Assembly: GCA_963807965.1 (NCBI GenBank)
Contig: CAWEDU010000009.1
Location: 35,577 to 99,576 of the forward strand
Source: an uncultured Thermoplasmatales archaeon
GTDB taxonomy: Archaea; Thermoplasmatota; Penumbrarchaeia; Penumbrarchaeales; Penumbrarchaeaceae
DNA length: 64,000 nucleotides
Direction: 5' to 3'
Shown: one piece after another, positions 1-64,000 of the stretch
Position numbering within the stretch: the first letter of the stretch is position 1
Layout of the letters: the number at the start of each line of letters is the position of its first letter
Position numbers and translations under genes: made by a program
The notes under the pieces: model-generated
Databases searched by the model: none
What the model saw: only the letters and a program-made list of their open reading frames with translations
What the model was told of the DNA's origin: nothing

Positions 1-981
1 CTCAGGATCTGCCGATATTGAGGATTCTGGAATGGGTTCTTTTCCTTCTTCATCCATAACAGGGGAGGGAGCCTGTCCTTCATATACATCAATGGACCCA
101 ATTTCCGAAGTGGAAACTGGCATCGCTTCCATTGAGGCTATGTCTATCTGGGGTTGATCATTGACGATCGGGATCGGTGTAAGGACAGGGCTTTCTGACT
201 GGCCTAACATTGTGTTATCAGTTTGGCTTCCTTCAGGTGGTGTGATCGGACCACCGATCCTCGTTGCTGTTCCCAAGAAATCATAATTTCCCAAAGAATT
301 GGATTCATACAATCCTGCGTACTGGTCTGGATCGATATAGTAGACCTTTTCGTCTATCATTGACCTAAAAGCATAATAAGGTCCGTCCTGAGGGTTGAAG
401 AATGTCCTTGCATCCTTGGACTTCCTTCTAAAATAGTAAAATCCCATGAATATTACAAGGATCACTATGATTACAACCAATACTACGACAACAATGGGCA
501 AGATATCCAGTCCCTGGTCTTCTTCTTTGTTCTTGACCTCGTAATCTATCCTGATCCTGACTGTTGCATTGTCCCAATCATCAGCATCATCATCCCGCAT
601 TACATTGAAAAATACAATGGACTTCTGACTGTTCGTAGGATTCTTGATCTCTTTTTCCACCCTGATCGAAACGTTCCTCAATACAAGGAAAGCCTCTGTT
701 TCAGCAATATCTATCCTGGTGGTCTTGTCAGCTCTGCTTTTCTCAAGGATTAAAATGTCAATCCCACGTGGTTCGTAATCTTCGGCTGAGCTCCCTTTGA
801 ATGTGATGGTAAGGGTAAGGATGTCCCCTTTCTCATCGAAATCGGTCAATTTTAAAGGGATCAAGACACCTGGAGCAACTTCATATGGATCTAAGGTCAC
901 TGCTCCACTGGATCCTGGGAGTATGGCAGGGATGATCATTATCGCGGTAAAAACTAGTACTAAACCAACTCTCGACCTCAA
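1..981 (-). CDS. Hypothetical single-pass membrane protein. N-terminal signal peptide, extracytoplasmic domain, a TM helix and a Tyr-rich cytoplasmic tail. C-terminus is cut off by the window edge.
   Basis: Manual reverse-strand translation gives MRSRVGLVLVFTAIMIIPAILPGSSG… from a TTG start at 981, with an in-frame stop directly upstream. A TM segment ILPIVVVVLVVIIVILVIF follows, and the frame stays open to position 1. Not in the ORF track because it runs off the edge. Confidence 0.45.
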   Translation of the reverse strand, partial: MRSRVGLVLVFTAIMIIPAILPGSSGAVTLDPYEVAPGVLIPLKLTDFDEKGDILTLTITFKGSSAEDYEPRGIDILILEKSRADKTTRIDIAETEAFLVLRNVSIRVEKEIKNPTNSQKSIVFFNVMRDDDADDWDNATVRIRIDYEVKNKEEDQGLDILPIVVVVLVVIIVILVIFMGFYYFRRKSKDARTFFNPQDGPYYAFRSMIDEKVYYIDPDQYAGLYESNSLGNYDFLGTATRIGGPITPPEGSQTDNTMLGQSESPVLTPIPIVNDQPQIDIASMEAMPVSTSEIGSIDVYEGQAPSPVMDEEGKEPIPESSISADPE

Positions 982-1094
982 TTAAAGGACCCCCGAGGAA
1001 CGCTTTTCCTTATGTGCCATCATCCTTTTAAAGTTTGATGGCAAAATGGCTTCGTTAAAGGGTTATTGAGGAACGATTATGATCAGATTTAACA

Positions 1095-2867
1095 TCAATC
1101 CCGTCCAAAGAATCCTCTGAGAACAGGATGCATCTCCATCATCTGTTCCTTGCCTATCTGCTCATAGAGACGTATGATGATACCTACAGTTAATAGCACA
1201 CCTGTTCCAGAAGTCGAGCCTACCGTCCCAACCATGTCAGCCAAAGCTGCAAGGAGACCTACAAAAGCACCCGAGATAACCGTGACAGTAGGAATATAGC
1301 GGTTAAGGACCTTTTTAAGGACCCTTGGATCCCTTCTGAAACCAGGAATCCTCATTCCTGAGCTCTGTATCTGTTTGGCTACCGCTTCGGGCCCCATATT
1401 CGTTGTCTCTATCCAGAACTTTGCGAATAGGATGGAACCCACCACCATGATCCCCACATAGATCAAAACATGGACAGCGACCTGCCAATAATCGTGGTCC
1501 CCAACATATCCTCTATACCGGTCCCAATTGATCAAGGGAAGGAGCCAGGATTGGAGACCGTTGACCCTGGAGACATACCAAGCCAGACCTCCTGAAGGTG
1601 AAGTGGATCCTGTATCGTAGAATCCGATCCTCCAATTCTCTCCAATTATTGGAATGGTCTTGAACTTAGGATGGTTCCAAAGGAGCAATGAGAACATATT
1701 GATGTTTGCGAGCAATGCCGACATCAATATGACAGGGATATTTGAGGCATATATCAACCTTATCGGATACCGGCCCCTAGCTCCTCTGGCCTTAGCATGG
1801 GAAAGAGGTAGCTCTATCTGGGTGGACTCAGCATAAGCAACCACCAGGAATATCACTACTGTCGAAAGGAGAGCCACCATGGGGTTCGGAGGCGAAAGGA
1901 AGATGGTCTCGAAACCACCCGAAGCAAGTTCCCTGATCCCCCCAGACATATTTTCTAGGATATACCAGGTCTTGGGGATGGTTCCCGCTGGAATACTGCC
2001 ATAGCTATCAACAAGTCGGTCAAGATTGTATTGGGCAGCGGTGGCCTTCCCAAGTGGTATCCAAGAAATGGTTCCCTGGAAGATCGCCTGGGATACGCCT
2101 GCTGCGATGAACATAGATATTCCGGAACCGATCCCCCACTTTGAGATGACCTCATCCATAAGGAATACGAGATAAGAACCAAATATTATCTGGAAAATGA
2201 TGACCATTCTGGCCCATCCAATTCCAATGTCCCCCATCCAACCGGAACTCGATGGAGTTAAGTACCCATATACTTGGGGGATGGCTTCAACGAATATCAT
2301 TACGAGCACGAGGACCTTCTGGACACCCTGATAGATGGCCTTGTCCTCGGCCTTCTGAAGGTCCAGATTGATGATCTTTGCACCCGAGAACAACTGCATT
2401 ATAATGGAACCTGTGACAATGGGTCCGATACCCAGATGCATCAAAGAACCATTTGCTCCAGCAAGTATTGCCCTGAATTCGGAGAATATATCAATACTTT
2501 CTCCGGAAAGACCGTAGAGCTGAACGTTACTCAGGAAGAAATACAATATCAGGGTTCCGAACGTCCAAAGCATCTTGGTCCTGAATTTCACGTGACCTTC
2601 TGGTTTCTTGATGGCTGGCCACTTCTCCGATATCGATTTCAGTCCATAGAGTTTGGAGTTCTCACCAGCATAGGTGACCATCATTCCGATAAGAAAGAAC
2701 ACAAGGGCGATTGAAAGTGCGATTACAATGAAGAGCGAGATCTCTGCAAAATTATTGAAGTCAGCATCTCGCCACTGCCAGAAATAGACAATGACCATCG
2801 TCGCAATATAGGCGATGGCCACCCAGATGGCCTTCCTGTAATCTCTTTCGACAGCCATAGAACACAC
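1095..2867 (-). CDS. secY: Preprotein translocase subunit SecY. About 60 N-terminal residues (two extra predicted TM helices) are in frame ahead of the usual SecY start, so the true start may be the internal Met near 2684.
   Basis: 590-aa ORF with the SecY hallmark …KFRTKMLWTFGTLILYFFLSNVQLYGL… and a multi-TM profile. Sits at the 3' end of the L30-L15-SecY block as in other archaea. Confidence 0.9.
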   Translation of the reverse strand: MCSMAVERDYRKAIWVAIAYIATMVIVYFWQWRDADFNNFAEISLFIVIALSIALVFFLIGMMVTYAGENSKLYGLKSISEKWPAIKKPEGHVKFRTKMLWTFGTLILYFFLSNVQLYGLSGESIDIFSEFRAILAGANGSLMHLGIGPIVTGSIIMQLFSGAKIINLDLQKAEDKAIYQGVQKVLVLVMIFVEAIPQVYGYLTPSSSGWMGDIGIGWARMVIIFQIIFGSYLVFLMDEVISKWGIGSGISMFIAAGVSQAIFQGTISWIPLGKATAAQYNLDRLVDSYGSIPAGTIPKTWYILENMSGGIRELASGGFETIFLSPPNPMVALLSTVVIFLVVAYAESTQIELPLSHAKARGARGRYPIRLIYASNIPVILMSALLANINMFSLLLWNHPKFKTIPIIGENWRIGFYDTGSTSPSGGLAWYVSRVNGLQSWLLPLINWDRYRGYVGDHDYWQVAVHVLIYVGIMVVGSILFAKFWIETTNMGPEAVAKQIQSSGMRIPGFRRDPRVLKKVLNRYIPTVTVISGAFVGLLAALADMVGTVGSTSGTGVLLTVGIIIRLYEQIGKEQMMEMHPVLRGFFGRD

Positions 2868-2944
2868 ACCGATTTATGCCCTGGATAGATTTGCTCCCCG
2901 ATTACCGTTCTTCTATTAAAGGGTTTATTATTGCCGGTCCAGGC

Positions 2945-3393
2945 TCACTCCTGTTTGACCGTGACGGTCCCGCCAGCAGCTTCGATCTTCTCTACAGCCT
3001 TCTCGGAAGCCTGAGGAGTAGTATATGGACCTTCAGGTCGCCTATACTTCCGCCCCCAAGTAGTTTGGTACAGCCAAGCTTCTCGATATCGAGATCATAG
3101 GCGTTACCCTTCTTTTTAGCAGCCCCAGATTCAACCATCCGTCCGATATATTCTCGGATCGTTGATAGGTTCAAGACGATATTATCTTGGACAACGGACT
3201 GTGGTCTTTTGAAGCCATGCCTTCCGAAATAATCCTTGCCGTAGAACTTGATTATATGGATGTATCTATGCTTGTGATTACCGGCCATACCTTTTCCACC
3301 CCTCTTGCCAGCGCCTCTTCGAGCCTTGATCCCGTGACCTCTGGTCTTCAATCCTCTGAACTTTGCATTCCTCTTCTTTGCCATGGCAATCAC
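2945..3393 (-). CDS. rpl15: Ribosomal protein uL15 with an apparent frameshift near 3030-3057.
   Basis: N-terminal 133-aa ORF (MAKKRNAKFRGLKTRGHGIKARRGAGKRGGKGMAGNHKHR…) ends in nonsense. The conserved C-terminus …PEGPYTTPQASEKAVEKIEAAGGTVTVKQE* is encoded in another frame and ends at the TGA at 2945-2947. The shift lies next to a GGGGG run. Confidence 0.8.
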
Positions 3394-3394
3394 C

Positions 3395-3863
3395 TCAGAT
3401 CATCTTCTTAAGGAGGTTGTTGATCTCCTTTCCTCTGTAACCCAATGCACCACCAACAGTGAAGTGTCTCTTGATACCCTCATATCCACCCTTGTTCGGT
3501 GGTGATAGTCTGAATAGTGGTTTTGCTCCTCCCAGGTCCTTGTATTTGAATCCGTTCTCGATCACAGCACCTGCTAGTTCATCCACATTCTTGAAAGATG
3601 ATCTGGATTTAATGAACTCATCTGTCAGTGGAGAACCACCATCGATCCGACCCCTCTGCCGTATCATTTCTGCAAGGGTATCCCTGTTCTACTTCACCCC
3701 AGGTGACATAATCCTTTACCTTCTGGAGCATACCCTTGAATTCTGGTGTTTCAGGTATGACAACACAGTGATTGACCCTGTTCAGACTCAACAACATAAG
3801 GGTCTCCTTGATATCAGGTTTCACTCTCAGTGTTCCCCTGACCCTTACCACAGCGAGGGTCAT
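3395..3863 (-). CDS. rpl30: Ribosomal protein uL30 with an apparent frameshift near 3682.
   Basis: N-terminal fragment 3618-3863 ([22 protein letters not shown]…KVKDYVTWGEVEQ) and C-terminal fragment 3395-3667 (…[25 protein letters not shown]…KPLFRLSPPNKGGYEGIKRHFTVGGALGYRG…) overlap. Removing one G from a GGG run restores a contiguous uL30. Confidence 0.8.
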
Positions 3864-4799
3864 TGAACCTCACCTCCATCCGTTTGGACCGGTTCCTCAA
3901 CTCCCAGAACAGGTCCTGAAAGATGTTTCAAGGCGATCCTCTGGCCCTTTTGTACCCTCATCAGAGTGGTTCCCTTTAGTGCATCCATTACCGCCTTGGC
4001 ATTGTTGACTGTGGTCTTGGTCTGTCCCCTGGAGAATCCCCAGGCATCTCTGATACCGGCTAATTTCAGTATCTTCTTAGCCACATCTCCTACTGCCAGA
4101 CCCACTCCACGGGGAGCAGGTCTAAGTGTAACGGTTGTGGACCCCGCCCTGCCTTCGACCTTGTAAGGGAAGGGAATGTGGGTTCATGCATCCGCATTCC
4201 CAAGATCCGCAGCCTCTGTTAAGCTCTATCATGTTGAGCTTCGCATTATCAATGGCCTTTTTTATGGTAGGTCCAACTTCTTTCCCACGTGCTGAACCCA
4301 GTCCAACATATCCATTGCTGTTGCCAACGACAACTGTGATAGAGAACCGGGTCCTCCGTCCGGAATCGGTCATCCTCTGGACCATGTTGACCTTTAATAC
4401 CTCATCAACGAGGTCTTCACCAATTATTGTATCAACTATCTGATGTTCCCTTAAAGGAAGACCAGAGCTCAGAGCATCATGCATAGAGGATACCTTCCCA
4501 GCCTTGACAAGGATTCCGAGTTTTGTCTTGGGATCCCAATCTTCCTCCTCGAACCTATCCCTTTTTGGACCTCTACTCTGTCTCCCCGGCCTTGATGAGC
4601 CCCTCCCCCTGGAGTCACCTGCAGGTTTTACAGTTCCTTTGGTAAGGTTTGGTCTCTTTCCCCGTTCTGTTTCTTCCTGGGTCTTGACAGCCACATCATC
4701 GCGTTTATCCTCCGGGATATCGACCTCGGCCAAGTCCACGGGTTTATCGGGATTTTCTTTCACTTCTTCTACCTTCTTCTTATCTTCGGTCATGGTCAC
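3860..4799 (-). CDS. rps5: Ribosomal protein uS5 with an apparent frameshift near 4165-4175.
   Basis: The 225-aa N-terminal ORF contains the S5 dsRBD and ends …[14 protein letters not shown]. The next frame reads …[44 protein letters not shown]… (81-aa ORF 3860-4105). The junction is at a CCC/GGG homopolymer. Confidence 0.85.
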
Positions 4800-5299
4800 A
4801 TCTCCAGGATCTTGTTCTTCATGGCCACGAAATCTTCCTCGAACCCATCGATCTCCTTGTGACGTCCGAAGATCCGGTCCTCTTCCGGAAACATTCCTTC
4901 TCCGTGTGGTATGTCAAGTCCAGCATCAAGCATTCCCCTAAGAGTGGCAAATACACGGCTGCCTGTCTTGGGTTCTTGCAGACCTATATCGAGAACCGCC
5001 TCATGGAGGTCTGATTTACCTGCTTTTACCCCTGCTATGAGACCCACAAGGTATGATGCTGTAGTATCCTTGATAGAGTGTTTCCAACCCATTTTCTTCA
5101 GGTCCTTATATCCTGCCTGTGCAAGGACAAGGTCCCCATTCATATCGAACTTTATAAACTGCACAGTGGTACCTGAAAGGCTTTTCCTTACCACCGCTCT
5201 GGGTTTCTTTGATTTTACTAGAGAAAGTCTGGACCTGAAATTGGTCTTTCCCTCTCTCCTTCTCCTAAATGGCATATGATATCTTGGTCCGTCTGCCAT
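4796..5299 (-). CDS. rpl18: Ribosomal protein uL18
   Basis: 167-aa ORF, uL18-like sequence, conserved operon position. Confidence 0.9.
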
Positions 5300-5300
5300 A

Positions 5301-5774
5301 TCATTTCACCTCCTTTACAGGGATCTTTATGAAGGCATTCTCGTTTTGCATATGTGACCTTAAATGGCCAACCGATCTGAAGGTTCCTCCCGAGGCATGC
5401 CTGTAATAATGTCTGTAAGTTTCAGATGATATATTGCCTTGGGTTCTGAATTCCTTCAGGGTCCTTCTGATCGGTCTGATGGTGTTTATCCATCTCCTTT
5501 TCTTAGGGAATCTGGCATATTTTGATCCCTTCCTCGAACCATGACCCTTTCTCTTTCCTGCTTCTTTTTGGATCATTCGTGCCTTCTTTCTTCCAGAGGA
5601 AATACCCTTTTCTGGTCTAGCTTTTATAACACCTTCATTGACCAGCTTTCTGACATCCCCTCTTGTAACTGCTTCAGAAATATCTTCGATGTTATTGGGA
5701 TTCATATAAACCCTGTTTGCACCACATTTTAGGATGATCGCAGCCATCCTTCTTTGATTTGAAAGATCCATCAC
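5301..5774 (-). CDS. rpl19e: Ribosomal protein eL19
   Basis: 157-aa basic ORF with eL19 features (…ILKCGANRVYMNP…), operon position. Confidence 0.85.
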   Translation of the reverse strand: MMDLSNQRRMAAIILKCGANRVYMNPNNIEDISEAVTRGDVRKLVNEGVIKARPEKGISSGRKKARMIQKEAGKRKGHGSRKGSKYARFPKKRRWINTIRPIRRTLKEFRTQGNISSETYRHYYRHASGGTFRSVGHLRSHMQNENAFIKIPVKEVK

Positions 5775-6283
5775 AGAACCCCCCTGTTAAGGATACGGAT
5801 GCCTTTCTGATCCGCTGATTGAACAATGGTCTTCCTCTTTCTTGTCCCAACTGTAGCTCCGATCCTAGCTGCCTGGACCTTTGGGTCTATACTCTCAAGG
5901 TCAGCTAAGTTGAAGACCATTACCTCCCTAAAACCGGATGGATGATAATGCCTGACTGATGCAGGTTTTCCAAATCCGATCCTTACCTTTGGAGGTCTGT
6001 ACTTTCTGTTCAATCTCATCTTGTTCGTAACAGCCCTGGGCCTCCTCCAATTGGTTCCTAACTTCTTGTACCTGAACCATTCCCCCCTCCTGAATTTGGG
6101 TTGTTTATCGTAACGTTCCTTCCTGATCTCCAGTAGCTTCTCAATATTGCTGTCGATCTCAGGTTTAATCTTACCCTGGGATTTCTTAACAACAGCTTTC
6201 TTCTTAGGAGAGGTCTTTTCTTCCTTGACCACTACCTTGGGAGGAACTTTGGTGGCCTTATCCGTTTTCTTCTCTGCCATCAT
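5771..6283 (-). CDS. rpl32e: Ribosomal protein eL32
   Basis: 170-aa ORF with a K-rich N-terminus and eL32 core (…KFRRGEWFRYKKLGTNWRRPRA…), operon position. Confidence 0.85.
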   Translation of the reverse strand: MMAEKKTDKATKVPPKVVVKEEKTSPKKKAVVKKSQGKIKPEIDSNIEKLLEIRKERYDKQPKFRRGEWFRYKKLGTNWRRPRAVTNKMRLNRKYRPPKVRIGFGKPASVRHYHPSGFREVMVFNLADLESIDPKVQAARIGATVGTRKRKTIVQSADQKGIRILNRGVL

Positions 6284-6843
6284 TCATCCCCCCTGCTGGT
6301 GAGATATATTCCATCCTGGAATACCCTAGTATCATAGTTCTTCACAATAGTTGCCTTCTCAATGTTCGCAGCTGTCTGGCCAACCATTTCCTTGTTGATA
6401 CCCTCTAAATTAATGATGTCCCCGGATATCTTCGCGGTGACACCTTCCAATATCTTTGCCCTCCTTGGAAATCTCTCTCCAAGGAAGTTCTCTACCACCA
6501 GCTCATTTCCCTTCACAGACGTCTTAATTGGAAAATGAGAAAAGATTATCCGCAACTTGTAGTGGAATCCGTTCTGAACACCATTTACCATGTTCTGAAC
6601 ATGTGAAGCCCAGGTTCCTACGAGGCCCATCTCCTTCCTTTTCGGATAAGGACAGTTGACATACACATTTCCATCCTTGATCACCATTTTTACTTTAGGA
6701 TGGCTGAATTCCCTTGTGAGTTTACCCTTCTTTCCCGATACCGAGATCAGGTTCTCTTTAATATCAACTGAGACACCCTTGGGAATGTCCACAATCCTTT
6801 CCATCATGTCTATTCTTACCATTGGGATCACCTCAATAAACAA
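6280..6843 (-). CDS. rpl6: Ribosomal protein uL6
   Basis: 187-aa ORF with two-domain uL6 pattern, operon position. Confidence 0.9.
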
Positions 6844-7222
6844 AGGCCAGAAGCCTTCCTCCAGTATGCATCTCCTTTGCCTTATCGTGAGAGATTACAC
6901 CCTTGGTAGTGGACAGTATGATCACTCCAAAATTCTGAGCGGGAAGGTACCTTGCTTCGTATCCCTCCATTTCAGCTCTTTTAATGGCAAAACGTGGTTT
7001 GATAACACCGCAGTCGTTGATATTTCCATTAAGGTGAACATTGAACCATCCGGCCCTTCCATCCTCATTGTATTCGAACTCCTTAATGTATCCATTCTCC
7101 TGGATGACCTTTAAGACGCGTCCGATCAATTTCGAGGCTGGTCTGACAATACAGTCCTTCTTTCCGGCCCTTTCCGCATTCTTCATTACAGATAGGGCAT
7201 CTGACAGTGGATCGTTTCTCAA
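6833..7222 (-). CDS. rps8: Ribosomal protein uS8
   Basis: 129-aa ORF (…[46 protein letters not shown]…), typical uS8. Confidence 0.9.
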
Positions 7223-7235
7223 TCTAACACACTCC

Positions 7236-7394
7236 TCATGAATATTTCTTGAACCCTATCTCCGGAGCTATCTCTCTGAAACACTGTCTGCACAAGTGCA
7301 TCCCGTTCCTTCTGATCAAACCCCTCTTGCGTCCGCATCTCTGGCACCCTACCTTCCTTCCGAAGGTCTTCCGTTTTACTTCGATCTCAGCCAT
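7236..7394 (-). CDS. rps14: Ribosomal protein uS14 (zinc-binding S14P type)
   Basis: [52 protein letters not shown] has a CxxC…CxxC motif. Start chosen at the Met that overlaps the uL5 stop as ATGA. Confidence 0.85.
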
Positions 7395-7942
7395 TATTCC
7401 AACACCTCCACATCGAAGGTCTTGGAGACCCACTCCTTGGCCTCTTGTTTTGCGATCCTCTGCTCGGTGGGTATATGTCCAGGAGCTCTTTTCCTCCTGC
7501 TTACCCTTTTTCCGGCGCGTGTTAGGACCACGTTGATATCAAGTCCGAATATACCTATATCCGGATCGTATCTCATTCCCTGGAAGTCCGTATAATCGGA
7601 TATCCCGAATGAAAAATTACCCTGCGGATCGAAGGAGTATCCCATGATCTTGTTCTCCCTAACCCAAAGGGCCTTCTTCAGGAATTCTGGAGCATTTTCC
7701 TTCCTGAGCGTTACCTTGCATCCAATTGGCATCCCAACCCGGATGCCAAGGTCCCTATTTGTCGTCTTTGAAATGGTTTGGGTGGGTTTCTTCTGAGTGA
7801 GCAACTCTATGACCTTGATAGCTTTGTTGAGCTTATCACCAGCCTCACCTACACCAATATTGACAACAACCTTCTCTATCCTTATCTCCCTGTTGGGGTT
7901 CTCTTTTTTTTCTTCATTCTTTTCTGACATCTCATCGGTCAT
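7394..7942 (-). CDS. rpl5: Ribosomal protein uL5
   Basis: 182-aa ORF, uL5-like, operon position. Confidence 0.9.
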
Positions 7943-8655
7943 AAGGTGCTCACCTCCGCAGATTCTATCTCGGAGGTCTTAATCCCTATAATGAAGACAT
8001 GATCGATAATGGTGTTGAATCCCTCATGGAACTCAACGATATTGGGATCAGGATTCCTCGTTACCTCTATCCTTTTAATCCTGCAGATGGTTCCAATGTG
8101 GGCTCCACCTGTCAGAAATGCCAATGATTCCTCTTTCATGGGGAACTTCTCAATTATCTTCTGATCTGGAAGTGAGATCTTGATCGCGTCCCCGGTCTTG
8201 AACTCATCCTTCTTGACAAGGATGTTCCTTCCATCATGAAGGTGAAGCTGAAGTGTCCCCCCCTTCACGATAGTCTTGTTCATTATCCTTGCTAACTTCC
8301 AAGTGGATTCACTCTTCTCTATCTTCTTCAGAGTGATCTGTCCCCTAGGATTCACCATCACTCTGTAGAATGATTTGATCTTCGGAATACTGATGACATC
8401 CATTATCCCTACCGGAAGTTTAGGACTGGTCCTGACCTTTCCATCCACAAGGACATCCCTCCTTGCAAGGATCTTCCTTATCTCCGAAGCTGTGTCACCA
8501 AGATTAAGTATATCCCTCAAAGCGACGAGAAGTGGAATGGATTTCTCCATTGAATGGGCCCCGGGCTTAGCCCTAACGGTCCATACCTTGGGCTTCCTCT
8601 GAATGGCCCATGATCTCGGTGCCGCATATCTCTTAAGATGCTTAGAATCAACCAT
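7939..8655 (-). CDS. rps4e: Ribosomal protein eS4
   Basis: 238-aa ORF (MVDSKHLKRYAAPRSWAIQRKPKVWTVRAKPGAHS…), typical eS4. Confidence 0.9.
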   Translation of the reverse strand: MVDSKHLKRYAAPRSWAIQRKPKVWTVRAKPGAHSMEKSIPLLVALRDILNLGDTASEIRKILARRDVLVDGKVRTSPKLPVGIMDVISIPKIKSFYRVMVNPRGQITLKKIEKSESTWKLARIMNKTIVKGGTLQLHLHDGRNILVKKDEFKTGDAIKISLPDQKIIEKFPMKEESLAFLTGGAHIGTICRIKRIEVTRNPDPNIVEFHEGFNTIIDHVFIIGIKTSEIESAEVSTL

Positions 8656-8667
8656 AACATTCCTCCT

Positions 8668-9036
8668 TTACTCATCCCCAACCCCTTTGAACCTCTCCTT
8701 CCTTACCGGGTCCGAGAGGTCTAGCTTGGTCACCACAAGGTTCGAAGCATCGAACCAGATCGTGACCTCCTTGTTATCTGCCTTGTTTATTAAGGCCTTC
8801 TCGATCGAAACCTTCCTCTTTTTCAGGTCGATCTTTGCAACCTTCCCTTCATGTCCGGTTCTTGATCCACGTAATACTTTGACAGTATCACCGGTTCTAA
8901 GAGTGACCCTCCTTATGGAGGATTTTCCGTATTTTGTCGGATCAAGGGGCGATCTGATGATCTTGCTCCCTCTGTGAAGAGGTAAATTCTTCTGGTTTTT
9001 TCGCTGTTTTCTGGGTTTAGAAGATCTGGCGTCCAT
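8668..9036 (-). CDS. rpl24: Ribosomal protein uL24
   Basis: 122-aa ORF with KOW motif (…RRVTLRTGDTVKVLRGSRTGHEGKVAKID…). Confidence 0.9.
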   Translation of the reverse strand: MDARSSKPRKQRKNQKNLPLHRGSKIIRSPLDPTKYGKSSIRRVTLRTGDTVKVLRGSRTGHEGKVAKIDLKKRKVSIEKALINKADNKEVTIWFDASNLVVTKLDLSDPVRKERFKGVGDE

Positions 9037-9047
9037 CTTAATACCTC

Positions 9048-9446
9048 CTAGACGATCGTGGATGCCGTGGCAGCGATCCTTGAAAACCTCTCTGCGGCCT
9101 CTTTCGCTACTGGACCCTTGATATCAGAACCCTTTGTCTCTCCGGTCTTGGTAGTAAGGACAAGTGCATTGTCCTCAAAGGAGATCATGGTTCCATCCGG
9201 TCTTCTGAAGAGCCTTTTCTGTCTGACAATGACAGCTGGAAAGAGCTGTTTTCTGAGCTCAGGTGTTCCCTTCTTTACACTGACGATCACCATATCACCT
9301 ATACCTGCAGATGGCACCCTTCTCTTGGTACCTTTGTATTTCAAGACCTGAACAATCTGAACGATCTTTGCTCCGGTATTATCTACACAACTAACCTTTG
9401 ATCCGACCTGAAGACCTCTGGTTTGTACCCCAGCTAATCCCTTCAT
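9048..9446 (-). CDS. rpl14: Ribosomal protein uL14
   Basis: 132-aa ORF, uL14-like (…[17 protein letters not shown]…). Confidence 0.9.
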
Positions 9447-9447
9447 T

Positions 9448-9969
9448 TCAGATCCTCCCGATAACTACCATATTGGTGCTTTTAGAAAGAGGACGGCATT
9501 CCATGATCTTTACCATATCACCGACTTGGACATTGATGCATGGTGGAAGGTGGGCAAGATATCTGGCGGACCTCTTTTCGTACCTCTGGTACTTCTCAAT
9601 ACGATGCCTTCTTTCCCTCATGACCACCACGGTATCATCCATCTTCATATTGACCACCTGAACATCCAGGATGATACCCCTGACGGATAATTTACCATGA
9701 AATGGACAATTCTCATCTTCACAACCCTTGGTCGGAGCCTCGATGTCAATACCTATATCCCTGTGAGCGGTCTTCTTGACCTTCTTTGACCTGACCACAG
9801 GTTTACTCACACCCAGGGCCTTCCTTTTGACAGGAAGTGTCTTTTTACCCTGTACTGTGTCGATATCCGCGGCTGCTTCGGTCTTCTTCGTGATCTTTTT
9901 TGCTTCCGATGCCTTCGGTTGTTTCTTGGGCTCCGGAGCCTCATCACCCTTTTCTGCCATCCTTACCAC
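9448..9969 (-). CDS. rps17: Ribosomal protein uS17. About 70 Lys/Ala-rich residues precede the conserved core in the same frame, so the true start is uncertain.
   Basis: Core …[37 protein letters not shown]…MVVIGRI matches archaeal uS17. No Met lies between the extension and the core. Confidence 0.8.
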
Positions 9970-10022
9970 CTTCTTCGGTTCTAAATTGATCTTGGTTGGA
10001 GGATCCTTTGGACCTTCATAGT

Positions 10023-10349
10023 TTACTTCTTCTTTCGGTAGTTTTCCTTTTTATCCAGTTTTTTATTTCTGTCCTCAGGCCGGTAGAGGATATCAGACCC
10101 ATCTATCTCAATGGATCGTAAATCACTTTCAAGTCCTGTCAACCTGAATCTTCCACCCTTCTTCGGAACCACCGATCTTTTTCCATCATTATCAAGCAGG
10201 AACGTTCCCTTTGTCTCATCCAACACGATCCCCTCTCGTCCAATCAATCCGGGATCCGTATGATGGAGAACCCTTAATTGGGTCCCTATGAGCTCTAGCA
10301 GCAGAATATTCCTTACCTTGCCTGGTCCTTTCTCGTTCATCCTCCTCAC
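10023..10349 (-). CDS. rnp1: RNase P protein component 1 (Rpp29/Pop4 family)
   Basis: 108-aa ORF between L29 and S17 as in other archaea. Sm-like core …[31 protein letters not shown]…. Confidence 0.75.
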
Positions 10350-10645
10350 TCGGAAATGTTCGTATAGCCTTTCTCCTTGAGCGCCTCTATGGCCTTCTTC
10401 TTGTGGTCACCTTGAAGTTCTATTATACCATCTTTGACGGTTCCACCGGCTGCGCACTTGTTCTTTAAGAAGCGGGCGAGATCGTCTAGATCGATATCTG
10501 TGGGATCGATCCCTGATATTATCGTCACGACCTTTCCGTATCTCCTTTTAGTTGTGGCAATCCGAATATCTTGCTGCTCCCTTGCAATATCCTCACAAGC
10601 GCAGAGTTCTTTTGGAAGACCGCAGACGCTACATATCTCTGCCAT
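10346..10645 (-). CDS. Translation initiation factor SUI1 (aIF1) family
   Basis: 99-aa ORF with SUI1 features (…[17 protein letters not shown]…[30 protein letters not shown]…). Confidence 0.8.
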
Positions 10646-10848
10646 TAAAGTTCTCCCTCCTCCCTCATGACCGTAGCCAATCTGGCTATATTGATCCTGA
10701 GGGATTTGATCCTTCCAGGATTGGGAGGAGCTCCACCCATAGCGGATATTCCCCTTTCCCTCATTAGTTCATCGCGAAGTTCCTTCATCTTTCCAGACCT
10801 TTCTTCGGGATTCAAATTCCTGATTTCTGGGAGTCTGAGTAACGCCAC
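10645..10848 (-). CDS. rpl29: Ribosomal protein uL29
   Basis: 67-aa helical ORF, operon position between SUI1 and S3. Confidence 0.8.
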
Positions 10849-10850
10849 TT

Positions 10851-11789
10851 CTACTCACCTCCTTTTGAATCCCCTTCCTTCAATTCTTTGGATGGTTCGT
10901 CTTTAAGTTCCTGAGGAGCCTTTTCTGGATCAGGTGTAGGTTCAGATTCGGTATCGTCCTCATCCTGTTCCTTTCTCCTCTCCTCTCTTTTGGCCTTTCT
11001 ACGAGAGGTGGATTTATTCTTTTTCTCCTCATCTTTGTCCTCGGAATCTGTTTCTGAAACAGCTTCAACCTCTTCTGGAGGTGTGGGGGTCTCTTCCTCA
11101 TCTGTTTCAGATACTTCTTTTGGATCCTCGGTAGGTTCATCCAACTTGATCTCCGCTACCTCTCTGAGCTCTGGGAGATCATGGATCGTCACCTCATCAG
11201 GAAGAACGGAATCACTTCTCATGATATCCACGGATACACCGATAAGACCCAACTTCTTCTTAGCAATTGCATATCCTCGGTCCATGGTTGTAATTGCGGG
11301 TTCTCCGCAGAATTTGATGTGGCCCCACTTGAACTTCTCAGTCCTGTGCCTCTGGCCAGTTAATTTTCCGCAGAGTTTGACCTGACAACCCTTTACATCA
11401 GTATCCATTATCCTTCTGAGAGTAGAATGTCCTGCTCTTCTGAAATGCCATCCCCTTTCTAGGGCCAAGGCAAGCTTCTGGGCCATGATCTGTGGATTCT
11501 TGGCACTATTCCGGCATTCTTGAACCTCGATCTGGGGATTATCGAAACCATACTTCTCAGAAACAGTTCTCGTCAATTCCTTGATCTTGGCACCTTTCCT
11601 TCCAATTACCATGCCGGGTCTTTCAACTATTAGGGTCACTCTGGTTCCCATGGGGGTTCTCTGGATGTCAATACCACCGAAACCTGCCATCTCAGTTTCC
11701 CCCTTGAAATATTCCTTAAGAAGGACTCGTCTGATATTTTCATTGATGAACTTCCTCTCACTGGCCATCTTCTCCCTCCTTTTCTTCAA
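10851..11789 (-). CDS. rps3: Ribosomal protein uS3 with a ~100-aa acidic/Lys-rich C-terminal extension.
   Basis: N-terminal KH/S3 core (…GFGGIDIQRTPMGTRVTLIVERPGMVIGRKGAKIKEL…) followed by a low-complexity D/E/K/P tail. Start probably at the internal Met MASERKF, since the first Met overlaps rpl22 by 32 nt. Confidence 0.85.
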   Translation of the reverse strand: MKKRREKMASERKFINENIRRVLLKEYFKGETEMAGFGGIDIQRTPMGTRVTLIVERPGMVIGRKGAKIKELTRTVSEKYGFDNPQIEVQECRNSAKNPQIMAQKLALALERGWHFRRAGHSTLRRIMDTDVKGCQVKLCGKLTGQRHRTEKFKWGHIKFCGEPAITTMDRGYAIAKKKLGLIGVSVDIMRSDSVLPDEVTIHDLPELREVAEIKLDEPTEDPKEVSETDEEETPTPPEEVEAVSETDSEDKDEEKKNKSTSRRKAKREERRKEQDEDDTESEPTPDPEKAPQELKDEPSKELKEGDSKGGE

Positions 11790-12234
11790 GAATGACCTCG
11801 ATGTTCACAGTATAGGTATCCCAATCAGTCGCCCTACCATGTGCTCTCGGCATCCATCCCCTGAAAACCCTGCCTCTATTGGCTGCAATATGGGAAATCT
11901 TCAGCTGATCTGTATTGAGGCCGCTGTATTCTGCATTGGACTCACAGTCCTCAAGGAGCTTCAAAATCTTGGATGCTGCCTTCTGAGGATACCTCCCTGG
12001 ACCGAAACCAGTACCCTTCCTGTGTGACACACATTGTTTATATCTTTTAAAAGGAACAGCCCTTTTCAATGAGATCACTTCCTCAAGGTAGGTTTTTGCC
12101 TTCCTTAGCTCCATGCCTCTTATCTCCCTGCAGATCTCAACAGAATGCTTGGGAGAGATGTTCACCTCCAGAGCCTGGGCCCTTGCAGAGGTTTCTGGAT
12201 CTGAATCTTTAGAATATCTCATGTAATCCCTCAC
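11758..12234 (-). CDS. rpl22: Ribosomal protein uL22
   Basis: 158-aa ORF, uL22-like, operon position. Confidence 0.85.
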   Translation of the reverse strand: MRDYMRYSKDSDPETSARAQALEVNISPKHSVEICREIRGMELRKAKTYLEEVISLKRAVPFKRYKQCVSHRKGTGFGPGRYPQKAASKILKLLEDCESNAEYSGLNTDQLKISHIAANRGRVFRGWMPRAHGRATDWDTYTVNIEVILEEKEGEDGQ

Positions 12235-12686
12235 TTAAGTGGCATGTACTTGGACGACCTTGTAGCACCGACGCCCACACCAGTGTGTTTAGTGGTTTTC
12301 CTTGTTGGAGCGAACTCACCTATCTTGTGGCCCACCATCTCAATTGTGACAGGAACTTCCACGAAGGCCTTCCCATCATGGATTGATAATGTCTTTGAGA
12401 TCATGGATGGAAGGATGACCATCTCTCTGGTGTGTGTCTTTATCACACCATCTCCCCGATCAAGATGCCTGAAGAACCTAGGATTCTTGTCAACCACACC
12501 TCTTGTGATCGTTCTTCTAGCTCGAGCTGGAAGGAGCTCAATGAACTCATCGAGACTCATCGCCTGGATATCCTCTAGGCTCTTACCCCTATAGAGGAAC
12601 TCCTTCTTCTTCTTGGCCGCTATCCTGCCCTTCAGCTTCCTTGATTTCCTTCTTGCCGCTTTTGGGGTTGTTTTGCCTTTAGCCAT
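12231..12686 (-). CDS. rps19: Ribosomal protein uS19
   Basis: 151-aa ORF (…FLYRGKSLEDIQAMSLDEFIELLPARARRTITRG…GKAFVEVPVTIEMVGHKIGEFAPTRK…). Confidence 0.9.
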   Translation of the reverse strand: MAKGKTTPKAARRKSRKLKGRIAAKKKKEFLYRGKSLEDIQAMSLDEFIELLPARARRTITRGVVDKNPRFFRHLDRGDGVIKTHTREMVILPSMISKTLSIHDGKAFVEVPVTIEMVGHKIGEFAPTRKTTKHTGVGVGATRSSKYMPLK

Positions 12687-12690
12687 TTAA

Positions 12691-13434
12691 TCAGGCCCCC
12701 TTTTTCTTCTTATTATTCTTCTTTTTCTTGGGGCTCATTCTGCCCACCTTCCGACCTGGAGGAGCATTTCTTGATACGGTGCTAGGTACACCAACATGTT
12801 GATGGCCTCCACCTCCATGAGGATGGTTCACGGGGCTCATAGCCACACCGGAAACCACTGGATAAACCCTTGCTTTGGCACTGAGTGAGTGTACCTTATT
12901 TCCTGCTTTGGCAAAAGGAAGGTCGGGTCTACCTCCACCTCCCACCATTCCGATTATGGCCCTGCACTCACCTGGTAAGTTTTTAAAACTGCCTGAAGGA
13001 AGTTGGACAGTAACGGCCTTTCCTCTGGAAACGATAATTGCTGATGAACCTCCGGCCCTTACGAATTTACCCCCATCAAGAGGTCTAGCCTCAATATGGT
13101 AGATCGGAGTTCCCTCAGGAATCTCCTTCAAAGGTAGGATATTCCCTATGCGAATAGGTGCATTGTCACCCATCAATACCTCTTGACCAACTCTCAAACC
13201 TTCCGGAGCAAGCATGAATCTAACCCTGCCATCGTTCCAAAGCATCTTTGCCATGGGTGCGGTATGACCGGGATCATGAACGAAGTCCACTACTCTACCT
13301 CTCCCGGACTTCAATTTTGGAAGAACGGCTGGGGTAAGGTGCTTGTGGCTGGGGGACCGATATACGGTTGTTCCCTTTCCTCTTCTCCTGCTAATAATTC
13401 TCTTTCCCATAAGCATCCCCTCAGAATATTCCAA
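12691..13434 (-). CDS. rpl2: Ribosomal protein uL2. The real start is probably the MGKR Met near 13410.
   Basis: 247-aa ORF with the uL2 core and C-terminal …VNHPHGGGGHQHVG…. Confidence 0.9.
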   Translation of the reverse strand: MEYSEGMLMGKRIISRRRGKGTTVYRSPSHKHLTPAVLPKLKSGRGRVVDFVHDPGHTAPMAKMLWNDGRVRFMLAPEGLRVGQEVLMGDNAPIRIGNILPLKEIPEGTPIYHIEARPLDGGKFVRAGGSSAIIVSRGKAVTVQLPSGSFKNLPGECRAIIGMVGGGGRPDLPFAKAGNKVHSLSAKARVYPVVSGVAMSPVNHPHGGGGHQHVGVPSTVSRNAPPGRKVGRMSPKKKKNNKKKKGA

Positions 13435-13687
13435 TCCTCATTCCCACATCATCGGCTTTGTATTCCTTGGAAAGCTTGATTATCGCCTGCTTTCCGAACC
13501 TTGTATGTTTAACGTTCACCCTGTCCACCTTAACCTCGAATAGCTCTTCGAAAGCAGCCTTGATATCGATCTTTGTGGCTCCTTCTTTCACTATGAACAT
13601 GAGGGAGTTGTGGGCCTCCATCAGGTTAAGTGTCTTCTCTGTAACATAAGGGTGTAGAAGTATTGTATGAGGCATATTCTCAATCAT
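13421..13687 (-). CDS. rpl23: Ribosomal protein uL23
   Basis: 88-aa ORF (…HPYVTEKTLNLMEAHNSLMFIVKEGATKIDIKAAFEELFEVKVDRVNV…). Confidence 0.85.
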   Translation of the reverse strand: MIENMPHTILLHPYVTEKTLNLMEAHNSLMFIVKEGATKIDIKAAFEELFEVKVDRVNVKHTRFGKQAIIKLSKEYKADDVGMRIGIF

Positions 13688-14502
13688 TAATTCTCACCTC
13701 CGAGGCTGCTTATTGCCTTCTTTGTGAAAACAACGAGTCTTCCCGGATCCCCTCCGGGAGCCAGGAGCTCAGTATTGATCTGAGAAGGTGTACTGGTATT
13801 GACACCCGGTAGGTTCCTTGCTCCAATAAGGACTGCAGAACCCTCACTTGCAACGAAAAGAATGGAACGAGGTTGTCTGAACCTTCTTCCTCTCATCTTA
13901 CCACGACCGGCCCTGATATGCTTGCCATCATGAGACCTTTTGATATCCTCATCGATCCCAAGGGACCTGAGGACTTCCATTATATCTCTTGTCCGATCCA
14001 TGGTCTCGAGCTTGTCATCAATTATAATGGGAAGTGTGATACCTTCCTTGAACTTGTGTCCCCTGGCCCTTACTTTTCCCTCGTCTGAGGTCGCTGCAAG
14101 AGCTGAGGCTTTTGCAAACCTCTTCTCCTTGAGATTTATCTTTTTCTCAAATGAGTGTTCTGGTCTGGGAGGGTGAGCTCTTCGTCCACCGACATTGTTT
14201 GGAGATTCTGCACCTTTTCTACCTTGAGTAAGTCTCTGGACCCTTGCTACTCCCCTTCCTTTACCCCATGTTGAAGTGGCATGCCTCATCCCTGCTTCCC
14301 TGGATGGACCATATCTCTGCCTTTTATTGGCCTGTGCGGAGACAACAGCCCTCCTGATCAGATCAGGTCTAAAGGGTGTAGTGAAGACCCGGGGAAGGTC
14401 GAAACTACCCTTAACTTTCCCATCCAGTCCGTAGATATTGACCGATCCTGCGGTTGGAACCTTCTTCGGCGCAGATGCCCTTTTTTTCTTGCTTTCTACC
14501 AT
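13687..14502 (-). CDS. rpl4: Ribosomal protein uL4
   Basis: 271-aa ORF, uL4-like, operon position. Confidence 0.9.
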   Translation of the reverse strand: MVESKKKRASAPKKVPTAGSVNIYGLDGKVKGSFDLPRVFTTPFRPDLIRRAVVSAQANKRQRYGPSREAGMRHATSTWGKGRGVARVQRLTQGRKGAESPNNVGGRRAHPPRPEHSFEKKINLKEKRFAKASALAATSDEGKVRARGHKFKEGITLPIIIDDKLETMDRTRDIMEVLRSLGIDEDIKRSHDGKHIRAGRGKMRGRRFRQPRSILFVASEGSAVLIGARNLPGVNTSTPSQINTELLAPGGDPGRLVVFTKKAISSLGGEN

Positions 14503-14512
14503 CTGGATCGCC

Positions 14513-15512
14513 TCACTTACCCTGTTTAGAAGCTGTGCTAACGTATGTGATCTCAGGGGATGATATCTTCACTCCCTTCATTCTGACTGGATCTCTGAAC
14601 CGTATCAATCTTTTTGTCACACCTGGAATTGAGCCGTGTATGAGAACATAATGATTCGTGATATTACCATAATGGATGAATCCGCCTTTTGGATTGATCT
14701 CAGAGGGATCCTTTCCAACCTTGAGTATTCTTTTATTGAACTCTGTTCTCTTATGATATCCCATCTGACCTGAATTGGGAACCGTGGACATGATCCAGGA
14801 TGGATTCCATGGTCCTTGAGTACCCTAGCATCCTCCTGTGTTTTGAGTTCTTATGTGTCAATAGCTTGACACCGAACCTTTTGTTCAAACCCTGGAATCC
14901 CTTTCCTTTCGTCACCGATATTATGTCCACCATGGCCCCTTCCACCTGGAACTCGTTAAAATCAACATCCTTTCCAAGAAGGCCTTTGGCATACTCTATC
15001 CTCTCTTTGATGGATCCTCCCCCGATCCTCATCTCCATGATCTCAGGAGATTTCTTGGGGATAGAAGGGACATTATATGGTTTGGAATGCATTATGACCC
15101 TTATCTCATCCACATCTTCTTCAACCAGTGAAGAAAGGTCAGGTTTTGAACCCTTTTCTGGGATCGGTATCGACCTTAGAAGTTCCTTATCCAGATTCTC
15201 AGCCCAGACCTCCTTCTTCGTGTTCATCCCGTAAACATTATCCTCGTAGAGCCTGATACCCACCACCTTCATGGGTGGGACCTCTACAACTGTTACGGGA
15301 ACCATTACTTCCTGTCCTGAAGTGGTCGATGTCGGCCTGTAATCCATAATAAAGGCGTGGGTCATACCAGCCTTGTATCCTGCGAAGCCCTGTATTTTTG
15401 GTTCGGAGCTACCAACCTCTGGCCAGTGCTTGACTATAGGGGTCTCCCTTTTGGCCCTTTTCCTAGGTGAATGGGCCATTGAACCTCTTCTTGGCTTGTG
15501 TGCTTTACCCAT
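14513..15512 (-). CDS. rpl3: Ribosomal protein uL3 with an apparent frameshift near 14795-14812.
   Basis: 253-aa N-terminal ORF (MGKAHKPRRGSMAHSPRKRAK…KHRRMLG) ends in nonsense. The next frame continues …GTQGPWNPSWIMSTVPNSGQMGYHKRTEFNKRILKVGKDP… (92-aa ORF 14513-14791). Junction is at a GGG run. Confidence 0.85.
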
Positions 15513-15760
15513 CTCATTCCTCCGATATTTCGGTTACTATCGGAACTAAACCTCCATGCATGGTTAGCACAAGGTCACGCTCCTGCGCCTATCCGACCGT
15601 TACGTCGTTCCCGGAGACAACAAATATCCCCCAGAGGGGAAGGTCTCTCCGTTACAGGGTCCCGTGAAGGTTGCCCTTAACGTTTGGCCGGAGGGCTTCT
15701 TTGCGCTTTGGCGTCCGGCCATAAAGGAAGTAATATATATAATTACCTGAAATTCAAATA
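15513..15760 (-). promoter_or_regulatory. Putative promoter (TATA-like ttaattatatatatt at ~15740-15756, minus strand) and a ~230-nt GC-rich structured 5' leader of the rpl3 operon.
   Basis: AT-rich TATA-like box sits upstream of the operon's first gene. A perfect 7-bp hairpin GGCCGGA-n21-TCCGGCC lies at 15687-15721. Leader GC is far above that of neighbouring intergenic DNA. Confidence 0.4.
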
Positions 15761-15809
15761 AATACTGACTCGAAAAAATTCCTGATCAATCTGATTTTCC
15801 AGCAATAGC

Positions 15810-16046
15810 TCATGGTTTCCCAATAGACCCAACCATTTCATTTAGGTCCTTCATCAATGAATCGACATCCATTCCATGTGCAGATGCACCCTGTTCGATT
15901 GATTCAAAATTTGCCATTGCACAACCAATACAACCGAGTCCATGCTGGATAAAAACGGGAATGAGCTCTGGATACTTCTGTATCACATCCGAGATTCCCA
16001 TATCCTTTGTTATCATTTCCGTCATGGGTATCACTAAAAGCGCCAT
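15810..16046 (-). CDS. DUF1858-domain protein (hybrid-cluster-protein-associated redox disulfide domain family)
   Basis: 78-aa ORF with …MITKDMGISDVIQKYPELIPVFIQHGLGCIGCAMANFESIEQGASAHGMDVDSLMKDLNE…. Confidence 0.6.
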   Translation of the reverse strand: MALLVIPMTEMITKDMGISDVIQKYPELIPVFIQHGLGCIGCAMANFESIEQGASAHGMDVDSLMKDLNEMVGSIGKP

Positions 16047-16134
16047 GAAGCTATCGGATATAAAACTTGACCCCTAAAGGTATGATAAAGGTTAATACGG
16101 TCCATCCATTCTCGGTTAAGAAGGAGATCGGTCC

Positions 16135-17874
16135 ATGCCCGTAATAAACCTGGACACTGAGGACCTAGGAAGACTTGTTGGGAAAGGTTTCGACCTTGAC
16201 AGTTTTAAAAATAACATTCCAATGATAGGTGCCACAGTGGAGAAGGATGAAGGAGGAGAGGTCTCAGTAGAATTCTTCCCAGATAGACCTGATCTTTTCT
16301 CAGTTGAGGGTGTTGCTAGAGCTTATGGTAAATTTATTGGGTCGAATCTTAAGGATCTTACCTCGATCTACGGGATCAATGGGAGCTCTGGTATGAAGGT
16401 AGTGGTTGATCCCGCCCTTTCTGGAATCAGACCAGTCATCGGAGCTGCTGTCATAAGAGGAGTGAATATTGATGACAAGGCCTTGATATCCATAATGAAC
16501 CTCCAAGAGAAACTTCACATCACTTTAGGTAGGAAAAGGAGGAAGGTAGCGATCGGTATACATGATGCAGCTCCACTCAAACCACCCTTCAAATACTGGG
16601 CTGCTGATCCAAAAGAAATTCGATTCGTTCCACTTCAAAAGGAAGAGGATTGGAACCTTGAAAGGATCCTCAATGAACATGAGAAAGGTAAAGGCTACTC
16701 ATGGATCCTGAAAGATAAACTGAAATATCCTGTTATCACTGATTCAAAGGAACAGGTCCTTTCTTTCCCTCCAATAATCAATGGTGAACTTACCAAAGTA
16801 ACTGAGAGCACAAGGGATATCTTTGTTGATTGTACGGGTTGGGACCTGAATGCAGTCAATCTAGCGGTTAACATAGTATGTTCCCAACTAGTGGATAGGG
16901 GGGGAAGGATTGAAGATGTCAGGATCGAATATCCAGAATCGGAATCTTTCAAGGATCTGGATTTGAGCACTGGCAAATGGCCAAAATACCAATGGATAGA
17001 ATCCATAGCAAGCTTGGAATGGACAAAAAATTGGTTGGGCAAAGACCTCTCATCAAATGATATCATCAGATCCCTTGATCGTATGGGGTATGGAAACGTT
17101 GAAGTTAAGAGAGGTGAGATCAAGTGTCTGGTTCCTCCATGGAGAGGTGATATACTTCATCAAGCGGACCTGGTGGAGGATATTGCAATAGGATTCGGTT
17201 TCAATTCTTTCGAGGGTATTGGGTCTACTCATTCCACCATGGGATCTGAACGAAGAATGACTATGATATGCAGATACATAAGACAAACTCTGATCGGGCA
17301 TGGATTCCTGGAGGTCAAGACCATATCCCTCTCCAACGAGAAATCCCAATTCACCCTCATGGGAAGGGATGAGCAGGACCATCTCAAACTTCTGAATCCC
17401 ATCACCATAGATCACACCATGGTAAGGATGTCCACATTGCCATCGTTGATGGCCCTTCTCAGGGTAAATAAGCATAGAGACCTTCCTCAGAAACTCTTTG
17501 AAACAGCTGACGTAATGATCGGTAACAGGACCAGGAATGTTCTTGGTGGTGTAAGTGAGGACAACAAAGCTTCATTTACCGAGGTTAAAGGTCATGTTCA
17601 AAGGATCTTGCAGGACCTGGGTATCTCCTATATCTTGGAACCAGTGAACCTTGGTTATTATATTAAAGGAAGATCCGCTGCAATAATGGTGGATATCCCT
17701 CAGGGTGAAGGTAGAAATGTCGGTCTTTTTCCTGAGTTAGAAGGGATGAAGCTGATCCCCTTTGGGCATTTCGGAGAGGTCCACCCAAGGATCATCACTG
17801 AAAACGAACTTGCGACTTCCGTATCTGCTTTTGAGTTGGACCTGGACCTTATTCTTGATCTTACCGAGATCTGA
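16135..17874 (+). CDS. pheT: Phenylalanine--tRNA ligase beta subunit (archaeal type)
   Basis: 579-aa ORF. N-terminal B3/B4-like region and C-terminal catalytic-like domain, with the typical archaeal PheT start [17 protein letters not shown]…. Confidence 0.85.
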
Positions 17875-18153
17875 ATATCTTCAAAAGGGTTCAAATAGGA
17901 GAGGACCATAGGAACCTTGCGAACGGTGTATAGACCCTGAGGGATCAATTTACTTCTACTTTGTAATCCACATCAATCTTTCGCCGTTCGTTATTTCTTT
18001 CATACCTTGATAAATAACATTAAAAAATGGATGGGACCCTAATTGTTACTTTTACTCTCAATAAGTCAATGTTGAATACCCTAAATATCAGGATTAAGGA
18101 GGATATCTTAGCTAGTTTTCTTGAATATCTAGAAGAGTGATCTCTTTATTCGT

Positions 18154-18942
18154 TTATTTCATTCTTCCAACTGGAGCAAGATAGATCGTGAATTCATCAT
18201 TTCCATCAACCTCGATAAGGGAATCAATAGCTTCTTGATCGTATGCACCAATCGCACATGTACCACATCCGATACCCTCAGAGGCGAGGTAAAGATTCTG
18301 ACAGACATGCCCGATATCGATTGCTATTACCTTGTGAGCAGCAGGTCCATACCTCCATTCCATCCGATATGGTATAGCCGTCCAGATGAAAACCACTGAT
18401 CCGGTTCCGATGAAAGACTGATCAAAGCTCGCTTTCGCCACCTTGATCGAGATATCACTCTCCTTCCTGATCATAAGAAGTGAATGTTCCAAGGGAAGGT
18501 ACCTATACAGCCCCTCTTCCAAACCAGTCACCTTTCTGACAATTATGTAGGTTTCAAATGAATGCCTCGCACCAGCAGATGGAGAGGTTCGAAAGAACGG
18601 TTCTTTTGGACTCTTCATACCCTGTGTGGCCCATAATAGGAAGGAAAGTTCTTCCAAGGAAAGCGATTCATCTTCAAATGATCTCCTGCTTCTTCTTCTT
18701 CCAAGGACCTCCCCAAGTCCCGCTCGACAAATATTGGACCAGTCATCAGGAAATGGAAGACTGAAGATCTCATTACCCTCCTCAACAGGTTTTTGGATCA
18801 TTGGAGGTGGACTACCGATGTTCTGATCAGCTCTTGAGAAATCAAATTCCTTTCTTATCGTATCTTTAAGAAAGAACCGACATTTATTCCTCTCCTTTTC
18901 CTCCTCTTCTGTGCCTGGCCACTTATTATTCATGGATAACAC
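18154..18942 (-). CDS. SagB-type dehydrogenase / nitroreductase-family protein
   Basis: 262-aa ORF with …RRSRRSF…LSLEELSFLLWATQG…ARHSFETYIIVRKV…LYRYLP… resembling SagB/ThcOx-like nitroreductases. Confidence 0.55.
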   Translation of the reverse strand: MLSMNNKWPGTEEEEKERNKCRFFLKDTIRKEFDFSRADQNIGSPPPMIQKPVEEGNEIFSLPFPDDWSNICRAGLGEVLGRRRSRRSFEDESLSLEELSFLLWATQGMKSPKEPFFRTSPSAGARHSFETYIIVRKVTGLEEGLYRYLPLEHSLLMIRKESDISIKVAKASFDQSFIGTGSVVFIWTAIPYRMEWRYGPAAHKVIAIDIGHVCQNLYLASEGIGCGTCAIGAYDQEAIDSLIEVDGNDEFTIYLAPVGRMK

Positions 18943-19108
18943 CTCTTATCGGAAATGAGGTAAGGGTCTCTTGACCATATTATGCCTTTTGAATTTAAAA
19001 ATTAATCAAGAATCATTATCCGGATTTATTATGATAAATGAAATGACCCCGACATATTATGGGAAAGGTTAAGAACCGACATCCTGATTATCACAGGAGG
19101 TATGATAA

Positions 19109-19296
19109 ATGAGCGGAGCAGATGTGATAGAAAAGGTCGGTGTATCAACAGATAGCTATTCTGATGCGATAAAGAAGGTCCTAAAGGATGTGGGGGGGAG
19201 CAAAGGGTCAATTGGTTCCAGGTAATGGAACAAAGAGGACGAGTCTCCAACGATGGAGAGATAGAGTTCCAGGTGATAGTAAAGATGGGCGTTTAA
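19109..19296 (+). CDS. Dodecin-family flavin-binding protein with an apparent frameshift in a G7 run at 19211-19217.
   Basis: Frame 1 reads MSGADVIEKVGVSTDSYSDAIKKVLKDVGG… and the other frame reads …NWFQVMEQRGRVSNDGEIEFQVIVKMGV*. Adding one G restores a ~62-aa dodecin. AGGAGG lies 8 nt upstream of the ATG. Confidence 0.6.
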
Positions 19297-19322
19297 AGAT
19301 CGATCATCTATTGTTTTTCACT

Positions 19323-22300
19323 TCACTCTTCGAAGGAATCACCTTTTCCTTTCTTTCTCATCACTAATAACATCACTATAACCAATATGATGACCAGGAC
19401 TACAATTATTCCTATACAACAGAGGTAGAAAGGAGGATCATCACTGCTACTTCCAGATGATGGTTCCTTGGGCATCAAAGCTGTACCTGAGTAGGATTGA
19501 GCCATGTCAGGACCTCCTTCGGTTTCTGAGAAATGGTAATTATAATCCTCTTCCCAATCGAATTCCTCATATGGTATTAAAACCCTGTAATTTCCAGGTG
19601 CATCCTCAACAACATTGAAGGATCCAATACCATCTATCACAATGTATATTGTCTGTCCCTCTGGTCCTTGGACCTTCACATCCCATGTGCCGCTCTCTCT
19701 AACTTCCACTGTGGCTGATGTAATTGACCACACAGGTGGACTATAGGGTTCCTCTGGAGTCATTATGGTCCCGTTGAATTCCTGAGCTCTATCCAGACCA
19801 CCATAGGAATCAGTGAAGAAATAATTATATTCCGTATCCCAATCCAGGATTGTACCGTTTATTAGGTATGTGTATGTCCCGGAAGGACCTTCCGCAAGTT
19901 CCAGGTAGTCGATGTTTAAAAAGAACATAAAGATGTCCAAGTTGGGTGGTCCGGTTACTATGACAGAAACATTCTTACCTTCATCTACGGTGACCTCTGC
20001 AGAGAAGATATCCCATGGATCGGTAGCATTTCCAGTCATGAACCACCATTCGAACTCTTCCCAAAGGGGGAATCCTTCATAGGAGATCACCGTTGAAAGG
20101 ATCCTAACTGAATAATTTGTATCTGGCTGGAAAGGATCATGGCTTATAGTAACAATCGTAAGGGAACCATCCCAAGCAAATGTGGTATTTGCCACCTCTG
20201 GTGTAATAATAATCCCATTGGAAACTGAGCTGATATCCATGGTATGACTGAACTCGATCATTATCGGTGAGTCCAGGTATACTCCCTCTCCCTCAGGAGT
20301 GTTATAAGTGATGTTAACAAAGGAGGGGGATGTATATTCAATGAATTCAAGAGTGATGTCAAGATCGAAGGAAGCGACAGTCAAGGAAAAACTCTCTGAT
20401 TCCTTTTCCTGATATCCTGATCTCAGATCTTCCACTGGTTGTAACTCCTCCGGTGGAACTGCGAGGATACTGTAAGTACCAAATGGAATTGCCTGGAAAA
20501 GGAAACCACCCTCAACAGTTGCTTTTGTCCATGAAACAGGTCCTCCGTCTTGGATCAAAGTTACATTAGCTCCGGGTATTCCACTTTGGAATGGTCCTCC
20601 ATCACCGATTACCTTTCCCATGATATTTCCAATTGTCAAATTTTCCAGTATAATATTATGTAGGATCGGATTCCAACCATCGGTAATAAGAGGATCACCT
20701 TCATAAGGATCATAGAGGGGTGTCCTTTCCACAATTATCCTGTACTCGCCCTTATTTATTGTGAATATGTAGAAACCTGTCGCATTTGTCGTTGCCTGTC
20801 GAAGAACGATAAATGTTCCACCCTCTTTCACCTGGAGTGTTACATTGATACCAGGAACGGGGTCCCCGGCCTTATTGGTAACTATTCCTGTAATGAAGGT
20901 TGAGGGTTTTAGAACAAGCATAAGATCGTTGATCTGTCCTGAAACAATTACATCTGTTTTTGAGGAAAGAGTATTATTGAAAGTACAGGAATGAATAGTT
21001 TCCAGGATACATAAGAATGGAAAAGGACCCATCAGTTCCTGTTTCTACGGTATAAGGCATGAATAAAGGATGGTCATTGTCAGAGGCTTCTAAGTACCCA
21101 TGGATACCAATGCCCTCATCATCCACAAGTGTGCCGTTCACCCAATATTGGATATCGCCTATAGGATCAAGGTAAATATCATGCTCACTTGGAGCCCTTG
21201 TTGACAGATCGATCTCTTCACTTTCTGGGTAATATCCAATTCTAGTTGCCTGGATCACAACGTGGTCCATTCCCCAGGTCCTGTAGAATCCATTTAGCAT
21301 TGAACCTGTATCGTATCTAAACAGTTCGATCCCCTCAGGAAGAGGGGGGGCCATCATCATTCTTGAGGAACCAGTAGGATGATATGAATAGGCGTTGATA
21401 TAAACACCTCCGATCACCTCACCAGTAACAGAATCCCTTGTGAATCCGATTATATCGCCTGGTTCCCCCCTAGGATAAAGAGTAACATCTCCGATACTCC
21501 CAGGAGTCATCGGAACATTGAGATTGGTGGGGTTGAATGCCCATGGGTTTAATAGTTTGTTTTCGGGATAGTAAGTGGTATCGAAATACACATTACTCCC
21601 GGGATTAACCCTGAAATTGATACGTCCCAATGAATCCGTATAGAAAATATCCCACTCGCTTAAACCTCCTATATCATAGTCTAACCAGACCCGAAGATCT
21701 GCTACCGGAGTTCCAGAAGGATCCTTGAAGGTCAGATAATAGTCTCCTGGAACCGGGGGCGCTTCCCATGTATCTCTATCTATCCGGATCTCGATCGGAT
21801 CGTTGCTTCCATTCAATATCACTAAATTATTAACTTTTCCTCTTCCATAAGAACAGGTAGCTTCTATCTCGAAGTATTTACCAGCGATCAATTCTCCGTC
21901 AAACACGCCTGTTCCATTGGCATCAACATAATTGGAATAGTAATGCCCTTCTACCTCAGCTACTCCTCTGATCTCTGCGTCCTTGATGGGAAGACCGGTC
22001 AGGTTGTCTACCACGACGATCTTCACAGTTCCTGTTGGAATGTTGGGCATATATGGTTCATATTCCTCCAGAACGATCTCATAATTCAGGGCTCTGACAG
22101 GATTTGTATCAATTACAATGCTCCCTGAATTATATCCACTTTGATAAGCCTGGACAATGATCTTCTGCCCAATTGGAAGTTCGAATTCCAATGAACCATC
22201 AGGATTTACATAGGAACTGAAATAAAAGGACCATAATCCATCAGGGAAGAAGAATGAATTGGACCAGGAGATCCTGGCACTTTTCAGAACACTTGTCGAG

Positions 22301-23316
22301 TTTTTCACAGTGACATTCACAGTTATTGAGGGGGGAGGTGTAAGTTCGAATTCCATATCCTCCGGAGTACCATTCATTACAATGTTTCGTATGACAGTAA
22401 TATCCGTATTCGGATATTCAACGAAATCAGCATTTAGGTCTAATTCCGTCTCCCCCTTTCTACTATCGATCTCATACCAGCCATCCGTGTCAGGATAATG
22501 AGTATCATATTCTCCTCTGTGAGCATATTCAACAGGATTCAGGAATACTTGCATATCTCCCTTATTGATCGGTTGTCCGTTGGATGTGTTGATGAACCTT
22601 ACCCTTGACTGTCCGTCAGGCATGTAAAGGGGGATGAGATCGAAATCAAAATTATAGGTGGTTTGTCCCTCTCTTGTGAAGATTGATCGAGAATTTATAT
22701 TATAGCCGGGGGTTTTGTAAGCTGAGAGGGATAGGCTTTCAGATTCTGTGATAGGGGCCATGAGAGAATACCTTCCATCGACACCTGTGATATTGCTCTT
22801 AGAAATGTAATTCCCAAGTGAATCTTGTCCAGAAAACGATACCCAAGCTCCTTCAATAGGAAGTGAGGAACTCAGATTACTTACAATCCCAGTAATCACC
22901 CTATCGTAAGCTGGAAGAGGGTTCAGGACAATGTCCTTGAAAACGATCTCATCAGGGAATACTGCCAGATGTTCCATGAAAATGTCATCATATGAACTGT
23001 CCTCGATCCTTATCTCACCCTGGCCAAGCTGTTCCCATTTGATATCAAAGGAGGCCTGTCCAGTGGAGTTCAGGGCCATGGTTGAGTATGAATAACTAGA
23101 ATCAGGTTGCCATGATATGTACAGACCCTTCACGGGGGTTCCATTTGGATGAGTTACATTCACATTCAGGGTACCATTATGGTAGTCTGAAAGTGGTGCC
23201 TTCCCATTTCCCTGGACTTCACCCAGGTTCAACATGGAAATGGATGATAATATCATAACGAACAATACTATGATTGAAATTATCCTTGTTTGCATCCTCA
23301 TAATGACACCGTCCAA
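19323..23316 (-). CDS. Large cell-surface protein (~1330 aa) with a signal peptide, repeated carboxypeptidase-regulatory-like/Ig-like beta-sandwich domains and a C-terminal TM anchor. Apparent frameshift near 20974-21032.
   Basis: The 780-aa ORF (N-terminal signal peptide MQTRIISIIVLFVMILSSISMLNLG) and the 569-aa ORF (C-terminal …CCIGIIVVLVIILVIVMLLVMRKKGKGDSFEE) overlap by 59 nt in different frames. Both are rich in N-x-T/S sequons. Confidence 0.6.
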
Positions 23317-23413
23317 TACCTAATATATACTATCAATACAGTATATTTCTTATTTTAATGGTTAGGTTGGTTCGTCGAATCAATCTTTGAGTCCTTCAAG
23401 ATACTGACCTGTC

Positions 23414-26400
23414 CTATCCAATCGGTCTAATGATGGAACCGACTGGAGAGGGAACTATCTCGTACCCCGTCCTGATCTGTCTCCTCAATTCCCCCACATG
23501 TGATATTACACCTACTAACCTTCCCTGTCTCAGTTCTGTTAGGACCTTCAGGGCTGTCTGGAGTGTCTCCTCATCAAGTGATCCAAATCCTTCGTCTATG
23601 AAGAGGGCATCCATCCTTATACCTCCAGACCGGGATTGAACAACATCGGCCAGACCAAGAGCGAGTGCAAGGGATGAAAGGAACATCTGGCCCCCGCTCA
23701 ATGTATTTGCTGGTCTTTCCAAGCCAGTATAATTATCAAATACATTCAGATCAAGACCCCCTTTTGACCTTCCTCCTGTCTCGGATTCATCTGCTCGTCT
23801 TAGGAGAAACCTATTTCCAGAGAGGATCTTGAGCCTCTGATTTGACGCTATCAGGACCTCTTCGAACCTCTGGGCAAGGAAGAACCTTTCCAGGGACACT
23901 CTGGGATTTGAATTACCTTTCACCTCCTTGGAGAGCCTTCCGACCACTTTCATGGTTTTCTCAAGGTCCTCTATCTCCCGGGACACCCTTTTCACCTTCT
24001 CAATTTGGCTTTTTGTCCAAAGCAGATCGGATTCTATCCTTGCCCTTTCCTCGGTTATCTCAGAAAGCAACTTCTTTGCTTCTTCTTCTTCCTTGCTGAA
24101 TTTCTCCAACTCCTCAATAGTTGGAACAGGGGTATCACCCCCTGTTTCGATCAGACTCCTCTCAAGTGTATGGATCGAATTATTCACCTGGATCTTTTTC
24201 TCTTTATGATCCTCTACCTTTTCAACGATCAGATTCTCATCCTCTTCAGAGAGAAGAGATCTCCTGAGATCATCCTTGGTTTCCAATCCCTCATGTTTTG
24301 CTTTATTCAGATTGTTCTCCAGTTTCTCATTTATCTCATCAAGCCTTTGGGAGATCTCCTTCAGCCTTTGCTCCCTTGAACTAAGCTTTTCCTCTAAAGC
24401 TATGTGTCCTTTCCGCAAGGTCTCTACCTTAGTGGAGATGTTGTTGATATCAATTTTTAATTCGTTTTCTCTTCCTTCTATTCTTAATATCTCTCTCTTC
24501 AAAGAACCAGACGGGTCCTTTTCATCTATCTCGATGTCCAATCCTTTTAGTGTCGAGATCTTTTCCTTCAAAGTAGCTTTAGTTCCCTCGATATCCAGAA
24601 CCAATTCTTGGATCCTTTCCTTCAGAGGTGCCTTCAACCCCTCGATGGATTGGGACTTCTTTTCAAAATTCACCCTTTCTTTCTGAAAAGCGATCTCTTT
24701 TTCATCTCTACTTGTTTGTATTGAGAGCCTACGTCCAAGATCATGGACCAATTTTTTCATGGTTTTAATATCCTTATCAGAAAGGTCCGGGTAGGTATTA
24801 CCTATACTTTCCATCCTCCCCACCAGGTCCTTGATGGATGTCTGGATAGTGTTTACCTCTATCCTTGACATGTCGAATTTATCCCTGGCCTCCTGAACTG
24901 ACAAAATGGCTGAATTAATGGTTTTCAAAGTGACATCGTCAATTTGTTTCTCCCTTGGAGAGGGGTGTTCGAAAGAACCGCAAACAGGACATTCCATACC
25001 TTCTTCAAGGTCCTTTGCGAGCTCCCCTGCAATGGAGATCTCTCTTCTCTTCCTTAGGTCTTCCAAATCCTTCGAACGAGAATTTAAATTCATTTCAAGA
25101 TTTTGACATCTCGATATTGAATCCTTCATTTTTATCTCAAGGCCCTGCTTTTCCAAGATGATGGAGATCAGATCTTTGCCAGTTTTTTCCAATTGGCTGA
25201 GTTCAATGACCTTCTCTTTTTTAGGAAGCAGTCCAAGCTCCATCTTGATCTTTGATATACCGTCATTGCATTCCACCTCCTCCTTCAGCAGTTTATCTTG
25301 ATCCTTACCGAGAATATTATAATCAACCTCAAGTTTGGAAATTCGATGGGAAAGGTGTTCAATCTCCAAAACACTAGGTTGGAAAGATCCAATAGTGTTC
25401 CTCCTAGTTCCGATGATCTCCAGTTCCTTCTTCTTCAAAGGTAGCAGCTCTTCAGACCTTTGGGTCCATATATCCAATTCTCTCTTTGATGCCGAAAGTT
25501 GATCCTTTAGGTGAATTGTCTCTTTTTCCAGTTTTTCCCTATCGGTCAACAAGAGGTCCATGGTCTCAAGGTCCGATCTCATTCTCTGCCCCTTTCGATT
25601 CAATTCAAGGGACCTGCGGAGGTGTGAGATCTCAGTTTTCTCAATTCTTTCAAGTTCGACCTTTTGCTCTCTGGCCTTTTGAAGTTCATCGGAGATCTTG
25701 ACAATGGTCCTGGCCTTTTGAGATCTTTCCTGATATATCCTACTTCTTTCCTTCCTTTCTTCCTCAGACTTCCTTAATTCCTCCATTTTTTGATCAAGTT
25801 CGTTGATAGTCTTCAATGACCATTCCCCAAAGGTCACACCCTCACCAGGGCCCTCTCCAAGGTCCAGTTTCTCAATAAGGGTTGAAATTACAGTATCTAA
25901 GGTGAGGTTCTCTTCTCCTTTATTTCACCATAGAGTCTCTTTGACCTGACCTCGATCGAATCGGAAATGTCCCTGTATTTTATGGAATCGAAAAGCTTCC
26001 GGAGCAATATCTCTCTCTTTTCTGTATCAGATCTGAGCAATTCCCTGAACTCTCCTTGTGGGATCATCATTACTCTGGAGAACTGTTCCATTTCCAGCCC
26101 CAGGACCTCGACCACCTTATTATGAACCTCTCTCTTCTGAGTGGCCAGGGTCTTTTTTTGGTAACTTCCTTTTACCATCGGGTCGGATATCAATAATGAT
26201 AGAGAGGCCTTCTCCGGTCTCATTATGATACCTCCCCCCTTTTTTGGAGCTTCATACTGGAGGATCCTCTCAACGAGATACCTCCTGTCCCCCACCATGA
26301 AACTGAAAATGATCCTCGGTTCTTCCCCATCCACTGAATGATCACTTCTCATGTTACGATCTCTTCCTGAGGGGGTCTTCCCATAGAGTGAGTAGCAAAT

Positions 26401-26541
26401 GGCATCGAAAATGAAACTCTTCCCTGATCCAGTAGGGCCGCAAATGAGGAAGAGACCGTCCTCCTTAACACTTGTTAGGTCGATCCTTGTCCTTTTAACG
26501 AAGGGTCCAATGTTTTCCATTTCGAGATGTTGAGGTAACAT
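23414..26541 (-). CDS. rad50: Rad50 DNA double-strand-break repair ATPase with an apparent frameshift near 25838-25897.
   Basis: N-terminal fragment has Walker A GPTGSGKS. The C-terminal fragment has a long coiled coil, a CPVCG zinc hook, the LSGGQ signature and D-loop/H-loop (…ALFIDEGFGSLD…GVISHV…). Confidence 0.85.
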
Positions 26542-27699
26542 CAGACCACCCTCTTTCCATCAACATCAATTTCCCTTCTGACCTCCTTAAAAAGTTCGAT
26601 CGCAGTCTTCCTTCCTTCCCCCTCCTCCCATCGGAACCGGTCCAGGAATAGAGAAAAAAGCTGGTTGGGGTCATCAGCCTGCTCACAGGTGATAGTACAC
26701 ATATCTTCCAATTCACGGTGCAATGCGGGTTGGTCGATCTCCAGTAAATGAGGATATCTCTCCCTGAGCTTCCTGTGGGTATCAATAAGATACCCCATGT
26801 CTGTCAGTATAACGGAGAGGTAGTGGGAGCTGTATTTGTCGAGATCGGGTGAATTAAGTAATTCATCAAGGTTTCCAGAGATCTTGCTGAACTCTCTAAG
26901 GGTAGCATGCTCGAGTTCCTTCCTCACAAGTTTGCCTTTCGATAGCTCCAGTACAAGAGATGATTTTCGATGCTCCGTCTCGGAGAATGAATATGGCATC
27001 AGGGACCCAGAATAGTAAGCATTATGGGTCCTGGATGATACCTGTGGTCTGTGAAGGTGACCAAGGGCTACATGGTCGAATTCCCTGAACAAATCGATAT
27101 CGATCAGACCCTGATTACCGATAAGTAGCTCCCTCTCGCTTTCGGACCTCAGAGGTTCCCTTCCCGTGTATGTATGTGCTAGAAGAATCGATGGCAATGA
27201 ATCATCCTTTGCCTCCCTGATCCGATTTAACAGGAACTCTGTAGCATCCTGATGGGTCTTTATCCCTTCATCTGGATACATTTCTCTTACGAATACCTCG
27301 TCCACAAAGGGTAGGGCGAAAACCTGGACCTTGTTCCCTTCGGAATCGGTGACTATCACAGGTTCCTTTATCCTTCCGTACCGGCATCTGAAATGGATCC
27401 CATTCTTCTCCAGAATCCCGGATGCGAAATCCAATCTTGAGGGGGAATCGTGGTTACCAGGGATCACAACTACTGTGATCTGCCTTTCAACCATTTTTTC
27501 TATGAAACCTGAGAATAGTAGGTACAGATTCGGAAGGTGGAACCGCTCTATCATAGATATCTCCGGCTATTAGAACAGCATCATAACCATTTTCAAGCTC
27601 TTTCTCTATCGAGCGAATTGCGTATCTCTGGTCCTCAAGGAGGTCCTGTCCATGTATGGATTTGCCAAGATGCCAGTCTGAGGTGTGAAGTATCTTCAT
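26541..27699 (-). CDS. mre11: Mre11 nuclease with an apparent frameshift near 27487-27554.
   Basis: N-terminal fragment has phosphoesterase motifs I/II (MKILHTSDWHLGK…LIAGDIYDR). The C-terminal fragment continues with …VVVIPGNHD…LLAHTYTG…ALGHLHRPQ…. The stop overlaps the rad50 start as ATGA. Confidence 0.85.
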
Positions 27700-27856
27700 C
27701 AGGTCCCCTCGTCCTCTTCGAATTAATAGCTTCTATAATATAACCTTGACAACAGGGAGATTACGGAAAGTGAAACTTCTCCATTCTATCCAATTATATT
27801 GTATGGCAATATCAGAAGAATCTTCAAGAATGTGGATATATTTCCAAATAATTCTA

Positions 27857-30800
27857 TTAATTCAACCTTCTCCTCTTGATCAGGACAGAGATCAATATCA
27901 AGCACATGATAAGTAGAAGGATTAAAAGAGCGATATCCAGCATACTGAACATTCTATATCCTTCTTCATCCTCCATGACCTCAGCAACCCTGGGATCTGT
28001 TCCATTTATGTATTCCTCAAGATCTGTGAAGCCGTCCTCATCTGCATCATTTTCCCCTGAAGGGGTCAATGGATCAAGATCATATTCTACCTCCCATCCG
28101 TCAGGCATTGAATCATCGTCAGTATCGGCAAGATCAAGCAGGGTTCCTATTTTATACTCCCAGAAATTGCTCAATCCGTCAAGATCGAGATCGTGTCCGC
28201 CGTCTGTCCTGTCTCTTGGATCCAATCCTAATTCTAACTCTAAGAGGTCCGGGATCGTGTCCTCGTCCCAGTCATAATCGACTGGGAGGACCGTTATATA
28301 AAAAGTCTCACTTGCCTTATTACCGGCTAGATCCTCCACTGTTACGATCACTTCCCTCTGACCTTCTTCGATAAGCACACCTGACCATAATGACCAGTTG
28401 CCATCGTAGGGAAGACCTGACCAGTTTATCATTCCAATCCCAATGTTATCTGAAACCCCTAACTCAATGAACACTTGCTCTCCAGAATATATTATGATAT
28501 CGTCAATTGGCATTATCGTTGGAGGTAGAACATCCATTATTGCAACAGTTTGGAAGGGTCCTCTTGCAAAGTTACTTGACCTATCCTCCATTAGGAAAAT
28601 GTAATAGATACTCCCGGTTGTTCCTTCTGGTACCTTAACACCTTCAGTGAAGAACAATCCCCCTGGTCTCAGGTCAACAGTGTTCCTACTACCTTGATCG
28701 AACCAATATTGGACTTTTACATCTTTTAGACCGATATTGTCAGAAGCATCGCATTTTAATCTGAAATATTCACCGGAAAAAGCCATTCCTTCACTTTCAT
28801 CGGAAATGAACACAGGTGGATCATTATCCACAATAGATACATTCCTCCATCCGGTGGTTATACTGTTTCCAAACTGGTCCTCTAGTGAAAACTGGTAACC
28901 TAAATTCATATCCGTATGAGGAAGGAGAACATCATGGAAGAAGAGTGATCCGTTACCCTGTGTCATATCGATGATATCCACATCACCTCCTCCTATCCTT
29001 AAAAATAACTTGACTTCGGTACCGATATGATCATCTGTTGCTTCTACAAGGAAAGTGAACGGATCTCCGGTTGTACCTTCCTCGGGAGTTCTATCATCCA
29101 GCAATTTTGGCGGGGAATCATCGATAATTTCTACCATCTTAAGAATTGTTGAATTCCAGTTTCCATGGAGGTCCTTTGCAGAGAATACGTAGTAAAGAAT
29201 ATCTCCTGGCATTCCAGTTACAGTAATTCTGTGGAAGAACTGATCGTCATCATTTCCCATTGTCCTGTTCCGGTGATAACCATCGTTTATCCAGTATTCC
29301 AGGTAAGCCTCTCCAACACCCCAGTCGTCAATAATGATCGTGGAGAATTTCAATTCCTTATATGATCTGGTTTCCGAAGGTGTAAAATCATCGATGAACC
29401 TTGGCAGATAAGAACCTCTGACAGGAATTACCTTCTCTATTGTTGAATTTGTATTTTCCTTTGAATCAGTGGCATGAAATTGGTAGGAAAGTGTAAATTC
29501 ACTGTCTGGCAGATAAGTGGTAAATGAATAGATATCATTGCCTTGATTAAAAATGGTATTGTTTGATGACGGCCCCTGATCCAAAGTGAAGTTTAGATTG
29601 ACCTTTTTTAGTATGCCGTTGTCTGTTACTTTCATAGAGAATGTGAGTTCCTGGCCTGGGACAATCTCAGTCGGTGTCAAGTCCTCGATAAATTGAGGAG
29701 GTTCGGCCTCCTTCACGGTTATCCAATTTGACGTCTTTGAGGTCCCGATATTGTTTCGAGAAGTGACATAATAGGAATATGTTTTTGTCACATCGATATC
29801 GTCATCGATAAAGTGTGTAGAGGTGGAACTGCCGAGGAAGGTCTTGTGGCCAGTCTCGTATCCCCGTGATATATTATACCCGAGAATTGGACTATTGCCA
29901 TCCCAATCTGGTTCATCCCATTCCAGATAGACCTTTCCACCCTCCATTCTTCCGGAAAGGTTCACCGGCGCCGAAGAAGGCAATTCCACCATCGAACAGT
30001 TCATGATGCTTATAAAATAATCAGTAACACCCTTGAAACCGCTCGAATACGATCCGGAAAATGTGGGGAAATCGCTGGAATATGTGGATCCCGTGATGCA
30101 GGCCGTTCTCTCATCCAGGAGATTGATGGAACATCGGAAGATCATCAGCCACACCTCCTAAAAATGAAGAATAGACCAAATCACTTCCATCAGGTAGTAC
30201 CGAAGAAATGAAAACGTCATATCGGGCAGATATATTGACATCGTATGCTCCTTGAGTGCATGGAAAATCCTTTGACATGGTCCTACCTGTTATAAAGGCA
30301 AATCCTGATGAATTGACTCCGAGATCCAGTATGTAATCATATTCTGATCCCCCTATGAATGTGGAATAGATCAGGTTTTTCCCCCAGGGATCAAGTTTGA
30401 AAAGGATCCCGTCCCATCTCCTGCTCAGATTGGTCTGGAAAGCACCTTCGGTTGTCTCGAACCTCCATGATGAAGTGCTTCCTCCAACGTAAACATTCTC
30501 ATCATCATCGAGAGCGATACACTTCCCCTCTCCAATGCTCATGTATGTTGAGAACTCCAGATCGTTTTTTGTGAGGTTGAAACACAGAACGAAAGGATTG
30601 AAATCGGTCTTGTTGGCATTGTAGGATCTGTCATAAGCCCCCTGTGTTGTGGGCATATCGGTGGAATTGGTCCTGCCGGTCAGGTAGACCATGTGGTCTC
30701 CGAAAAGGACCATATCCGCTGGCTCATCAAAACCTGATCCACCAATGAAAGTCGAGTAATCAAGCCCGCTTCCCGAAGGGTTGAGAACGAAGAACCCGAT

Positions 30801-32117
30801 GTCGCTGATACCGCTGAAATTCCTTGAATAGGCACCGGATGTAGTTGTGAAGTTCCCCGTGTACACAGTTGCCGCGACAAAAGCCCTTCCATCACTGTCA
30901 ACGGTAACAACTGGAAAGATATCGGTTCCGTAATCCCCTATATAGGTAGAATATTCGAGGTCGGTCCCGTTCTCATTCAAACGCAGAACGAATAGATCAT
31001 AGTAACGTTCGTACCCTTTCTTGAACAGAGACCTGTCATATGCACCATCTGTTGTCGGGAAATCAGTTGAAAGTGTATGACCTGCCACAATGACATCCCC
31101 GTCACCGCAAAGGGCGATCGAATAACCATAATCCACATCAGCCCCGCTGATGTAGGTTGAATAGGAGAGGTTCTTCAGAGTTGGGTCGATCTTGAAGACG
31201 ACAATATCATCAAATGTGCTCCAGTTGATACAATAAGCACCTTCTGTTACCGGAAAATCGAGAGAATAGGTGGAACCCACAGTATAAACATATCCATCCT
31301 CATCCACAACGGACCTTCCGATGCTGTCAACACCTGTTCCTCCGATAAATGTGGATTGCTTTAGAATGGGATCGATGACAACCGCTTTCGAGGTATCATA
31401 TTCTCCCAATTCGAATGTAAAGGTATCATCCTCGATCACGATGAATTTGACATCGATCTCTTCTTCCGGAAGGTCCCTGTAATATGCTTTAAGGCCTGTA
31501 TCCTCGACTGACATTCCATTTTCAAGCTGAATCTGCAATGCATCCCCGTCAACCGAGAGAGAAATGTGGCCCGACAGCTTCATCATGATATCCAAGGGAT
31601 CCGAGAAAGGTTCCATCGTGAATTCGTATTTTGGCCCGTCCCCGACAACATCCAGATCGATTCCCGTCCATAGATCCTCATAATGGACCCCTGAAAATCG
31701 TCTAGCACCAGAGACCCAATCCCTTTTATCTTCTCCCTTAAAATAATTGCAAATACCCGGTAAAAGGTCAAATCCACGAGGATCTGTATGATCCGTATCT
31801 ATGAATTTATAATGGAGAACATTGCCCCTAACTGTCTCCTCCGTAGCGGATTCTATCAGGTTCAACCTCATGGATGAAGGGGTCAAAGAGATCTGCCCGA
31901 ATCCTGTTTCTGCTATGAAAGAAATGGTATCTTCCCATTGGCCTCGATTCTCTACGAATTCTGATGTACCATACTGCTCGCAATTCAAAGCAGATTGTGG
32001 TTCATTCAAGAAGGGGGTTCGATCCGTTTCCTCTATCGATTGGACTGGATAGGACAATATCAACATCATCAAAATGGATACGATTGAGATTACCGGTACC
32101 ACTCTGTTTGACCTCAT
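27857..32117 (-). CDS. Giant surface protein A (~1420 aa): signal peptide, N-terminal ENxGQW domain, SBBP beta-propeller repeats, FN3/Ig-like domains, Asp-rich Ca-binding-like repeats and a C-terminal TM anchor. Apparent frameshift near 30111-30154.
   Basis: The 668-aa ORF has recurring YSTYIGG…D.G…DFP.T.GAY SBBP-like units. The 765-aa ORF continues the same repeat (…ACITGSTYSSDFPTFSGSY…), then shows FN3 patterns, DxDxDG motifs and a terminal TM helix LILLLIMCLILISVLIKRRRLN. Confidence 0.65.
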
Positions 32118-32120
32118 GGA

Positions 32121-35100
32121 TCATTCCTCCTCCCACTGCATTATCTCATCATCATCAGGCTGTCTTCTACCCGCAATGAGAAATCCCGATATCAGGATGA
32201 TCATGATCAACAGAGCAGCGAATAACGAGATTCTCAGATAGTTGTCCCCCTTATCATTGCCTTTGGAAATTTCCGGAATAAGGATCGGGTCTGACTCCCG
32301 CATTGGACTCTCACCTATCTCGTTTTCAGCTGAAATTCGGTATACGATAGATTCTCCGGGCTCGCAATAGAGATCAACAAAGGAGGTTAACCTACCATCT
32401 ACAACCGCGATCTTCTGAAGGGAAAGATCATGATCCGACCTGTACACATTGAACCACAACTTCCCCGACCCTTCATATTGGTGGGACCATTCGAGAACCA
32501 CCGAATCCCCAATTGATCTTGCAATTAATAGGTCTAGGGAGGGCGGTATCTCATCAGGTACTTCCTTGTACCTCTTCACCTGGTTCCGATTTACCGGCAT
32601 TGTTGATTGCCAATATCCTGTAGCAATAATCGATACCCGGTTGAACGCTGTTGTCAATGTAATTCGTCATATTGGCATCGACATTTCTCAGGTTACCAAA
32701 AATCCCATCAAGTTCTCTCCGCTGAATGGAATACCAGGTGAGATCCAATCCTCCATCGAATACGGGATGTGACCATGAAAGCATCAATCCAACACCGCTG
32801 GGAATGATTTCCAATGATACTGGGCTGTCGGGATTTGAGAGGGGAAAGGCTGAAAGATTGATGCTAGGCTGTGATGTGCCGTATTCACCCAATGCCAGCA
32901 ACCGGTAGGTATAGATCGTTTTCCTGGAAACATTCAGGTCTTCGTAGGACCTCCAAGACTGATCAAGGTCTATAGATATCTTTGAACCATCATCCTCTGA
33001 GGTCCTCATCAACCTGTATCCCTTTATTGATCCAGATCCAAGGTCAACAGGGGCTCTCCATTCCAGTTTGATCATAGAAACTCCGGGATTGATGGTGAAA
33101 TTCCTCGGAGTAGAGGGGATCCCTAAAACCTGACAAAAAACAACATCGGACCTTCCAGATTCCCCCATATCATTCACTGCGGATAAGTAGTAAATATGAA
33201 CTACATTTTCCTGAAGATCCTGGTGCCTGAATGATGTGACATCACCCGGCAATGTTGACAATAAAACGGCTGTCTTTAAGGATGTCCCGTGGAACAATCT
33301 GTATTGTTTAATCCCTGAACCCCCATCATCTGAAGGGGCCATCCATTCAATATCTATGAAACCGATCCCTCCTTCTGCATTCAGGGCAACGGGTGGACCT
33401 GGTATTGTCTGCTGAACGACTGTGACGGGAAGGGTCAGTTCGGATTCCCCGAGATCGTTAAAAGCTGATATAGAGTAGTAATATTCAACACCCTTCCAAA
33501 TATTCGAATCATGGAATAGAAGATCCTCCGCTTCCGAGGACGCATACAGGTCCATTGATCTTTCATCCAACCCCCTGTAGATGAAATATTTCATAATATC
33601 TAGACCTCCGAAGCATTCAGGTTCCTCCCACATGAGGAGAACTTCATCTTCGACTATCCTGGCATATGGATTTCTTGGAGCAGAAGGGGAGTCCTTTGAA
33701 ACTGCAGTGATCATATCCGAAAGATCTGACTCGCCGTTGAAGTTCCATGAAGTCAGGTAGTAATCGGTACTGAGTTCCCTGTTCGATATCCATGTCCTGA
33801 TATTGTCTCTCATCCGAAGATAGATTGGCGATCAATCTTCCATCTCGGTAAAGAGAGAATCCAGTAATGATTGTTCCGCCATCGAAGGATGGAGGATCGA
33901 AGAAAACGGATATCTCCCTCAATGCTATTTCCGCTCTTATACACTCTGGTGGATCCGGAATTGTTGTTGAGACATTGCTGACGGTCCTACTTGCGGACCC
34001 CTCACCAAGTTTATTCAGTGATCTAACAAGATAATTATATTCGATTCCGTAATCCACCTCGTTGTCGACGAATGAAGTATTGGTAATATTGAAATTCGAC
34101 AGTTCCCATGATACCCTGTCCAGCGACCTGTATATGTTGTAGCTGATCTCACAGTATCCACCGTCATCGACCGGAGGCTTCCATTCAAGGGAAATATTCC
34201 CATCATTGCCTCTGCAGAGAAGTTCTACAGGTTCACTCGGAAGGGTCTGCATGGTGACTACGGTAAGGAACATCCCCCCAGTGCCATTGTATGATGTATT
34301 AAAGGACCCTTTTGTTATCGGAAATTCCGGTGATCCGGTTAGCCCAAGTATTGTCATATTGTTTTTATCAGTAAGAACGCTGGAATAAGCCCATTCAACA
34401 TCGGATCCGCCAAGATAGGATGAATACCTGAGATCCGAACAATTGTTGTCGAACTTGCAGATGAAAACATCGGATTCCCCGCTAAAAAAGCTGCTGACCG
34501 CTCCGTTGGATACAGGAAGGTCGGGGGAAATAGTCTCTCCGTAGAGATAGACATTTCCGGCTTGGTCAAGATGCACCCTTTTCGCGGTTTCATTATAGGA
34601 ACCTCCGATAAGAGTCGACCATTCGATGGATGATCCGTTCCAGAGCATCTTTGCAGAAAAGGCATCCCGCCATCCAGAGAAGCTGGAGCAGTATCCCCCG
34701 TTTCTTAAAGGGAACAGGGCATTGGTTCCCCACATTTCCCAGGTATACCCGCAGTAGATTATATTGGAATCCTTGTCAAGCAGAAGATCCTCAACCTTGC
34801 ATTCTCCAACAAGGCTTGAAAAGATTGTCAACCTTGAAATCGGATCATAGCGGAGAATGAAACCGTGGGAATTCAAGCCACCTTTGAAAAGCTGGAAGGA
34901 ATAGGGAGTAACTGGGAAATCGCTCGATTGAGTCCATCCTCCGATAACTACAGTGCCATCTTCATCTATCTCTAATGCATAGGGGACCTCACCGTAATAC
35001 CCATCCCAAACCATTGAGTCGATGAAACCGGTAGCATTTGGATCAAGGATTGAAAAATAGGCGATTCCATGAACACCTCCCAGGGGTCCATGAGCTCCAG

Positions 35101-36330
35101 GCAGATCATGAGAATGGGAATCGCCAACGAAATAGACACAACCGTTCTTTACCTCCATATCCCGTACAAATCTCCTCCATCACCACCGACGAATGTTGAA
35201 TAGAGCAGTTTATCACCGGATGCATTGAACTTTGAAATGAATATATCCGAATTAATGTTATAGTCCTCCTGGACCACTCCCGGTGTTGTTGGAAAATCGG
35301 GTCCGTATGTCTCACCGGAGACATAGATGTTCAGAGATTCATCGATGCGGATCCTTTTGACCATATCTCCATACCACCCTCCCAGAAACGTTGAGAAAAC
35401 AAGCCCTGTCCCAGAACTGTTCAATTTTGTTACGAAGATGTCTGACGCATTGTATTCTTGATCATACGCTCCAGTTGTATTCGGAAAATCCGGTGAGTTA
35501 GTATTTCCTGTTAAATAAGTGCAGTTAAATTCATCCTTTACCAAGTCACTGGGGTAACACCCCCGGCTGCTCCCTATCACAGAGGAGTATACGAGAGGAT
35601 CTATCGTAACGATCTCTCCTCTTTTCTTCTCGATCTCGAAACCGTAACTTGTTCCATTGATCCTCTTAAAACTCACAGGAAGGTTCAATGATCCAGTGGA
35701 ATAAGCTATAAGGTGACCGTCGGTCATTGACAGATCATCCGAGATGAGCATATTCAGTTCAAGGTCTGTTATTGATAATCCTTCGATACCCTGAACATCC
35801 AGGTGAATATCCTCGGGATCTCCGTTCTCCCTTATCACAAGGTCGTATTTTAGCCCCTTTTTATTGAAGTAATATCTCACATCTATATCTGGCCAGACAT
35901 CCTTGAAGGTTACTTCTTTAAAACTCCTTGCTCCTGTGACCCAGCCATCAGGGTCGTCGCCGATGAAGTAATTGGATGGAAAATCCATTTCTGAAGATCC
36001 GAATGGATGGGATCCAAAGGATCCTTTGAAAGATACCCGTACCAGATGGAAGGCTTCCCTGAGGTCATAGGAAATTCCATCACTCTCAATATAAGCGAAT
36101 CCAAAATCTGTCCTGGAAGAAAAAAGTATCCTTTCATCCCATTGTCCCTTATTTTCCGTGAAATAACCGGAAACCTCGAAATCTTCTATTTTATCAATGT
36201 AATTCTCCGATGAAAGTGGGAATATTTCAATTGCTTCTCCTGGAAAGAAAAGGAGTGGGGATATGATCATTGAAAAAATGCATATTATAGTCTTTGCTGA
36301 AAGTAGTAGCTTAAACGACACCATATTCAT
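32121..36330 (-). CDS. Giant surface protein B (~1400 aa), a paralog of A: signal peptide, ENxGQW N-domain, SBBP repeats, multiple FN3 domains and a C-terminal TM anchor. Split into 4 ORF fragments by at least 3 apparent frameshifts.
   Basis: ORFs 35149-36330, 33644-35158, 32554-33813 and 32121-32657 overlap pairwise in different frames. Domain patterns continue across the junctions, e.g. the FN3 …GTQY|YYLTSWNFNGESDLS. C-terminal TM ISLFAALLIMIILISGFLIAGRR. Confidence 0.6.
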
Positions 36331-36542
36331 CCATCCATCTTTAGTATTAAGTCAAAACAAGACCGTAAGTATATTAATGAGATTGGAGGTCTTTTTTATT
36401 TTTATATAACCTCATTTGTACGGTTTTTGCATGATGAATCCAAGGAAAGGGTCACTACTTTCCTTATACGCCAACTATCAATCTGATAGTCAATTCGATT
36501 TCACTGGAAAACAATTATTAATATGCATTTGATCCACATCTC

Positions 36543-36926
36543 ATGGCTTTCGTCCATGTTTCAATCAGATCCTCTGATATGGAAAGGTCCTTGGAGTTCT
36601 ATACAAATCTTTTAGGAATGGTCCTCCACAGGAAAAAAGAGATACCTCAAAACAGAGCTGAGGTGGCTTTCTTGAAAGACCCCGGTGGCGAATTTTCCCT
36701 GGAATTGACCCACTATGATGACCAGAAGGAATTCATCCAGGCTGATTATATGAATAGGACCTTTGACCACATCGCTTTCAGGGTTGAGGACCTGAATGCT
36801 CTTGTTGAAAGGATCAAGAAAGAAGGGTTTAATGTCACAGACGAACCCTTTGAACTATCACCTGGAAATTGGTTGGCATTTATTGAGGACCCGGATGGGA
36901 CATTGATCGAGTTGATCCAATCATGA
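36543..36926 (+). CDS. VOC (glyoxalase/bleomycin-resistance/dioxygenase) family protein
   Basis: 127-aa ORF with a paired βαβββ pattern (…VHVSIRSSDMERSLEFY…LGM…DHIAFRVEDLNALVERIKKEGF…). Confidence 0.7.
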   Translation: MAFVHVSIRSSDMERSLEFYTNLLGMVLHRKKEIPQNRAEVAFLKDPGGEFSLELTHYDDQKEFIQADYMNRTFDHIAFRVEDLNALVERIKKEGFNVTDEPFELSPGNWLAFIEDPDGTLIELIQS

Positions 36927-36960
36927 AGACATATTTTTATCAAGGTCCTTCAGTTTCTTT

Positions 36961-37641
36961 TCAATGGAATGTCACTATCGTGGATAATGTCTTTATCCTT
37001 GCATATTTCTTGGAATTCGCCTCCACCAATGTCCATGGAGCTCCTTTTGTATCGGTCCTGAATATCATCTCATTCGCACATTCCAGGTACCTATTCCATT
37101 TCCCTCTGTTCTTCCAATCATCCTCGGTTATCTTCCATCTCTTATAGGGATTGTTCATTCTCTCGTTGAACCGGTTCAGCTGCTCTTGTTTGTCTATCTG
37201 AAGCCAAAATTTAACAATTACAGCACCGAAATCCAACCATTGCTCTTCCATTTCATTTATCTCCTTATAGGCCCTCTTCCATTCCTGTTCTGAACAGAGT
37301 CCCTCCACCCGCTCCACCAAAACTCTACCATACCAGGACCTGTCGAATATGTTTATTCTACCAGCCTGGGAAAGTTCCTTCCAGAACCTCCAAAGATAGT
37401 TATGTGAGAGCTCTTCATCTGTAGGGACACTAATAGGTATGACCTTGTAACCTCTTGGATCGAATTTTTGTACCAATCTACGAATATTCCCTCCCTTTCC
37501 CGCAGCATCAACACCGGAATAAACGATCATTACCGGGACTTTTCGCTTGAATACTTCAGTTTGAAGTTCCATCAACTTTCCCTGTAGGGCCTCTAATTTC
37601 TCCAAATATTCCTTCTTTCCGATATCTTTGGAAAGGTCCAT
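36961..37641 (-). CDS. ppk2: Polyphosphate kinase 2 (PPK2) family protein, canonical Walker A.
   Basis: 226-aa ORF with …VMIVYSGVDAAGKGGNIRRL…, lid-module-like WRFWKE…FDRSWY and a basic C-terminal region. Confidence 0.8.
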   Translation of the reverse strand: MDLSKDIGKKEYLEKLEALQGKLMELQTEVFKRKVPVMIVYSGVDAAGKGGNIRRLVQKFDPRGYKVIPISVPTDEELSHNYLWRFWKELSQAGRINIFDRSWYGRVLVERVEGLCSEQEWKRAYKEINEMEEQWLDFGAVIVKFWLQIDKQEQLNRFNERMNNPYKRWKITEDDWKNRGKWNRYLECANEMIFRTDTKGAPWTLVEANSKKYARIKTLSTIVTFH

Positions 37642-37654
37642 TTTACTTATGATG

Positions 37655-38434
37655 TTAGGGTACTTTCCCTTTGAGTTTTACTTGTCTTTCGAATCCTGGA
37701 AGACCATCAGCTTTGTTTGATAATATCTCTGTTCTTCTTCTCTCCATTATTGAGGTCACTGTCTTGAATATTTCAAGGCTTGTCATATCAGGGTCTACTG
37801 CAGGAAGTGGTTTCCAGGGTGCCCATTTAGTGGAGGTCCTCTCCAACATCTTCTCGTAGAGTTTTCTGTATTCATCATAATGTTTGTGTCTTTCCCAGTG
37901 ATCTGGAAGATATCTATAGGGACTTAATGGTTCTTTCTCCAGCTTCCTTAACCTCCTCTCCTGTTCATCACTGGAGAGGTGAAGAAAGAACTTGATGATC
38001 AATGTCCCATCATCACTGAGCTGTCTTTCAAATGAGTTCATATGAAAAAGGAGCTTTTCGAGTTCGTCTTCCGAGATATCCCCATTTACCCTATCCTCGA
38101 TGGCACCTGTATACCAGGACCTGTCGAAGATAGATATATTTCCTCTCTTTGGAGTTTTGATCCAGAACCTCCAGAGGTACGGTCTAAGTGCTTCTTCATG
38201 TGTGGGGGCCCTGATCGGATAGGTCATGTAGTTCCTTGGATCCATGGCCATCAGCATACTGTTAATGCTGGATGACTTACCTGATACGTCCCAACCCTCG
38301 AAGACCATCATAATTGGTATGCCCATTTCTTTTGTCTGTCTGTGAAGGACTCCCAGTTTCAAAGAGAGATCATTGATCCTTTCATTGAATTGAGGTATCG
38401 TCTTACCTTTGAAATCGTCTAGTTCTTCCAGCAT
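37655..38434 (-). CDS. PPK2-family protein with a degenerate Walker A (GKSS). Could be the N-terminal half of a two-domain PPK2 together with the downstream gene.
   Basis: 259-aa ORF with …IMMVFEGWDVSGKSSSI…YLWRFW…FDRSWY…. Only 13 nt separate it from the downstream PPK2 gene, but the two are in different frames, each with its own stop. Confidence 0.7.
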   Translation of the reverse strand: MLEELDDFKGKTIPQFNERINDLSLKLGVLHRQTKEMGIPIMMVFEGWDVSGKSSSINSMLMAMDPRNYMTYPIRAPTHEEALRPYLWRFWIKTPKRGNISIFDRSWYTGAIEDRVNGDISEDELEKLLFHMNSFERQLSDDGTLIIKFFLHLSSDEQERRLRKLEKEPLSPYRYLPDHWERHKHYDEYRKLYEKMLERTSTKWAPWKPLPAVDPDMTSLEIFKTVTSIMERRRTEILSNKADGLPGFERQVKLKGKVP

Positions 38435-38493
38435 TGTCTCAGCAGTGCATTGTCCTTATTGTGGATAATACTAACTCTACAAAGATTTGGTTG

Positions 38494-39958
38494 TTATCGC
38501 TTCTTCGTTGATTTCCGATTGTACAAGATGATTATTCCTAGGAAAATGGATACCATTGCAGAGATGGAGACGACGATCCAATATTCAGGTCCCCTCTCCT
38601 CAGAAACCTCGGTAATATCCATTTCATTCTCATTTCTAATATCCGGATCCGTTGTGAAAAGTAGGGGAAAGGGATCGATTGCACCACCTGTAAGTTCTTT
38701 CTCTCTGTCTACAACACCATCCATATCCGAATCGTTCCCCTGCCAGTCAGACCAATAATTTCCCTTTCCATCCTCGGACCATTCTGTTGTACCTGTTCCA
38801 TCCATTGCTTGATCGCCATTAATATTGTTGTTTTCGAAAATGTTTCTGAAAATACTATTTTGGCCCAAAGGGGATGATATGTGTTGAGTGGTTACTACCT
38901 TAACTGCCTCCTCGGTCGTATTGATGAAATAGTTATCCAGTACTTTGTTCCCAAGAGATGTATCTAGAACAAGACCGTTCTCGTTGGATTCGAATCTGTT
39001 TCCTTCTATGAGGGATCCTGAGAGGATATGTCCAACAAACCCGTATGAGTTCTTCCAGAAGAAAGATCCTTTGATACTAGCATCAGTTACATGGAGAAGG
39101 TTAACACCATATGAATTGTACCTGAATCTGGTATCTTCTACCCGGACCCTATCCATATTTGAAACCTGTATCCCATTGATATTCGAATCGCTGTAACAGT
39201 TAGATATTACAAGGTCCCTCCCTCGAATGGATCCGTCCAAGGACCCTATCACACTTATCCCTTCTCCATAATTGAGGGTACCAAAACATTCTTCCATAAT
39301 GATGTCCGAGCAATTGATTAATTTCTACCCCTGCTCCTAGACCTATCGTGAATGAATTTGCATCAGTTAGGACATCCTTCAAGACCAGGTGGTCAGAGTT
39401 ATTGATGAAGATCCCGTATCGGGTATTATAAGAGCAAATGCATCCTGTAATTGAAGAATTATCTGCCTCCATCATTATCCCATTGTGATTTTCGATGAAC
39501 GAGGAATCGTGGACACGGATGTTATCAGATCCGATGATCTCCAGACCTATGTTGAAGTAATAGATATAGGACCTCTCTATCCTAATATTTGAGCAATTCT
39601 TGATCCGTATTCCGGATTCCGTTACATTCAAAGGATCTCTGAGGTCCAGATAATGGGTCACGGCGACCTCATATATGAGGAGATGAGAGGTCACATTCTC
39701 AAGGACCACTCCTATTCCTGATGATACATTGATCCACCAACGGTATACAAGGAAGGGATCATCTTCTTGACCAGATCCCGAAACAATACCGTTTTCAGTG
39801 GTAAGGTCTTCCTCACCGTTAATGATTATTTGATCGAACTTGATGAAATCGGGATTGCCGTTATCCTCCTCTCCTTCAACAATTCCTGCAACCAAACTGG
39901 CCTGGATCATCATTACAATGATTAGGGAGATCTCAATTCTCATATTCTCACCTGTCAA
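38494..39958 (-). CDS. Right-handed parallel beta-helix (NosD/pectin-lyase-fold-like) membrane-anchored protein, ~487 aa. Apparent frameshift near 39200-39297.
   Basis: N-terminal fragment has a signal peptide (MRIEISLIIVMMIQASLVAG) and repetitive N.S.I.GN-type beta-helix turns. The C-terminal fragment continues the repeats and ends with TM VVSISAMVSIFLGIIILYNRKSTKKR. Confidence 0.55.
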
Positions 39959-40028
39959 GGTTGTTATAACTCTATTATTGGATTTGTGGTCGGACTATAT
40001 AATGAAGTTGGAACGAACTCAGACATGA

Positions 40029-40859
40029 TCAATGTATTAGTGATCTCAGGGCAGAATGAAGCAATACCTTCACAGAGGCTTCCCAGGATGATTGTGAATT
40101 ACGGTTCAAAGCAATCGTTATTGCTTGAGGATCGACCTCGAACTCAATGTCCTTGAAATCGACATCCATTAGGACAAGGCCGGTTGGGGGCATGGTCCTT
40201 ATCTTATCCTTCTCTGGTGCTGACTCACCTCTCAGAAGGATTCTCAGGGTCTCAATGTCCATCTGACCTTGGGAGACTCGTAAGGCAGCTCCAACCATCC
40301 TCCGAATTTGATTCCAGAGAAATCTTTCCCCAACAATATCTATTACTACCATCTCTCCATTGCCAGCGAGGTCAACAGCTTTTGCCCTCTGTATGTGGGT
40401 TTTTGGGTCCTTTCCATCCTCCAGTTTGCAAAAGTGTGTGAAATCATGGAAGCCCACGAATTCCATCACTGCGGAATCAAGACCTTTCATATCTTCAGAC
40501 CTAATTTCACCGGGTTTCAGATGATATCTGTACCACCGGGAATTTGCCCACCTGACATTTTGATGATCCCTGATTTTACCAGAAGCGATGCACCAAACCC
40601 CATCCATATTTGCATTCAATGCCCTCATAAGTTCAGATATCTCCATTTCGGTATCCAGAGCGATCACATTTCCCAATGCGGATACTCCGGCATCCGTCCT
40701 GGATGCGAACTCAATAGGCCACTCGCCATCCTTATATTCACCAATGGTCCTGAGAGCATTCACTATAGCCCCATCAACTGATAGGATATCATCTTCCGCT
40801 TGCCTCTGGGACCCGTGAAACCTTGAACCATCATACCCGATCTTGAGAGCATACCTCAT
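40029..40859 (-). CDS. truA: tRNA pseudouridine(38-40) synthase TruA
   Basis: 276-aa ORF with MRYALKIGYDGSRFHGSQRQ… and the catalytic-Asp region …RTDAGVSALGNVIALD…. Confidence 0.85.
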   Translation of the reverse strand: MRYALKIGYDGSRFHGSQRQAEDDILSVDGAIVNALRTIGEYKDGEWPIEFASRTDAGVSALGNVIALDTEMEISELMRALNANMDGVWCIASGKIRDHQNVRWANSRWYRYHLKPGEIRSEDMKGLDSAVMEFVGFHDFTHFCKLEDGKDPKTHIQRAKAVDLAGNGEMVVIDIVGERFLWNQIRRMVGAALRVSQGQMDIETLRILLRGESAPEKDKIRTMPPTGLVLMDVDFKDIEFEVDPQAITIALNRNSQSSWEASVKVLLHSALRSLIH

Positions 40860-40917
40860 GTTACCCGAATGGAGGTGAAACAGATATACCTTTATACGTT
40901 TCAGGAGGGCGGGTGGT

Positions 40918-41661
40918 GTGAAACTGGATCGTATGTCGAGGTTTGTTCCAATAATTGTGGAACCAAAATACGAGGGAAATGTAGGGTCAATAGCACGACT
41001 CTGCAGGAACTTCGGTATTGAGGAACTGATCCTTGTAAATCCACCAGAATTCGGTGATCAAGCCATTGCCTATTCAATGCATGGTAGGAACATTCTCGAA
41101 AGTGCCACTATCATATCTTCCTTCCACGAAGCCATAGAACTTGTGGATACAATTATTGGAACTTCAGGGATATCCAATTCAACGGAGAAGAACTATCACA
41201 GGAATCCGATCCTTCCTGGAGAGCTTGTGAGATGGACTAAAATGACATCAGGCAGAATAGGACTCGCATTCGGTAGAGAGGATTTTGGTTTAATGAACGA
41301 AGAACTGGATATCTGTGACCAGTTGGTGACCATCCCAGCAAATCCAGATTACCCGATCCTAAACCTCTCACACTCGGTTGGGATCATCCTTTATGAGCTC
41401 TTCAAAGATGAGGGGCTGCAAGGCGGGAGAAACGCAAGGACGATCAACGGGACAGAGAAAAAGACTTTATTGGAACATTATGACAGATTAATGGAAATAT
41501 CCCATGTTCCAGATCATAAAAAACCCATAGCAAGGACGAATTTCAGGAGAATGATCTCCAGATCCTCAATCAACTATAGAGAGTTCAATTCACTTATGGG
41601 AACTTTCTCCCGGGCGATGGATTACAAGAGAAAAAGTGTCATCGACCGGAAACAACATTGA
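40918..41661 (+). CDS. SpoU/TrmH-family RNA 2'-O-methyltransferase (TrmJ-like)
   Basis: 247-aa ORF with SPOUT motifs (…IVEPKYEGNVGSIARLCRNFGIEEL…IGLAFGREDFGLMNEEL…LNLSHSVGIILYEL…). Confidence 0.75.
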   Translation: MKLDRMSRFVPIIVEPKYEGNVGSIARLCRNFGIEELILVNPPEFGDQAIAYSMHGRNILESATIISSFHEAIELVDTIIGTSGISNSTEKNYHRNPILPGELVRWTKMTSGRIGLAFGREDFGLMNEELDICDQLVTIPANPDYPILNLSHSVGIILYELFKDEGLQGGRNARTINGTEKKTLLEHYDRLMEISHVPDHKKPIARTNFRRMISRSSINYREFNSLMGTFSRAMDYKRKSVIDRKQH

Positions 41662-44242
41662 ATTTCGGTGGGACCTGGGAAGAGGGACCTACTTGGATGG
41701 GAGCTGTCTGGGAAGGATTTTGGATAGATGGTGGTGAGGAAGGCCTGTATCTTACCTGAGGATAGTAAGGATGCTGAGCATATTGAGATATCTGACCTTT
41801 CCTTTTTCTACTCCTTGCAATTACAAAGACCACTACGATCGTCAAAATAATTAGGACTGCGCCAAGAGAAGAAAATATCATTAGGAGGTCTGGACCAGAG
41901 GAGGTGCTGGAACTTACATCACCGGCTGATCTGATATCTATCACAATATCTATGGTGTCCATTGTAGACTCTCCACCTGAGTCATAAACACTGACCTCAA
42001 TGGAGTAGATCCCGTTCAAAGGTATCTGGGGAAGGGGGACCAGAAGAGAAAAGACACCATCGTTTGAGGTGTTATCCGGGTAACTACCGTCATCGAACAT
42101 CCTTTCTCCATCTGAACCACCAAGCCCGCTGAGATCAGCAATTACAAGATCGATATCATTGTATCCGTCAGGATCATCAATTGTGGCAGTGAGGATGACA
42201 TCTGATCCAGTATTATTGGAGGTCACCTCTCCGGGTTCAAGATCAAGGAGCAATATTGAAGGGGGAGAATTGGTAGTGTCCTCCATAATTGTAATTGTAA
42301 GGTCCCTTTGATCCGAAGCTCCGGAAGGATCAGATACGATGACAGTTAAGGTATCCGTACCTGGGTTGAAGGGTGCATTATAGGTCACTTCCTCTCCCTG
42401 CCCGGTTATGGTTCCGGTTATTGTGAAATACTCGAAGTTGAGGGGGTCATCATCCTGGTCGAAAGCAACGACTGCTACCCTTGTGGATCCACCTACATTC
42501 AGACTCCGGTCATCTGCATTGAATGATGTTATCACGGGGGGTCTGTTTGGAATCCCCTCTGTTACTTCAATATCTGTCCGTTTTTGGTCTGAAGCTCCAG
42601 AAGGGTCCATGACCGTAACAAGGAAGGAATAGCTACCAGCCTCATCTGGTGCTGTCCACTGCCACGTTGGTCCTGTACCAGTAATTGATCCATCATCTAT
42701 CTCCAAGGAGTAAGTCAACTGGTCCTCATCGATGTCGGTAGCTGTAACAGTAATAGTTGCGGTCGATCCGATTGTAATGACCTTAGGATTAACAGTGAAT
42801 GAGGTGATGGCTGGTCTGTGATTGGTATCTGTATATGACCTTGCAGATATTACCGATTGGTATGCGTCCAGGATACCCCAACCATAGTTTGCATTGTATG
42901 AAGAGGAAAGCTCTGGAAATGTCGGATCCCCTCTTGGCTCCGAGGATCGATGGAGTATCATCTTCACAGGATTCCTCACTGTGTCTGGTCTGATGGAAGG
43001 GTTTGCTTCCATCATTAAGGCCACGACACCTGATACATGGGGTGAGGCATAGGAGGTTCCAGAGCCAGAGGACAATCCAGATGCACTTTGAAGATTGGAT
43101 GTTGTAGAGTGGGATGCGAATGATAGATCAACAGAAGGTGCGGTAAGATCAGGCTTAAGTTCATCCAATCTATCTTCATCGTCGTCATCGGTCCTAGGAC
43201 CGGAGGTGGATCCTGACCAAAAAATGTCATCGGACCTATCTACGGTACCCATATGATCTAAACCACCAACGATAATTGATCTGTCAGGCCAAGAGGTGTC
43301 TGTCTGGTCCTCGTATGGACCTGCAGAGTTGCCAGCTCCCTGGATGACGACAATGCCTTCTTGGACCACATTATTAACTGCAATAGCATTGGCTCCATCT
43401 GGAGGACCAATACTTAGACTGAGAGAAATGATGTCCACTCCAATATATCCACCTCCCCAATCTGTCCACTGGTTATCGACACACCATTGAAGTGAATCAA
43501 GAAAGCCGCTGGTCTGTGGATTCGATGCTCTTGGAGCACTCGTGCCTATCTTGAGGTCTATCAATCCAGCATCTGGTGCAACTCCAACAACTCCATCCAG
43601 ATCTCTTCCCAATGCAATGGATGCTACTCCTGTTCCGTGACCGTTCCTGTCATCAGGATCGAAACTTCCGTCTCTCGGTGTCAACGGTGATTCAGGTAAA
43701 GTGAAATCCACCCCGGCGACGAAAGCTCCCTCAAGCATTGGGTGTTCATTATCAACTCCTGAGTCGATCACGGCAATGGTCACACCCTTACCGGTGTATC
43801 CAAGGTCACGGGCGGTCTGTGGGGAATAAGTTGATGATCGGGAGGCTTTTGTTGAAGGAACAGAACTATCCATTAAAAATTCAAGTTCCCTTTGAGCTTC
43901 TATGACGGAAACACCATCCATGGCAGAGATCCTCTTGACCTCTTCCATTTTGGGTATGATGGCTGTAAACGCGTCAATGATAGTGAACCTTGATTGAATA
44001 GCCCCACCATTCTTTTCCACAGCATCAACGACACTATTCAATTCCTTCATATAGGATAAATGGATGATCACAGGGAAAGGTCCGGGTCCAGTGATCGAAT
44101 CATCGATCCGGTCACCATCCAAATCATAACTGAACCGAGATGGTGTTACAAAACCCTCTGTTTCAAGGCCAGTATTATTGAAAATACAAAGGACCAGGAA
44201 TACAATTACCATGAGAAGGCCGGTTTTTAAGGGCATGATCAC
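41639..44242 (-). CDS. Membrane-anchored subtilisin-like serine protease (S8): signal peptide, catalytic domain, Ig/PKD-like beta-domains, a TM helix and a Pro/Gln/Tyr-rich cytoplasmic tail.
   Basis: 867-aa ORF with the catalytic triad context …VIDSGVD…, …HGTGVASI…, …GTSYASPHVSGVVALM…. C-terminal TM LGAVLIILTIVVVFVIARSRKRKG. Confidence 0.85.
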   Translation of the reverse strand: MIMPLKTGLLMVIVFLVLCIFNNTGLETEGFVTPSRFSYDLDGDRIDDSITGPGPFPVIIHLSYMKELNSVVDAVEKNGGAIQSRFTIIDAFTAIIPKMEEVKRISAMDGVSVIEAQRELEFLMDSSVPSTKASRSSTYSPQTARDLGYTGKGVTIAVIDSGVDNEHPMLEGAFVAGVDFTLPESPLTPRDGSFDPDDRNGHGTGVASIALGRDLDGVVGVAPDAGLIDLKIGTSAPRASNPQTSGFLDSLQWCVDNQWTDWGGGYIGVDIISLSLSIGPPDGANAIAVNNVVQEGIVVIQGAGNSAGPYEDQTDTSWPDRSIIVGGLDHMGTVDRSDDIFWSGSTSGPRTDDDDEDRLDELKPDLTAPSVDLSFASHSTTSNLQSASGLSSGSGTSYASPHVSGVVALMMEANPSIRPDTVRNPVKMILHRSSEPRGDPTFPELSSSYNANYGWGILDAYQSVISARSYTDTNHRPAITSFTVNPKVITIGSTATITVTATDIDEDQLTYSLEIDDGSITGTGPTWQWTAPDEAGSYSFLVTVMDPSGASDQKRTDIEVTEGIPNRPPVITSFNADDRSLNVGGSTRVAVVAFDQDDDPLNFEYFTITGTITGQGEEVTYNAPFNPGTDTLTVIVSDPSGASDQRDLTITIMEDTTNSPPSILLLDLEPGEVTSNNTGSDVILTATIDDPDGYNDIDLVIADLSGLGGSDGERMFDDGSYPDNTSNDGVFSLLVPLPQIPLNGIYSIEVSVYDSGGESTMDTIDIVIDIRSAGDVSSSTSSGPDLLMIFSSLGAVLIILTIVVVFVIARSRKRKGQISQYAQHPYYPQVRYRPSSPPSIQNPSQTAPIQVGPSSQVPPKFNVVSGR

Positions 44243-44412
44243 AACACTCCTTGGGATATCAGTTCAGGTATATGGCGTCGACCACAATGGACCTTAGCTT
44301 CAATACCTTCTGCTGACCCAGCTCAATAAAGGTTTCACCATATATCCCTCCCTCCACTTCGGATGGATATGTCACGATGGTCTTCTTTGGAGGTTGGGGT
44401 ATTGGTATCGGT

Positions 44413-44846
44413 TCATCCTTCTTCATTTGAGTTGCTATAGGGGTAGTACCTTTGAGAGGATGCAGAGGTTTGTTGGGAGGGTGTAACTATCTTTGCCTGT
44501 CCTGGTTGCACTGGTTTGAACTTATTTACCTCGCTCACCGGACCAGATCTTTTGATCTGCGGAGGACCTTTTGGAGCTCCTCTGTCCAGAAGGTTCAATA
44601 CCAGGATCAAGGCGAATACTCCGAGGAGTATCCCTCCCGCAATGAACCGGAAATTGGGGGGAAAAATCCATCAAGGGTCTCCCCAAAGTCCTTGGAAAGG
44701 ACCGGTGCAATGATCAAAACCCCAATATAAAGACCATAAAAAACCAACAGAACAACTGGAAGAATTGGTATCTTTCCTCTTTTTAAACTGTTGGGTCCTG
44801 GTCTGGCGGGGCCACCTTGAACCGGCGGAAACCTGGGATCAGCCAT
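44413..44846 (-). CDS. Hypothetical small single-pass membrane protein, possibly split by a frameshift near the G6A5 run at ~44655.
   Basis: 79-aa ORF (Pro-rich N-terminus, TM ILPVVLLVFYGLYIGVLIIAPVL) overlaps a 65-aa ORF with a Gln/Ser/Tyr-rich tail. A homopolymer sits at the junction. No recognisable family. Confidence 0.3.
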
Positions 44847-44939
44847 CGATTTCAGGTTATCATCTCGGTGGTTTTAAACGTTTCTAACATAGAGGTGTAT
44901 AAATAAGGTTATATCATATGTAAAAACTCCCAGAAAAAC

Positions 44940-45530
44940 ATGGGTGACGCTTTCAACATCGCCTCGGTCCTTATAGGCCTCTTGAGGACCATCATTATCT
45001 TGATCCCAGCAATGACAGCAAATACATTTGCACCATTCACCGGAGGTGGAAAACCTGTCGATTTCTGTAAGACAAGAAATGATGGTAGAAGATATCTGGG
45101 AGATGGCAAGACCTGGAGGGGATTCATAGGTGGGTCCATAAGTGCTACAATACTTGGATTGACCCTTCTTCTCGTCCTTCATTTCCTGAGAATTACGGAT
45201 GTCTCAAACAGCCTCTGGGGGCCATTTCCTCTATCTTTGGTCATAATTTCATCTATGGCAGTGGGATCATTGGTCGGAGATATGATCGGCAGTTTCATCA
45301 AGAGGGCATTGAAAAGACCCAGGGGGACAAAAACCCCTCTACTCGATCAATGGGATTACCTTATCGGAACAACGATCTTCATTCTTCCTTTCTATCCATG
45401 GTGGTATGATGAACTTATCGCTGACAATGGATGGATCGCCCTTTTGTTGTTCTTCATAGTTGCCTGGGTTGCCCATACGATCGCAAATTATATTGGATAC
45501 TGGATAGGTGTGAAAAAAGAACCTTGGTAG
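44940..45530 (+). CDS. carS: CDP-archaeol synthase (CarS)
   Basis: 196-aa multi-TM ORF with …FTGGGKPVDFCKTRNDGRRYLGDGKTWRGFIGG… characteristic of the CarS family. TATA-like gtataaataagg lies upstream. Confidence 0.75.
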   Translation: MGDAFNIASVLIGLLRTIIILIPAMTANTFAPFTGGGKPVDFCKTRNDGRRYLGDGKTWRGFIGGSISATILGLTLLLVLHFLRITDVSNSLWGPFPLSLVIISSMAVGSLVGDMIGSFIKRALKRPRGTKTPLLDQWDYLIGTTIFILPFYPWWYDELIADNGWIALLLFFIVAWVAHTIANYIGYWIGVKKEPW

Positions 45531-45610
45531 AGCACTTGCACCATAAAAACGGGCCCAGAAGCAAAAATAATTTATAATTCACACCTCGATCCTCTTTAAA
45601 AGGGGATGGC

Positions 45611-46156
45611 ATGCCCAGATGGGAGATTCATCTGTCAATTGCATCCATGGCTGTCCTTGTCATTTCAACAGGATATGCCCTTGGAACCTACCAGAGTGGG
45701 TTATCTATCCTTAACATAGGTAAAGGCATCCATCTCATCTTGGGACTGGGTCTAGGTTGTGCTGCGCTGTTCCTCGGTTCGGTCCTTCCGGACATCGATG
45801 GAAGAGGACGGATCAGATGGACGATCGGTCCCCTCTTCGGTGCTTTCGGGATCATACCTCCTTTCATTGGAAAAGTTACAACCCAGGGCATATCCGAGGC
45901 TTTTTCATTCATCTGGGATGAGGGTTCCACAATATTCCTGATCCTGACCGTGGCAGGATCTCTTCTGATAATTCTACCTTTTAAACATAGAGGTTGGATG
46001 CATTCGATTACACCAGGTTTGGTATATGGGTCTGCATTTGGGTCCTATGTATTCCTTTCAACATCACTCGGCCTGGAAGTAGCTTTCCTCGTAGGTGTCC
46101 TGAGTATACTGGGATATCTGTGGCATCTCTCCCTGGACGGAGAGCTCTCCCTGTAG
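45611..46156 (+). CDS. Membrane-bound metal-dependent hydrolase (DUF457/YdjM-like)
   Basis: 181-aa ORF with …LGSVLPDIDGRG… and …HRGWMHS… motifs. Confidence 0.6.
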   Translation: MPRWEIHLSIASMAVLVISTGYALGTYQSGLSILNIGKGIHLILGLGLGCAALFLGSVLPDIDGRGRIRWTIGPLFGAFGIIPPFIGKVTTQGISEAFSFIWDEGSTIFLILTVAGSLLIILPFKHRGWMHSITPGLVYGSAFGSYVFLSTSLGLEVAFLVGVLSILGYLWHLSLDGELSL

Positions 46157-49100
46157 GATATCATCCTCTATCTCTTCAGCGATGATCGGGGTGTAAATTT
46201 GAACCGGTTCCTCAGTAATTCCAGTTCTGCCCCTCCTTCTTAGAATGACCGGGATCAGGATCGAGATAAGGGTCAGGAATATTACGAACACCAACAATAT
46301 TGTCCAGAATGGATCTGGCCCCCCAACATTTTCTTCAACTGGGTCTGAAGTACCTGTGATCCTTAGGACTATCTCCTCCCTTGAGAGAAGGAGCCCTTCT
46401 TCCTCGACGGTGATAATAATGGGATATTTTCCTGGTTCACCTTCGATCATGATCCTTCTTGAAAATACCCCGTCCCCCATCACCCTATCCCCTCCAAGAC
46501 CATCGTCTAGAAGGAATATGAAACCATCTTGGAACAATTCTGAATTTGCCTTAACAAGGACCTCAAAGGAAGTGTCCACTTCAACCTCTATCAGGACCTC
46601 TTCTCCGGTTTCTATTGCAGATGAGGAAATGGAAGTGGTAATTCGAATATCTGCAATGACCTCAAGATCAAAGTACCCCTGGTCCACATCCCCATTTGAG
46701 TCCTGAACCTCCACATAGATCCTGTAGACCCCTGGCTGCAGGTCCAAGGATGGTTCGAATCCTGCGGAATATATGCCATCTCCTGCTTCATCATCCGAAC
46801 CCCTACCATCATCCTTCATCAACAAAGCAACCGGACCATCAATAGGGTCCAGGTCTGTTGTGACTGAAAGTTCATCCCCCGGAAGGTCCGGATCCAGGAT
46901 GGAAGCGGTTATCAGAATAATCAGATCCTGACCGGAGATTATGGATCCGGGTTCGATAATAACTTGATCTACCTTGGGAGGTGTATTGGTGTTCGAAACC
47001 GAGATCTCACATTTGACAGTGTTTGAGTAGATCGAACCATCGAAAGCTCTTGCATTGATCTCATAACCTCCATCCTCAACCGTCCTGGAATCCCATACCA
47101 GGGACCATTCCTCCTGTCCATCAGCTTCGGTCCATTCAAATACTGTTCCCTCTGATGAAATTATCTTGATCTCGACCTTCTCTACGGATATATCGTCACT
47201 TGCTGTCCCTGAGATAGTTACAATACCGGTAATGTTCCTTTGACAATCGATCGATACCTCGGGTTGGAAATTGTAATCGGAAGATCTAACCGTCACCTCT
47301 AGGGAATCTGTTGACCATCCACCATCGTCATCCTTGATCCCCTAGTGTTGCGATGTAAGTTCCTTCCTCGGAATAACCGCTATATTCAAACGTCAGAACT
47401 CCTTCACTTTCATATTCTCCGTCATTGTCAACGTCCCATCTGATCTCCTCTATGTACCATCCAAGTCCTCAGCCGTTCCTGAAAAGGTGACCGGTGATTC
47501 TACTCTGACCTCAACATCATTCCCTGCAAATACCTCCGGTAGCTGGTTCGGAGGGATATAATACAAATATTCAAGGAATGAACCTCCTTCCCCGATCAAG
47601 AGCCGAGTTCCATCAGCACTGGATGAGCCCGATATCGAAATTGAAATATCCCCTCCAGATAAAACTGTGATCTCATCCAAAGGAATGTCGATCTGGAAAC
47701 TTCCTTCACCACCTTGAAGATCAATCTGATCTGATCGAGCAATTTCAGAGGTCCCTTCCGCAAAAAAGGATATTTCATAGTCGAACTTACCCGGTCCAGA
47801 CGAATCTACTATCAACCGGATGGATAGTATTGAGTTCAGGGTCCTGGTTTCCAAAAAAGGGTCAGATACCCATTCTCCTATCCTGCCCCCCATGACCTCC
47901 CTAAACCCAGAAGGACCTGGATCTTTCATCAACCTGGAATTGTTAGTAAGATAGAGGGTCTCTTTTGATGAAGTGACATCGGTAACATTAATGGTTGCCT
48001 CAGCATTATTTGAAGATTCCTCACCACCATTGTCCCTGACCAACAAGGATGCTATATAGGTGCCTCCTCTCTGATATCGGTGTTCTACCTTTGCTGTATC
48101 CACCCAACCACTTACCGTACCATCCCCAAAGTCGAAATTATATGCCACAACGTTCCCGCCTCGGATATTGGTATCCTGAGAAGAGGATCCATCCAAAAGA
48201 AAACGAGTGGTCGTAGTGCCTTCCGTTGGTAACACTTCAAGCTGCGCGATAGGAGGGGGATTTATGCCTAGAACAGTAAGGGGCCTTTCAGCTCCATTGT
48301 TGCTCTCGTCTGATTCCGCTATTTCATTTTCAGGATCTGCAATAGCTGTTATTGCGTGGATCCCGGGATTTGCCATCCAGGTAAAGGACGCGATACCATA
48401 AGAACCAGCGGGTACACGTATCCTATCCTCACCTATCTTTTCCCCTGTCCTTTCAGGACCATCTAACAGTCTTACAAGAGCATCCTCAACAGACCTACCG
48501 CCTGTGTTGTTTACACGTACACTGATCTGAACATTATCTCCATTTTCCGGAAGGTTGTCAGAGAATGAGATCGCCAGAGGAACTATTGAAAGATCTGGAG
48601 GGGAAGGTCCTTCAGTGATATTTACCTCCCTCTCCTCCGAAGAAAAACCCATCCCGTTTATGGAAGTTTCTGCGGAGATGATTCCTGAATCACCCTCCTC
48701 CCCTCTGGGGATTATGGAGAGTGACAAACTGGGAACTGCACCTTCAACACTTGAATTATAATAGGTCCTCATGGTGGTTACCCAGTTGTCACCTGACCTG
48801 ATAGGTCCGATCAATTGAGGATCAGCCCCATAGAGGTCAGCTTCCATCTCGATCTTGTCTGGCCTACCCCAATCATAGGGAGTGTTGATCTCTATCACAT
48901 GTATATCTTCATCGGAATCATATCCTGTCTTTGTGAACTTTCCACTTGCAATGATGTCCACCGGATAACCTGAAGAAACCTCGCCAGGAGCGGAGATATC
49001 CAAGGAGAGGAGGTCCAACGCCCTCTTCACAGCTCCGTATGCATCCACCTGTCCCCATCCTGACCTGGTATTATATTTACTATCCAGGGAGGGTTTTGAT

Positions 49101-50428
49101 GAGGAGTAAACCTGTTCTGCCGTATCCTTCATAATGGACTTTATTTGCACGGGTGTAAGATCTGGGTTGGCCTCAAGCATCAATGCTGCTAGGCCGGATA
49201 TATGTGGGCAAGACATCGATGTTCCTGTCTTGTCAACGTATTCGAATAACGAATTATGATTTGGAGCTCTAATATCCACACCGGGAGCGCTAACATCGGG
49301 TTTGAGCTCATCGAGTTGGTCCATATCGCCATCACTATCTCTTGGACCCCTGTTCGAAAATCCTTGAACAGTGTCATCATTTCTTCCAATAGTCCCTTGA
49401 TCACCATAGGCACCCACAGTAATGACCTTATCAGCAGATGCAGGACTCGGAAGACCCTGTGTACCATCATTTCCGGCAGCTACAACAACAACGACTCCTT
49501 CATCGACAAGACGGTTTGCCAATTGTGAGGTAGTATCCCTGCCGGAGGTTGGAATGGTAGTCCCAAAGGAGCAGGAAACAACCTTTATTCCCCTTTCTTC
49601 ATGGTTATCGATCAACCACTCAAAAGCCTGATCGGAGTTCCCAAGGAAAGATCCGAAAGAGATGAATATCTTGAGATCCACAAGACCCGCTCCAGGAGCC
49701 ACTCCCTGATATGTCCCGGAGGATCCTCCAGTACCCATGGCAGTCCCTGCCACATGGGTGCCATGTCCATCGCTATCATTTGGATTGATCCCGTAAAATG
49801 TGGTGGTTCCAGTGAAATCTGCCCCATACTCGTATTTTCCAATGAGTGATTCATGATTATTATCCACACCAGAATCCATTATAGCAATAGTCACTCCTTC
49901 TCCAGTGATCCCGAGGTCCTCAGCAGAAAAGGGTGAATAAACCGATGATGGTGCAGCTTTTATTGTCGGGGATGAAGTGTCCAGGAACGGGACCATCATG
50001 GGGCGGTATTCTATGAAATTGACACCTCCGATAAGGAGATCTTCATATTCACCAGACTCCCGCACAAGGAGATAGATGGCTGTTGTATGGGTTCCCACTC
50101 GTAAGAATTCCGGGTCAAGTCCGATGGTCTTCGCCCTTCCCATGATCGATCGGACATCATCTGCCGATACAGGGCCTGTCATATGCACGTTTATCCCGAT
50201 CATTCCATCCAATGAATCGAGTTCATCTCTATCATAGAGGAAATCATCGATACTGTCACCGTTGGAATCCCTTTCATATCTATCAAAGGAAAGTGGAACC
50301 TGTGAAGAAAGTGGTATGATATTTTCATATGGATCCATGTCCTCCTCCAAGCTGGTAGCCAATTGTGAAATATTCATAAATAAGATTAATAGGAGAATAA
50401 TGACAGGGAGCATTGACCTTGATCTCAT
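46064..50428 (-). CDS. Membrane-anchored subtilisin-like serine protease (~1450 aa) with PKD/Ig-like domains, a C-terminal TM and cytoplasmic tail. Two apparent frameshifts between 47296 and 47450.
   Basis: The 992-aa ORF has a signal peptide and S8 motifs (…IMDSGVDNNHESL…, …DGHGTHVAGTA…, …GTSMSCPHISGLAALM…). The intervening frame encodes a PKD unit …YIEEIRWDVDNDGEYESEGVLTFEYSGYSEEGTYIATLG…. That unit joins to the 410-aa ORF (…IKDDDGGWSTDSLEVTVRSSDYNF…), which ends with TM ILLVFVIFLTLISILIPVILRRRG and a cytoplasmic tail. Confidence 0.7.
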
Positions 50429-50591
50429 CGATTTCCTCCGGTGGTAATACTAGAGCGATAATATACTTATAGATAATCCCTTTCAATGGTTCCAGACTGG
50501 TGTCAAAGATCACTTTCAAACAAGTTACAACAACCTTAAATAGACCGTATAGAATCAAGGGCGAGTTCTTATAAAAAGGAGGCTTGCTCCC

Positions 50592-51233
50592 ATGAATAAC
50601 GAACAGGAGAATATGAAAACTGGTACAACGACCCTGGGTATTGTTTGCAAGGATGGGGTCGTTATGGCAACAGAGCACAGGGCGACCATGGGAACCCTCA
50701 TAGCGCATAAAGAGACCCAGAAGCTTTTCAGGATCGATGACCATATTGGCCTGACAACAGCCGGTCTTGTTGGGGATGCACAGAATCTTGCAAGGTATAT
50801 TACAGCAGAGGCGGAACTTTACAGATTGAAAAGGGACCAGGTAATGACGATCAAAGCAGCTGCGACCCTAACGGCCAATATCCTTTCCGGAAGCAGGTAT
50901 TACCCATATTGGGTCCAACTTTTACTTGGCGGATGGGACAGGGAAGGAGGACATGTTTACTCCCTTGATGCTGCCGGAGGATCCATTCCGGATAAATATT
51001 GTGCAACAGGCTCCGGATCACCCTACGCTTACGGTGTCCTTGAGGACAATTTCAAGGACGATATGACCACAAGCCAAGGTGTTGATATCGCCATCAAGGC
51101 ACTCAACGCTGCGATGAGAAGGGACAGTGCTTCAGGTAATGGATATGATGTTGTAGTCATTTCAAAGAATGGCTGGAATCCACTCTCTGCCAAGGACCTT
51201 GAGAAGAGGAAGCAAAAATTAAATATCAAATAG
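50592..51233 (+). CDS. psmB: Proteasome beta subunit
   Basis: 213-aa ORF with propeptide and the mature N-terminus …GTTTLGIVCKDGVVMATEHR…. Confidence 0.9.
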   Translation: MNNEQENMKTGTTTLGIVCKDGVVMATEHRATMGTLIAHKETQKLFRIDDHIGLTTAGLVGDAQNLARYITAEAELYRLKRDQVMTIKAAATLTANILSGSRYYPYWVQLLLGGWDREGGHVYSLDAAGGSIPDKYCATGSGSPYAYGVLEDNFKDDMTTSQGVDIAIKALNAAMRRDSASGNGYDVVVISKNGWNPLSAKDLEKRKQKLNIK

Positions 51234-51405
51234 GTCATAAGAGCCGCCGGAACGGGTTTTTCCGATCCAATTACTCATTATTTACCAAATATCGTAATCG
51301 CCATTGATGGTGTTGATGATTATCCTGAAATGATACTCTGGTCCTAATAAGGGCAGGATATCAAGATCAATCATTGGTAGTAGCCCTTTTATTGAATTTC
51401 AAGGG

Positions 51406-53331
51406 GTGGTTAAAACGAGTTATGAGGCGCTAATAAAGCGTATTAAAGCCGATGTGGAATCGATCGTTCCCGAGGGAGTGGAGATCACCGAAGTGGATTT
51501 CGAGGGTCCAGTGGTAGTGATCAAGACTAGGAACATGGACGAGTTTGTTTACGATTCAAATCTAGTCAGAAAACTTGCCCAGGGTCTGAAAAGAAGAGTG
51601 GCCATCAGGCCTCACAGTTCCCTGGTCAAGGATGTGAACGAAGCGAGTGAGATCATCAAGGAGATCATCCCCGAAGAGGCGAATATTACCGATGTCGCTT
51701 TCAACCACGATTCCAACGAGGTCACTATTGAGGCATTATCACCCGGTCTTGCCATTGGCAAACATGGCACCAACCTCAATGATATCAAGAAAAGGACTGG
51801 TTGGGCTCCAGTTGTGGTCAGAACACCTCCCATAGAATCCAGGAGCGTAAAGGATATCAGACAATATCTTAAAAATCCCGATGTCACCGAGAAGAGGAAA
51901 AATTTCCTTAAGAAGGTTGGTAGGAGGATCTTTAGGGATATCCCTGACGATGAGAACTGGGTCCGGGCAACCAGCCTTGGAGGTTACCGGGAAGTGGGGA
52001 GGTCCTGCCATATGTTGACCACTAGGAACTCCAAAGTGCTGGTTGACATAGGGGTAAACGTTGGTTCCAATGACCATCCCTCACCTTATCTTCAAATGGC
52101 TGAGGTACAGCCTTTCGATTCCATCGATGCACTGGTTATAACGCACGCCCATCTGGACCATTCAGGTCTTGTTCCATTAATGTATAAATATGGGTTTGAC
52201 GGACCTATCTATTGCACAGCTCCTACAAGGGACATGATGGCCCTGTTGCAACTTGATTACATTAAGGTGGCTGTCGCAGAAGGAAAGAGACCGCCCTACG
52301 AATCTAAACATGTCCAGGATGAGATCCTCCATACAATCCCGATCAAATACAATGAGACAACTGATATTGCTCCGGATATCAGACTGACCCTTCATAATGC
52401 AGGGCATATCCTTGGTTCAGCCTCACCTCATTTCCATGTTGGAGATGGATTGTACAATATTGCATATTCTGGAGATATCAAATTCGAGAGGACCTGGCTT
52501 TTCAATTCAGCTACCAACCAGTTCCCAAGGTTGGAGGCCCTTGTAATGGAATCCACTTACGGGGGAAGGAGAGATTTCCAGCCTACCAGAAAGGAAGCGG
52601 CAACAGAACTCAAGACCGTCATGAAGAGGACCCTTTCCAGAGGAGGAAAGGTCCTCATCCCGGTCTTTGCTGTGGGCAGGTCCCAGGAAGTGATGATAGT
52701 CCTTGAAAAACAGATGAAGAACGGACAGATCCCAAGGGCGCCGATCTATCTTGACGGAATGATATGGGAGGCAACTGCAATTCACACAGCCTATCCGGAG
52801 TTCCTTAACAATCAGCTGAGGACACAGATATTCCAGCGTAATGAAAATCCCTTCCTTTCTGAATTCTTCCAGAAGGTGGATTCCAGGGATATGAGGAGCA
52901 GGATCATCCATGATCCGGAACCAGCAGTCGTTCTTGCAACATCTGGTATGCTTAACGGTGGTCCGGTCATGGAGTATCTGAAGTACTGGGGATCAGGTGG
53001 GGAGAATACCCTGGTCTTCGTAGGTTACCAGGCAGAGGGAACCCTCGGGCGAAAGATCCAGAAGGGTATGAAAGAGCTAATGATATCCGAGAAAGGAAAA
53101 CCGATGTCAGTTAGCCTCAGGATCAATGCAGAGACCGTAGATGGTTTCTCTGGACACTCTGACAGGAAACAGCTGATCAACTACATATCCACAATGGACC
53201 CAAAACCCAACAGGATCATTATACATCATGGAGATGAGACCAAGGAGATGGACCTGGCCTCTTCGATCCATAGAAAATATGGAATAACAACAACCATACC
53301 CTATAACCTTGAAACCTACAGATTGAGGTGA
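51406..53331 (+). CDS. Archaeal CPSF1 homolog (aCPSF1/FttA), a KH-domain/beta-CASP ribonuclease
   Basis: 641-aa ORF (GTG start) with N-terminal KH domains, the metallo-beta-lactamase motif …ITHAHLDHSG… and a beta-CASP region. Conserved psmB adjacency. Confidence 0.85.
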   Translation: MVKTSYEALIKRIKADVESIVPEGVEITEVDFEGPVVVIKTRNMDEFVYDSNLVRKLAQGLKRRVAIRPHSSLVKDVNEASEIIKEIIPEEANITDVAFNHDSNEVTIEALSPGLAIGKHGTNLNDIKKRTGWAPVVVRTPPIESRSVKDIRQYLKNPDVTEKRKNFLKKVGRRIFRDIPDDENWVRATSLGGYREVGRSCHMLTTRNSKVLVDIGVNVGSNDHPSPYLQMAEVQPFDSIDALVITHAHLDHSGLVPLMYKYGFDGPIYCTAPTRDMMALLQLDYIKVAVAEGKRPPYESKHVQDEILHTIPIKYNETTDIAPDIRLTLHNAGHILGSASPHFHVGDGLYNIAYSGDIKFERTWLFNSATNQFPRLEALVMESTYGGRRDFQPTRKEAATELKTVMKRTLSRGGKVLIPVFAVGRSQEVMIVLEKQMKNGQIPRAPIYLDGMIWEATAIHTAYPEFLNNQLRTQIFQRNENPFLSEFFQKVDSRDMRSRIIHDPEPAVVLATSGMLNGGPVMEYLKYWGSGGENTLVFVGYQAEGTLGRKIQKGMKELMISEKGKPMSVSLRINAETVDGFSGHSDRKQLINYISTMDPKPNRIIIHHGDETKEMDLASSIHRKYGITTTIPYNLETYRLR

Positions 53332-53407
53332 GAGGCTGGAACCTCCGATCGAGGGTTATTTAAAACTCGATCCGAAGGACCCTTATAGGGGTCCTGGAAC
53401 CTATATC

Positions 53408-53750
53408 TTGATGTTGGAGTTTGAAAAGGACCGGGAGGTCAAGGTTGGTTCACTCGGTCCGTTAAGGATTAAAAAGGGAAAATATGCCTATATAGGTTCT
53501 GCTAAAGCCGGAGTCTGGAGAAGGGTGAGGAGGCATCTGGAAGGACCTGTAAATCCCAGGTGGCATATAGATCACCTATCAATTATTATCCAGAGATAAG
53601 ACCGTCTTCTTCAAGGATTATGGTCCCGGTGATGAATGCTTATCAGCTGAATACCTTTCAAAGAGATTCACATCTGTTCCAGGTTTCGGTTCTTCAGATT
53701 GTAAATGCGGTTCACATCTATTCTATATGGACCAGTTAAAGAAGAAATAG
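53408..53750 (+). CDS. DUF123-family (GIY-YIG-like) protein with an apparent frameshift near 53590-53600.
   Basis: First frame reads …VGSLGPLRIKKGKYAYIGSAKAGVWRRVRRHLEGPVNPRWHIDHL…. The second frame reads …DECLSAEYLSKRFTSVPGFGSSDCKCGSHLFYMDQ* and ends at 53750. Confidence 0.5.
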
Positions 53751-54488
53751 AGAGATGATCTCAAAAAGAAGAAGGAGGAAACCTATTCCGATAAGGAGAA
53801 TTCCACCGACGATCCTGATATCATCTCTGTTCAGTTTTCGCCCCAATTCTGAAGCTCCGGATCCGAGGACAAGGAGAGGAACTGTAAGACCGAGAGAATA
53901 GGAGAACATTGTCATAGCTCCCATGAATACTCCTGTCCCTATATCACTGGAATCGAGACCAAGCATATTGGCAACAGCCAGTGATGCCCCGGAGGCCTCG
54001 ACGAAGCAGATCAGGGAAACCAATATCCCAAGTCCTACCATTGAACTCCTTTCCCCCTTCCCTTTTCTAGGGCCAAGTTTTGTCAGGAGTAAAAGGAACC
54101 TGTTCTTCAGACCTGGTGCCATACCACTACAATCATCTTTACTTCTCCTCCTTGGGATTCCCATGAATCTAAGCCCGGTAGCGATCATTATGAAAGCAAT
54201 AATAATGTATACAAAAGCCTGGAACCATGGAAATGAAGAGAGTCCAGCAAGGGATGATATCGAATACCCGAAAGCACCGAGCAGTCCTCCAAGAAGAGTC
54301 AATATCAGGATCCTCGGGAGGGAGAACATCATTGATAGACCGAGTCCTTCTCTGGCTCCTCTTGATTGTCCGGCCAATCTAAGAATGAGAAGCGGCCCAC
54401 AGGTCAGATTACAGATGGTAAGACCCTGGACCGTTCCCAGCAGGAACATCATGAGGAATAATAGAATATTTGCTTCCATCGGATACAA
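53736..54488 (-). CDS. Polytopic membrane protein, possibly DsbD/CcdA-like or TauE-like.
   Basis: 250-aa ORF with 6-8 predicted TM helices and a C-x3-C in TM1 (…TICNLTCGPLL…). Family assignment uncertain. Confidence 0.35.
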   Translation of the reverse strand: MYPMEANILLFLMMFLLGTVQGLTICNLTCGPLLILRLAGQSRGAREGLGLSMMFSLPRILILTLLGGLLGAFGYSISSLAGLSSFPWFQAFVYIIIAFIMIATGLRFMGIPRRRSKDDCSGMAPGLKNRFLLLLTKLGPRKGKGERSSMVGLGILVSLICFVEASGASLAVANMLGLDSSDIGTGVFMGAMTMFSYSLGLTVPLLVLGSGASELGRKLNRDDIRIVGGILLIGIGFLLLLFEIISLFLL

Positions 54489-54539
54489 TGGGTTGAAACG
54501 GATAGGTCCACAAATCCTTATCGGTGATACGGGATACCT

Positions 54540-56535
54540 TTACCAGAAGACGAAGCTCCCGTATACGAGAAGATGTCCGATGAGGAAACCAAGGATGGCC
54601 CCTCCGTTCAATGGAGGCAGACCGGCATGAGCGCTTCCTTTCAATACCCATCTGATGAGAATTGCATAACCGAGAAGCATTCCCAACATGGTAAAGAGAG
54701 CTACAGAAAGTGGTCCCGATAGACCAAGCAGTCCATCAGCTTTTGGAAGCCAGGCAAAGGAAGATATCACCAGGATTCCCGGGATGATAACATCTCCAAG
54801 TCCCATGAACAGTGATTCCCGTTTTCTCTTTGGATCCATCAGGTTGGTCTCATCCTCGTATCTGTAATCAAGACGCATCGGAAATACCAAGAGAATTGGC
54901 ATTTTGGATTCCACCACCGAATCTGCAAGCGAGATCATGTGTTTTGTCTTGTAAACGGAAATGGCATCATATACTGCGAGAAGCACCATGAGAAGGAGTG
55001 TGAATAATATTGGGAAAGAGGTCCCCATCATCGCTACTACACCAGCTCCCATCAGGATCCCGGAAAGATCGATTATCCACCATTTTGGGATCTTCAGGAG
55101 GAGAACCATCATACCAACAGCTATCAGGAATGCTGTTACCTGAACCCATATCTGCATTCTCTCGGTACTCGTCGAATTGTCCTATTAGAATAGCTCCATC
55201 GAAAAACAGATAGATATCGCCATCAGGACCATCCTGGAAAACACTCAAAGGTTCTTCAGTGAAAGAGTAGTCTTTCTCAGAATCCTTTGTCCGAACACCA
55301 ATATCCTTACCTGATATGAAGATGAACCTGTATTCAAGGATCCGTCGATCTTCACCCTGGACGATCTGATCATATGAAGCCATATAACCATTCTCGAGAT
55401 CCCCTGTATGGAAACCTCTCAAAACATGGGATGAACTATTAACTGGTCCAATAAAAATGGATACCAATACGTTATCTTTAGTTGGATATTCATCTCCAAC
55501 TTCAAGGAATGGATCCGGTGACCAGAAAAGGGTATTATCACCCTGAACCATACACCAGGTGAAGTTAAAGGTACCTGTTCCACCCCCGAATCTTCTTAGG
55601 ATCATTCCATTTTTAAGTTCAAAAACAATTGAGTCTATGGAATTATTTGAAGTATATCTCACTCTCTTGTCAGACCATCCGAAAACAGGATAGAAGGGTC
55701 CTTCATTAAGACCGATGTTTTCTATCCACGATCCAGGACCATCGCTTCCAGGTTCGAATGCGAGAAGTGACCAGTTACCGTCATCAGCTTCCCAGAATGA
55801 TATCAGATAATGTGTCTCGTTCGGATATGCCATTGAAACACCTAGGAGCTCATATGATCCATCGATCGTTCCAACGAGTCCACTGTCCACAAACCTTCCG
55901 TCACTGTTAACTGTCCAGTAAGGGTGATTCCCTTTTTCTGATCCAGTAAGAACCCACAGATCATTGCTGTAACTTGGATCGAATGTGCTCTCTAGATCCT
56001 CGGTTTTCCATATTTCATCATATTCATACTTATTCTTTTCAAGGACATGGAATGACGAATCTGTGACAACGATGATTCCCTTTCCGGGATCGTCCGGATC
56101 AAGGGGAAGAACTCCTCGAATACCATCGATATCCAATTCATACTCGTCCCAGACCTCCGGAAATCCGTTGGCGACAATATCCACCAAAGGAGTGAGAATG
56201 TAAAGTGAGGAAAGAAGGACCGCTGCTGCAAAGAGATACTTCAGCTTGAACCGTCTCCTTTTCAACAATTTTCTAAGGACCAGAATAAATACCGCGAATC
56301 CGATCACAAATCCTAGGAAAACGAAAGCATAGAGAGGATTATCCGCATATCTGCTCATCTCAGAAGTAATCCCAAGTGCATCAAAATAAGGACCTATCCA
56401 AAGGGCCAATAGTAGTGTGACGACAATAAGGATCACCATCATGGAGATAGGCATGACAGCTTTGATGGGAGTGAATGATGAAATCTCCTTCTCCATTTCA
56501 GAAGGACCTTCATCCTCCCCCTGGTTTTCTTTCAT
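54540..56535 (-). CDS. Presenilin/signal-peptide-peptidase (A22) family intramembrane aspartyl protease. Probably one ~660-aa gene: 3 N-terminal TM helices, a ~400-aa extracytoplasmic domain, then 6 TM helices carrying YD and GLGD motifs. Apparent frameshift at ~55157-55182.
   Basis: C-terminal ORF 54540-55157 has …LLAVYDAISVY… (YD), …FMGLGDVIIPG… (GxGD) and …GLPPLNG… (PAL-like). Upstream ORF 54967-56535 has 3 TM helices plus a large hydrophilic domain. The ORFs overlap by 190 nt. Within the overlap the upstream frame encodes low-complexity text, whereas the downstream frame encodes TM helices. Confidence 0.5.
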
Positions 56536-56554
56536 GGGACCAATCCTTTGAATC

Positions 56555-57052
56555 TTACTGTTTATACCCTATCTTTCTGAGGAAGTCTCTTCTCCATTCC
56601 TGATCCAGGGGTCCCTCGATGCCGTTAGGCTTGCTTCCATCTATAACACCAATTATTCCCCTTCCCCTCTCATTTTCCACTATTAGGACATCTGTAGGAT
56701 TTGCAGTGGCACAGAATATCCTGCAGACTTCCGGCACTGATTTGATCCTCTGTAGGACATTGATAGGGAAACCATTCTTCATGAAAACAATGAACGAGTG
56801 ACCAGCCCCTATATTGCTTGCATTCCTCTTTGCAAGTTCGATCATTCCTTCATCGTTCCCGGTCCATCTTACCAGGCACTTCATGGAAGCCTCGCAGAAG
56901 GCGATCCCGAACTTGAGTTCCGGATTCGTGTTCACCATTGCCTCATAGACATCCTCAACAGTTTTGATGAAATGGGACTGCCCTAAAATGAAGTTGATAT
57001 CGTCAGGTTTCTCCACGGCGATACTTTGGATTTCCATTACCTCACCTTCCAC
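56555..57052 (-). CDS. Conserved archaeal protein, possibly adenosine-specific-kinase family (PF04008-like).
   Basis: 165-aa ORF (…FGIAFCEASMKCLVRWTGNDEGMIELAKRNASNIGAGHSFIVFMKNGFPINVL…IFCATANP…). Assigned from memory of the family's features, not verified. Confidence 0.3.
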   Translation of the reverse strand: MEGEVMEIQSIAVEKPDDINFILGQSHFIKTVEDVYEAMVNTNPELKFGIAFCEASMKCLVRWTGNDEGMIELAKRNASNIGAGHSFIVFMKNGFPINVLQRIKSVPEVCRIFCATANPTDVLIVENERGRGIIGVIDGSKPNGIEGPLDQEWRRDFLRKIGYKQ

Positions 57053-57072
57053 TTGAAGCCTATGCTCGATAG

Positions 57073-58347
57073 TTAAGGTTTCTGTGTCTCCTTGTTCCTG
57101 ATATCTTCGAGTATGTCAATGGCAGAAGATGCGGTGATCGTTCCTGTTCCGATCATTCTTAGAACCACCTGTTCGGTCTCCTCATTCCCGGCACCGGCCT
57201 GGATCGCCAGGTTCCTGGCATGGAGCTTCATATGGCCTTTCTGGATCCCTTCCTGGGATAGAGCCCGAAGAGCAGCCAGATTCTGTGCAAGTCCTACAGC
57301 TGCAAGTACTTCTCCCAGTTCCGAGGCTGTTCTAATTCCCATAACCTTGATCGCAGCCTGAGCAGCAGGATGGACCCTGGTTGCTCCACCAACCAGTCCA
57401 ATGGGGACAGGGATCTCGATCTTACCAACGAGATTGCCATTCTCATCCCTGGAATAATCTGTCACAGGTCCATAGGTCCTGCCAAAGGAGGCATATGCAT
57501 GTACTCCCGCTTCAACTGCTCTTGTATCATTCCCTGTAACCCTTACAACAGAAGAAACGCCATTCATGACACCCTTGTTATGCGTCGCCGCCCTGAACGG
57601 GTCCACATTTGCCATGGACTGGGCCCATAGGATCAGTTCGACACCATCATCCCCTCCAAGGTCCTTTTTCAAAAATACGGCACTGGCTTTGGCAAGCCTG
57701 TGGACTGCCAGATTGGAGATTATTCTTAGCACAACAGTTCCACCTGTCAGCCTCTCTACTTCAGGTGCAACAGCTTCAGCCATCGTATTGACTGCATTTG
57801 CTCCCATTGCATCCCTGCAGTCGACTAGTAGATGGAGTATGATCATTGGTCCCATTTCACTGTCAAGTCGGCGGATCTCGATATCCCTGCATCCCCCCCC
57901 TAGCCTGATCAGCATAGGATCCTTTGAGTTGGCCATATCAATGAGGTCCCCTTTTGCTACCTCTAGAACATTTATCGCTCGATCAGGTTCATTTACGTTC
58001 ACAAGCTGGACCTGACCTATCATTACAGGATCAGTGGTTGAACAGGTGAAACCCCCCGTTTCCCTGGCAATTTTGGCGGCTTTTGATGCGGCAGCTACAA
58101 CTGATGGTTCCTCAATTGCCATTGGGACAAGCCTTTCGATACCATTGATCATGAAATTCGTCGCTATACCCACGGGAAGCTCGAATACACCTACAACATT
58201 CTCGATCATACCATCCAGTAAAGACATGTTCGAGGATCCTCTAACAAAACCTTCAAGGTCATCGGAAGATAATCCTGAAGATTTGGCTATTTGGTCTATT
58301 CTATCCTTCAAACTCAATTTGTACAATCCAGGTATATCCGAATTCAT
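57073..58347 (-). CDS. hmgA: Hydroxymethylglutaryl-CoA reductase, class II
   Basis: 424-aa ORF with …ENVVGVFELPVGIATNFMINGIERLVPMAIEEPSVVAAASKAAK… and …DAMGANAVNTMAEAV…, typical of class II (P. mevalonii-type) HMGR. Confidence 0.8.
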   Translation of the reverse strand: MNSDIPGLYKLSLKDRIDQIAKSSGLSSDDLEGFVRGSSNMSLLDGMIENVVGVFELPVGIATNFMINGIERLVPMAIEEPSVVAAASKAAKIARETGGFTCSTTDPVMIGQVQLVNVNEPDRAINVLEVAKGDLIDMANSKDPMLIRLGGGCRDIEIRRLDSEMGPMIILHLLVDCRDAMGANAVNTMAEAVAPEVERLTGGTVVLRIISNLAVHRLAKASAVFLKKDLGGDDGVELILWAQSMANVDPFRAATHNKGVMNGVSSVVRVTGNDTRAVEAGVHAYASFGRTYGPVTDYSRDENGNLVGKIEIPVPIGLVGGATRVHPAAQAAIKVMGIRTASELGEVLAAVGLAQNLAALRALSQEGIQKGHMKLHARNLAIQAGAGNEETEQVVLRMIGTGTITASSAIDILEDIRNKETQKP

Positions 58348-58363
58348 AAGATCACCGGTCTGT

Positions 58364-58801
58364 TCAGTGTGGCTCCACTATCGCTTTCTTGAGCTTTAAA
58401 TCCCTGGGACAATCAACAATCGCCCCAATCTCCTTGATCGCCACCTTCTTCCCTTTCAGTCCGGAAGGTATAGTACATAGGATATGATTTTGGCACCACT
58501 TCCTTGGACAATCCGGTTGATCAAGCACAATAAGTGCCGCTTCAAGAGCCTTTCTACTCGGGATCGACACTTCAATGGGAAGTTCCTCAACCTCAATGAC
58601 CCTAACCAAATCTCCGTCATGGACCTGACAAGCATGTTCCACATCACGCACAGATACAACCCTGTATTTTCTTCCAGGTGTTAATTTATGACAGACCGCT
58701 TTTAATCCGCAATCCATGCACTCATCTGCTGGACCAGTATATCTGAATTCAACACCTTCCTTTGCAAGTGTTCTACCGGCCAAAGTTATTATTCCCATCA
58801 T
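58364..58801 (-). CDS. UPF0179-family archaeal protein
   Basis: 145-aa ORF with Cys-containing motifs (…ADECMDCGLKAVCHKLTPGRKYRV…ACQVHDGD…CPRKWCQNHILC…). Confidence 0.45.
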   Translation of the reverse strand: MMGIITLAGRTLAKEGVEFRYTGPADECMDCGLKAVCHKLTPGRKYRVVSVRDVEHACQVHDGDLVRVIEVEELPIEVSIPSRKALEAALIVLDQPDCPRKWCQNHILCTIPSGLKGKKVAIKEIGAIVDCPRDLKLKKAIVEPH

Positions 58802-59034
58802 TCATCAAACCGCCACCAGACATCACCGATATATTTATCTTTGTAGTTGGATTCTTGCATTATTAGCATAGGAGAGAATCACCGGCCCTTTAAATAGAAA
58901 GGGATATAAATAAGAACCATTATCGGGAGGAACCTGAAGCCAAAGCCAGATATCATCTGGCAGCCGCAATATCTCAATTTGCGGGCCGGTTCAACGCATC
59001 CCTGCGATGACTGGCTGCTTCTGGAGGGATTAAC

Positions 59035-59538
59035 TTGGCCGAAAAGAAAAAGGGCAAAGGTCAGAACAAGGATCAGGACAAAGAACATGGTCCCGATTTC
59101 AAGTTCATTGTTCGTATGGCAGGTACAGATATTAACGGAGAGAGGAGGATCCTCGAAGGTCTCACATCCGTTACAGGTATCAACTACAGGATATCACATA
59201 TCTTGACCAAGGAGCTTGGTGTCCCAAAGGACCAGCTCATGGGGGACCTCTCCGATGATGAGGTTAAAAAACTGGTAGAGCTTATCGATGATATTCCTAC
59301 CCTTCTCCCATCTTGGCTCCTTAACAGGCAGAGGGATTTGGAAACCGGTGAGGACACACATGCCATAGCATCGGAACTCTCCATGGCTGAGAAGGAAGAT
59401 ATCAACCTTCTGAGGAAGATAAGGAGCTATCGCGGAATAAGACATGAAACTGGCCAAAAGGTCAGGGGACAGAGGTCCAGGTCCAACGGAAGGACCGGAG
59501 CTACAGTCGGCGTGTCCAGGAAGAAGGCGATGAAGTAA
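59035..59538 (+). CDS. rps13: Ribosomal protein uS13
   Basis: 167-aa ORF with a K-rich N-terminal extension, then …FKFIVRMAGTDINGERRILEGLTSVTGI… and a basic C-terminus. Confidence 0.85.
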   Translation: MAEKKKGKGQNKDQDKEHGPDFKFIVRMAGTDINGERRILEGLTSVTGINYRISHILTKELGVPKDQLMGDLSDDEVKKLVELIDDIPTLLPSWLLNRQRDLETGEDTHAIASELSMAEKEDINLLRKIRSYRGIRHETGQKVRGQRSRSNGRTGATVGVSRKKAMK

Positions 59539-59550
59539 GGAGGTGTTAAG

Positions 59551-60162
59551 ATGGGAGATCCAAGGAAATTAAGGAAAAGATATGATACACCTTCACACCC
59601 CTGGCAAGGAGAGAGGATCAAGGAGGAGAAGGAACTGATGATCAAGTTCGGTCTGAAGAATAAAAAGGAGGTCTGGAAGGCACAGTCATATCTAAGAGAC
59701 CTAAGAGGCCAGGCCAGGACACTGCAGGCTCACATAAGGACCGAAAATAAACAAGCTATCAAGGAAGCCGATCTTCTCTTGAAAAGATGCTACAAGTTAG
59801 GCATACTCAATGAGGGAGCACCCCTACAGGATGTTCTTGCGATCGAGATCGAGACCGTTCTTTCAAGAAGACTTCAGACCCTTGTTTATACAAAGGGCTT
59901 GGCATCGACTCCAAAACAGGCAAGACAGTTAATATCACATGGTCATATCATATTGAGGGATAGGAGAACGACAATTCCTGGAATGTTGGTTCCCAAATTT
60001 GAAGAGAGGACACTAAGTTATGATGAATCCTCGCCATTTGCTTTCGAGGAACATCCCATGAGACCAAAATCTTCCATCCAGTCCGATGGGGCCGAAGATG
60101 TTTCACAGGTTCCCGAGAAGATCAGTATCGAAGCACCTTCATCCGATGGAGGTGACAACTGA
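59551..60162 (+). CDS. rps4: Ribosomal protein uS4 with an acidic C-terminal extension.
   Basis: 203-aa ORF (…[52 protein letters not shown]…). Confidence 0.85.
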
Positions 60163-60548
60163 TGTCCGAGAAATGGGGAGTTTGTCATATCTATGCATCC
60201 TACAATAATATCCTGATCACACTGACCGACCTGACCGGAGCGGAGACTATTGCAAAGGCCACGGGCGGTATGGTCGTAAAGGCAGCGAAGGATGAAGCGT
60301 CACCCTTTGCAGCAATGAGGGCAGGAGAGGCCATAGCGGACAAGGCAAAGGAAAAGGGAATAACCAATATCCACATAAAGGTCCGAGCCCCGGGAGGGAA
60401 CGGACCCTCCTCACCGGGACCTGGTGCCCAGGGAGTTATAAGGTCCTTATCAAGGGCAGGTTTGAGGATAGGCAGGATAGAGGATGTTACCCCAATTCCA
60501 CACGATGGGACAAAACCCAAGGGTGGAAAGAGGGGAAGAAGGGTCTGA
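60162..60548 (+). CDS. rps11: Ribosomal protein uS11
   Basis: 128-aa ORF (…[37 protein letters not shown]…[10 protein letters not shown]…). Confidence 0.9.
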
Positions 60549-60557
60549 ACCAGAGGT

Positions 60558-61433
60558 GTGAGGATGAAGCTTGAGGTAAGGGAACTCACCGATACGAAAT
60601 GCTCGTTCGTTGTGGATCAGGTAAGACCCGATGTGGTAAACACAATCAGGAGGAGCCTCGTATCCGAGGTTCCAAAAATGGCAATAGATGAAGTGGAGTT
60701 CCATATGGGCCCCATCAGAGATGAAGAGGGAAATGAGTATGATTCCAATTCTGCTCTCTTTGATGAGATGATAGCCCATAGGCTTAGCATGGTACCCATT
60801 CCTACCGATCTTGAGAATTATACCTTCAGGGACCAATGTGAATGCGGCGGTTCCGGCTGCCCTCATTGTACCATTATCTATGTAATGAACAAGAAGGGAC
60901 CTTGCACAGTTTACTCTGGAGACCTTCAACCTCTTGGTGATATGAGCCTGAGGATCAAGGAGGAACTCATCCCTATAGTCAAACTCAAAGAGAAACAGGC
61001 CCTGCTCATATATGCAACTGCTGTGATGGGTAAGGGAAAGACCCATGCAAAATGGCAGCCAGTTACGATCTGTGGGTATATGAACTATCCAAAGCTAGTG
61101 GTCAATAATGATGTCAAGATCGATGATCCCGAGGCTGTCATCAAGGTTTTCCCCGAAGGGGTCCTTGTGATCGAAAAGGGGAAGATCGTTGTTAAGGACC
61201 TTAAGCCCCTTGAAGATAAGGACCCGTCCTATTACGAATCCCCCATTCTGGATGCTCTCGACGGATCTGAGAAGAAGATCATCGAGATCTCTCATGAAGA
61301 TAATAAATTCGTGTTCAACTTCGAGACCGATGGTTCAATCACCTCCAAGGATGCACTTAGTCATGCACTGAACTATCTCTCTGATTTCTACGAAGAACTA
61401 AGAGAGGAGATCTCAGGACTTGATGAAGCTTAA
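60558..61433 (+). CDS. rpoD: DNA-directed RNA polymerase subunit D (Rpo3)
   Basis: 291-aa ORF, follows S11 as in other archaea. Dimerisation domain with a Cys cluster CECGGSGCPHC. Confidence 0.8.
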   Translation: MRMKLEVRELTDTKCSFVVDQVRPDVVNTIRRSLVSEVPKMAIDEVEFHMGPIRDEEGNEYDSNSALFDEMIAHRLSMVPIPTDLENYTFRDQCECGGSGCPHCTIIYVMNKKGPCTVYSGDLQPLGDMSLRIKEELIPIVKLKEKQALLIYATAVMGKGKTHAKWQPVTICGYMNYPKLVVNNDVKIDDPEAVIKVFPEGVLVIEKGKIVVKDLKPLEDKDPSYYESPILDALDGSEKKIIEISHEDNKFVFNFETDGSITSKDALSHALNYLSDFYEELREEISGLDEA

Positions 61434-61492
61434 ATATTCAATGGACTCTCTGCAGACCGAGGTATCTTACCTTCGGTTCATATTCATACGCT

Positions 61493-61548
61493 CTGAACCC
61501 CGACAGCCTCAAGTCGTGACCACTAAAACATTGCGAGGGGAGCTCAGA
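61493..61548 (+). repeat. Partial direct duplication of the tRNA-Leu upstream leader plus the first ~15 nt of the tRNA 5' end. The second copy lies at 61681-61735.
   Basis: gaaccccgacagcctcaagtcgtgaccactaaaacattgcgaggggagctcag matches gaacccgacagcctcaagtcgtgaccaccataacattgcgagggtagctcag with 4 differences. The ~135 nt between the copies contain palindromes ccgggaacaagttcccgg and ttgaccatgggtcaa. Confidence 0.7.
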
Positions 61549-61718
61549 ACCCTTTGACCATGGGTCAAAGCGTTCACGGAAAGGGCACCTTCGGTAGCCC
61601 AACTTGGTCATATCCGGGAACAAGTTCCCGGGCCGTTGACCAATCTGTGGCGGTCACTTCACGATCACACGCATCCGCCCCGAACCCGACAGCCTCAAGT
61701 CGTGACCACCATAACATT

Positions 61719-61805
61719 GCGAGGGTAGCTCAGCTTGGTCAACGGCGCTAGATTGAGGGTCTAGTCCTTAGTGGTTCCTGTGTTCAAATCACAGCCCTCG
61801 CACCA
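61719..61805 (+). tRNA. Candidate tRNA-Leu (anticodon GAG), class II with a long variable arm and encoded CCA.
   Basis: Hand fold: acceptor GCGAGGG/CCCTCGC, 3-bp D-stem with a large D-loop, anticodon stem CTAGA/TCTAG with loop TTGAGGG (U33, GAG, R37), 13-nt variable arm, T-arm CTGTG-TTCAAAT-CACAG, discriminator A, then CCA. Confidence 0.6.
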
Positions 61806-62310
61806 TTTTCTTCTCGTTAATATTAAATTGATACAGAAAATGGTGCTCTAAAACGCTGACACTCGATGAAAAATGATGATAGGCGATACAACCGTTTTTC
61901 ATCTTAACCTTAGAACTTAGATTGACGTCATATTTACTACAGTTCTAAGGTCACAGCCCTCGCACTATAATTTCAAAGATTTTACGTGTAATATTAAATT
62001 GATACGAAAAAATGGTGCTCTAAAACGTTGACACTCGATGAAAAATGATGAGTACGGAGATTACAGACCGTTTTTCATCTTAACCTTAGAACTTAGATTG
62101 ACGTCATATCCAATACAGTTCTAAGGTCACAGCCCTCGCACCATTTTCTTCTCGTTAATACTTAAATTGATACAGAAAAATGGTGCTCTAAAACGCTGAC
62201 ACTCGATGAAAAATGATGATAGGAGATACAGACCGTTTTTCATCTTAACCTTAGAACTTAGATTAACGTCATATTTACTACAGTTCTAAGGTCACAGCCC
62301 TCTTCTATGA
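61806..62310 (+). repeat. Array of three tandem ~165-175-bp modules immediately 3' of the tRNA-Leu. Each has a TATA-like box, two conserved inverted repeats (hairpins) with hypervariable loops, a tRNA-3'-end-like terminus (…GGTCACAGCCCTCGCACCA) and a T-rich tract.
   Basis: Units at ~61806-61967, 61968-62143 and 62144-62310 are >90% identical outside two variable patches. IR1 is gatgaaaaa…tttttcatc. IR2 is ccttagaact…agttctaagg. A degenerate fourth 3'-end copy (acagccctc) lies near 62343. Confidence 0.75.
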
Positions 62311-62367
62311 TTGAAATTATTCGAGCTGATTATTCACTGGACTACAGCCCTCTAATCATCTTTGTTT

Positions 62368-63915
62368 TCAAGATAGAGGATCTCTTGTATACTTACCATC
62401 CACGATCCTCATGATCTTGGCAGGATTCTCATCCTTCAGATCATCTGGCAGATATCTTTGGTCAAAATTCTGGAAGGCTACCGGTCTAAGCCATCTTTTT
62501 ATGGACATCATACCAACAGATGTTGTCCACGGAGCTGTTGTGGCAGGGAAAGGACCTCCATGTTGCATGGCATGGCCCACTTCAACTCCAATGGGGATCC
62601 CATTCATTATGACCCTCCCAACCTTTTCAGAAAGGACCTGAACAACAGAAGAAAGATCATCATCTTCTTTCCCTGTGATCACAGTACCTGTCAATTGACC
62701 TTCAAATGTCGTAATGGTCCTGAGAAGGTCCTCTCTATCGGTACATTTAACGATCAATGTGACAGGACCGAACCTTTCCTCATGAAGTAGAGGTTCTCTT
62801 CGAAATAATGCTGAAGATGATACCATCATCGTATTATCGAATACTATGGATGTTTGACCACTATCATAACTTCCTCTTTGGATCTCCAATCCTTCCACAT
62901 CCATTAAAGCAGAGAGTCCATCCTCCAAATTATTAAGGACCCGATCACTTAGTAGAGGTTGGCATTTGCAAACGATCATTCTCTCTCTAAGGGATCCAAT
63001 GAAATCATCCAAATTCGATGGTCCTTCCAATAATATCAGTCCGGGTTTTGTACAGAGCTGACCTGATCCGTGGAGGACCGCTCCTGAGATCCTCATTGCG
63101 ACGGAAATGGGATCTTCCCTTAATGCGTTCTCAGTTACAATAACTGGATTAATACTTCCCATCTCACCATAAAAAGGAATCGGTTCATTCCTGGATTGGG
63201 CTGCATTATGGAGTGATATGCCTCCTTTTCTACTACCAGTGAAAGCAGCAGCTTTGATCAAAGGGTGGCATACGATCTTCGATCCAACTTCTTCTCCCGT
63301 TCCTTGGACAAGTGAAAATGTTCCTGCTGGCAGGCCGTTCTCTTCAATTGCACTTTCCAGAGTCGATCCCAGAAGCTCGTTGGTCTCTGGATGGGAGGGA
63401 TGACCTTTGGCCAGGACAGTGCACCCTGCAGCAAGTGCGGATACGGTATCTCCACCACATACTCCGAATGCAAGCGGAAAATTGGATGCTCCAAATACAG
63501 CGACCGGACCCACGGGGATCAGGATCCTTCTGATATCTGGTTTAGGTGAAGGGAACCTATTTACGTCTCCCAGATCGATGATGGCTTCCTGATATGAACC
63601 CTTCTCTATCAGTTCGGCAAAGGATCGGAATTGATCGCTTGTCCTTTTTAACTCTCCTCTCAACCTTTTAGATCCTATCGCTGTTTCCCTGTCTGTGATC
63701 TTAATAAGGTCTTCTCTAATGTGTAACAGTTTATCCCCCAAGCACCTCAAGAAAGAAGCTCTCTCGTGCCTTGGGACGTTCTTGAAAAATTGAAAAGCTC
63801 TCTCTGATTCCTCTATTATGTTATCAATATCTTCTGTTGGAGTGTCAGTGAATTCCTTTTCGGCAGGTTTTCCTGTTCTTGGATCTATTCCTCTAAAAGT
63901 TACTGTCAATATCAT
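62368..63915 (-). CDS. Aldehyde dehydrogenase family protein (alpha-ketoglutaric-semialdehyde/2,5-dioxovalerate dehydrogenase-like, NADP-dependent type).
   Basis: 515-aa ORF with ALDH features …FTGSRKGG…, catalytic Cys context …GQLCTKPG… and C-terminal …GGPFPATT…. Confidence 0.7.
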   Translation of the reverse strand: MILTVTFRGIDPRTGKPAEKEFTDTPTEDIDNIIEESERAFQFFKNVPRHERASFLRCLGDKLLHIREDLIKITDRETAIGSKRLRGELKRTSDQFRSFAELIEKGSYQEAIIDLGDVNRFPSPKPDIRRILIPVGPVAVFGASNFPLAFGVCGGDTVSALAAGCTVLAKGHPSHPETNELLGSTLESAIEENGLPAGTFSLVQGTGEEVGSKIVCHPLIKAAAFTGSRKGGISLHNAAQSRNEPIPFYGEMGSINPVIVTENALREDPISVAMRISGAVLHGSGQLCTKPGLILLEGPSNLDDFIGSLRERMIVCKCQPLLSDRVLNNLEDGLSALMDVEGLEIQRGSYDSGQTSIVFDNTMMVSSSALFRREPLLHEERFGPVTLIVKCTDREDLLRTITTFEGQLTGTVITGKEDDDLSSVVQVLSEKVGRVIMNGIPIGVEVGHAMQHGGPFPATTAPWTTSVGMMSIKRWLRPVAFQNFDQRYLPDDLKDENPAKIMRIVDGKYTRDPLS

Positions 63916-64000
63916 CCCCCCCTTTTTTCCAAATTATTTTTAACTGAAAGAATACCTTTCATCATTTTCTCCGTTCTATCCACTTCCTGAAGGTCTCCAA

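Follow-up and report, generated by a model that had tools for sequence, protein, structure and literature searches.

The window, by which we mean the whole stretch of 64,000 nucleotides analysed here, encodes on its minus strand two overlapping open reading frames, ORF1 (54967..56535, minus strand, 522 aa) and ORF2 (54540..55157, minus strand, 205 aa), both at the positions given by the first-pass annotation. They overlap by 191 nt, ORF2 lying in the +1 frame relative to ORF1. Sequence comparison indicates that the two frames are one gene, and this gene is an archaeal presenilin homologue (PSH; MEROPS A22, a GxGD-type intramembrane aspartyl protease) with nine TM helices. The PSH family is known; unusual here is a predicted propeller of ~335 residues in the TM3-TM4 loop. 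The best overall explanation, to which we assign a probability of roughly 80%, is a single PSH gene split by a spurious base and carrying in the TM3-TM4 loop a propeller for which we infer a role as filter or receptor. The features of the locus are the following.

54540..56535, minus strand: complete gene for an intramembrane aspartyl protease of the PSH family, including a predicted inserted propeller; 664 aa once the base at 55169 is deleted
56170..56535, minus strand: acidic cytoplasmic N-terminus and TM1-TM3 (NF041679 profile positions 2-87, hydropathy, charge, AF2)
56389-56457, minus strand: TM1 (hydropathy, AF2)
56272-56337, minus strand: TM2 (hydropathy, AF2)
56173-56241, minus strand: TM3 (hydropathy, AF2)
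55171..56169, minus strand: predicted extracellular seven-bladed beta-propeller, TM3-TM4 loop, residues 123-455 (AF2, Foldseek)
55771..55950, minus strand: hypervariable patch 1, blades 2-3, residues 196-255 (identity to the sister contig L083)
55228..55680, minus strand: hypervariable patch 2, blades 4-6, residues 286-436 (identity to L083)
55351-55578, minus strand: mosaic core of hypervariable patch 2 (lineage identity comparison)
55169, minus strand: extra base, A on the minus strand, which shifts the frame (four-way DNA alignment)
54967..55167, minus strand: out-of-frame tail of the 522-aa ORF, TM4-TM6 DNA in the wrong frame (three-frame translation, orthologue coverage)
54540..55168, minus strand: catalytic core TM4-TM9 (PF06550, NF041679 and PDB PSH matches)

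The public annotation has two genes here, one for a 522-aa protein without a precomputed Pfam domain and one for a 149-aa PSH fragment. These two entries are also all that is found in the protein collection, where there is no near-identical protein of 664 aa. In the assembly of the window, conserved genes are broken by numerous insertions of one base, and ribosomal protein genes are among those affected.

The nine-helix protease core

ORF2 matches the Pfam family PF06550 (SPP) with E 2.9e-53 and 181.6 bits (cutoff 23.9), and the NCBIfam family NF041679 (PSH) with E 2.2e-67 and 227.6 bits (cutoff 125) over profile positions 92-280/281. The beginning of the latter profile is found in ORF1, where residues 33-122 give a weak match (E 0.0026) to positions 2-87. 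Hence, the two halves of the profile are complementary, 2-87 being on ORF1 and 92-280 on ORF2. The same division appears in the hydropathy: ORF1 has three helices followed by a hydrophilic acidic region, and ORF2 has six hydrophobic helices with YD in the third, in both cases as the first-pass annotation had described them. The repaired protein has nine hydrophobic segments, and the AF2 model has nine long helices, those of the N-terminal part spanning residues 23-53, 68-92, and 98-123.

The A22 signatures YD, GxGD, and PPL, which had been read in the C-terminal frame from the letters alone, are consistent with these family matches. YD is in TM6 (54966-54971, residues 522-523 of the repaired protein), GLGD is in TM7 (54792-54803, residues 578-581), and PPL stands ahead of TM9 (54609-54617). 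These catalytic motifs are invariant in all seven aligned clade members. TM4-9 align with the PSH of PDB entry 4HYC (phmmer E 5e-46), the stretch LLAVYDAISVY being identical in the two, and the AF2 model matches the PSH structures 4Y6K and 4HYG (Foldseek E 3e-8 to 5e-7, 38-40% identity). PPL does occupy the PAL position, as had been noted, and it is not a deviation from the family, as the PSH of Methanoculleus has the same GLPPLNGG as the repaired protein. Judging by its motifs, the core would have everything that an active PSH needs. We are highly confident of the structural identity of the protein.

The extra base at position 55169

In a four-way DNA alignment, the window has exactly one extra base relative to three orthologues. 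This is base 55169, which falls inside the zone (55150-55190) where the first-pass annotation had suspected an indel. Deleting it gives ...GQFDGTERMQIW..., the same as the closest orthologue across the junction, and the resulting 664-aa protein aligns end to end with six intact orthologues. The orthologues identified come from six database entries and from the genomes of about ten representative species, and every one of them is a single uninterrupted ORF (640-677 aa) at the same syntenic position. This is the case for the database proteins P0002-P0007 (650-677 aa) and for the GTDB genomes L003, L004, and L006-L011, where the PSH occupies a single open frame, and the frame break is absent from all 16 related loci examined. 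The final ~66 residues of ORF1, which fall in the overlap, have no counterpart in any orthologue (coverage of ORF1 83-87%), in agreement with the earlier reading of this text as an out-of-frame TM region.

Because rpl3, rps5, and a DUF123 gene in the same window are also frameshifted, an assembly indel is the likeliest cause of the break. In rpl3, profile positions 5-253 and 256-369 are in different frames (break at about 14750-14825), and in rps5 the N and C domains are (break at about 4122-4183); a further site of this kind is at 53588. All three indels identified by comparison with the sister contig, whose DNA is ~90% identical, are +1 insertions in the window. We consider it very likely that the frameshift is an assembly or sequencing artefact, consisting of a spurious base inserted at 55169.

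Alternatively, but improbably, the frameshift is real. The gene would then be a pseudogene, or it would be expressed as two polypeptides, one made of TM1-3, the propeller, and a junk tail, the other made of TM4-9 and starting at the Met460 codon (55157); by analogy with presenilin, which occurs as N-terminal and C-terminal fragments, the two pieces might reassemble. Homopolymers are the commonest setting of long-read errors, and base 55169 is outside any homopolymer run; the second frame begins precisely with an ATG that the purine-rich GAGAGA precedes, and the deposited annotation has two genes. However, Met460 is conserved in all the intact orthologues, where it forms part of an internal ERMQ, and is therefore not a new start. 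On either side of the break, the protein is 97-98% identical to that of the sister lineage, without signs of decay. Moreover, the same 64 kb contains breaks of this kind in rpl3 and rps5, which code for ribosomal proteins and are universally conserved in single copy, and another in the DUF123 gene, and the indels relative to the sister contig all have the same sign. Programmed +1 ribosomal frameshifting near 55169 would join the overlapping frames in translation and give back the full protein, but it is scarcely credible, as the orthologues are all continuous ORFs of equal amino-acid length across the junction and need no shift, the 16 unbroken loci argue against it, and breaks of the same kind affect other genes of the window. 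The intact orthologues, the shared gene order, the single extra base, and the other broken genes all favor what the first-pass annotation had put forward, i.e., a single 9-TM protease split by an indel.

The predicted propeller in the TM3-TM4 loop

The PSH of Methanoculleus marisnigri, MCMJR1 (PDB 4HYC, 4HYG, 4Y6K), belongs to the same family as the window PSH and has the same nine TM helices. However, MCMJR1 has 301 aa and a short TM3-TM4 loop, whereas the window PSH has a predicted propeller of ~335 aa in that place, which doubles it to 664 aa. PSH works without partner subunits (PMC9282858), and the function of the Haloferax homologue is given as unknown (PMC9263693). Among the matches listed, the canonical relatives are mostly of 300-330 aa, besides shorter fragments.

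The insert is ~335-340 aa long (residues 123 to ~458) and replaces the short extracellular TM3-TM4 loop. This location follows from the NF041679 profile, which is broken between positions 87 and 92, the TM3-TM4 loop. The insert is predicted to be outside the cell, because the charges follow the positive-inside trend (the TM2-TM3 cytoplasmic loop, KLLKRRRFKL, is rich in K/R, and the insert is acidic, with 60 D/E versus 22 K/R) and because of the distribution of N-x-S/T sequons, as all five of the protein lie in the insert. The earlier proposal of an extracytoplasmic domain between TM3 and TM4 is therefore upheld by the profile break, the charge, and the sequons as regards location, and corrected as regards size, which is ~335 aa and not ~400.

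The AF2 model suggests a beta-propeller with seven blades, closed by its N-terminal strand. It has 28 strands between residues 130 and 452, which one can read from the secondary-structure string as seven blades of four, the last of which is completed by strand one (130-133). A first AF2 run with eight sequences gave a good propeller and a poor membrane core, which was mended by the addition of 91 canonical PSHs; the final model, with 99 sequences, has a pLDDT of 82.7 and a pTM of 0.77. Within the propeller, the pLDDT is ~90 over residues 130-320 and 380-455, and it is 42-56 over residues ~320-370. With Foldseek, the insert matches WD40-type propellers (E 1e-8 to 1e-6), and the best matches are seven-bladed (target TM-score 0.47-0.57). 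Together with the AF2 model, the Foldseek search suggested by the first-pass annotation allows the domain to be named, at the level of prediction, as a seven-bladed beta-propeller. Searches of the insert against Pfam families, including WD40, FG-GAP, PQQ, and SBBP, gave no hit at E < 0.1, and the insert profile matches no sequence of the PDB.

Close relatives differ strongly in blades 4-6, which are hypervariable and show a mosaic pattern. Relative to L083, patch 1 (residues 196-255) has 48% amino-acid and 53-69% nucleotide identity, and patch 2 (residues 286-436) has 39% and 38-67%, respectively, with unchanged length; the flanks are at ~90% nucleotide identity. Within residues 320-395, the window sequence is 51% identical to P0003 and only 28% identical to P0002, which is otherwise its nearest relative. 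Blades 4-6 thus come in two allele types, type A in the window and P0003 and type B in P0002 and P0004. We take blades 1, 2, and 7, those adjoining the membrane anchors, to be conserved and blades 4-6 to recombine between lineages, as an exposed surface that binds ligands or is targeted by viruses would be expected to do. When the variable region was compared with the 64 kb of the window by sensitive blastn, the only match was to itself. An origin of the variable blades by a DGR was rejected, because the window has no template-like repeat and because the divergence, with 38-48% nucleotide identity over 450 nt, is far beyond what adenine-only mutagenesis gives.

Distribution and possible role of the propeller

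The propeller-bearing PSH is conserved as one ORF across a clade of Thermoplasmatota. Orthologues with the same insertion, for which the first-pass annotation had advised looking, do exist and are all single ORFs, not pairs of separate genes. The gene order UPF0179 / HMG-CoA reductase / adenosine kinase / PSH / DsbD / aCPSF1 is strict in all loci of the window type. A functional link with the DsbD-like neighbor was considered and rejected, because the entire block is a conserved housekeeping arrangement and only one cysteine occurs in the insert. When the insert profile was searched against 1.84 billion representative proteins, it gave five matches, all of them propeller-bearing PSHs, where it covers residues ~120-460 of ~640-670-aa proteins, one 249-aa fragment excepted. 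By this sequence criterion, the propeller domain is limited to the PSH clade of the window. In the literature searched, no paper brings together presenilin, beta-propeller, intramembrane protease, and archaea; long PSH variants may be mentioned in the survey by Raut, Glass and Lieberman (2021, Proteins 89:232).

A second type of insert provides a parallel in other Thermoplasmata. In the loci L015, L018, and L048, an insert of ~310-330 aa follows TM3 in a single ORF of ~620-640 aa, thus filling the same loop as in the window PSH. These inserts match Pfam FG-GAP_3, FG-GAP, and BBS-type propeller families, whereas the window insert matches none of them. A rough NJ tree places the cores of these PSHs with the canonical ones, and their loci lack the window-type synteny. 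Homology of the two propeller types was rejected, as no profile-profile similarity is detectable between the inserts (hhalign probability 0.4%). The two insertions are likely to be independent. A wider scenario, in which the PSHs of Thermoplasmatota gained an extracellular seven-bladed propeller in the TM3-TM4 loop at least twice independently and the distal blades of the window clade are swapped like cassettes, is speculative, and we hold it to be rather unlikely.

Since we know of no natural substrate for any archaeal PSH, a function of the propeller as filter or receptor is proposed by analogy with two systems. Gamma-secretase likewise has a presenilin-type core with a large extracellular domain above it, and its nicastrin is thought to keep out substrates with long ectodomains. 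Nicastrin has an aminopeptidase-like fold and forms a subunit of its own with a single membrane pass, whereas in the window PSH the ectodomain is a predicted propeller that is joined in cis to the protease within a loop, and the two are analogs without homology. In RseP, a prokaryotic intramembrane protease, periplasmic PDZ domains between TM helices act as a size-exclusion filter. RseP resembles the window PSH in having an extracytoplasmic domain inserted between TM helices, but it belongs to the M50 zinc metalloprotease class, its inserted domains have the PDZ fold, and it is not homologous to the window PSH. The propeller would lie on the outer face of the cell, over the TM2/TM3/TM5 side of the protease, the side where substrate helices dock in gamma-secretase, and it might be a built-in substrate receptor or might filter type-I membrane proteins by the size of their ectodomain stubs. 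Its role would then parallel that of nicastrin in trans in gamma-secretase and that of the PDZ domains in cis in the site-2 protease RseP. We put this function forward tentatively, with the odds somewhat against it.

The propeller might have other roles. It might sense a ligand and thereby activate the protease, it might attach the enzyme to the cell envelope or S-layer, or it might just be an exposed, fast-evolving surface under pressure from viruses or predators. The extreme mosaic variation of blades 4-6 among near-identical genomes is typical of diversifying or balancing selection, and propellers are generic protein-interaction platforms, the Foldseek matches being scaffolding WD40 proteins. 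However, no partner gene is specifically linked at the locus, as the gene order all around it is that of a conserved housekeeping block, and the window showed no template repeat of the DGR type. The data do not favor such roles over that of filter or receptor or the reverse, and we rate them as only slightly less likely than the latter.

For structural and mechanistic work on presenilin, the archaeal PSH is the standard substitute, and it has been treated as a bare nine-helix enzyme without accessory domain. The propeller-bearing clade leads to the testable idea that an ectodomain filter or receptor may be of benefit to presenilin-type proteases, archaeal ones included. This idea is strengthened by the second clade, which has in the same loop a propeller without detectable sequence relationship to the first. 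If the propeller were a cis-acting substrate receptor or gatekeeper, these proteins would be single-chain minimal analogs of gamma-secretase, in which one polypeptide comprises both the catalytic core and the filtering ectodomain. As such, they would provide a tractable model of ectodomain control over presenilin-type cleavage and a single-chain system for substrate selection. The propeller would also be a handle for finding the native substrates of archaeal PSHs, for example by means of the isolated soluble domain.

The PSH gene and its interruption

The gene lies in two overlapping open reading frames, listed here with the motifs read from their sequence.

54967..56535, minus strand: long ORF, 522 aa
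54540..55157, minus strand: short ORF, 205 aa, +1 frame relative to the long ORF
54966-54971, minus strand: YD motif
54792-54803, minus strand: GLGD motif
54609-54617, minus strand: PPL motif

By its profile matches the 205-aa ORF unmistakably belongs to an archaeal presenilin homologue, as the first-pass annotation had proposed, and encodes its C-terminal two-thirds: Pfam PF06550 (E 2.9e-53) and NCBIfam NF041679, "presenilin family intramembrane aspartyl protease PSH" (E 2.2e-67, 227.6 bits for a cutoff of 125), of which it covers positions 92-280 of 281. Residues 33-122 of the 522-aa ORF weakly match positions 2-87 of NF041679 (E 0.0026). The two ORFs, which have 191 nt in common, match complementary parts of the profile, so that the profile has a clean break from position 87 to position 92, in the TM3-TM4 loop.

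When the 522-aa ORF is used as query, six further proteins of 650-677 aa are found (37-68% identity), all with PF06550, and they cover just its first 83-87%. Its last ~66 residues are TM4-TM6 DNA in the wrong frame, as had been suspected, and are matched by none of the six. Removal of one base gives a 664-aa protein (to which residue numbers refer) whose alignment with each of the six orthologues runs from end to end, the catalytic motifs being invariant. Residues 470-661 align with the Methanoculleus PSH (4HYC, 4HYG, 4Y6K; E 5e-46); LLAVYDAISVY is the same in both proteins, MGLGD stands opposite MGMGD, and GLPPLNGGAILGF is identical. PPL therefore occupies the PAL position, as first annotated, and is merely the PSH form of that motif. 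The catalytic core is ordinary. On all the sequence and fold criteria tested the protein belongs to PSH/A22, and its gene is interrupted in the present assembly.

Among related genomes (one per GTDB species scanned), eight loci (L003, L004, L006-L011) have the same architecture in single continuous frames of ~610-675 aa; L006 extends into its contig end, and a further locus, L005, is truncated by one. All are Thermoplasmatota MAGs, the top match being "Thermoplasmatales archaeon ex4484_6", and every window-type locus has the gene order UPF0179, HMG-CoA reductase, adenosine kinase, PSH, DsbD-like, aCPSF1. The inserted domain thus recurs in intact orthologues, and the proposal of a single protease split by an indel is borne out at the junction, where alignment with three orthologues reveals one additional base, absent from all three. 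At this point the window has GACG-A-GTACCGAG, and the sister contig L083 has GACGGTACCGAG; deletion of the A at 55169 gives GQFDGTERMQIW, exactly the sister sequence.

The economical explanation, to which we give a probability of about 0.85 on the basis of genomic context, is that the split is an artefact of an indel-prone assembly. Both rpl3 (14516-15533, minus strand; Ribosomal_L3 profile positions 5-253 and 256-369) and rps5 (3863-4913, minus strand; N and C domains) are split between different, overlapping frames, which is strong evidence of single-base indel errors. The DUF123 gene (53408-53739, plus strand), intact at 114 aa in L083, is frameshifted in the window by an additional T at ~53588. 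In the 4.5 kb alignable with L083 (85-95% nucleotide identity), there are three indels, and at each of them the window carries one additional base; the third is at ~54489, immediately upstream of the DsbD-like gene. Overlapping frames are also found in several large secreted-protein genes, which probably carry further frameshifts, judging by their reading frames:

32554-36351, minus strand: secreted/surface-protein genes; DUF7948, SBBP propeller repeats, fn3
19323-23319, minus strand: secreted/surface-protein genes; CarboxypepD_reg and Big domains
38494-39994, minus strand: secreted/surface-protein genes; beta-helix/NosD

A genuine lesion, leaving a pseudogene or a two-piece enzyme, is unlikely, as both halves of the gene are free of decay, at 97-98% protein identity to the sister lineage. 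The break is present in no orthologue, which effectively excludes programmed frameshifting. In the deposited annotation of the 430,700-bp contig, the locus consists of two proteins (P0001 and P0021), one of 522 aa for which no Pfam domain is precomputed and one of 149 aa that has PF06550 and starts at a downstream Met; anyone consulting the public record for this genome would thus miss the propeller-PSH.

The predicted propeller insert and other loop variants

55171-56169, minus strand: insert, residues 123 to ~458, ~335 aa

The large domain was correctly placed between TM3 and TM4 by the first-pass annotation, and its size, put at ~400 aa, is revised to ~335 aa. The insert matches no Pfam family, and its profile finds no relative among PDB sequences. 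An HMMER search of 1.84 billion representative proteins with the insert-only profile gives only five matches (four proteins of 641-668 aa and one 249-aa fragment), all bearing the domain from residue ~120-130. By these searches no named sequence family includes the propeller, and its five matches confine it, on the evidence of sequence, to the window's PSH clade.

The fold was modelled twice with AlphaFold2 on P0002, the closest intact orthologue, whose alignment to the window protein is colinear and has no gaps. With eight sequences the insert has pLDDT ~90; with 91 canonical PSHs added, the whole-protein model has pLDDT 82.7 and pTM 0.77. The model contains nine long helices, with 28 strands between TM3 and TM4, and its secondary-structure string reads as seven predicted four-stranded blades, the last of which is completed by the first strand (130-133). 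In Foldseek searches of the PDB, the membrane part retrieves crystal structures of PSH (at E 3e-8 and 38-40% identity); the insert retrieves numerous WD40-type propellers with seven blades (E 1e-8 to 1e-6; target TM-score ~0.5, ~10% identity).

A stretch right after TM3, NGxPxxW...D...LPLDPxDpG...SSFH (residues 123-165, ~56041-56169), is strongly conserved in all window-type propellers and could contact the protease core or the membrane surface.

In three loci of other Thermoplasmata the PSH is ~620-640 aa long, and TM3 is followed by an insert of ~310-330 aa that matches the Pfam FG-GAP_3, FG-GAP, and BBS-type propeller families (integrin-alpha-type).

L015 5821-7767: FG-GAP-type PSH, propeller in the TM3-TM4 loop
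L018 5803-7776: the same
L048 5857-7923: the same

These inserts show no similarity to the window's in profile-profile comparison (hhalign, probability 0.4%), and their loci lack window-type synteny. In a neighbor-joining tree of the cores, a rough one without support values, FG-GAP-type PSHs fall among canonical ~300-aa PSHs, and window-type PSHs form their own clade with the L011 type as sister. The two propellers were likely acquired independently. In FG-GAP-type PSHs, too, TM3 is followed by a Trp at a distance of 6-7 residues. Both kinds are far rarer than canonical PSHs (3958 matches at E <= 1e-10); among the matches listed, most have 300-330 aa, shorter fragments aside.

A sister group, itself made up of propeller-PSHs (L011 3626-5575 and L023 1-1506), has window-type synteny and an insert recognisably like the window's over the first ~120 residues only (blastp E 4e-4); in it YDF replaces YDA, and PFL replaces PPL. 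Another length variant, of ~400 aa (L052 5602-6843), has no loop insert and a highly acidic, low-complexity N-terminal extension of ~90 residues.

Hypervariable blades

Both the flanking genes and the membrane parts of the PSH gene share 85-95% nucleotide identity with L083. In comparison with L083 1719-2047 and surrounding sequence, this identity drops in two patches of unchanged length:

55771-55950, minus strand: part of blades 2-3, 53-69% nucleotide identity
55228-55680, minus strand: blades 4-6, 38-67% nucleotide identity

Protein identity to the sister contig L083
TM1-3: 97%
Residues 123-195: 84%
Residues 196-255: 48%
Residues 256-285: 83%
Residues 286-436: 39%
Residues 437-458: 86%
Core TM4-9: 98%

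Conserved blades 1, 2, and 7 adjoin the TM3 and TM4 anchors; the variable remainder of the ring comprises blades 4-6 plus the patch across blades 2-3. Between residues 320 and 395 the window shares 51% identity with the orthologue P0003 and just 28% with P0002, itself nearest there to P0004 (42%), which is incongruent with the overall phylogeny. This incongruence points to an exchange of blade cassettes or an old polymorphism, not simple fast drift, and the pattern of the variable blades suggests cassette-like recombination or balancing selection. No DGR-like template repeat was found within the 64-kb window.

Topology and possible function

The TM2-TM3 loop (KLLKRRRFKL) has 6 K/R; the insert has 60 D/E for 22 K/R and contains every one of the protein's five N-x-S/T sequons. 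From these features, taken with the accepted N-in topology of presenilin and PSH, we infer that the propeller would lie outside the cell.

Because its catalytic motifs are fully conserved, the core would cleave a substrate helix docked in the membrane by PSH-like, water-mediated aspartyl catalysis. In gamma-secretase, the nicastrin ectodomain lies over presenilin, much as the propeller would over the PSH core, and is thought to restrict access to substrates with short ectodomain stubs. The periplasmic PDZ domains of RseP, inserted between TM helices as the propeller is between TM3 and TM4, restrict substrate access likewise. In gamma-secretase-substrate structures, substrate helices bind at the TM2/TM3/TM5 region, which the propeller, tethered to TM3 and TM4, would adjoin. 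PSH-C83 modelling has been based on PDB 6IYC (PMC9282858). This proximity and the two analogies favor, tentatively, a cis-acting substrate receptor or size filter. Alternatively, the propeller may serve as a regulatory sensor or as an anchor to the envelope, or may be no more than an exposed, fast-evolving surface. A literature search, outside which the survey of Raut et al. 2021 falls, found no paper joining presenilin, beta-propeller, archaea, and intramembrane protease. For the field of intramembrane proteolysis, the interest lies in an inserted, clade-restricted, and hypervariable propeller, in the second, probably convergent FG-GAP version, and in the analogy with nicastrin.

What the first reader, a model, noticed from the sequence alone, without database searches (positions are those of the whole stretch)
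61493..61805. Partial duplication of tRNA-Leu leader plus 5' end, with intervening palindromic segment
The ~55-nt segment directly upstream of the tRNA, together with the tRNA's first ~15 nt, is duplicated ~185 nt further upstream with 4 mismatches. The DNA between the copies carries perfect palindromes (ccgggaacaagttcccgg, ttgaccatgggtcaa).

This locus therefore has 5'-end duplication upstream and 3'-end duplications downstream. That pattern could be the footprint of repeated site-specific recombination at this tRNA gene, or a duplicated promoter/processing signal.

It could also be a disrupted older tRNA copy: the first copy reads GCGAGGGGAGCTCAG versus GCGAGGGTAGCTCAGC in the intact gene.
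Basis: seen in the sequence. Interest (0 to 1): 0.6.

Follow-up and report, generated by a model that had tools for sequence, protein, structure and literature searches.

The report
Decayed tRNA-Leu 5' copy in hairpin insert
The duplicated piece upstream of this archaeal tRNA-Leu gene is a dead partial copy of the gene's 5' end, split by a small widespread intron-like module and followed by an inverted copy of itself; the same kind of unit recurs, varies in number or is missing in related genomes.

Summary
61485-61547 repeats 61672-61733 (56/63 identical; 49-nt core with 3 mismatches; spacing 186). The intact tRNA-Leu(GAG) is 61719-61805.

It is neither a promoter duplication nor a gene with an intron spanning both copies. 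The upstream copy is a pseudo-exon: tRNA positions 1-15 (U8>G), a 55-nt insertion (61548-61602), then positions 16-23. After it come a short palindrome (61614-61631) and an antisense copy of the tRNA D-arm and leader (61632-61657).

This layout (sense copy, hairpin, antisense copy, new leader, gene) recurs upstream of tRNA-Leu in about 15 related Thermoplasmatota assemblies. It is cleanly absent in four and tandemly repeated in others. Its hairpins covary.

The 55-nt insertion has the core AACCC-hairpin-GCGTTSACGGAA. That core was found in at least 120 metagenome contigs, inside tRNA and rRNA genes of several archaeal phyla. It has no Rfam family, and I found no paper that mentions it.

Best reading: a recombination-generated, probably mobile, hairpin unit at the tRNA 5' end, now transcribed as a structured leader. 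The mechanism that generates it remains inferred.

The parts
61485..61532 (+). DR1 leader: upstream copy of the tRNA-Leu 5' leader (CATACGCTCTGAACCCCGACAGCCTCAAGTCGTGACCACTAAAACATT)
   Evidence: Aligned to 61672-61718.
61533..61547 (+). Sense arm S, part 1: copy of tRNA positions 1-15 with U8>G (pseudo-exon)
   Evidence: The equivalent copies in relatives carry deletions or mismatches.
61548..61602 (+). Intron-like insertion ('module A', type I). Core AACCC-hairpin-GCGTTCACGGAA is 61548-61581; a second hairpin follows at about 61583-61600.
   Evidence: Pattern match with 0 expected by chance. The same core occurs in at least 120 metagenome contigs inside tRNA and rRNA genes. Hairpin covariation is shown.
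61603..61610 (+). Sense arm S, part 2: CTTGGTCA, equal to tRNA positions 16-23
   Evidence: Read directly from the sequence. L009, L012, L151 and L110 have the same arrangement.
61614..61631 (+). Centre hairpin CCGGGAAC-AA-GTTCCCGG
   Evidence: Replaced by other, compensated hairpins in L156, L011 and L110.
61632..61657 (+). Antisense arm A: GCCGTTGACCAATCTG is complementary to tRNA positions 13-28; GGCGGTCAC is complementary to the leader sequence GTGACCACC
   Evidence: Inverted repeat I1, 16 nt, 94%. The corresponding arms in L002, L011, L110, L151 and L156 extend over the acceptor strand and leader.
61672..61718 (+). DR2 leader directly upstream of the functional gene
   Evidence: In L012 and L018 the copy next to the gene differs from the native-type leader kept by the upstream copy.
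61719..61805 (+). Intact tRNA-Leu(GAG) with encoded CCA
   Evidence: ARAGORN; Rfam RF00005, 44.4 bits.
61789..62302 (+). Downstream tandem array, 3.1 units of about 170-176 nt. Each unit ends in a copy of the tRNA 3' end (TCACAGCCCTCGCACCA). Each begins with a loop followed by GAAAATGGTGC, which is antisense to GCACCATTTTC.
   Evidence: TRF score 827; repeat families D1-D6. Homologous units with covarying hairpins occur in L001-L003, L005-L007, L016 and L151.
62344..62368 (+). Last, degenerate 3'-end copy (ACAGCCCTCTAATC) joined to the native-type trailer ATCTTTGTTTTC
   Evidence: D3. In relatives the same trailer hairpin follows either the tRNA directly (L010, L013) or the last unit (L002, L003, L151).

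Best explanation
WHAT IT IS. The upstream copy is a non-functional, displaced 5' fragment of the tRNA-Leu(GAG) gene: about 48 nt of leader plus tRNA positions 1-23. It is one arm of a 186-bp hairpin-type unit. The order of the unit is: sense copy of leader and tRNA 5' part, short palindrome, antisense copy of the same segment, a new leader, then the intact gene.

The sense arm is also split after position 15 by a 55-nt insertion. [quoted passage not shown]

ORIGIN (inferred). The unit arose by DNA recombination at the 5' end of the tRNA gene. Most likely a small, non-autonomous, structure-dependent element that carries its own copy of the target was inserted. The crossover regenerated an intact gene and pushed the old 5' end and promoter-proximal leader upstream. 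Repeated events or unequal crossing-over produce arrays. The mirror-image process at the 3' end made the downstream array.

The pseudo-exon, being free of selection, kept or acquired the intron-like module and point mutations.

PRESENT STATE (inferred). The unit is transcribed as a long 5' leader and removed by RNase P cutting at 61718/61719. Its local helices (sense:antisense arms, module hairpins) keep the pseudo-exon from competing with the true 5' strand.
For: SHOWN: the gene and the decayed copy.
- There is an intact tRNA plus an upstream copy with U8>G.
- The copy continues to position 23 across the module.
- The antisense arm exists (I1).
- The upstream copies decay in several lineages: deletions in L003, L149 and L156, mismatches in L012 and L149, insertions in L002, L010 and L011. 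The gene itself stays essentially invariant.

SHOWN: presence, absence and copy number.
- L016 and L018 differ by a clean 151-nt indel whose ends fall within a 34-nt identical stretch.
- Of 21 loci with an intact tRNA-Leu, most carry one or two units, and L004-L006 and L016 carry none.
- Tandem units occur in L013, L149/L150, L110 and L041.

SHOWN: which copy keeps the native leader.
- In L018 and L012 the upstream copy keeps the native-type leader and the gene-proximal leader is different.
- In L110 and L105 the TATA-like box sits upstream of the first partial copy.

SHOWN: generality and structure.
- The same architecture occurs at another gene, tRNA-Leu(CAG), in a different genomic context (L110).
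- Partial 5' or 3' copies flank tRNA-Phe, Tyr, Lys, Met, Gly, Arg and Ala genes in module-bearing contigs.
- The inserts are structured. In the class-B units 93% of cells are paired and 8 of 28 pairs show double compensatory changes; 0 of 500 shuffles reach this.
- The window unit folds at -56.8 kcal/mol, z = -4.0, on the + strand, against z = -2.0 on the - strand.

PRECEDENT. A tRNA 5' fragment with different intron content lies upstream of a reconstituted tRNA-Thr, separated by a recombinase-bearing insertion, in Caldiarchaeum (PMC3293823).
Against: - No integrase, transposase or Cas1 lies in or next to the arrays in any locus examined.
- No free or viral copy of the unit, its long leader or the downstream unit was found in IMG/VR.
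- The arms, including the antisense arm, match the local tRNA at both the GAG and CAG loci. A pre-formed mobile unit does not predict this; local templated copying explains it more simply.
- Only the intron-like modules, not the centre or leader segments, are shared between those two loci.
- Compensated hairpins and conserved single-stranded motifs over 61-95% RpoD identity look like purifying selection on a transcript. That could mean a host function rather than a scar.
- Some population 'polymorphisms' (L153, L154) may be misassemblies of repeats.
Confidence: 0.45

Rival explanations
1. Local replication error. A fold-back or template-switch event (DUP-INV-DUP type) at a short palindrome copied the leader and tRNA 5' part first in inverted and then again in direct orientation. 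Unequal crossing-over later changed the copy number. No mobile element is involved.
For: The sense and antisense arms both match the adjacent tRNA at two different loci: GCGAGGG at the rpoD locus and GCAGGGG in L110. The unit is essentially one long palindrome around a short hairpin. No recombinase is nearby. Nested sense/antisense copies of tRNA 5' segments occur even inside the module's second hairpin.
Against: The gene-proximal leader differs from the native-type leader kept upstream in L012 (24-nt extra segment) and L018 (9-nt patch). The same architecture recurs at many tRNA genes and at both gene ends, which is unlikely for rare replication accidents. Hairpins are maintained by compensatory change over long divergence.
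Confidence: 0.2
2. Functional structured leader or ncRNA. The unit is a host-selected RNA co-transcribed with tRNA-Leu. Its anti-D-arm segment and decoy 5' copy control folding or maturation of the pre-tRNA. Alternatively, RNase P releases the unit as a stable roughly 186-nt RNA.
For: There is covariation in the hairpins and conserved unpaired motifs such as CCGG..CCGTTGACC. The + strand is more structured than the - strand. Promoter-like boxes lie upstream of the first copy, so the unit must be transcribed to express the tRNA. The antisense arm pairs better with the real D-arm (15 of 16) than with the decoy, and the MFE of the whole precursor uses that pairing.
Against: The unit is absent from close relatives with an identical tRNA (L016; L004-L006). 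Copy number ranges from 0 to 3. Arms carry lineage-specific deletions and the decoy decays. There is no Rfam family.
Confidence: 0.15
3. Retro-mediated intron bypass. An ancestral tRNA-Leu gene carried the D-loop insertion. A snap-back cDNA of spliced precursor (antisense, loop, sense, all intron-less) recombined into the gene. This left the old intron-bearing 5' part upstream and gave an intron-less functional gene.
For: The intron-like insertions are found only in the upstream sense arm, never in the antisense arm or the functional gene. The same combination of '5' fragment + module after position 15 + restart of leader and intact tRNA' occurs for tRNA-Lys (L105) and tRNA-Tyr (L083).
Against: Class-B units (L007, L013, L018, L149) have the architecture without module A. 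In L110, two units with identical centre, antisense and leader parts carry different modules at different positions. No reverse transcriptase was seen. In L105 the new leader is unrelated to the native one.
Confidence: 0.07
4. One intron-containing tRNA gene. Exon 1 is the upstream copy (61533-61547), a 186-nt intron follows, and exon 2 starts at 61734.
For: The module starts exactly where family members place their 5' splice site. AGCT in the D-stem is self-complementary, so a 4-bp central helix with two 3-nt bulges can be drawn between the two copies. The MFE of the full precursor pairs the upstream acceptor strand with the tRNA 3' end.
Against: An uninterrupted gene is present. In strict register the intron-side helix is 1 bp and the outer helix 3 bp. 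The upstream 'exon' has U8>G here and is truncated or mutated in several relatives.
Confidence: 0.03
5. Duplicated promoter or processing signal, or an assembly artefact of a repeat.
For: The leader is duplicated together with the first 15 nt. The leader motif CATCCGC...CCAATC is conserved in the clade. Repeat arrays are sometimes scrambled in assemblies (L153).
Against: There is no AT-rich BRE/TATA-like box inside the repeat; AT-rich boxes lie at 61430-61441 and 61478-61489, upstream of the first copy. The architecture is reproduced in independent assemblies from different samples and assemblers: L001, L151, L152 and L155.
Confidence: 0.05

Closest known systems
Integration footprints of archaeal integrative elements at tRNA genes (SSV-type and pNOB8-type integrases)
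   Same: A direct repeat of part of a tRNA gene flanks inserted DNA. An intact gene is regenerated. An empty site exists in relatives.
   Different: The insert is only about 140 nt and has no integrase. The repeat covers the leader and 5' end rather than the 3' half. The insert contains an inverted copy of the target and evolves with compensatory changes.
tRNA-Thr 5' fragment upstream of a reconstituted tRNA-Thr in Caldiarchaeum subterraneum (Sugahara et al. 2012, PMC3293823)
   Same: A 5' fragment with intron content different from the functional gene lies upstream as a direct repeat. The authors interpret it as integration with an intron-bearing or intron-less att site.
   Different: There the insert is 1.8 kb and encodes a recombinase. 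Here it is a 0.14-0.19 kb hairpin unit, recurrent across a clade and often tandem.
Archaeal BHB introns at canonical and non-canonical positions, and intron transposition in Thermoproteales (from my own knowledge: Fujishima et al. 2010)
   Same: The 55-nt insertion shares its conserved core with insertions that interrupt tRNA and rRNA genes. Several of these show textbook hBHBh' junctions (L034, L060, L095, L104).
   Different: The window copy sits in a pseudo-exon and has no BHB. The family carries a near-invariant 12-nt motif (GCGTTSACGGAA) across phyla and also occurs in leaders, trailers and intergenic DNA.
Single-strand hairpin recombination sites: CTX-phi attP(+)/IMEX elements and integron attC (bacterial; from my own knowledge)
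   Same: The integrated layout is target copy, loop, inverted target copy, rest of element, target copy. Tandem arrays grow next to the target.
   Different: Those systems are bacterial and use known Xer or IntI recombinases. Here no recombinase, no ssDNA form and no cargo are known.
Casposon arrays at the 3' end of tRNA-Leu in Methanosarcina mazei, and tRNA-end targeting by the Aciduliprofundum casposase (from my own knowledge)
   Same: Successive insertions next to a tRNA 3' end each duplicate about 14-17 nt of it, as in the downstream array.
   Different: The 170-nt units have no terminal inverted repeats and no Cas1. The upstream repeat (about 60 nt) is far longer than a casposon target duplication.

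Membership tests
Archaeal BHB intron (for the 55-nt insertion 61548-61602) | Interrupts a tRNA or rRNA gene, and its removal restores a colinear gene | tested here: met
   Family level: virtual removal gives an ARAGORN tRNA in 32 of 126 instances, at the anticodon loop, D-loop, variable arm, T-arm and acceptor. Thirteen instances lie in or next to archaeal SSU/LSU rRNA genes. Window copy: removal restores colinearity with tRNA positions 1-23, but only within a truncated pseudo-copy.
Archaeal BHB intron (for the 55-nt insertion 61548-61602) | hBHBh' motif: two 3-nt bulges separated by a 4-bp helix at the junctions | tested here: not met
   No 4-bp central helix in any register for excision at 61547/61548 and 61602/61603. 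Relatives: a strict motif in 13 of 132 instances against 5 in a displaced control. Clear cases are L034, L060, L095, L104 and L139 (L034 also worked out by hand).
Archaeal BHB intron (for the 55-nt insertion 61548-61602) | Cleaved by the splicing endonuclease EndA and ligated by RtcB | not testable with these tools
   Needs RNA data or enzymology.
Integrase-mediated integration footprint at a tRNA gene | Direct repeats made of part of the tRNA gene flank the insert, and an intact gene is regenerated | tested here: met
Integrase-mediated integration footprint at a tRNA gene | Empty site in relatives with the indel boundaries inside the repeat | tested here: met
   L016 vs L018: a 151-nt indel bounded by 34 identical nt. 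L004-L006 have leaders of 32-35 nt.
Integrase-mediated integration footprint at a tRNA gene | Integrase or recombinase gene within or next to the insert | tested here: not met
   No ORF fits in the unit. Neighbouring ORFs are RpoD, an aldehyde dehydrogenase-like ORF (named from its sequence only, not run against a family library), a TPR protein, GrpE, zinc-ribbon proteins and others.
Integrase-mediated integration footprint at a tRNA gene | Free element (virus or plasmid) carrying the matching attachment site | tested here: not met
   IMG/VR scans with the tRNA 3' end, the long leader, the downstream-unit motif and the module gave only chance hits or none. Plasmid and other collections were not scanned.
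ssDNA hairpin recombination site (CTX-phi attP(+), integron attC) | Inverted arms on one strand fold into a duplex that mimics the target site | tested here: met
   Sense and antisense copies of the tRNA 5' region: (I1). Closing helix conserved in 7 of 7 class-B units.
ssDNA hairpin recombination site (CTX-phi attP(+), integron attC) | A tyrosine recombinase acts on the folded single strand | not testable with these tools
   No candidate enzyme identified; needs biochemistry.
Intron-containing or split tRNA gene spanning both copies | No functional gene without splicing, exon under purifying selection, and a BHB at the junctions | tested here: not met
   An uninterrupted tRNA is present. The upstream copy has U8>G and decays in relatives. 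The best register has an intron-side helix of only 1 bp.
Duplicated archaeal promoter | BRE/TATA-like AT-rich box about 25-35 nt upstream of the start, inside each repeat copy | tested here: not met
   By reading the sequence: the repeat 61499-61532 / 61685-61718 is GC-rich. AT-rich boxes lie only upstream of the first copy. The available scan is for sigma-70 promoters and is not informative for archaea.
Casposon / CRISPR-like target-duplication array (downstream array) | Short (14-17 nt) duplication of the tRNA 3' end at each insertion, terminal inverted repeats, and Cas1 | tested here: inconclusive
   A 17-nt repeat and a leader-proximal array are present. No terminal inverted repeats were seen by eye; the CGTCAATT motifs are in direct orientation. 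No Cas1 is nearby.

The most novel reading that the evidence does not exclude
Two linked novelties are not excluded by the evidence.

(1) AACCC-hairpin-GCGUUSACGGAA may be the core of an undescribed mobile mini-insertion or BHB-intron family. It targets stable-RNA genes (tRNA introns at many positions, 16S/23S rRNA, leaders and trailers) across Thermoplasmatota, Altiarchaeales and Aenigmarchaeota.

(2) tRNA genes in these archaea may be colonised at both ends by miniature hairpin elements. Each would carry a sense and an antisense copy of the tRNA end, that is, a folded single-strand mimic of the target as in CTX-phi attP or integron attC. They would insert next to the gene, duplicate its end and build arrays. 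This would be an archaeal, cargo-less counterpart of hairpin-site recombination.
Probability: 0.25. Interest if true: 0.85.

Novelty: new variant of a known kind. Interest (0 to 1): 0.62.

Why it matters
Partial tRNA copies are usually read as simple scars of virus or plasmid integration. Here the 'scar' is a conserved, structured, copy-number-variable unit built from sense and antisense copies of the tRNA end.

It also carries a small module that is spread through tRNA and rRNA genes of several archaeal phyla. If these are mobile, they offer a concrete, testable route for how archaeal tRNA genes gain introns, fragments and split forms, which is a long-standing question. They would also be a possible archaeal analogue of hairpin-site recombination.

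On the practical side, such units confound tRNA annotation and the assembly of MAGs around tRNA genes.

Tried and rejected
- Rfam, all families, E up to 10, on 61300-62450: only the tRNA itself. Nothing for the module, the unit or the downstream repeats.
- C/D-box, H/ACA, K-turn, hammerhead, T-loop and riboswitch-like readings of the motifs were considered by eye and dropped, because the defining boxes or pairs are absent.
- The sigma-70 promoter and terminator scan is uninformative for an archaeon.
- IMG/VR scans. The tRNA 3' end gave 2 chance hits in high-GC phage contigs. The long leader gave 0 hits. The downstream-unit motif gave 23 chance hits, none with tRNA fragments. The module gave 0 hits.
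- Exact look-up of the window's RpoD with two start choices was not on record. Homologues were used instead.
- RNAalifold on a MAFFT alignment of module cores gave no structure because of register problems. I replaced it with a direct stem count.
- Pfam on ORFs next to the arrays found no integrase.
- A literature search for the motif strings gave 0 papers. Three topical searches found no description of the module or the units. The omega-RNA circRNA paper was checked and is not relevant.
- Strand test by folding energy of the module hairpin: the minus strand folds better, but only because C.C mismatches become G.G. This is not informative.
Full report
1. CONTEXT

The window ends with an archaeal S13-S4-S11-RpoD operon. 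RpoD is 60558-61433 and the ORFs are listed. One tRNA gene follows, tRNA-Leu(GAG) at 61719-61805 (ARAGORN; Rfam tRNA 44.4 bits).

RpoD relatives are all uncultured Thermoplasmatota. The best is 95% identical, in an EX4484-6 MAG. The protein is on record from a 430-kb contig.

2. THE OBSERVATION

The duplication is real. 61499-61547 and 61685-61733 are 94% identical over 49 nt. With one indel the repeat extends to 61485-61547 vs 61672-61733, 56 of 63 identical. The longest exact stretch is 25 nt, against at most 11 in shuffles.

The repeat covers about 48 nt of leader and tRNA positions 1-15. The upstream copy has G instead of the universal U8.

The two palindromes are hairpin-type inverted repeats at 61554-61568 and 61614-61631.

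After position 15 the upstream copy is interrupted by 55 nt (61548-61602). It then resumes with CTTGGTCA, which equals tRNA positions 16-23 (61603-61610).

Next come:
- TAT;
- the hairpin CCGGGAAC-AA-GTTCCCGG;
- GCCGTTGACCAATCTG (61632-61647), which is 15/16 complementary to the D-arm region of the real tRNA (I1);
- GGCGGTCAC, which is complementary to GTGACCACC in the leader.

So the 186-bp unit is, in order: sense arm (leader + tRNA 1-23, split by an insertion), centre hairpin, antisense arm, a short spacer, a second leader, then the gene.

Folded alone, 61533-61671 gives -56.8 kcal/mol, z = -4.0, and 26% of the ensemble in one structure. In that structure the pseudo-acceptor and D strand pair with part of the insertion, and positions 17-23 pair with the antisense arm. 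The opposite strand is less structured (z = -2.0).

The whole precursor instead pairs the antisense arm with the true D-arm and the pseudo-acceptor strand with the tRNA 3' end. The local helices are therefore what would prevent misfolding if they form first.

4. COMPARATIVE EVIDENCE AT THE SAME LOCUS

Twenty-five species-level genomes and nine further assemblies were fetched. The spacer between rpoD and tRNA-Leu is 32-35 nt in L004-L006, 77 nt in L016, and 210-430 nt elsewhere.

The long spacers all have the same logic.
- L002, L011 and L156: the antisense arm covers tRNA positions 30 to 1 and the leader, so the unit is one long imperfect palindrome.
- L007, L010, L013, L018, L003 and L149 ('class B'): tRNA positions 1-24 are followed by two hairpins and CCGTTGACCAAGC.

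For class B, RNAalifold gives a three-way junction closed by the pseudo-D-arm:antisense helix. Of the cells, 93% are paired. Eight of 28 pairs show compensatory double changes, and 0 of 500 shuffles reach this.

Centre hairpins differ between lineages but stay complementary:
- CCGGGAAC/GTTCCCGG;
- CCTTCAAC/GTTGAAGG;
- CCCTGGAAGC/GCTTCCAGGG;
- CCACAGC/GCTGTGG.

5. GAIN, LOSS AND COPY NUMBER

L016 and L018 are close relatives that differ by a clean 151-nt indel. Its boundaries fall in 34 identical nucleotides.

In L018 the upstream copy keeps the leader seen in L016, and the leader next to the gene differs in a 9-nt patch. In L012 the upstream copy has the short clade-typical leader. The gene-proximal leader there is the long form that the window has in both copies.

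Units are tandem in L013 (two identical), L149/L150 (two), L110 (two) and L041 (three or more).

Upstream copies decay in several ways:
- deleted 5' ends in L003, L149-u1 and L156;
- mismatches in the window, L012 and L149-u2;
- small extra insertions in L002, L010 and L011.

The gene itself is essentially invariant. This decay, the intact gene, and the lack of a canonical BHB in any register rule out a single intron-containing gene.

6. THE 55-NT INSERTION IS A MEMBER OF A WIDESPREAD FAMILY

Its core is AACCC, a hairpin, then GCGTTSACGGAA. The core occurs once in the window, with 0 expected by chance, and in L001, L002, L009, L011 and L012.

Contexts:
- Canonical anticodon-loop introns of many tRNAs.
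- D-loop, variable-arm, T-arm and acceptor insertions. Virtual removal gives a tRNA in 32 of 126 instances.
- Archaeal 16S and 23S rRNA genes (13 instances).
- tRNA leaders and trailers.
- Some intergenic sites.

L034 shows a textbook hBHBh' motif: TCGGC | CTCT | CG^A | AACCCTTTT ... AAAAGGGTT | GGAG | CG^A | GCCGA. A strict scan finds such motifs in 13 instances against 5 in a control. That supports many, but not all, members being BHB introns.

The hairpin covaries. It averages 5.4 consecutive pairs against 3.7 in shuffles, and it often carries a C.C mismatch.

Bona fide introns of this family occur after position 15 (tRNA-Asn, L122) and at about 24/25 (tRNA-Leu(TAA), L070). These are the two places where the pseudo-copies carry them.

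Contigs with the module are named by NCBI as Thermoplasmata, Candidatus Altiarchaeales and Candidatus Aenigmarchaeota.

No Rfam family matches. No paper in the searchable library contains the motif or describes it. The function of the invariant single-stranded GCGUUSACGGAA is unknown.

7. GENERALITY OF THE PARTIAL-COPY PHENOMENON

L110 has a different gene, tRNA-Leu(CAG), in another genomic context. It carries two tandem units whose sense and antisense arms match that tRNA (GCAGGGG). A TATA-like box sits just upstream of the first copy. The two units are identical except that one carries the type-I module after position 15 and the other the type-II module after position 23.

In the fetched contigs, partial 5' copies lie 60-350 nt upstream of tRNA-Lys, Tyr, Phe and Met. 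Partial 3' copies lie 45-120 nt downstream of tRNA-Gly, Arg, Ala and Phe. For L105 and L083 the layout is 5' fragment, module, restart of leader and gene. The chance expectation per tRNA is below 1e-4 (my estimate).

8. THE DOWNSTREAM ARRAY FOLLOWS THE SAME LOGIC

The array spans 61789-62302, with 3.1 units. After the tRNA 3' end GCACCATTTTC comes a 25-nt loop containing a conserved TCGTCAATT-plus-AT-rich motif. Then follow the antisense GAAAATGGTGC, two covarying hairpins (the second again with CGTCAATT in its loop), and the next copy of TCACAGCCCTCGCACCA.

The native-type trailer ATCTTTGTTTTC is found after the last, degenerate copy (62344-62368). In relatives it follows either the tRNA directly or the last unit.

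9. INTERPRETATION

Shown:
- the upstream copy is a decaying pseudo-exon inside a conserved, structured, copy-number-variable unit;
- the first palindrome belongs to a mobile-looking intron family;
- promoter duplication and a spanning intron are not supported.

Inferred: the unit arose by recombination at the tRNA 5' end that regenerated an intact gene and displaced the old 5' end.

I favour insertion of a small non-autonomous element carrying its own target copy, at 0.45. The reasons are:
- clean empty sites;
- native-type leaders kept by the displaced copy;
- arrays;
- the mirror-image 3' arrays;
- recurrence at many tRNAs;
- the Caldiarchaeum precedent (PMC3293823).

The layout 'target, loop, inverted target, rest, target' is that of integrated CTX-phi-type elements (my own knowledge). 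This makes a folded single-strand attachment site an attractive but untested idea.

Against this reading:
- no recombinase is nearby;
- no free form was found;
- the arms always match the adjacent gene, which a local template-switch duplication explains more simply (rival, 0.2).

Compensatory evolution also keeps open a host function for the leader RNA (0.15). A cDNA-mediated intron bypass would explain why insertions sit only in the sense arm, but it fails for units without the module (0.07).

10. CAVEATS

All sequences are metagenome assemblies. One assembly of a species with identical RpoD is scrambled (L153) and one lacks 51 nt of the module (L154). These may be real polymorphisms or assembly errors.

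No transcript data exist.

Noticed in passing
window 61789-62302 (and L001-L003, L005-L007, L016, L151): Downstream 170-176-nt tandem units fall into two conserved subfamilies, with hairpin GATGAAAAA..TTTTTCATC or GACCAAAAA..TTTTTGGTC. Each carries the motif TCGTCAATT followed by AT-rich sequence twice. This could be BRE/TATA-like promoters or protein-binding (arm-type) sites. There is no Rfam match.
   Followed up: partly
window 62368-63915 (- strand) vs L001 4590-4640: The 515-aa ORF next to the array, which looks like an aldehyde dehydrogenase from its sequence (not run against a family library), is reduced in the 95%-related genome L001 to its first roughly 13 codons. This is a ~1.5-kb indel right beside the tRNA array. 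Genes downstream of tRNA-Leu differ in almost every relative, so this is a synteny breakpoint.
   Followed up: partly
L002 ~4400-4470, L003, L010, L013, L151 (after the last 3' copy or directly after the tRNA): A conserved trailer hairpin, ATCTTTGTTTTC...GAAAACAAAG, is followed by a second small conserved hairpin, GCCAGCCRAATC-nnn-GATTTGGYGAGG. Its function is unknown.
   Followed up: no
window 61496-61520 and 61682-61706; L001, L012, L151: The 'long' leader differs from the clade-typical short leader by a ~24-nt insertion, GAACCCGAC..CCTCAAGTCGTG. It starts with AACCC and forms a small hairpin (CGAC..GTCG). It may be another mini-insertion of the same kind.
   Followed up: partly
L002 3955-3971, L010, L011, L148 (inside the upstream tRNA copies): A further 13-17-nt insertion (consensus about AGCTGGGYR..AAA) sits at positions 9-14 of the pseudo-copies. 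It looks like a third mini-intron type and is absent from the functional genes.
   Followed up: no
L154 3443-3480 vs L151/L152/L155 (identical RpoD, different samples): One assembly lacks 51 nt of the module (GCTTAG|CCTCGT|CTTGGTCA). Another (L153) has scrambled leader, tRNA and unit order. These are either population polymorphism or misassembly of repeats.
   Followed up: partly
L072 ~2345-2470 (reverse strand of the locus): Downstream of tRNA-Phe the module occurs in antisense orientation, directly before a copy of the tRNA T-arm and acceptor 3' end. A sense and antisense 5' copy pair lies upstream without any module.
   Followed up: partly
L115 tRNA-Met (2490-2650, reverse strand): The functional tRNA-Met carries an anticodon-loop intron with a variant core (ACCCTTTTC..GAAAAGCGTCTGCGGAA). 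It has two partial 5' copies upstream and a 3' copy downstream. The exact-pattern scan therefore undercounts the family.
   Followed up: no
L073 downstream of tRNA-Gly (reverse strand, ~600-660): Three copies of the acceptor 3' strand CGGCCGGTGCA are spaced about 50-58 nt apart. Each is preceded by a small hairpin, giving a T-arm-like hairpin plus 3' strand.
   Followed up: no
L031, L064, L125, L131, L132 (SSU); L074, L099, L109 (LSU): Archaeal rRNA genes carry the same module as an insertion. L031's 16S match spans 2410 nt against a 1478-nt model, which implies several insertions.
   Followed up: partly
L013 ~2370-2470: A run of N (masked stretch) lies inside the upstream array, next to a partial copy 'attcGAGGGTA'. 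A third unit may be hidden there.
   Followed up: no
window 61456-61477: A hairpin, ACCGAGGTA-TCTT-ACCTTCGGT, lies between the rpoD stop and the first leader copy. A hairpin at the equivalent place is present in all relatives, including L016, which lacks the unit.
   Followed up: no

Follow-up and report, generated by a model that had tools for sequence, protein, structure and literature searches.

Why does a tRNA-Leu gene of an uncultured Thermoplasmatales archaeon stand at the head of a tandem array whose units carry copies of the tRNA's own 3' end, and what could such units be? The window, that is the whole stretch of 64,000 nucleotides that was analyzed, contains this array directly behind tRNA-Leu(GAG), and a preliminary description had considered a guide-bearing, tRNA-like RNA family, a miniature integrative element using the tRNA 3' end as att site, and SINE- or MITE-like elements. 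Comparison with related genomes reveals a real, conserved, structured and apparently promoter-bearing family of modules tied to the 3' end of tRNA-Leu. Our tentative reading, to which we assign a probability of about 0.4, is that the modules are small-RNA genes of the tRNA-trailer-repeat kind, like tyrT-RtT of E. coli, amplified by unequal recombination via the shared tRNA 3' end.

Anatomy of the array

The tRNA-Leu(GAG) encodes its CCA and lies downstream of the S13-S4-S11-rpoD operon. The direct repeats behind it are recovered by TRF as a tandem array at 61789-62302 with a period of 176 bp and 3.1 copies (87% matches, score 827; copy number as assembled). The array starts inside the tRNA gene, the last 17 nt of which (61789-61805, TCACAGCCCTCGCACCA) open the repeat. 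A module comprises ~170 bp directly 3' of the tRNA, with three hairpins (P, H1 and H2) followed by a copy of the tRNA's last 17 nt, the tail. The features are:

61719-61805, plus strand: tRNA-Leu(GAG), called by ARAGORN and by Rfam (tRNA, 44.4 bits), with the start of the TRF array at 61789
61800-61846, plus strand: hairpin P of unit 1 (inverted repeat I8, 12/12), with the 5' arm GCACCATTTTCT made of the tRNA's last 6 nt and the trailer, a loop of 23 nt containing the BRE/TATA-like CGTTAATATTAAATT at 61815-61829, and the 3' arm AGAAAATGGTGC at 61835-61846
61850-61967, plus strand: predicted RNA body of unit 1 (invariant A51; helices 2 and 3 covary), in the order invariant A (61850, predicted start), linker, H1 (61865-61873/61895-61903), H2 (61907-61917/61941-61951), tail
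61952-61967, plus strand: tail of unit 1, CACAGCCCTCGCACTA, with one substitution
61968-62018, plus strand: degenerate junction of units 1 and 2, which has lost the P 5' arm (TATAATTTCAAAG..., 33% identity to the other copies in this arm) and keeps the TATA-like GTAATATTAAATT (61989-62001) and the P 3' arm AAAAAATGGTGC (62007-62018)
62022-62147, plus strand: body of unit 2, the sole complete copy (RNA fold -28.1 kcal/mol, z = -2.74), with linker, H1 (62037-62045/62071-62079), H2 (62083-62093/62117-62127), exact tRNA tail (62127-62143) and TTTT (62144-62147)
62138-62186, plus strand: hairpin P of units 2/3 (inverted repeat I21), arms GCACCATTTTCT/AGAAAAATGGTGC, loop CGTTAATACTTAAATT
62190-62302, plus strand: body of unit 3, with H1 (62205-62213/62236-62244), H2 (62248-62258/62282-62292) and a tail cut off after CACAGCCCTC (62293-62302)
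62303-62372, plus strand: insert of ~40 nt bounded by the direct repeat ACAGCCCTC, then the decayed ancestral array end ACAGCCCTCTAATCATCTTTGTTTTC (D3, fourth copy 62344-62362)

Much of what the preliminary description had seen here stood: the tRNA, three direct repeats behind it, an AT-rich TATA-like stretch before each unit, and two inverted repeats (IR1, GATGAAAAA/TTTTTCATC, and IR2, (A)CCTTAGAACT/AGTTCTAAGG(T), at the H1 and H2 positions listed above) that are 100% identical in all three window copies. The uniformity it had ascribed to the units did not survive. The ending in the exact tRNA 3' end and TTTTCTT belongs to unit 2 only (62128-62149), as unit 1 ends in GCACTA and TAATTTC (61952-61973) and unit 3 is truncated. 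Nor are the differences confined to the two hairpin loops, since the junction hairpin of unit 2 is missing its 5' arm and the tails differ between units. The loops themselves, thought to be hypervariable and guide-like, are 86% (H1) and 96% (H2) identical between copies W1 and W3, and partly conserved, as seen in CGTC(R)AT and an AC at the end, and 12-mers of the loops and units find complementary matches, as possible targets or partners of tail and loops, in the rest of the window no more often than expected by chance.

The junction of units 2 and 3 is 95% identical to that of tRNA and unit 1 (direct repeat D6). The decayed array end overlaps the stop codon of a convergent aldehyde dehydrogenase gene (62368-63915, minus strand; Pfam Aldedh), and a comparable end, ...CACCATCTTTG(T/G), is found in L001, L003, L124 and L126. 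An assembly artefact is unlikely, because the copies differ from one another and the independent assemblies of relatives show one to three diverged copies. Outside the array and upstream of the tRNA lies a further element, U (61533-61684; region 61499-61733, plus strand), placed between two ~49-nt repeat copies that consist of the leader and the tRNA's first 15 nt (D4, 94% identity). Its region includes an antisense copy of tRNA nt 13-28 (I1), and its hairpins are conserved in relatives, five lineages lacking the element altogether.

The module in related genomes

Is the array peculiar to this genome? The preliminary description had proposed to compare the locus among relatives and to search them with a covariance model, and both were informative. 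In all relatives examined whose flank could be read, a window-type module stands behind this tRNA and downstream of rpoD, across RpoD proteins 66-100% identical, throughout a clade of uncultivated Thermoplasmatota. Single copies are the commonest state: L003, L130, L140 and L142/L143 have one unit, L001 and L131 two, L124/L133 two and a truncated one, L125 one and a truncated one, and L126 and L138 one and a partial one. Their RpoD proteins are 66-95% identical to that of the window. Since relatives carry the module at the same place, usually once, the array in the window represents, judged from these sequences, a conserved element that has been amplified three-fold in place. Copy number is in flux between close strains, and strains sharing an identical RpoD protein (P0010) differ in unit number and contain chimeric units, as would be expected of unequal recombination. 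L143 has one empty site and one filled by a unit flanked by the 17-nt tail, the two differing exactly by one unit and one tail. After the last tail most lineages share the flank CCATCTTTG, and three independent breakpoints lie right after CACAGCCCT(C). The genes that come next vary, being an aldehyde dehydrogenase, an nSTAND/TPR ATPase, a glucodextranase-like gene, or RHH with a putative, N-terminally PIN-like ORF.

The tail is the most conserved segment (mean identity 0.92), left unpaired and in most copies followed by a short T-run. In L140 it has decayed (TTACTGCCCACGCACTA) with all three hairpins intact, so it is not indispensable. L143 also contains a module of another kind, type c, with the same layout and the same tail and of unrelated sequence. 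Here linker and tRNA-derived tail pair with each other (z = -7.07), which suggests that the tail is used at the RNA level at least in this module; in units of the window type, D, linker-tail pairing is negligible (duplex 0 to -5.7 kcal/mol).

The family was found nowhere else. When 193 kb of related DNA were searched, covariance model R1 detected copies at this locus only, and it had no match in 767 kb of other DNA, which included false pattern matches as negative control. A search of metagenome contigs by RpoD yielded nine loci, and a strict pattern scan of such contigs gave zero matches; a loose pattern (AAAAATGATGA..ACCGTTTTT) hit at least 120 loci on genome contigs, and among the matches listed the sole genuine one was L028, on the same contig as L003. 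In viral contigs the tail pattern had two chance matches within GC-rich phage coding sequence and the P-loop pattern matched 48 loci, 0 of which matched R1, and blastn against phage and plasmid records gave no match.

Three covarying helices

Are the inverted repeats maintained as structures? An alignment (A2, MAFFT) of 17 units from ~10 lineages has 93.7% of its cells paired, compared with 41-52% when the partner is slid, and changes on both sides occur in 15 of the 32 pairs across three helices. The covariation value of 0.390 stands against a shuffled mean of 0.152 and was reached by 0 of 500 shuffles. RNAalifold independently returned the same three helices and nothing further, a separate search likewise disclosed no additional helices or pseudoknots, and the fold z-scores of the units range from -2.7 to -5.9. 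The three helices are thus backed by compensatory change across ~10 lineages, which bears out the selection on stems that had been presumed from the window copies.

Helix 1 is hairpin P, with the covariants TTTTCT/AGAAAA, TTTCTC/GAGAAA, TTTCCC/GGGAAA and TCTCTC/GAGAGA. In its general form AGAAAAUGGUGC pairs with the final 6 nt of whichever tRNA or unit stands ahead of it, together with the U-rich trailer. The preliminary description had paired a 5' GGUGC with the 3' GCACC of the same transcript into an acceptor-like stem. This is possible on paper, but in 10 of 14 units the arm concerned, AGAAAATGGTGC, can pair at 12/12 positions with the trailer of the tRNA or unit upstream of it, and its mismatches to the unit's own 3' end fall exactly at the covarying positions. 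In H1 the outer pairs covary around an invariant core of A4-5/U4-5, and of all stem positions the A4/U4 of H1 alone is free of variation. There are about 11 G.U cells and 10 A.C cells, both equally uncommon and many of them alignment slips; as there is no excess of G.U, the stems lack the signature of an RNA strand and DNA hairpins fit equally well.

Promoter-like positions and a proposed RNA gene

Conservation extends to unpaired positions. In the alignment of the P loop C16, G17 and T18 are nearly invariant and A21 and T22 invariant, followed by an AT-rich octamer, and T48 and A51 stand at a fixed distance from this box, A51 being invariant. The invariant A lies ~30 nt past the TATA-like box and opens a linker of ~18 nt. 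CG(T) and AC are conserved in the H2 loop. The P-loop boxes are similar to TTAAATA, the box of the tRNA itself at the rpoD stop, and to further TATA-like boxes of the window. With its BRE/TATA-like CGTC(R)AT and AT-rich box the module is apparently promoter-bearing, and the conservation of these boxes argues for independent starts.

How would such a unit work? Transcription would start at the invariant A and yield an RNA of ~120-125 nt, consisting of two hairpins and a single-stranded 3' tail identical to the tRNA's and ending at the CCA and an oligo-U signal, the same one that would terminate the tRNA. We infer that such transcripts with these ends may exist and that the helices may act in them, perhaps with a role in the cell. 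Hairpin P would fold the trailer of a read-through transcript onto its CCA end and thereby separate neighbouring units. The shared segment of tail and trailer would allow units to be gained and lost by unequal homologous recombination, an intact tRNA always being regenerated, as the repeat has its left boundary within the tRNA gene. Several observations go against the RNA-gene reading: the stems lack an RNA-strand signature; the tail has decayed in L140; no target or partner of tail or loops was found; with the predicted start, the RNA would begin only after the 3' arm of P, so that the covariation of P would need read-through transcripts or a role at the DNA level; and the T-run after the CCA is just T3 in several lineages and would make a weak terminator.

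Comparison with known systems

Which known systems share this layout? The preliminary description knew of no archaeal element matching it, and for archaea this held, and our literature search found no archaeal precedent, but the nearest described counterpart, the tyrT/tyrV-RtT repeats of E. coli (RF00391, with the small RNA RttR and the peptide gene tpr), has the same layout. They too lie directly 3' of a tRNA gene, and run with the same tools the tyrV-RtT array of E. coli K-12 measures 178 bp x 3.1 against 176 bp x 3.1 in the window. Each RtT unit contains the tRNA's last 19 nt (17 here), from the interior of the T-loop to CCA, and the same trailer. The window thus has tandem units of ~170-180 bp with the terminal 17-19 nt of the tRNA and its trailer, as in a tRNA-trailer repeat. 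The annotation of E. coli K-12 has the small RNA RttR in one RtT unit, and one unit reportedly gives rise to an RNA of ~171 nt with unknown function (PMC3318445, citing Bosl and Kersten, 1991). The likeness does not extend to homology of sequence or structure: RF00391 scores 133-138 bits in E. coli (4 matches in L197, the positive control) and matches nothing in 61300-62500 of the window at E<=10. The archaeal units moreover have BRE/TATA-like boxes of their own and a junction hairpin that takes in the CCA end, and their module covaries across a deep clade in which it is usually single-copy.

Integrative elements of archaeal tRNA genes, which can accrete in tandem, measure 9-23 kb, with repeats of 40-50 bp and an integrase, and in their attL/attR partial tRNA copies they resemble the array, in that direct repeats of the tRNA 3' end bound an insert, the tRNA is regenerated and variable genes lie beyond (PMC9897764). 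Here, in contrast, the segments are ~150 bp, structured and apparently vertically inherited, the repeat is 17-22 nt, and no integrase was found. Casposons of Methanosarcina form tandem insertions at the tRNA-Leu 3' end with a 14-bp duplication that starts with CGCA and ends AT-rich (PMC4779613). The target, the 3'-distal part of a tRNA-Leu gene, is alike and CGCACCATTTTCTT superficially fits this description, but the boundaries lack terminal inverted repeats, Cas1 and PolB are absent, and the units are ~50 times smaller; on inspection the unit ends beside a CGCA...-type duplication are no inverted repeats and no Cas1-like ORF was seen, which speaks against a casposon origin. Split tRNAs of Nanoarchaeum and Caldivirga have their 3' halves encoded by short, separately promoted genes ending in the 3' part of a tRNA. 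The window units are likewise short, apparently separately promoted and ended by a tRNA 3' part; they hold only 17 nt of it without anticodon-side sequence, next to an intact tRNA-Leu, there is no conserved 5'-half partner (the U element being absent in five lineages), and no bulge-helix-bulge motif was seen by eye.

In Rfam nothing but the tRNA was matched in the E-value runs, which are the informative ones as gathering mode missed even the tRNA. A tRNA or tRNA-like RNA was rejected, because ARAGORN and Rfam call the true tRNA only, the 5' arm pairs upstream and the linker-tail duplex is negligible. An integron attC array was dismissed, as the stems are perfect and without bulges, RYYYAAC/GTTRRRY motifs are absent (inspection) and no integrase was found among the window ORFs tested. 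H/ACA RNA, type III antitoxin repeats and CRISPR were dropped on inspection. A replication origin or rolling-circle nick hairpin finds no support in TAATATTAC of the L003 P loop, which is not conserved; an invertible promoter would be too short at 23 bp; IS200/IS605 ends or a TnpB guide RNA are contradicted by loops that are too long, and no such gene was seen; and the reading frames of short peptides (ATGGTGCT...) are not conserved.

Alternative explanations

Could the module do without a promoter of its own? It might be a structured 3' trailer co-transcribed with tRNA-Leu from the TTAAATA box at the rpoD stop, P, H1 and H2 serving 3'-end formation, termination or insulation from the convergent downstream genes, and any module RNA being a processing by-product, like RtT in E. 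coli. That P takes in the tRNA's CCA end and covaries with its trailer is most simply explained by both arms being in one RNA. In L124, L126 and L131 only T3 follows the tRNA, which makes read-through into P likely, the A4/U4 of H1 gives a T4-6 run on both strands that could plausibly terminate the convergent genes from both directions as an oligo-T signal, a hairpin stands directly after every tRNA-type tail, even in the unrelated type c modules, and the RtT units of E. coli are annotated within the tyrT operon. Against a trailer, CGTC(R)AT and the TATA-like AT-richness are kept at a fixed distance from the invariant A without any obvious need of an RNA loop, and the covariation of outer H1 pairs indicates that H1 is needed beyond its T-run. 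We also know of no requirement for hairpins in archaeal termination. On balance we regard a cis-acting trailer as rather unlikely. Slightly less probable still, in our estimate, are DNA cassettes, that is miniature non-autonomous integrative modules that enter and leave the tRNA 3' end through a recombinase encoded elsewhere, with TCACAGCCCTCGCACCA as att core and the hairpins as recombination structures in single-stranded DNA. The preliminary att-site reading gains from the empty and filled sites of L143, the shared flank, as for an old attB flank, and the recurrent breakpoints, and direct repeats of the tRNA 3' end bounding each unit are the classical footprint of tRNA-gene integration (PMC9897764). 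The same tail on different module types and its exceptional conservation, the switch of gene content immediately past the array, and purely Watson-Crick stems without G.U bias would fit as well. The att-site reading loses in that Pfam annotation of ten window ORFs and of the genes called in the relatives' loci (partial genomes) revealed no integrase, recombinase, transposase or Cas1. Furthermore, the 193 kb hold no copy off this locus, viral contigs and phage and plasmid records have no relevant match, 170 bp is far below any known integrative element, one syntenic site has been kept through the whole RpoD divergence, chimeric units indicate homologous and not site-specific recombination, and precise loss between 17-nt repeats explains the empty site too.

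A broader version, which we consider improbable, makes the tRNA-Leu 3' end an archaeal platform at which promoter-carrying hairpin mini-cassettes of two or more types unrelated in sequence (D and c) are swapped at a tRNA-derived core of 17-22 nt, their RNAs exposing an acceptor 3' strand that ends in ACCA; the tail could then act in trans, e.g. as external guide sequence for RNase P, or divert, as a decoy, factors that recognize the 3' end of tRNA-Leu. Very unlikely is a non-functional tandem duplication of the trailer in which template-switch (quasi-palindrome) correction, and not selection, keeps the inverted repeats perfect. Near-perfect Watson-Crick stems with flips like A-T to T-A and no wobble intermediates, identical stems among the tandem copies of the window, and tail decay in older or terminal copies would follow from it, but unconstrained intergenic DNA should scramble at 66% RpoD identity while the module is in place in every readable lineage, unpaired positions are conserved (P-loop CGT/AT, H2-loop CG(T)/AC, T48, A51), and the prevalence of single copies argues against a merely recent duplication. 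We give least credence, next to none, to a guide RNA of K-loop or C/D-like type whose loops are hypervariable and whose acceptor stem is tRNA-like, or to a SINE/MITE derived from a tRNA, as the preliminary description had envisaged. UGAUGA opens the H1 loop in the window, L001 and L003, and weak C/D matches exist, far below gathering (sR35, 15.3 bits; gathering score 60). The motif is replaced in L124, L126, L131, L140 and L143 (relatives have UGAUCA, UGAUUC, UGGAUU, CUGAAC or CGAAUU), no D box (CUGA) is conserved, covariation marks a different pairing from the 5'/3' stem, loop complementarity in the window is at chance level, and there are no extra helices or pseudoknots. A SINE or MITE is at odds with the single syntenic locus without dispersed copies, and the inverted arms pair across unit junctions, not unit ends.

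Implications

Repeats that reuse a tRNA 3' end were described behind E. coli tyrT decades ago, and what they do is still unexplained. The same layout, arising from unrelated sequence in archaea, points to a recurrent solution rather than an oddity of E. coli. To it the archaeal case adds three hairpins supported by covariation, what appear to be private promoters, and conservation of a single locus across a deep clade. The module is a new, well-defined structured element with an alignment and a covariance model from ~10 lineages that can be searched for in metatranscriptomes, and it may serve as a concrete case for how tRNA genes seed neighbouring RNA genes or recombination hot spots.

Organization of the array

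The end of the window is a core chromosomal region that carries the genes for ribosomal proteins S13, S4 and S11, followed by rpoD and the tRNA-Leu(GAG) gene, in which a single tandem array of modules begins.

60558-61433, rpoD (RNA polymerase subunit D)
61719-61805, tRNA-Leu(GAG)
61789-62302, tandem array (Tandem Repeats Finder: period 176, 3.1 copies, 87% matches, score 827)

The left boundary of the array lies inside the tRNA-Leu gene, at TCACAGCCCTCGCACCA, and the module comprises a junction hairpin (P), a linker, two further hairpins (H1 and H2) and a 17-nt tail identical to the tRNA. The preliminary description had reported two perfectly conserved inverted repeats per unit, and both were found, identical in all three window units, as the arms of H1 (GATGAAAAA/TTTTTCATC) and of H2 (ACCTTAGAACT/AGTTCTAAGGT). 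It also had every unit end in the tRNA 3' terminus followed by TTTTCTT, which is exact for unit 2 but not for unit 1, which ends in GCACTA and then unrelated sequence, nor for unit 3, which ends in CACAGCCCTC (62302). Unit 2 has lost the upstream arm of P. Downstream of unit 3, within 62303-62372, about 40 nt (TTCTATGATTGAAATTATTCGAGCTGATTATTCACTGGACT) lie between direct repeats ACAGCCCTC, and 62344-62372 is a decayed copy of an older, conserved array end (...CATCTTTGTTTTC) overlapping the stop codon and 3' end of a convergent aldehyde dehydrogenase gene. Region 62303-62372 looks like a scar left at the tRNA-derived core by an insertion or deletion.

Three covarying helices

How well are the helices conserved? 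Seventeen distinct units were aligned with MAFFT and scored against the three helices of window unit 1. Standard pairs occupy 93.7% of helix cells, as against 41-52% after a shift of the 3' partners by 1-3 columns, two-sided changes occur in 15 of the 32 pairs, and the covariation score of 0.390 compares with 0.152 ± 0.014 for shuffled alignments, none of 500 shuffles scoring as high. RNAalifold, given the alignment alone, returned the same three helices and no others, and a scan of the unit alignment for further antiparallel covarying runs found none. H2 exists in at least seven sequence versions, each complementary, and H1 in six, with an invariant A4/U4 core.

Helix P, which had gone unrecognised in the preliminary description, is formed by GCACCATTTTCT (the last six bases of the tRNA or preceding unit plus trailer) and AGAAAATGGTGC at the unit start, enclosing a loop of 23 nt. 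Its variable half covaries (TTTTCT/AGAAAA, TTTTTC/GAAAAA, TTTCTC/GAGAAA, TTTCCC/GGGAAA, TCTCTC/GAGAGA). The GGUGC-side arm had been assigned to an acceptor-like stem with the unit's own 3' end; direct comparison shows it to be complementary to the upstream trailer at 12 of 12 positions in 10 of 14 units; its mismatches to the 3' terminus of its own unit fall precisely on the covarying positions. The acceptor-like 5'/3' stem is hence not the pairing under selection. In agreement, folds of single sequences give z = -5.9 (P, H1 and H2 together) and z = -2.7 (the predicted unit 2 transcript).

Unpaired sequence and promoter-like features

In the P loop, CGT is nearly invariant and AT invariant (consensus CGTC(R)AT); an AT-rich octamer comes next, as seen in TTTTAAAT, TTATATAA, TTTCATAT and TATTAAAT. 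An A that lies four bases past the 3' arm of P never varies (alignment position 51; window 61850, 62022 and 62190), and neither does T48 before it. The distance from the start of the AT-rich box to this A is about 30 nt, as expected for an archaeal TATA box and its start site. Moreover, the box is similar to TTAAATA at the rpoD stop codon and to other upstream boxes in the window. The loop of H2 has the same length as that of P (23 nt), a weaker copy of CGTC(R)AT and the same terminal AC. The UGAUGA that opens the H1 loop gives way to UGAUCA, UGAUUC, UGGAUU, CUGAAC or CGAAUU in relatives, and no unit contains a D box, so that the suggested K-loop (C box) fails. Likewise, the loops described as hypervariable share 50-67% identity between lineages and are almost the same within the window. 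Conservation is highest in the tail CACAGCCCTC (mean identity 0.92); in one relative (L140) the tail is decayed while all three hairpins are intact.

Upstream of the tRNA, the conserved TTAAATA box and the rpoD stop codon overlap (61425-61440), as they do in L124, L126, L131 and L138, and in genomes without the element described next the box lies about 30 nt 5' of the tRNA; it is probably the tRNA-Leu promoter. This structured element, U (61533-61684), sits between two copies of a repeat of about 49 nt (span 61499-61733) consisting of the tRNA leader and the first 15 nt of the tRNA. U begins with the tRNA 5' end GCGAGGG, holds an antisense copy of tRNA nucleotides 13-28 at 61632-61647 and matches no Rfam family. 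In L001, L003, L124, L140 and L143, compensatory changes are seen in several of its hairpins; the element is absent from L125, L126, L130, L131 and L138. A window transcript from the TTAAATA box would hold leader, U, second leader and tRNA.

Relatives and copy number

RpoD homologues occur in Thermoplasmatota metagenome-assembled genomes at identities from 100% to below 50%, and the flanking DNA of 12 was retrieved for comparison. In all relatives whose RpoD identity reaches 66% and whose contig is long enough, rpoD is followed by tRNA-Leu(GAG) and at least one homologous unit; in L145 and L146 (RpoD 64% identity) no tRNA lies 3' of rpoD.

Units 3' of tRNA-Leu(GAG) in loci of related genomes
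L001: 2 units
L003: 1 unit
L124 / L133: 2 units and a truncated third
L125: 1 unit and a truncated one
L126, L138: 1 unit and a partial one
L130: 1 unit
L131: 2 units
L140: 1 unit
L142 / L143: 1 unit

A single unit 3' of the tRNA is therefore the conserved state, and the triplication in the window is a local amplification. Assemblies that share one and the same RpoD (P0010) have unequal numbers of units, chimeric ones among them, so turnover of the array is rapid. Gene content 3' of the array varies between relatives (aldehyde dehydrogenase, nSTAND/TPR ATPase, glucodextranase-like, a ribbon-helix-helix gene followed by an ORF whose start looks PIN-like, or membrane proteins), and thus the array lies at a synteny break. 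On one metagenome contig (L135:7230-7265) a 23-nt internal duplication (TTCCTTAGTGGTTCCTGTGTTCAAAT) within the tRNA-Leu gene lies beside rearranged units; it is probably a repeat-induced misassembly and cautions that unit counts in such arrays are not secure.

A truncated unit consisting of the P loop, the 3' arm, the linker and one half of H1 is found just 5' of the ribbon-helix-helix gene in L124:3180-3330, L125:3760-3900, L133 and L135. The ORF after this gene starts with MNVLIDTST and appears PIN-like by its first residues, so the two may form a toxin-antitoxin pair; they have their own TATA-like box and a palindromic, operator-like TGTGATTGAAAACAATCACA.

Possible recombination at the tRNA-derived tail

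In most lineages the last unit runs into a common flank, CCATCTTTG(T/G), which looks like the original tRNA flank and of which a remnant lies in the window at 62344-62372. A second kind of module, type c (L143:4173-5000, also L142; two or three copies), is unrelated in sequence to the window units and has the same layout, with a hairpin abutting CCA, two hairpins and a 22-nt tRNA tail, with which its linker GGGGGUUUGAUUUGA pairs (fold z = -7.07). Of two c copies in L143, one is directly followed by its terminal hairpin (empty site), and the other carries a window-type unit exactly at its tail and then a second tail (filled site). In addition, three independent truncations (window unit 3 and two in L131, a and b) fall directly 3' of CACAGCCCT(C). 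Shared flank, empty and filled sites and truncations fit site-specific insertion and homologous exchange through the 17-nt repeat equally well.

Distribution and known systems

A covariance model of the unit found units at this locus alone in 193 kb of related DNA, the whole 64-kb window included, and gave no significant hit in 767 kb from unrelated loci of bacteria and viruses. Rfam matched only the tRNA, the RtT positive control giving four matches in E. coli. These results rest on the 'evalue' mode, in which tRNA-Leu scores 44 bits (gathering score 29); the 'gathering' mode returned zero matches on long inputs (window, L001-L143), missing this tRNA, and its negatives on this material are therefore untrustworthy. 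Phage and plasmid records showed no similarity to the array, viral contigs matched the tail only twice, by chance, in GC-rich coding regions, and 12-mers from the array matched elsewhere in the window at no higher rate than shuffled ones. Pfam found no integrase, transposase or Cas1 among ten window ORFs.

The closest match in layout is the E. coli tyrT/tyrV locus, which shares no homology with the array. In E. coli K-12 the same tools report a 178-bp unit in 3.1 copies after tyrV, each with AATCCTTCCCCCACCACCA (the last 19 nt of tRNA-Tyr) and a common trailer, and one such unit is annotated as the small RNA RttR (PMC3318445). The partial tRNA copies of integrative elements (PMC9897764) and the tandem casposons at tRNA-Leu (PMC4779613) have tRNA-end repeats in common with the array but differ in size, gene content and terminal features. 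Tests of membership placed the units among none of C/D RNAs, MITEs, casposons, integron attC arrays and tRNA-like RNAs.

Interpretation

The observation is real and exceeds chance. The preliminary interpretation holds in outline, the units being a family of structured modules, apparently with promoters of their own, that is linked to the 3' end of the tRNA, but not in several specifics. What, then, are the units? That they form a co-transcribed trailer structure seems rather unlikely. Miniature att-flanked cassettes acting as DNA are an unlikely explanation as well. G.U cells are as rare in the helices as A.C cells (about 11 versus 10, many of them alignment slips), and after manual correction one to three events favour either strand. 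This parity leaves no RNA-strand signature, and the stems are equally suited to single-stranded DNA and to RNA.

Self-correcting palindromes without function are improbable. The K-loop, guide or MITE readings can hardly be upheld, the first in view of the variable UGAUGA and absent D box, the last since the units, when tested, fell outside the MITEs. We tentatively favour, with a probability of about 0.42, that the units are genes for small RNAs, of the tRNA-trailer-repeat type, and that unequal recombination through their common tRNA end has amplified them.
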